Both the position numbers and the translations under genes were made by a program. Below are positions 1 to 19,663 of a stretch of 19,663 bases of DNA, piece after piece. The stretch is from Piromyces finnis finn (taxonomy: Eukaryota; Fungi; Neocallimastigomycota): the NCBI GenBank assembly GCA_002104945.1, contig MCFH01000185.1, positions 1 to 19,663 of the forward strand, written 5' to 3'. The notes beneath the pieces were generated by a model that had not been told where the DNA came from, did not search any database, and saw only the letters and a program-made list of their open reading frames with translations. Each line of letters begins with the position of its first letter. Within the stretch, counting starts at the first letter, position 1.

Positions 1-1790
1 TAATATTGTTGAAAATATTACTAAAAAGAAGGTTATTATTAAACTAATAAAAGCAACTAGTCCATAGTCTGAATGCATTGTGAAATAATGAATTCTTGTC
101 AGATTGTCAATACTATTTAAAATGTCTTTTACAGGTCGTTTATTAAAAAAAAATTCATAAACATAATTGACTACTTTGGAAGAGTAACTATCATAATCAT
201 CAACTAATGAACTTGGTCTTGGAATACTTTGAATTTTTTTTGCTAATTCACAATCTAATATTGAACAGATTTCTTATCAACGTACAAACTTTTCATAGCC
301 GTATAACAATTGAATATTTTTACAAAAAAGTTTTTTTGAACATAGGCTGAGGCAAAATATTTTACTACTTCTATGGAAGCTTCTAAATTTTTTTCAGGAA
401 TAAATTTAGCTATACCAATGTTATAACCGGTAAGACAGGATCCATGAATTCCTTTTATTTCTCCAGGCATTTCAGACATAGTATAACCAGGTAACCCGAT
501 AATATCAAAATATGATGAAAATACTGAATTTCCTGATATCATGTACATAATTGCATAGTTTTCATCCATTGTAAATAAATCGGCTAATCCAAAAAAAAAA
601 AAAGGTTTTTATTATATAAAGTTGAATAAAAAGGAGTATATATATTTTCATATTAATATATAAATATACTTATATTTATAATATGTATATTTTTTAAAAA
701 AATATGATTTATTATTTTTACTTGATGATGTTTCATTTTTTATTTTATCCAATTTATTCATTGCGTCAAGTGCTATTTTACTGTTAAATTCAGGTATTGG
801 TGAATCTTTTGTTTCTCTAAAAGAGTATAATATTCATAAAGTGAACACATTGTTATATCATTTTCTATTATTTTATTATTTATTTTATTAAATAAATAAA
901 AATAATTATTAACATCAACATATTAAAAAAAAAAAAAAAAAAGATGTATTATTTTGAAATATTTACTTGGAAATAAATTACTAAATCCAATAAGATCATT
1001 ATTATTAGTTGCTCGTTCTCCTTCTAAAACAATTTTTGTTGTTTCTACTAATTCATCCCATGTTTCTGGTATTGTCCTATTATATTTATTCAATAGGTTT
1101 ATATTTGAATATAAAAGTTTGTATTTCACATAAACTGGCTATATTTTTTTTTTTATTTTATTATTATTTATTAATTTATTTATTAATTATAAATAATTAT
1201 TATTAATTAGTATTAATTTTTTTATTATCTATAATTCCATACTAATCCAACACACTGATCCTTGTAGTAGCCTGAGTTTATTGTTTCATCTGACGAATAT
1301 GAATCAATAATTTCTTTTGGTAAATATTTTTTTAAATCAATAAAGTAAGGAGCATAACGTCTTGTAAATAATGGATCATAGATAAATACATCATATTTAT
1401 GTGACTTTTTATTGAGAAGTGTATCTATGGTTGACGAATAAAAATCTTTTCCAATAGTTGAATTTTGTTCTGTAAATAAATTTAATTTTAATTTAATATC
1501 CAAGTTATTTTCTTTAACATATCTATTGTTGAAATCATTGATTATCAACTGATATAATTCAGAGTATGAAAAAAAAGATTGTACCACGATATTAATGGTA
1601 ATTGCCTTTGTTAAGGCTATAGTATATTATATTAATTATTTAAAAAATATATATAGATAAATATTTATTTTAATACTATTACTTTTTTTTTTTCAAATTA
1701 TATTCTATCATTCTTTTTATTATTTTAATTATAAATATAATGACTATTACCAATAAAACAAAGCAATAGAAAGATAATATTATAATACAT
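1..1790 (-). CDS. Solute-binding-protein (family 1/MalE-like) domain receptor, paralogue 1; probably SBP-7TM (GPCR-like); 3' end runs off the window; 2 apparent 1-nt frameshifts
   Basis: Hand-built exons: 1790-1751 (signal peptide MYYNIIFLLLCFI), 1616-1243, 1138-967, 864-722, 583-<1, all with GT..AG introns. SBP-like motifs: KYDVFIYD, GL/PVY..LYSN..LLNKYN.TIPETWDEL, MPG..GIHGSCLTGYNIGI, SLY..ICSILDC, PRP. A hydrophobic helix begins at the window edge (LVAFISLIITFFLVIFSTIL). The frame must shift at ~828-832 (YE[tatta]YSFRETKDSPIPEF) and at ~270-273. The 7TM part is inferred from paralogue 2 only. Confidence 0.8.
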
Positions 1791-2694
1791 TATAATATTA
1801 TAAATAATAATAAAAGTAACAATAATAATAATAATAATTTATAAATATACAGGAAAAATAAAATAAAAAAAAAAATAAAAATTAAAATTTTTAAATTATT
1901 TAAAAAAGTAGGGGAAAAAATACTTTTTAATAATTATAATGTTTATTATTATGATATAGGATATAATATAATAATAATAATATATAATTAAAATTATTTA
2001 AAATCATATAAATAGGCCTTTTCAAAATCTTATCACTAAAGTTAAAAAAATTGAAAAGTTTTTTAATTTGTATATTTGTCTTATTAAAAAAGAATATACT
2101 TTATTAATAAAAATAATCTTTTAAATATATAAAGATAATTTTTTTTTGTCTATATAATTAAATGTTTAATAATAATATATTATTTATTTTTTTAATGTTT
2201 TTTTTTTTATTTTTATGTTGAAAAGTGTACTATACTATATATGATGGTTTTACGATAATATATAAATATATAATATTACATAATAATTACAAAGAGAATT
2301 AATGCTTTATTGAGAAAAAAAAAAAAAAAAATTATAAAATAATATTTTTATTAAAGTATATATATTCAATTATTTCTTGTACTTTTTATTTATAATGAAA
2401 GAATATTGATGATTTAGTAAAGGTTCTTATTTTTGGAGGGGGTAGATTTCGAACCCTCTAAAAATGGGATCTTTATTAAATCTATTTAGATTTTTCTATT
2501 ATTTAATAGTTGTAAAAAATTTTTTTTTAGTTTCCTTTTTTTAAAAAAATTAAAATAAGGCATTCATTATAATATTTTTATAATGATTAAAGAAAATTGA
2601 AAATATATTTTTTTTTCTTCCTCTATATTTTTTTTTTTATGTTTTTATAATAATATGATTTTGATATATATATTATAAATCTAATTGTTTGTTT

Positions 2695-5377
2695 TCAGTT
2701 ATTTTTTGAAATTCTATTACTATTGGAGACTTTATAATGATAACTTATTAATGCATTAGATATATCAGATGCTCTTCTATGCGTTTGACTTTGAGATTGA
2801 AAACTACCTCTCGTTTCTCTACTTCCTTTACTTCTTTACTTAGACTAGAAGAGTCAAAATTATTAAATATTCGATTCTTTTTTATATATTCTATTTCATT
2901 AAAATCCTCATCTTTATTCTTACACAATACAATTATTACTCTCTTAATATAGATTAATAGGTAGTTTGTAACAGAAAAAAGGATAACATTTATTGTAAAA
3001 ATTATATTGTATAAAAGATAACTCTTATTTCGATTGAAGCGAATACATTAAATACAATAATCGATATAATATCTACTGCAATCAATGCGGTTATAAATCT
3101 TCTTTCATTACGTAACGTTTCCACATTCCAATCTACAAATAATAAAATTGAAATAGTAATGATGGATCCCATTATACAAAATATGGATAGAAAATTAAAA
3201 ATTGCACCAAAGGATTCATAATTTACACATTTTTGGAAATTTTCCCCATTATATGTAAATATTTCAATATGATAGGGTGAAAATAATAGTGTAAAATTAA
3301 GTGAAAATTCAATAAAAACGACTATTCCCGTAAAAATATATTTATTATTTTTTAAACCAATTTGATATTTTATTTTCTTCAGGAAAATTAATAATTAATA
3401 TATAGACAACAGGGATTAAACTCATAGCATGTCCAAAATAAATTATTGGTATTCTAATTTTACATTTAAATTCTGATCCATCTCCATAAAGTTATAAACA
3501 GAGCACATCATAATAATAGATCCTAATAAAGATAGTGTCCAAAACCAATTCGATAGTATTTCAAATTGAGGTTTAAATTATCATGAAATATAAATACATG
3601 GGATACACTCATTATAACGACAATTATTGAAATTATAACAAAAAATATTGGACCTAATATTGAATCTCCTCCTATGACCGAAAAATGATAATATTTTGTT
3701 AGGTCCTCTATTTTTTTAATAACATCAGATAAATCGGCATCGTTATATACATACTCATAAATATATTTCTTAAAATTAATTATGTATAATGGAATATTAT
3801 CTATTTTAAGTTCAAAATCCAAAACAGGCAAAGGTTGTGCGTTTTTATATATATTACAATTTATTAATGAACAAGCTTCTTCATCATCGTATAAACTATT
3901 GATGGCTGAATAAATATTTTTTGAAATAACAAACTTTTTTGAGTATCTTTTGATGTAATAAATTTTAAAGCTCAATAGCCGCTTTTTGGTTTTCTGCACT
4001 TGAATAACGATTTATTGCTATATTATATCCACCAGCAACTGAACCTGAAATACCCCGCTTTTTCTCCGGGAATGTTAGAAGTTGTATAATCAGGATTATG
4101 TTCATAATACCAAAATTTTAAAAATAATGCTTTTCCTGATATAATTCTTTCTCTTGTATCATCATCTTCCATTAGAAATTGCGAATCTAGAAGATAAAAA
4201 AAAAACCAATACATGTATTTTTTTTTAAACTATTAATTATTTTTCTAAAAGTGAATAGAAAAATAAAAAAAATTTTTTTTATTAAAAAATTCCTCAAACC
4301 TGAGCCAATTTCATTTTTTAAAATTTTAATCATTTTTATGGCATTTTGTGCTGAATCACTTTCTATGCCTGGATATAAATCAGCATTTGATTTTCTAATG
4401 AAGTAATTAATTCATAAATTGATAATATTCCATAATCACCCTCTTTTTATATAATATATCATTATTATACAATGAAATCATTTAATGATATGAAAATTAT
4501 CAAATTAAATTAATATTAAATATTTACCACTAAACAATCCATTATATGATATTATATCTGTATTATTTAGCTTTTTTTCTTCTTCCATTATATATTTACT
4601 CGTTTTTATTAATTCATCCCATGTTTTAGGAACTTTTTCTCCATATTTATCCAATAGTTTTTTATTTGAATATAAAACGCTTAATTCAATTGTGAAAGGC
4701 TAAATATATATATATAAATGAATTAATAAAAAAAATTACAAAAAGTTATAAAATATTTACAATATATAATTAAAAGTATTTTAAAAATACATTATATGTA
4801 TTTTTCTGTATATTATATTTTAAAAATAATTCCAAGTAAAAAAAAAAAAAAGGTAATATTTACTAGTCCTATCACTTTTTTATTCCATGTACATGTTTTT
4901 GATATAATATTTTTATCAAACATATTAATATGTTCTTCCGATATTAAACCATTTAAAGGTACAAAATGTTCTCCATACACTTCAGAAAAGGATGCATAAT
5001 AAAAAATTAAATCATATTTTGTTGATTGTCTTGCAAGTAACGTACCCACAATCGATGCATAATCGTCAATACTTGAAGTTGAATTTTCTGGTGCTAGAAT
5101 TGTTAATTCTATTTGAATATCTAAGTTTTGTTTTTTTGAATATTTATTAAATTCATCCACAATTGGTGTAAGTAAATTTAATCTCTCACTATATGCATAG
5201 GATATTGCTTTTATTTTAACTGAATTTATACCAACCTGTAATGTAAAAAAAACTAGTTAATATATTTAAATATAAGATGTATAATGAAAAAAAAATAATA
5301 ATAAAAAAAAAAAGTTAATAGTTACAGATACAGTTAAATATAATGAATATGAATATGTAAATAAAATACAAATTCAT
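2695..5377 (-). CDS. Solute-binding-protein domain + 7TM (GPCR-like) receptor, paralogue 2; about 9 apparent 1-nt frameshifts
   Basis: Exons: 5377-5326, 5252-4864, 4699-4528, 4442-4300, ~4186-2695 (stop TGA 2697-2695); the first intron boundaries are the least certain. SBP motifs: KYDLIFY, GLPF..LYSNKKLLDKYGEKVPKTWDEL, PGEK.GISGSVAGGYNIAIN, SLYDDEEAC. Several hydrophobic segments follow (GPIFFVIISIIVVIMSV; WFWTLSLLGSIIMMCSV; KCKIRIPIIYFGHAMSLIP; NFPEENKIS; FVDWNVETL; FSVTNYLLIY), then a cytoplasmic tail ending ..ISYHYKVSNSNRISKNN*. Indels near 4397, 4053, 3970, 3935, 3577, 3489, 3350, 3025 and 2833. Confidence 0.82.
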
Positions 5378-5831
5378 TTTATTTGACTTATTTTCTTGAA
5401 TATTGTTAATTTTATTATTATAATTTATTATATAATATTAAACATATATGTAATTAAGTATTGATATGTTAAATCCTACGATATATATTAAAAAAGATAG
5501 AGGAAAATTTTATTGAATAACATATGTATATATTAATATTTATACTTTTTTTTTTAATTCTCCATAAATAATCTTAAAAAATTTATTAAATATTAAAATA
5601 TTCTATAAATACATTTTTTTAATAAAATTTATAATTTCAAAGATAAAAAAAAAAGTTTATATTTTAATTTTTTATTTTTTTATATTTAAATTGGTTATTA
5701 TTTTTTAATAAATTTTTAATTATTTTTACATATTATATAATATTATATAGGCATAAATATTATAAACATTTTTTCTTACTTATACCTAATAATGTGTTTA
5801 TTTTTCTCGAAATATTTTAATTAAATATTAA

Positions 5832-8137
5832 TCATATATTTTGAGAAAAATTGTAACGATAATTAGAAGTTACATTTAAATCAACATTTTCAATTTCATT
5901 TAATGATTCATTTGAATCTTTTATATTCTTTGGTTTCTTTGAAGTAAGTCTTCTAGTAACTGTAGATGCACCACGTTTTACTGAAGTTGCTCTTCTAGAA
6001 AGACCTCTTTTGATATTTTCATATTTTTTAGGATTTTTCTTTATTAATAGGAAAATACCAGCAGCACCAACAACAGAACCAGTCAAAGCGAAACCAGTAA
6101 CAACTGTTCCAGTATTACTTGAATCTACTATGCTATCAACTTCATTTGATTCTTCATCAACACCTTTAGTATTATTAACAGGTGATACATTTGGTTGTTT
6201 ATTATCATCCTCTTTAGTATTAGTTGTTTGAATATTATTAATTTCTTGATTACTAGTATTAATTATATTTTCACTTTGATTTAATCCATTATTTTCATTT
6301 TGAATTTCATCTTTGGGTTCTTTTTCAATTTCTATTGATGAAGTAGTTGGTTTAATATTAATCTTTGAATCTTCCTTAACAGCATTTTGCTTTACTTTAG
6401 CTTCGTTTAATGATTCGCTTGATTCATTTTTATGAACTTTAGCTTCATTTTTGTCTTGTATTTCATGATCTTTATAATCATATTTGTCTTGATTATAATT
6501 TATTGAATTATCCTTACCTTCGTGTTTGTCTGATTTAGTAATACTAGATGATTTATTAATAACTAATGGTTCTTCAGTTGAACTTACTTTATTTGTTGGT
6601 TGAGTTTCTTCTGCTCTAATAGTAGTTGTAGCAATGATATCGATATTAACAGGTTGAACAGTTGTGGTTTTAATTATTTTAGTAGAAGATTCAATAGAAG
6701 TTGTTGTAGTTGGCTTAATGACTACAGTAGTAGTAGTTGTTGTAGTTGGCTTAATGACTACAGTAGTAGTAGTTGTTATAGTTGGCTTATTGACTACAGT
6801 AGTTGTTGTTGTGGTTGGCTTAATGACTACAGTAGTAGTTGTTGTTGTAGTTGGCTTATTGACTACAGTAGTTGTTGTTGTGGTTGGCTTAATGACTACA
6901 GTAGTAGTAGTTGTTATAGTTGGCTTATTGACTACAGTAGTAGTAGTTGTTATAGTTGGCTTATTGACTATAGTAGTATTGTAGTATGTTTTTTAGTAGT
7001 AGTAGTAGTAGTAATTGGTTTAGGTGTAGTCTTTACAACTGTAGTGGTACTAACCTTGACTGCATTTTGTTGTGAAGCTACTGCATTTGATGATGAACTA
7101 ATAAATGCTATTAAATAAAATATTAAATATTATATATTATATATTAATTAAATATTTTCTTACACAAAATTATATATATACCGATTTTTTGCTATTAATA
7201 TTTGATTAAAAAAAAAACTTACGTTGACTAAAATCTGAACCACATCTTTCTTTTCCATTAAAAATGGAACCGGCTTGTACTAAAGACTGAGTTTCCTTAA
7301 TAATCATACTAATACCTAATCCATTAATATTCTTACATATCTTTGAATAATCATGATTTTAAAAAGTTTTGGTAGGAAATACCAAAAACAGCCTTTCCTT
7401 TATTAAGGAAATTTTTATATAAATGGCATTCAGGATTTTTAAGTGTTGCACAGCTTTCATTAATTGCAAAATCAAAATAATCAGAAACATCATCAATCAT
7501 AAAAAGTGCATTCTTTAAACCAATAGAAATTCCCATATCATGAGCAGTTTGACCTAACCACTTTGCAAACTTTATTGTATCTTCTTTAGTAAGTGGATTA
7601 GACCAACTTTTAACTTCATCTTGTTGCCAACCATCTAAATTATCAACTTCAAGAGCATCACACTTCTTAGTAATTGCTTCTTGCATTCTATTTTTAATGA
7701 GAGGTTTAAGACCTTCCTTACGAATATCAAGCCAATTTTCTCCAGCCCATTCTTCATACTCATTACGAACTAAATTACTAATCTCATAAAATTTACTTTT
7801 ATCTGAACGAAAATCTTCAAGAGTACCACCTGAGAAATAACAAATGACCTTTTTATTAGCATTATGAATATTTGTAATGATTGAACTTTCAGTTTTATAA
7901 TCGATATCAACTATTTCAGCTGGTTCTTTAGAACTTTAAAAAAATGGTATACAATATAAATTTTTTTCTTTAAATAATAATTTTTTATATTTCAATAATA
8001 TTTTATTATACTTACAGATCAACTTTTCCTTCAAGAACATAATTCCATGTTGCACCTTGAGGTGGCATCCATCTTGCTTCAGCATTTTTTAATAATAATA
8101 AAGAAACAATAATGCTACTAGATAGTAAGTACTTCAT
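5832..8137 (-). CDS. GH114 family glycoside hydrolase (endo-alpha-1,4-polygalactosaminidase-like) with Thr-rich stalk and C-terminal transmembrane anchor
   Basis: Exons 8137-8016, 7933-7223, 7107-5832. Signal peptide MKYLLSSSIIVSLLLLKNAEA, then RWMPPQGATWNYVL, KVICYFSGGTLEDFRSD, WAGENWLDIR, CDALEVDNLDG, IGLKNA, FDFAINESC: typical GH114 motifs. A Thr/Val/Lys/Pro repeat stalk and an acidic/Asn linker follow, then TM (TVVTGFALTGSVVGAAGIFLLI) and a basic tail. Apparent frameshifts at ~7357-7370 and ~6979-6996. Confidence 0.88.
6709..6975. repeat. Coding tandem repeat, 33-36 bp unit x about 8 (minus-strand peptide VV[I/N]KPTTTTTTT)
   Basis: Plus-strand unit gttggctta(a/t)tgactacagtagtagtagttgttgta starts at 6709, 6745, 6781, 6814, 6850, 6883, 6919 and 6955. 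It is in frame with the GH114 C-terminal exon. Confidence 0.9.
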
Positions 8138-9327
8138 TTTTTGTTAAAATAAATTTTACGTTTTTTTTTTAATTTTTTAACAATTTTTTTTACTTTTAAA
8201 ATTTATATTTAATTTGTAATTTTATTCTCTGTTGTGTTTATATGAAATGTGTCTAATTTTTAATTATTTTGTATAATATTTCAAAGTGAATTGTTTTTTA
8301 TTTACTGTTATATATATTATTTATTATTTTCCATAAAAATTCTTATATATATTTACAACTAGTTTTATATATACAAATAAAAACTTAATATTGAATTTGA
8401 TTCTTTTATAAAAAAACAACTACAATAATAATAATAATAATAATAATTAATTAAATATAAAAGAATAACAAATAAAAATGAAAAATAATATAATAATATA
8501 ATAATAATAATAATAATAATAATAACGATGATGATGATGATGAATGAAATATTTTAAAAGGAAAAAAAAAAAGGTTATTAAAGGCTCTTCTAAGTTAAAA
8601 AAAAGCTTTAATTAAATTTATTATAATTAATTAAAACTACCCAATAAAATGATCATAATAATTATAATCAAATAAAAAAACATAAGAAAAAAAGGTTATT
8701 TGTAATATTATTAATATTATTAATATTAGTATATATAATAATAATAATAAAATAATAAATTAATAATATATTTTTTTAATTATTCATAATAAAAGTATAA
8801 TACCAAACTTTTATAATTATTTTTATTAATGATTAGTTATAATGGTTGAAATAAAATGTCAATTAACAAAGTTTTCAATTTTTCACGAAATCAAATGAAC
8901 AGTTAAATATAAATTTTAATTTTTTAAATTTTATATAAATTAAAGTTAAATTTGTTTACATTTTAATAATATTTTAATTTATCTCAAACTAGCCAATAAT
9001 ATTTTTCTTTATTAATTATATTTTAATAATTTAATAAATTAAATTTAATAAATTTGATTAAAAAACTATATTTAATATGTTTCATTTTACATAATTTTTA
9101 AAATTCATTTTCTTTATAAACTCTTCTTTTGAAAAGAGAGTAATTTTAATGTGCTTTTTTATATATAAAGATATTTATATTTCTATTATTCTAATGTACT
9201 TTTTATAAAAATATTTTTACTTTTTTTACAAGAATTATTAATATAATATTAACCTCTAATACCATAAACTATTCATTAATAATTATCAATTATAATGTTA
9301 TTAATAATTTCAGTAAAATTATATAGA

Positions 9328-9416
9328 CATCATCATCATCATTATTATTATTATTATTATTAAATATTATTATTATTAAATATTATTATTATTATTATTA
9401 TTTTTTATTATTATTA

Positions 9417-9452
<36 letters not shown>

Positions 9453-9489
9453 TTATTATTATTTTATATTATTATTATTATTATTATTA

Positions 9490-9524
<35 letters not shown>

Positions 9525-9534
9525 TATTATTATT
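9328..9534. repeat. (CAT)n followed by imperfect (ATT)n microsatellite, about 200 bp
   Basis: Directly visible; ends about 200 bp outside the left palindrome arm. Confidence 0.9.
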
Positions 9535-10003
9535 AACATTTTAAATTGACCATATTTCGCAATAAAAAATAAATAAATTTTATTTTTTTTATTTTAAAAT
9601 TAAATATCAACTATAAAGTATTTTATAAATGTTGACAAAGGTACTAACTAAAATAATTTATCTAATATCTAATAAAATTAACAATAAAATAGTTACTAAT
9701 GTAATAAATAATTATTTATTAACTAAATAGTTATGTTTTTAATTTTTTTTTTATTTTTTTTATTTTTTGTATAGATTTAAATAAATTATTTGTTATATAT
9801 ATTACAATATATCGTTTTTATATAGAATATTTTTAAAAAAAATATTTTAAAAGAATATTTTACAAAAACAATTTTCATAAAATAAAAACAAATATTTATC
9901 TATATATTATTTTGAAATATTTTAAAAAAAATATTAAATATATTACATTAAAAATTTAAAAAATAAATTTAATTTATATTAGTAAATTTTTAGTAGTGAA
10001 TTT

Positions 10004-11293
10004 TTAGTAGTGTCTGTGATTCTTCTTCTTATCTTTCTTCATTTGTTTAAGAAGATTCTTTGCTTCTTCAAGATATTCTTTGGCTTCTTCAAGTTCTTCT
10101 TCTTCAGCTTCAATGTCACTGCTATTGTTGCTATCATCAACAGCAACAGCACTTTCATCATCATCTTCACCTTCAACTTCAACATCACTATCATTCTTAC
10201 ATTGTTCAAGATCCTTGTTTTCTTCTAAATCACAATCTGGTTCATCACCGTCATTTTCATCATCGTCGTTTTCATCACCGTTATTATCATTTTCATTATC
10301 ATTTTCATTGTTACCTTTTTTACATTCAGAAAGATCAGCATTTTCTGGAAGAGAACAGTAGCATTCTTGAACATCACTGTTTTCTGGCTTTGAACAATCT
10401 AAAGTATCATCAGTCTTACATTCTGGTAATTCACTGTTTTCTGGTTTGGAACAATCAACCTTACATTGTTCATTGTCCTTGTTTTCTGGTTTGGAACAGT
10501 CAACCTTACATTGTTCATTGTCCTTGTTTTCTGGTCTGGAACAATCAACCTTACATTGTTCATTGTCCTTGTTTTCTGGTTTGGAACAGTCAACCTTACA
10601 TTGTTCATTGTCCTTGTTTTCTGGTTTGGAACAGTCAACCTTACATTGTTCATTGTCCTTGTTTTCTGGTTTGGAACAGTCTGGAGCTGGAACTGGAGTT
10701 TCTTCTTCAGTCTTACATTCTGGTAATTCACTGTTTTCTGGTTTGGAACAGTCTGGAGCTGGAACTGGGGCTGGAACTGGAGTTTCTTCTTCAGTCTTAC
10801 ATTCTGGTAATTCACTGTTTTCTGGCTTGGAACAGTCAATCTTACATTGTTCATTATCCTTGTTTTCTGGTTTGGAACAGTCAACCTTACATTGTTCATT
10901 GTCCTTGTTTTCTGGTTTGGAACAGTCAACCTTACATTGTTCATTGTCCTTGTTTTCTGGTTTGGAACAGTCAACCTTACATTGTGGTAAATATTTGAAT
11001 TCTGGTTTAGAACAGTCAATTATTGGAATGATTGGTGTTGGTACAATTTGAGTTGGCTTTGGAGCAACTGTGGTAGTTGGAATAGATGGAGTAGGAATAG
11101 ATGGTATAGAAGGAACGGATGGTGTATTCCATCCCCAATTCCACCAATTCCAACCTGAATTATTATTATTGTTGTTGTTGTTGTTGTTGTTTCCCCATCC
11201 CCAGGAATCCCAACCCCAGCAAGGTAAACCAAAGACTTGAGATTGAGAAAGTAAGACACTAACTAAAACGGCTGAATATAATTTGTTGTACAT
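10004..11293 (-). CDS. Secreted Cys-rich repeat protein of unknown family, copy A (429 aa, intact, no introns)
   Basis: Single ORF: signal peptide MYNKLYSAVLVSVLLSQSQVFG; Trp/Gly/Asn block; Pro/Thr linker; 15 C-X10-C modules (consensus VDCSKPENKDNEQCK); acidic D/E/N region; helical acidic-to-basic tail EEELEEAKEYLEEAKNLLKQMKKDKKKNHRHY. GC content is clearly above the flanks. Confidence 0.92.
   Translation of the reverse strand: MYNKLYSAVLVSVLLSQSQVFGLPCWGWDSWGWGNNNNNNNNNNNSGWNWWNWGWNTPSVPSIPSIPTPSIPTTTVAPKPTQIVPTPIIPIIDCSKPEFKYLPQCKVDCSKPENKDNEQCKVDCSKPENKDNEQCKVDCSKPENKDNEQCKIDCSKPENSELPECKTEEETPVPAPVPAPDCSKPENSELPECKTEEETPVPAPDCSKPENKDNEQCKVDCSKPENKDNEQCKVDCSKPENKDNEQCKVDCSRPENKDNEQCKVDCSKPENKDNEQCKVDCSKPENSELPECKTDDTLDCSKPENSDVQECYCSLPENADLSECKKGNNENDNENDNNGDENDDDENDGDEPDCDLEENKDLEQCKNDSDVEVEGEDDDESAVAVDDSNNSSDIEAEEEELEEAKEYLEEAKNLLKQMKKDKKKNHRHY
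10415..10975 (-). repeat. 45-bp coding tandem array in copy A (11 units with two TEEETPVPA-type linkers)
   Basis: Order: 3x KDNEQ, SELPE, linker, SELPE, linker, 5x KDNEQ, SELPE. Confidence 0.93.
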
Positions 11294-13414
11294 TTTCCCT
11301 TTTTAATCCAGTAAACCTTAAACTTTAAGACTAATTGAAAAGATTTTTTTAATATAAATTAAAATAAATATTTTATATTTTATATTTACAGGCAGGTTTT
11401 TTTAAAAACTTTGATTTTTAAAATTTTTATATAGATAAATATTATAAATATTTAAATTTTTTAATAATTGATAATTTTCAAAAAATTTTTACAGAAAAAT
11501 ATTATAGAAATATATTTGATTGAAAAAATGCTAAATATATATTTCGATAATATTTATAAATGTTTTATAAATGTTTTTTTTTAATAGTTGTAAATACAAT
11601 AATACTATTTTAGTATGTTATAATTTAATAATTATTTAAAATAAAATGAAAATAAAAAAATTTATTTTTTTTTAAAATAATAAACTTTTGATGTTATTTA
11701 AATTTTATATATATTACAATAATATAAATAAGAAAATTGTTTTTGTAAGTTAATGAAGATAAAATTCAGTCTTTTTCGACAATATTTATACTATTTTGAA
11801 ATATATTAACATTTTTAAATAAGTAGTATTTTATTATCACAACATCATCTATTTTATTATAGTTATTTTTATATATTTAATTTTTAAATTTAATCTTTAT
11901 TAACTAAAAATAATATAATTTATTAATGTTGTAAACAAATATATAAAAAATAATTTCTGTTTTTTATAAACTATTTTTAAATTGATTTATTTATTTTAAT
12001 AATATATACACATTCTATTTTTGATAGTTAAAATAATTTTTTATAATTATATTATATATTTATACAAAAATAATTTTTTATAATTATATTATATATTTAT
12101 ACAATAATAATATTTTTTATAATTATATATTTATACAGTAATAATATTTTTTATAATTATATATTTATACAGTAATATTCAAATTAATTTGATGTATTGT
12201 TTTTTATTAAATATTATTGTTTTTATTAAATACAAAATCAATTTTTTTTTTTTTTTAGATTGCCGTTTATATTATAAATCTATATGAATATGTTTTTATT
12301 TCTTTAAAATGTAATACAAACAATTCATAGAAAAAAAATAAAATATTTAAAATTTAAATACTGTTAAGTTTATTTTTATAAAATTTTATATAAAAATTAA
12401 AACTTTACATAATCATTATTTGGTATATAAAAATACGGTTAAATTAATGTAATCATTATACATATTATATAGATAAAAGAAAAAAGACGGTAATTTTTAT
12501 ATATACAAATTTACTTTTAAAAGATATATTTTTAAGTTGTATTTTTGATTTAAATAAAAGTTTATATGTATATTTTTAAATGTTTATTTCTATTAGCTTT
12601 ATATTTTTCTTATATTTTTTTATTTTTGATATTAAATATATATTTATATTTTTTATTTAATTGTAAATACTTCATATATCACATTAAAGCAAATTAATTA
12701 TAAAATAATTTTGTATATTATTGAATATTAATCCATTTATTAAAGATATTTATATTTTTAATTTTATTTTTCAATTAACCAAAAGAAATATTTACAAATT
12801 ATTAATTTTTTCAAATTAGTATTTACAAATTTTAATCTATATCAATATATTTTAATTTACTAAGCGTTAGAAGTTTAAATAGATTTTTTTTTAATTTCAA
12901 AATAGTATAAATATTGTCGAAAAAGACTGAATTTTATCTTCATTAACTTACAAAAACAATTTTCTTATTTATATTATTGTAATATATATAAAATTTAAAT
13001 AACACTTTAAATCAATTTATCAAAAGCTTTTTTTAAAAAAAATAAATTTTTTTATTTTCATTTTATTTTAAATAATTATCAAATTGATAACATACTGAAA
13101 TAGTATTATTGTATTTACAACTATTAAAAAAAAACATTTATAAAACATTTATAAATATTATCGAAATATATATTTAGCATTTTTTCAATCAAATATATTT
13201 CTATAATATTTTTCTGTAAAAATTTTTTGAAAATTATCAATTATTAAAAAATTTAAATATTTATAATATTTATCTATATAAAAATTTTAAAAATCAAAGT
13301 TTTTAAAAAAGCCTGCCTGTAAATATAAAATATAAAATATTTATTTTAATTTATATTAAAAAAATCTTTTCAATTAGTCTTAAAGTTTAAGGTTTACTGG
13401 ATTAAAAAGGGAAA
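11294..13414. promoter_or_regulatory. Divergent (head-to-head) intergenic region between copies A and B: duplicated ~510-520 bp proximal regions around a unique 1091-bp spacer
   Basis: Position between the two ATGs; no ORF in the track. Promoter function is inferred from position only. Confidence 0.5.
12030..12179. repeat. AT-rich minisatellite, 34-37 bp x4 plus a partial copy, in the palindrome spacer
   Basis: Units end in tatttatac at 12065, 12102, 12136 and 12170; the core ttttttataattat(att)atatttatac is shared. Confidence 0.8.
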
Positions 13415-15306
13415 ATGTACAACAAATTATATTCAGCCGTTTTAGTTAGTGTCTTACTTTCTCAATCTCAAGTCTTTGGTTTACCTTGCTGGGGTTGGGA
13501 TTCCTGGGGATGGGGAAACAACAACAACAACAACAACAATAATAATAATTCAGGTTGGAATTGGTGGAATTGGGGATGGAATACACCATCCGTTCCTTCT
13601 ATACCATCTATTCCTACTCCATCTATTCCAACTACCACAGTTGCTCCAAAGCCAACTCAAATTGTACCAACACCAATCATTCCAATAATTGACTGTTCTA
13701 AACCAGAATTCAAATATTTACCACAATGTAAGGTTGACTGTTCCAAACCAGAAAACAAGGACAATGAACAATGTAAGGTTGACTGTTCCAAACCAGAAAA
13801 CAAGGACAATGAACAATGTAAGGTTGATTGTTCCAAACCAGAAAACAAGGACAATGAACAATGTAAGGTTGACTGTTCCAAACCAGAAAACAAGGACAAT
13901 GAACAATGTAAGGTTGATTGTTCCAAACCAGAAAACAAGGACAATGAACAATGTAAGGTTGATTGTTCCAAACCAGAAAACAAGGACAATGAACAATGTA
14001 AGGTTGACTGTTCCAAACCAGAAAACAAGGACAATGAACAATGCAAGATTGACTGTTCCAAACCAGAAAACAAGGACAATGAACAATGTAAGGTTGACTG
14101 TTCCAAACCAGAAAACAAGGACAATGAACAATGTAAGGTTGACTGTTCCAAACCAGAAAACAAGGACAATGAACAATGCAAGATTGACTGTTCCAAACCA
14201 GAAAACAAGGACAATGAACAATGTAAGGTTGACTGTTCCAAACCAGAAAACAAGGACAATGAACAATGTAAGGTTGACTGTTCCAAACCAGAAAACAAGG
14301 ACAATGAACATGTAAGGTTGACTGTTCCAAACCAGAAACAAGGACAATGAACAATGTAAGGTTGACTGTTCCAAACCAGAAAACAAGGACAATGAACAAT
14401 GTAAGGTTGATTTCCAACCAAAACAAGGACAATGAACAATGTAAGGTTGATTGTTCCAAACCAGAAAACAAGGACAATGAACAATGCAAGATTGACTGTT
14501 CCAAACCAGAAAACAAGGACAATGAACAATGTAAGGTTGACTGTTCCAAACCAGAAAACAAGGACAATGAACAATGTAAGGTTGACTGTTCCAAACCAGA
14601 AAACAAGGACAATGAACAATGTAAGGTTGACTGTTCCAAACCAGAAAACAAGGACAATGAACAATGTAAGGTTGACTGTTCCAAACCAGAAAACAAGGAC
14701 AATGAACAATGTAAGGTTGATTGTTCCAAACCAGAAAACAAGGACAATGAACAATGTAAGGTTGATTGTTCCAAACCAGAAAACAGTGAATTACCAGAAT
14801 GTAAGACTGAAGAAGAAACACCAGTTCCAGCTCCAGCTCCAGCTCCAGCTCCAGACTGTTCCAAACCAGAAAACGGTGAATTACCAGAATGTAAGACTGA
14901 TGATACTTTAGATTGTTCAAAGCCAGAAAACAGTGATGTTCAAGAATGCTACTGTTCTCTTCCAGAAAATGCTGATCTTTCTGAATGTAAAAAAGGTAAC
15001 AATGAAAATGATAATGAAAATGATAATAACGGTGATGAAAACGACGATGATGAAAATGACGGTGATGAACCAGATTGTGATTTAGAAGAAAACAAGGATC
15101 TTGAACAATGTAAGAATGATAGTGATGTTGAAGTTGAAGGTGAAGATGATGATGAAAGTGTTGTTGCTGTTGATGATAGCAACAATAGCAGTGACATTGA
15201 AGCTGAAGAAGAAGAACTTGAAGAAGCCAAAGAATATCTTGAAGAAGCAAAGAATCTTCTTAAACAAATGAAGAAAGATAAGAAGAAGAATCACAGACAC
15301 TACTAA
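13415..15306 (+). CDS. Secreted Cys-rich repeat protein, copy B (632 aa if 7 nt missing at 14310-14421 are restored); frameshifted as given
   Basis: ORF 13415-14350 has an N-terminus identical to copy A, and ORF 14347-15306 has a C-terminus nearly identical to copy A. Deletions against the 45-nt consensus: 1 nt at ~14310, 1 nt at ~14336, 5 nt in the unit at 14406-14445. 1892+7=1899 nt=633 codons. Confidence 0.85.
13733..14895 (+). repeat. 45-bp coding tandem array in copy B (25 units, one linker)
   Basis: 23 consecutive [V/I]DCSKPENKDNEQCK units (13733-14760), then SELPE, linker TEEETPVPAPAPAPA, then GELPE. Confidence 0.93.
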
Positions 15307-15596
15307 AAATTCACTACTAAAAATTTACTAATATAAATTAAATTTATTTTTTAAATTTTTAATGTAATATATTTAATATTTTTTTTTTAAAATATTTCAA
15401 AATAATATATAGATAAATATTTGTTTTTATTTTATGAAAATTGTTTTTGTAAAATATTCTTTTAAAAATATTTTTTTTAAAAATATTCTATATAAAAACG
15501 ATATATTGTAATATATATAACAATAATTTATTTAAATCTATACAAAAAATAAAAAAAATAAAAAAAAAATTAAAAACATATATTAAAAACTTAGAA

Positions 15597-15965
15597 ATTT
15601 ATTTTATTTTATTTTATTTTATTTTATTTTATTTTATTTTATTTTATTTTATTTTATTTTATTTTATTTTATTTTATTTTATTTTATTTATTTTATTTTA
15701 TTTTATTTTATTTTATTTTATTTTATTTTATTTTATTTATTTTATTTTATTTTATTTTATTTTATTTTATTTTATTTTATTTTATTTTATTTTTATTTTA
15801 TTTTATTTTATTTTATTTTATTTTATTTTATTTTATTTTATTTTATTTTATTTTATTTTATTTTATTTTATTTTATTTTATTTTATTTATTTTTATTTTA
15901 TTTATTTTATTTTATTTTATTTTATTTTATTTTATTTTATTTTATTTTATTTTTATTTTATTTTA
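15597..15965. repeat. (ATTTT)n pentanucleotide microsatellite, about 370 bp
   Basis: Near-perfect ATTTT units with occasional ATTT/ATTTTT variants, starting 16 bp after the right arm ends. Confidence 0.95.
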
Positions 15966-17405
15966 TATTTATAATCTCGAAAAAATATAATTTTTATTTT
16001 CTTTTTCTTTTCTTTTTTTTTTTTTTTAAGATGAATTTTCAATATTCAACACTTTTATTTTTCTTTTCGTTTTCTTGTAACACATGTATTGGTTATATAA
16101 AAGTAGTTTTTATTTAAATGGGTTTTCGATATTCCATTTTTTTATTTTTTTATTTTCTTTTTATTGTAACTTACTTATTAGCTATAAAAAAAAAGAGTTT
16201 TCACTCTCTTAATAATGAATTTACTTTTCTTTTTTCTAATTTATTAATAAATTGTTTTTTGTGGGATGACAAAAAACTATTTTTATGGAGGTTGAATTCT
16301 ATTAATACAAAATTATAAAAAAAAAAAGTTTTAAATAAAAAAGGATTTTTATTTATTCCTATATTTTTTATATATTATATCAAACTTTTTTTTTTATTTT
16401 TGATGGTTACTTGTAAAATAATAATATCTTTAAACATCAATATAATAAATAGTATATTTATAAATAAATCAACCTATTTCACTTTCTTTTTTTTTTTTTT
16501 TTTTTATTTTATGACATCTTAAATAATTTTTTTTTTTTTATTATTTTATTTTATTTTTTTAATATGCATATATATATACATTGGCTATATTCAAAAGTAT
16601 AAAATAACACTACGATGTAATAAATCGTAGTATACATGAAAAAATTTATAATAAATGTATTTATTTAAATAGGATATGTATCATTATATAAAATATAAAA
16701 TGAAATAGTGATAAAAAGAATTTATAGTTTTAAATAATATATATTGTTATGATTATAATTAAACAAATAAAAAAAAAAAAAAGAATAATAATTAAAAATG
16801 ATATATCTAGATATGGATAGTTGTATATAAATAAATTATTATTATTATTATTATCATTAAAAGAATATTTTTTAATAATAATAATTATAATAATTATAAT
16901 AATTATAATTTAATAATATCTAAGTAAAGTTTTTTTTTAAAAAAAAAAAAAAAAAGTAAAGTATTTTTACATTTAATTTTATCTAAAGTATAGAGTATGT
17001 ATTCTAATAATTTTGATTTAATATTTATAATTAAAAATCTTTGATAATATTAATGATGATTTTTAGTAATTTTAAAGTTTATAATCAAATCATTGAAAAT
17101 TGTAAAACCTTTCTTTTTCCTCTTTTTTCATTATTCTTTTTAACCAGCAATAAATGTCTTTTTTTTTAAAAAAAAAAAAAAATCGCTTAAAACCATTTAA
17201 AACCAATTTAGGCATTTCATTGATTTAATATTCGTGATACTGACATATTTCATTTCTTTATTTTACAAAGATTACCAATGATATTATTATTAATATTCTT
17301 ATTCTATAAAATTGATTTTAAATTATTGGTAAAGTAATTGAATTTATATATATATATATTTCCTAAAAAAAAAAAAATTCATAAAAATAATTTTTTTTTT
17401 TTTCA

Positions 17406-19241
17406 TTATTGGTATCCCATTATTGACAATTCCTTATCTTGATCTGGATTTTCATTAAATTTAGGTTGTATTTGTTGTTGTGGATCATGTGTTTGATTAT
17501 AATTATCAATTAGAATACAGTTATTTATTAATTGGGACATAATTTGTTCATTATCCATACTATTTGATATAGATGATGTTAAGGATGATATACGTTTTGG
17601 TCTTTTGGCTAAAGCTCGTTTATGGTCATTCTGTTCAAAAGGTGTTATTAAATTATGATGTGTTGATGATGAATTTGCCAAAGCATTTTCATTGTAATGT
17701 GTATTACTCTTTCCATTGTCTGTACCAGAAGAAGAATAAAGTGGAGGTTTTTCAATGAAATAGGGTTTAGTTTTTTTCTGAACTTTCCTCTGTATCATCC
17801 AAAAATTTAATGGCTGATAGACTTGAATCACGAGGAGGAGTGGATAGGAATTACTTTTACGACAAGAATTTCTATGATTTTTATTTACATTTGGGGAAGG
17901 AAGATGAGGATCTTTGGAGTGACCTAATTCACCTAATATAGGAGTCCATTCTGTCTCTTTTGAATTTGCTACTGTTGGTATTGTAGGATTACCACCGCTT
18001 GAAGAACCAACACCAACACAAATTAAAGAAGAATCTCTAGGCTTAACATCTGATTTAGTTAATATTGATTTTAATTCACTAGACGAGCTATAATTGACAT
18101 TTCCATAGATATTCTTGGCATTTATACTTATTAACATAGCAGGTGATTCGTCTATGATGAATGAAGAATTTTTCAGAGAAGGTTTCTATTAAGAATCACT
18201 AATATCAATGGATTCCTTTGGAATATTTATTGATGACCTGATACCTGAGGAATATTATAGTCATCATCAAGCGGTTTCGAAGTCATTGAAGTATCACTTG
18301 TAAATGGATGAAACAAGGATATGTCTTCAATTGGTGGAAGAATATAAGAGCTTTTAATGTCATTATTATTACTACTATTTAAGAATGAAACGTTTGGTGG
18401 TCCATTTTGGAAAGAACTATTGTAATTGTTGGTAGTATCCATAGAAGAGAAATTAATATCAGTATCAACAACAATGGAATTTTCATTATAACCATTATTA
18501 TAATTATTATTATTATTATTATTATATTTTGGTATATTACGAGTGACTTTTTGACGATTATTAATATTTTTAATAATTTTTAGTAATAGATCAGATTTTC
18601 TTCGGTAGTACATTAAGAAGGTTATCACAATAAAAAAGACAAAAATTAATACAACAATGATAATGAATATAATCAAAAGTGTTTTATAATCTCTTTTATT
18701 TTTTTCACTCGAATTTATGGTATTATCAATTTTAGTATTTGTATTTTTAGAAGTGCTAGAAGCATTGGAAATTGTAGATGTTATCTTTGGGATAGTCTTA
18801 TTCATATTATTATTATCATTATTATTATTATTACTATTATTGTTGTTATTGTTGTTACCGTTATTTTCCACAAGAGTTGTCCTTGCGATTGTTGTAGTAT
18901 CTAATGCTTCGTTATTTTGATTATTATCAAGAATTGTATCATTTGTTAAGGTAGTATTATTATTATTAACATCCATATCCATATTATCACTATCTTTTGT
19001 GGCTATAGTATTAGTATCACTATTATTGTTATTATCATTATTTATTTCAATATTGTTGTTGTTGTTGTTGTTGCTAATATCCCCTAGATCATCATTTATA
19101 GTATCACTATTAATTATTTTATCATTTTTTTAGTATTGTTATTTGTTTTATTTTGGTAGCTTTTGTTTCAGGAGAATCTTCAGTTTGAACTTTTATTATT
19201 AGTATTATTATTTTTAATAATAATGATAAAATAGTTGTCAT
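17406..19241 (-). CDS. Asn/Thr/Ser-rich single-pass (type I) membrane protein of unknown function; start and joins uncertain
   Basis: Candidate signal MTTILSLLLKIIILIIKVQT (ATG 19241). A frameshift at ~19125-19150 leads into the frame of ORF 18227-18982 (Asn/Thr-rich ectodomain, TM TLLIIFIIIVVLIFVFFIVITFLMYY, then RRKS). A 59-nt GTATC..TTAATAG intron (18244-18186) would join it in frame to ORF 17406-18137 (low-complexity cytoplasmic tail). Confidence 0.6.
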
Positions 19242-19663
19242 GTAATCGTAATAATGATCATAATAATAGTAATGTAGTAATTGTTGTTATTAAGAATAAT
19301 AGAAATATTAATATACACATTTTTACATAAAAATAAAAATCATTAATATTTAGTATAACTTTTTGAATAAAAGTAATCCTTATTCTAGTCATTACTCTAA
19401 TTTTTAATAGTACCTGTAAACATTTTCTTATCAGTAACAAGTGCCTGTAAGCATGAATCCGAACAAGTATAATAATTTGAATTATTTCTATTCCCTTTCA
19501 CTTTAATAAATTTTACTTTAGCCTTACTTTTTTCATTCATTTTAAAATAATTGAAAAAAATAGGAGTGTCTACATTTTCGATGGTATAACAAATATTGGT
19601 GGTACAAGCTACATTAATTTTTTTTATAATTAAAATTAAAAAATTTAAATATTCTTTTATATT

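What the first reader, a model, noticed from the sequence alone, without database searches (positions are those of the whole stretch)
9732..15580. 5.85-kb gene-bearing palindrome: two head-to-head copies of a secreted repeat protein, homogenised outside the array but different inside it
Seen: arms of 2071 and 2687 bp around a unique 1091-bp spacer, with unique DNA on both outer sides. The N-terminal coding region is identical, including (AAC)7(AAT)4. After the array I found one substitution in the C-terminal region (A/V, 10149 vs 15161), and the ~270-bp 3' flanks match apart from homopolymer length. The arrays differ (11 vs 25 units, different order). Established: inverted arms can undergo arm-to-arm gene conversion, and a crossover between them inverts the intervening DNA. 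Inference: a crossover inside the arrays would flip the spacer and both promoter/N-terminal halves and re-pair them with the other C-terminal half at a new register. That would generate new array lengths without losing DNA, giving a possible built-in diversifier and dosage doubler for a surface or secreted protein. This is the best candidate for an undescribed system in the window.
Basis: partly seen in the sequence, partly recalled or inferred. Interest (0 to 1): 0.8.

Follow-up and report, generated by a model that had tools for sequence, protein, structure and literature searches.

The report
Mirror-image gene pair in gut fungus
Two mirror-image copies of a gene for a secreted repeat protein really do sit head-to-head in the anaerobic gut fungus Piromyces finnis, but this is an ordinary inverted gene duplication, probably kept alike by copy-correction, and nothing shows it works as a built-in diversity generator.

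Summary
The palindrome is real. The window is the whole contig MCFH01000185.1 of Piromyces finnis. Arms 9732-11802 and 12894-15580 flank a 1,091-bp spacer. Each arm carries the promoter, coding sequence and 3' flank of a secreted protein made of 15-aa C-X10-C modules (13 versus 27). Homologues turned up only in anaerobic-fungus genomes and AT-rich metagenome contigs.

The same locus on the 483-kb contig MCFH01000042.1 has an intact 632-aa ORF with identical units. These are therefore consensus errors of a redundant, poorly polished contig.

The two assembled versions differ only by 1-nt indels and one SINE insertion. They share spacer orientation and both arrays.

Outside the arrays the arms differ by 13 events, 10 of them in an 82-bp promoter patch. 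That mosaic fits arm-to-arm gene conversion. The arrays carry more private changes than the rest of the arms.

Nothing supports a programmed diversifier: no recombinase and no alternative isomer. This is a known kind (sex-chromosome palindromes, C. elegans inverted gene pairs). The scan has already noted many gene palindromes elsewhere in this genome.

The parts
9732..11802 (-). Left arm. It holds a complete transcription unit: 509 bp upstream, the coding sequence and 272 bp of 3' flank.
   Evidence: BLAST of the two arms and junction alignment.
10004..11293 (-). Short-array gene, an intact 429-aa ORF. Domain order: signal peptide, Trp/Asn-rich head, Pro-rich linker, 13 C-X10-C modules, acidic region, charged helical tail.
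   Evidence: The identical protein is encoded on contigs MCFH01000185.1 and MCFH01000042.1. No Pfam family matches.
10400..11017 (-). Short array. Unit order: F, 3 K units, two long S units (84 and 72 nt), 5 K units, one 57-nt S unit.
   Evidence: Unit parse and TRF.
11611..11692 (-). Diverged promoter patch, left-arm side.
   Evidence: 6 substitutions and 4 indels against the other arm, present in both contigs. Clustering p<5e-7.
11803..12893 (.). Unique spacer: 1,091 bp, 10% GC, no ORF of 44 aa or more. It holds a 34-bp tandem repeat with 4 copies at 12030-12171.
12894..15580 (+). Right arm. It holds the same transcription unit with the long array.
13005..13097 (+). Diverged promoter patch, right-arm side.
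13415..15306 (+). Long-array gene. In this window it is broken into ORFs 13415-14350 and 14347-15306. On the main contig it is an intact 632-aa ORF (L001 5979-7877, minus strand).
13691..14910 (+). Long array. Unit order: F, 23 K units, one 90-nt S unit, one 57-nt unit.
14311..14420 (+). Three clustered deletions of 1, 1 and 5 nt relative to the main contig. These are consensus errors, not a pseudogene.
   Evidence: Window-versus-L001 difference list and unit lengths of 44, 44 and 40 nt.
10149..10149 (-). The only coding difference between the arms outside the arrays (Ala in the short copy). Its partner position is 15161 (Val in the long copy).
   Evidence: present in both contigs.

Best explanation
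This is a real inverted segmental duplication in the nuclear genome of Piromyces finnis. One whole transcription unit (about 0.5 kb of promoter, the coding sequence and 0.27 kb of 3' flank) was copied in reverse orientation 1.1 kb upstream of itself. The gene belongs to a family of secreted proteins for which I found homologues only in anaerobic-fungus genomes and AT-rich metagenome contigs. The result is two divergently transcribed genes.

Shown:
- Both copies are intact (429 and 632 aa).
- The breaks seen in the window's right copy are consensus errors of a redundant, poorly polished contig.

Inferred:
- The unique parts of the arms are kept almost identical by occasional arm-to-arm gene conversion. 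This has left an unconverted 82-bp patch in the promoter.
- The 45-nt coding minisatellites change faster and independently within each copy, by replication slippage or unequal sister-chromatid exchange. That would explain 13 versus 27 modules with private variants.
- The module array is probably an extended, disulfide-stapled stalk, so the two genes give a short and a long version of the same protein and roughly double its dose.
- Inversion of the spacer by crossover between the arms is possible in principle. It is expected to be rare and is not a dedicated mechanism.
For: Structure:
- Sharp arm boundaries, a unique spacer and unrelated outer flanks carrying different genes.
- The same structure, orientation and arrays appear in two contigs of assembly GCA_002104945.1. 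These contigs differ by a 665-bp SINE insertion and about 60 one-base indels, and by no credible substitution.
- The long copy is an intact 632-aa ORF in L001.

Gene conversion:
- Outside the arrays the arms differ by 8 substitutions and 5 indels.
- Ten of these 13 events fall within 82 bp, and 0 of 2,000,000 simulations placed 9 or more events in such a span.
- The remaining 1,372 bp differ by 0.15%.

Arrays evolving separately:
- Private unit variants and a different unit order.
- A higher density of private point variants than in the flanks (p=0.011).

Protein:
- A signal-peptide-like N-terminus (read by eye).
- Homologues only in anaerobic-fungus genomes and AT-rich metagenome contigs.
- The same C-X10-C 'PEN' module forms the stretch between a globular part and a membrane anchor in unrelated proteins P0001, P0002, P0009 and P0016.

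Precedent:
- Frequent conversion and rare inversion in the human Y palindrome P6 (PMC3723533).
- Actively maintained inverted gene pairs in C. elegans (PMC1803023).
- Other mirror-image gene copies noted in this genome by the scan (unchecked notes).
Against:
- The two contigs come from one read set and are not independent.
- Conversion is inferred from a mosaic in a single genome. A single complex mutation in the promoter of a very young duplicate would give the same picture.
- The outgroup test failed. In Piromyces sp. E2 the syntenic homologue has a 3.4-kb run of N starting 46 nt upstream of its ATG.
- Expression of either copy was not tested.
Confidence: 0.6

Rival explanations
1. This is a very young inverted duplication with no gene conversion at all. 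The arms are alike simply because little time has passed. The arrays differ because coding minisatellites mutate orders of magnitude faster than unique DNA. The promoter patch is one complex mutational event, or a local slippage-prone AT-rich stretch.
For: - Only 2 differences in 1,372 bp outside the patch.
- The patch lies in AT-rich, low-complexity DNA and includes four small indels.
- No palindrome was seen at the homologues in L005 or in the metagenome contigs L006-L011.
- Only a plus-strand copy is visible in Piromyces sp. E2.
Against: - Ten events in 82 bp flanked by 110 bp and about 590 bp with 0-1 differences is hard to get from one event.
- The arrays also hold private point substitutions, not only changes in unit number. 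This suggests more elapsed time than the flanks show.
- The E2 comparison is blinded by an assembly gap.
Confidence: 0.28
2. This is an active recombinational diversifier. Frequent crossovers between the inverted arrays would flip the spacer and re-pair N- and C-terminal halves at new registers. A cell population would then carry many array-length combinations.
For: - The geometry allows it. The inverted arrays share up to 272 nt runs at 93-99% identity in many registers.
- Ectopic recombination between cell-surface paralogues creating chimaeric alleles is known in yeast (PMC3512402).
Against: - Two assembled versions of the locus have the same orientation and identical arrays.
- Each array keeps private variants and its own unit order.
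- The eight largest ORFs of the window have no recombinase or nuclease domain.
- In the best-studied palindrome, crossover resolution is rare compared with conversion (PMC3723533).
Confidence: 0.06
3. This is an assembly artefact: either a fold-back chimeric long read, or two alleles of a single-copy gene joined head-to-head.
For: - The window contig is a low-quality redundant contig with many 1-nt deletions.
- The assembly comes from one long-read data set.
Against: - Fold-back chimeras give spacerless, identical arms. Here there is a 1,091-bp unique spacer, different arrays and private arm variants.
- Joined alleles would have homologous outer flanks. Here the flanks carry different genes: GH114 on one side and a 727-aa protein on the other.
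- The 483-kb contig shows the same structure.
Confidence: 0.04

Closest known systems
Gene-bearing palindromes of mammalian sex chromosomes (human Y P1-P8, X palindromes; PMC3723533, PMC8981503)
   Same: - Inverted arms around a unique spacer.
- Complete genes in the arms.
- Arm identity above 99%, ascribed to arm-to-arm gene conversion.
- Spacer inversion is possible but rare.
   Different: - The arms here are 2-2.7 kb, against 9 kb to 1.45 Mb.
- The host is a fungal genome, not a sex chromosome.
- The arms hold a coding minisatellite that has escaped homogenisation.
- Conversion is inferred here from one genome, not from a phylogeny.
Long inverted repeats with divergent or convergent homologous gene pairs in Caenorhabditis (Zhao et al. 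2007, PMC1803023)
   Same: - Kilobase-scale inverted duplicates of single genes together with their intergenic DNA.
- In the nematodes the structure is conserved more than the sequence, implying active maintenance.
   Different: Conservation across species could not be shown here, because of the assembly gap in Piromyces sp. E2.
Fungal cell-surface genes with intragenic coding tandem repeats, and ectopic recombination between paralogues (FLO family, HPF1; PMC3512402, PMC7263189)
   Same: - An in-frame minisatellite (45 nt) in a secreted protein.
- Unit number differs between paralogues.
- Recombination between paralogues could make chimaeras.
   Different: - There is no Ser/Thr-rich or GPI-anchor architecture.
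- The modules are Cys-X10-Cys.
- No sequence similarity was detected.
- The paralogues are in inverted, adjacent position.
Programmed DNA inversion systems (Hin/Gin/Cin invertases, shufflons, fim switch; from general knowledge)
   Same: A DNA segment bounded by inverted repeats whose inversion could re-pair gene halves.
   Different: - There is no site-specific recombinase.
- There are no short defined crossover sites.
- The promoters lie inside the arms, not in an invertible segment.
- This is a eukaryotic nuclear locus.
- No second orientation was seen.
Other mirror-image gene copies noted by this scan in the P. finnis genome (PFL, GH11 xylanase and GH48 palindromes; notes s1-180597, s1-173706, s1-182280)
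   Same: - The same genome.
- Head-to-head gene copies around spacers of about 1.1-1.4 kb.
- Near-identical arms with diverged promoter parts.
   Different: - This one carries a repeat-protein gene whose arrays differ two-fold.
- I did not re-check the other cases.

Membership tests
Gene-bearing palindrome maintained by arm-to-arm gene conversion | Two inverted arms around a unique spacer, with unique DNA outside | tested here: met
   The same structure is on the second contig.
Gene-bearing palindrome maintained by arm-to-arm gene conversion | Each arm holds a complete, intact gene | tested here: met
   ORFs of 429 aa and 632 aa in L001. The window's right copy is broken only by consensus errors.
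Gene-bearing palindrome maintained by arm-to-arm gene conversion | Arm identity far above that expected from the age of the duplication (concerted evolution shown with an outgroup) | tested here: inconclusive
   A mosaic of 0.15% and about 7% divergence within the arms supports it. The Piromyces sp. E2 orthologous locus has a 3.4-kb N gap where a partner copy would lie.
Gene-bearing palindrome maintained by arm-to-arm gene conversion | Molecules spanning both arms; arm read depth twice that of a single copy | not testable with these tools
Programmed DNA inversion / shufflon-like diversity system | A dedicated site-specific recombinase encoded at or near the locus | tested here: not met
   The eight largest ORFs of the window have no recombinase domain. 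Called genes in the 21-kb locus L001 are GH114, SBP_bac/7tm_3 and uncharacterised proteins.
Programmed DNA inversion / shufflon-like diversity system | Both orientations (or several isomers) coexist in a population | tested here: inconclusive
   Two assembled versions show one orientation and identical arrays. Minor isomers cannot be excluded without reads.
Fungal secreted or cell-surface proteins with coding minisatellites (FLO/ALS/HPF1 type) | An in-frame tandem repeat whose unit number varies between copies | tested here: met
   45-nt units; 13 versus 27 modules.
Fungal secreted or cell-surface proteins with coding minisatellites (FLO/ALS/HPF1 type) | Ser/Thr-rich repeats and a C-terminal GPI-anchor signal; sequence similarity to the family | tested here: not met
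   The C-terminus is charged (…KKDKKKNHRHY) with no hydrophobic tail. There is no Pfam hit. No such relatives appeared in the exhaustive search.

The most novel reading that the evidence does not exclude
Anaerobic gut fungi may routinely amplify highly used secreted-protein and fermentation genes as small spacer palindromes. In this case, occasional inversion-type crossovers between the oppositely oriented coding minisatellites would move modules from one copy to the other without net loss. A clonal, possibly asexual population would then hold a reservoir of stalk-length variants of a secreted protein. I found no description of this for fungi in the literature searches.
Probability: 0.07. Interest if true: 0.65.

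Novelty: new member of a known kind. Interest (0 to 1): 0.3.

Why it matters
On its own this is a clean small example of a gene palindrome in an early-diverging fungus. It gives a short and a long isoform of an uncharacterised secreted protein family seen so far only in anaerobic gut fungi.

The main value is cautionary and contextual:
- The apparent pseudogene is an assembly error.
- The window is a redundant contig of a locus that is better assembled elsewhere.
- The palindrome is one of many that the scan has noted in this genome.

A genome-wide census of such palindromes in Neocallimastigomycota would be more informative than this single case. It should record arm identity, spacer length and gene classes. 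My literature searches found no such description.

Tried and rejected
Read-level check
- All later work on the arms used local scripts or protein queries.
- No ORF of 30 aa or more spans any arm junction, so junctions could not be looked up in run assemblies through the look-up of encoding contigs.

Protein identity
- Pfam gave nothing.
- The word search gave only two distant repeat matches.
- The Atlas gave no usable relatives, and its own model has pLDDT 0.47. I therefore did not spend a structure prediction.
- A word search restricted to the N-terminal region was blank.
- A JGI metagenome scan with the N-terminus was blank.
- The exact protein is not in the clustered collection.

Age of the palindrome
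- The homologue in another Neocallimastigomycetes genome (L005) is single and not syntenic.
- The metagenome homologue contigs stop in poly(A) runs upstream, so they are uninformative.
- The Piromyces sp. E2 syntenic locus is blinded by N gaps.

SINE head
- ARAGORN and Rfam gave no match.

Readings rejected
- Fold-back chimera or joined alleles: the spacer is unique, the arrays differ and the flanks are unrelated.
- Pseudogenised right copy: it is intact on the main contig.
Full report
**What the window is.** The 429-aa protein of the left arm is encoded, letter for letter, on two records of assembly GCA_002104945.1. One is MCFH01000185.1, which is 19,663 bp long and is the window itself. The other is the 483-kb contig MCFH01000042.1, of which positions 348,765-370,054 were fetched as L001. 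MCFH is the genome of Piromyces finnis Pirfi3, an anaerobic gut fungus from a horse (PMC6712302; PMC11406404). This fits the composition: 9-14% GC between genes and 30-38% in coding DNA.

**The window is a redundant copy of a locus on the main contig.**
- It is collinear with L001 over its whole length.
- The difference list shows about 60 one-base indels, mostly bases missing from the window.
- No credible substitution was found. The six 'mismatches' all lie in microsatellites.
- L001 carries one 665-bp insertion that the window lacks.
- The window is therefore a poorly polished copy of the same locus, assembled apart probably because some molecules lack that insertion.

- The arms are 9732-11802 and 12894-15580. 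The spacer is 11803-12893, which is 1,091 bp at 10% GC.
- The boundaries are sharp, and the DNA outside the arms is unrelated. A GH114 gene lies on one side and a 727-aa protein gene on the other.
- Each arm carries about 510 bp upstream of the ATG, the coding sequence and 272 bp downstream. That is a whole transcription unit.
- From 104 nt upstream of the ATG through the N-terminal coding part, including (AAC)7(AAT)4, the arms are identical.
- After the arrays there is one coding substitution, A/V at 10149/15161.
- The arrays differ:
  - Short array: F, 3 K units, two long S units (84 and 72 nt), 5 K units, and a 57-nt unit.
  - Long array: F, 23 K units, one 90-nt S unit, and a 57-nt unit.
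It gives 13 versus 27 C-X10-C modules when the last two variant modules are included.

- In the window the right copy is not one open frame. The units beginning at 14276, 14320 and 14409 are 44, 44 and 40 nt long. The net loss is 7 nt, and a stop follows at 14348-14350.
- On L001 the same copy is an intact 632-aa ORF, with the same 27 modules in the same order and with the same synonymous variants.
- The seven missing bases are among the window-versus-L001 indels.
- They are consensus errors in the middle of the array, not a pseudogene.

**Arm-to-arm comparison on the better contig.**
- Outside the arrays, 785 + 669 aligned bp differ by 8 substitutions and 5 indel events.
- Ten of these 13 events lie in an 82-bp patch 320-400 nt upstream of the ATG (window 11611-11692 and 13005-13097).
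- The 110 bp on the spacer side of the patch are identical. The roughly 590 bp from the patch to the array have one substitution.
- In 2,000,000 random placements of 13 events, none put 9 or more in 82 bp.
- The rest of the arms differ by 2 substitutions in 1,372 bp, or 0.15%.
- Counted conservatively, the short array has 6 private point variants in 585 nt of module cores (odds ratio 7.1, p=0.011).
- Arm identity is thus a mosaic: almost perfect over most of the unique parts, old-looking in one promoter patch, and intermediate with independent unit turnover in the arrays.
- That is the pattern expected if gene conversion occasionally copies one arm onto the other over collinear sequence. The arrays cannot pair in a single register, so they would evolve mainly by slippage or unequal sister-chromatid exchange within each copy.
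- A very young duplication plus one complex promoter mutation is the main rival. I cannot exclude it from a single genome.

**Is there any sign of switching?**
- The two assembled versions of the locus can be told apart by the insertion in L001 (15574-16236).
- That insertion is a 0.53-kb SINE-like retroposon with an (A)130 tail and a 13-nt target-site duplication, ATAATATTATATA. The empty site is in the window at about 5734-5749.
- Both versions have the same spacer orientation and identical arrays.
- This is weak evidence: two consensus sequences from one read set. It does speak against frequent flipping or unit exchange.
- The eight largest ORFs of the window have no recombinase domain.

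**The protein.**
- It has a signal-peptide-like start (MYNKLYSAVLVSVLLSQSQVFG|LP, read by eye).
- Then come a Trp/Asn-rich head, a Pro-rich linker, the module array (consensus DCSKPENKDNEQCKV), an acidic region and a charged helical tail.
- There is no Pfam family, and the Atlas's own model is of low confidence.
- An exhaustive HMMER search found N- or C-terminal homologues only in two kinds of sequence:
  - AT-rich metagenome contigs: P0004, P0005, and P0026 on 24 contigs read (listed in 28 index blocks).
  - Another Neocallimastigomycetes genome: P0008 in L005.
- None of those loci shows an inverted partner.
- The module alone also occurs in unrelated proteins. It lies between a globular part and a C-terminal membrane helix in P0002, P0009 and P0016. 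In P0001 it lies directly after a lipoprotein-type signal.
- I infer that the array is an extended, disulfide-stapled stalk. The two genes would then encode a short and a long version.

**Age of the palindrome.**
- The neighbouring 727-aa gene (P0034) has an orthologue in Piromyces sp. E2 (P0035).
- Six kb downstream of it, on the same strand, lies one homologue of the repeat protein (L012 19104-20989, about 40% identity).
- This corresponds in side and orientation to the P. finnis short copy.
- However, a 3.4-kb run of N starts 46 nt upstream of its ATG, and another run of N sits inside its array.
- A hidden inverted partner therefore cannot be excluded, and the concerted-evolution test remains open.

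**Comparison with what is known.**
- The structure and the inferred dynamics match gene-bearing palindromes of sex chromosomes. There, conversion is frequent and crossover (inversion) is rare (PMC3723533).
- They also match the kilobase-scale inverted gene pairs of Caenorhabditis that are actively maintained (PMC1803023).
- Length variation of coding minisatellites and chimaera formation between cell-surface paralogues are known from yeast (PMC7263189, PMC3512402).
- The defining features of programmed inversion systems (a recombinase, coexisting isomers) were either not met or could not be shown.
- Earlier notes of this scan list 66 palindrome observations in this genome. One follow-up concluded that mirror-image copies of a fermentation gene and a xylanase gene are real and partly homogenised, with spacers of 1.2-1.4 kb that look like ordinary intergenic DNA. 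I did not re-test those.
- My literature searches found no description of such palindromes in Neocallimastigomycota.

**Verdict.**
- This is a new member of a known kind.
- The diversifier idea remains an untested possibility, with a probability of about 0.06-0.07.

Noticed in passing
whole window versus L001 (MCFH01000042.1:348765-370054): The window contig is a redundant, poorly polished copy of a locus on the 483-kb contig. It shows about 60 one-base indels and no credible substitution. These errors also break the neighbouring gene: window ORFs 17406-18137 and 18227-18982 are pieces of one 727-aa protein (P0034). Any 'pseudogene' call on this contig should be checked against contig 42.
   Followed up: yes
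L001:15574-16236; empty site at window ~5734-5749: A 0.53-kb SINE-like retroposon with a pure (A)130 tail and a 13-nt target-site duplication (ATAATATTATATA) is present on the main contig and absent from the window contig. This is a presence/absence difference within one isolate's assembly, so the insertion is very recent, or the nuclei or haplotypes are heterogeneous. It has a B-box-like GGTTCGACCCC near its 5' end, but ARAGORN and Rfam give no match. The scan has noted the same element type with a 13-bp TSD elsewhere.
   Followed up: partly
P0001, P0002, P0009, P0016: The 15-aa C-X10-C 'D-C-[ST]-[KL]-P-E-N…P-E-C' module is not in Pfam. It recurs as a stalk next to the membrane anchor in unrelated proteins from metagenomes. 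These include a lipoprotein with a beta-helix-like C-terminal part and MGN-starting proteins with a C-terminal membrane helix. It is a candidate for an undescribed linker module shared across kingdoms.
   Followed up: partly
L006-L011 (JGI and ENA metagenome contigs): A homologue (N-terminus 60% identical) occurs on 24 contigs read (28 index blocks listed), spread over several samples, and its upstream DNA is nearly identical in the six contigs compared. In L006, the one translated, the reading frame changes several times inside the module array. Possible causes are short introns, collapsed repeats or a decaying gene; this is not resolved.
   Followed up: no
window 9341-9535 and 15598-15972: Long microsatellites, (ATT)66 and (TTTAT)75, lie just outside the two outer arm boundaries. 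The latter starts 18 nt after the right arm ends. They may mark fragile or fork-stalling sites involved in the duplication, but this is speculative.
   Followed up: no
L012:15648-19058 (Piromyces sp. E2, KZ151043.1): A 3.4-kb N gap starts 46 nt upstream of the syntenic homologue. Its size is close to 'spacer plus one inverted copy' in P. finnis. The gap could hide a collapsed partner copy.
   Followed up: partly
L005:5194-8181 and 14471-15754: In the other Neocallimastigomycetes genome, the short homologue lies between a gypsy-type retroelement pol ORF (995 aa) and a FLYWCH/MULE transposase gene. Its N-terminal part is in another frame than the rest.
   Followed up: no
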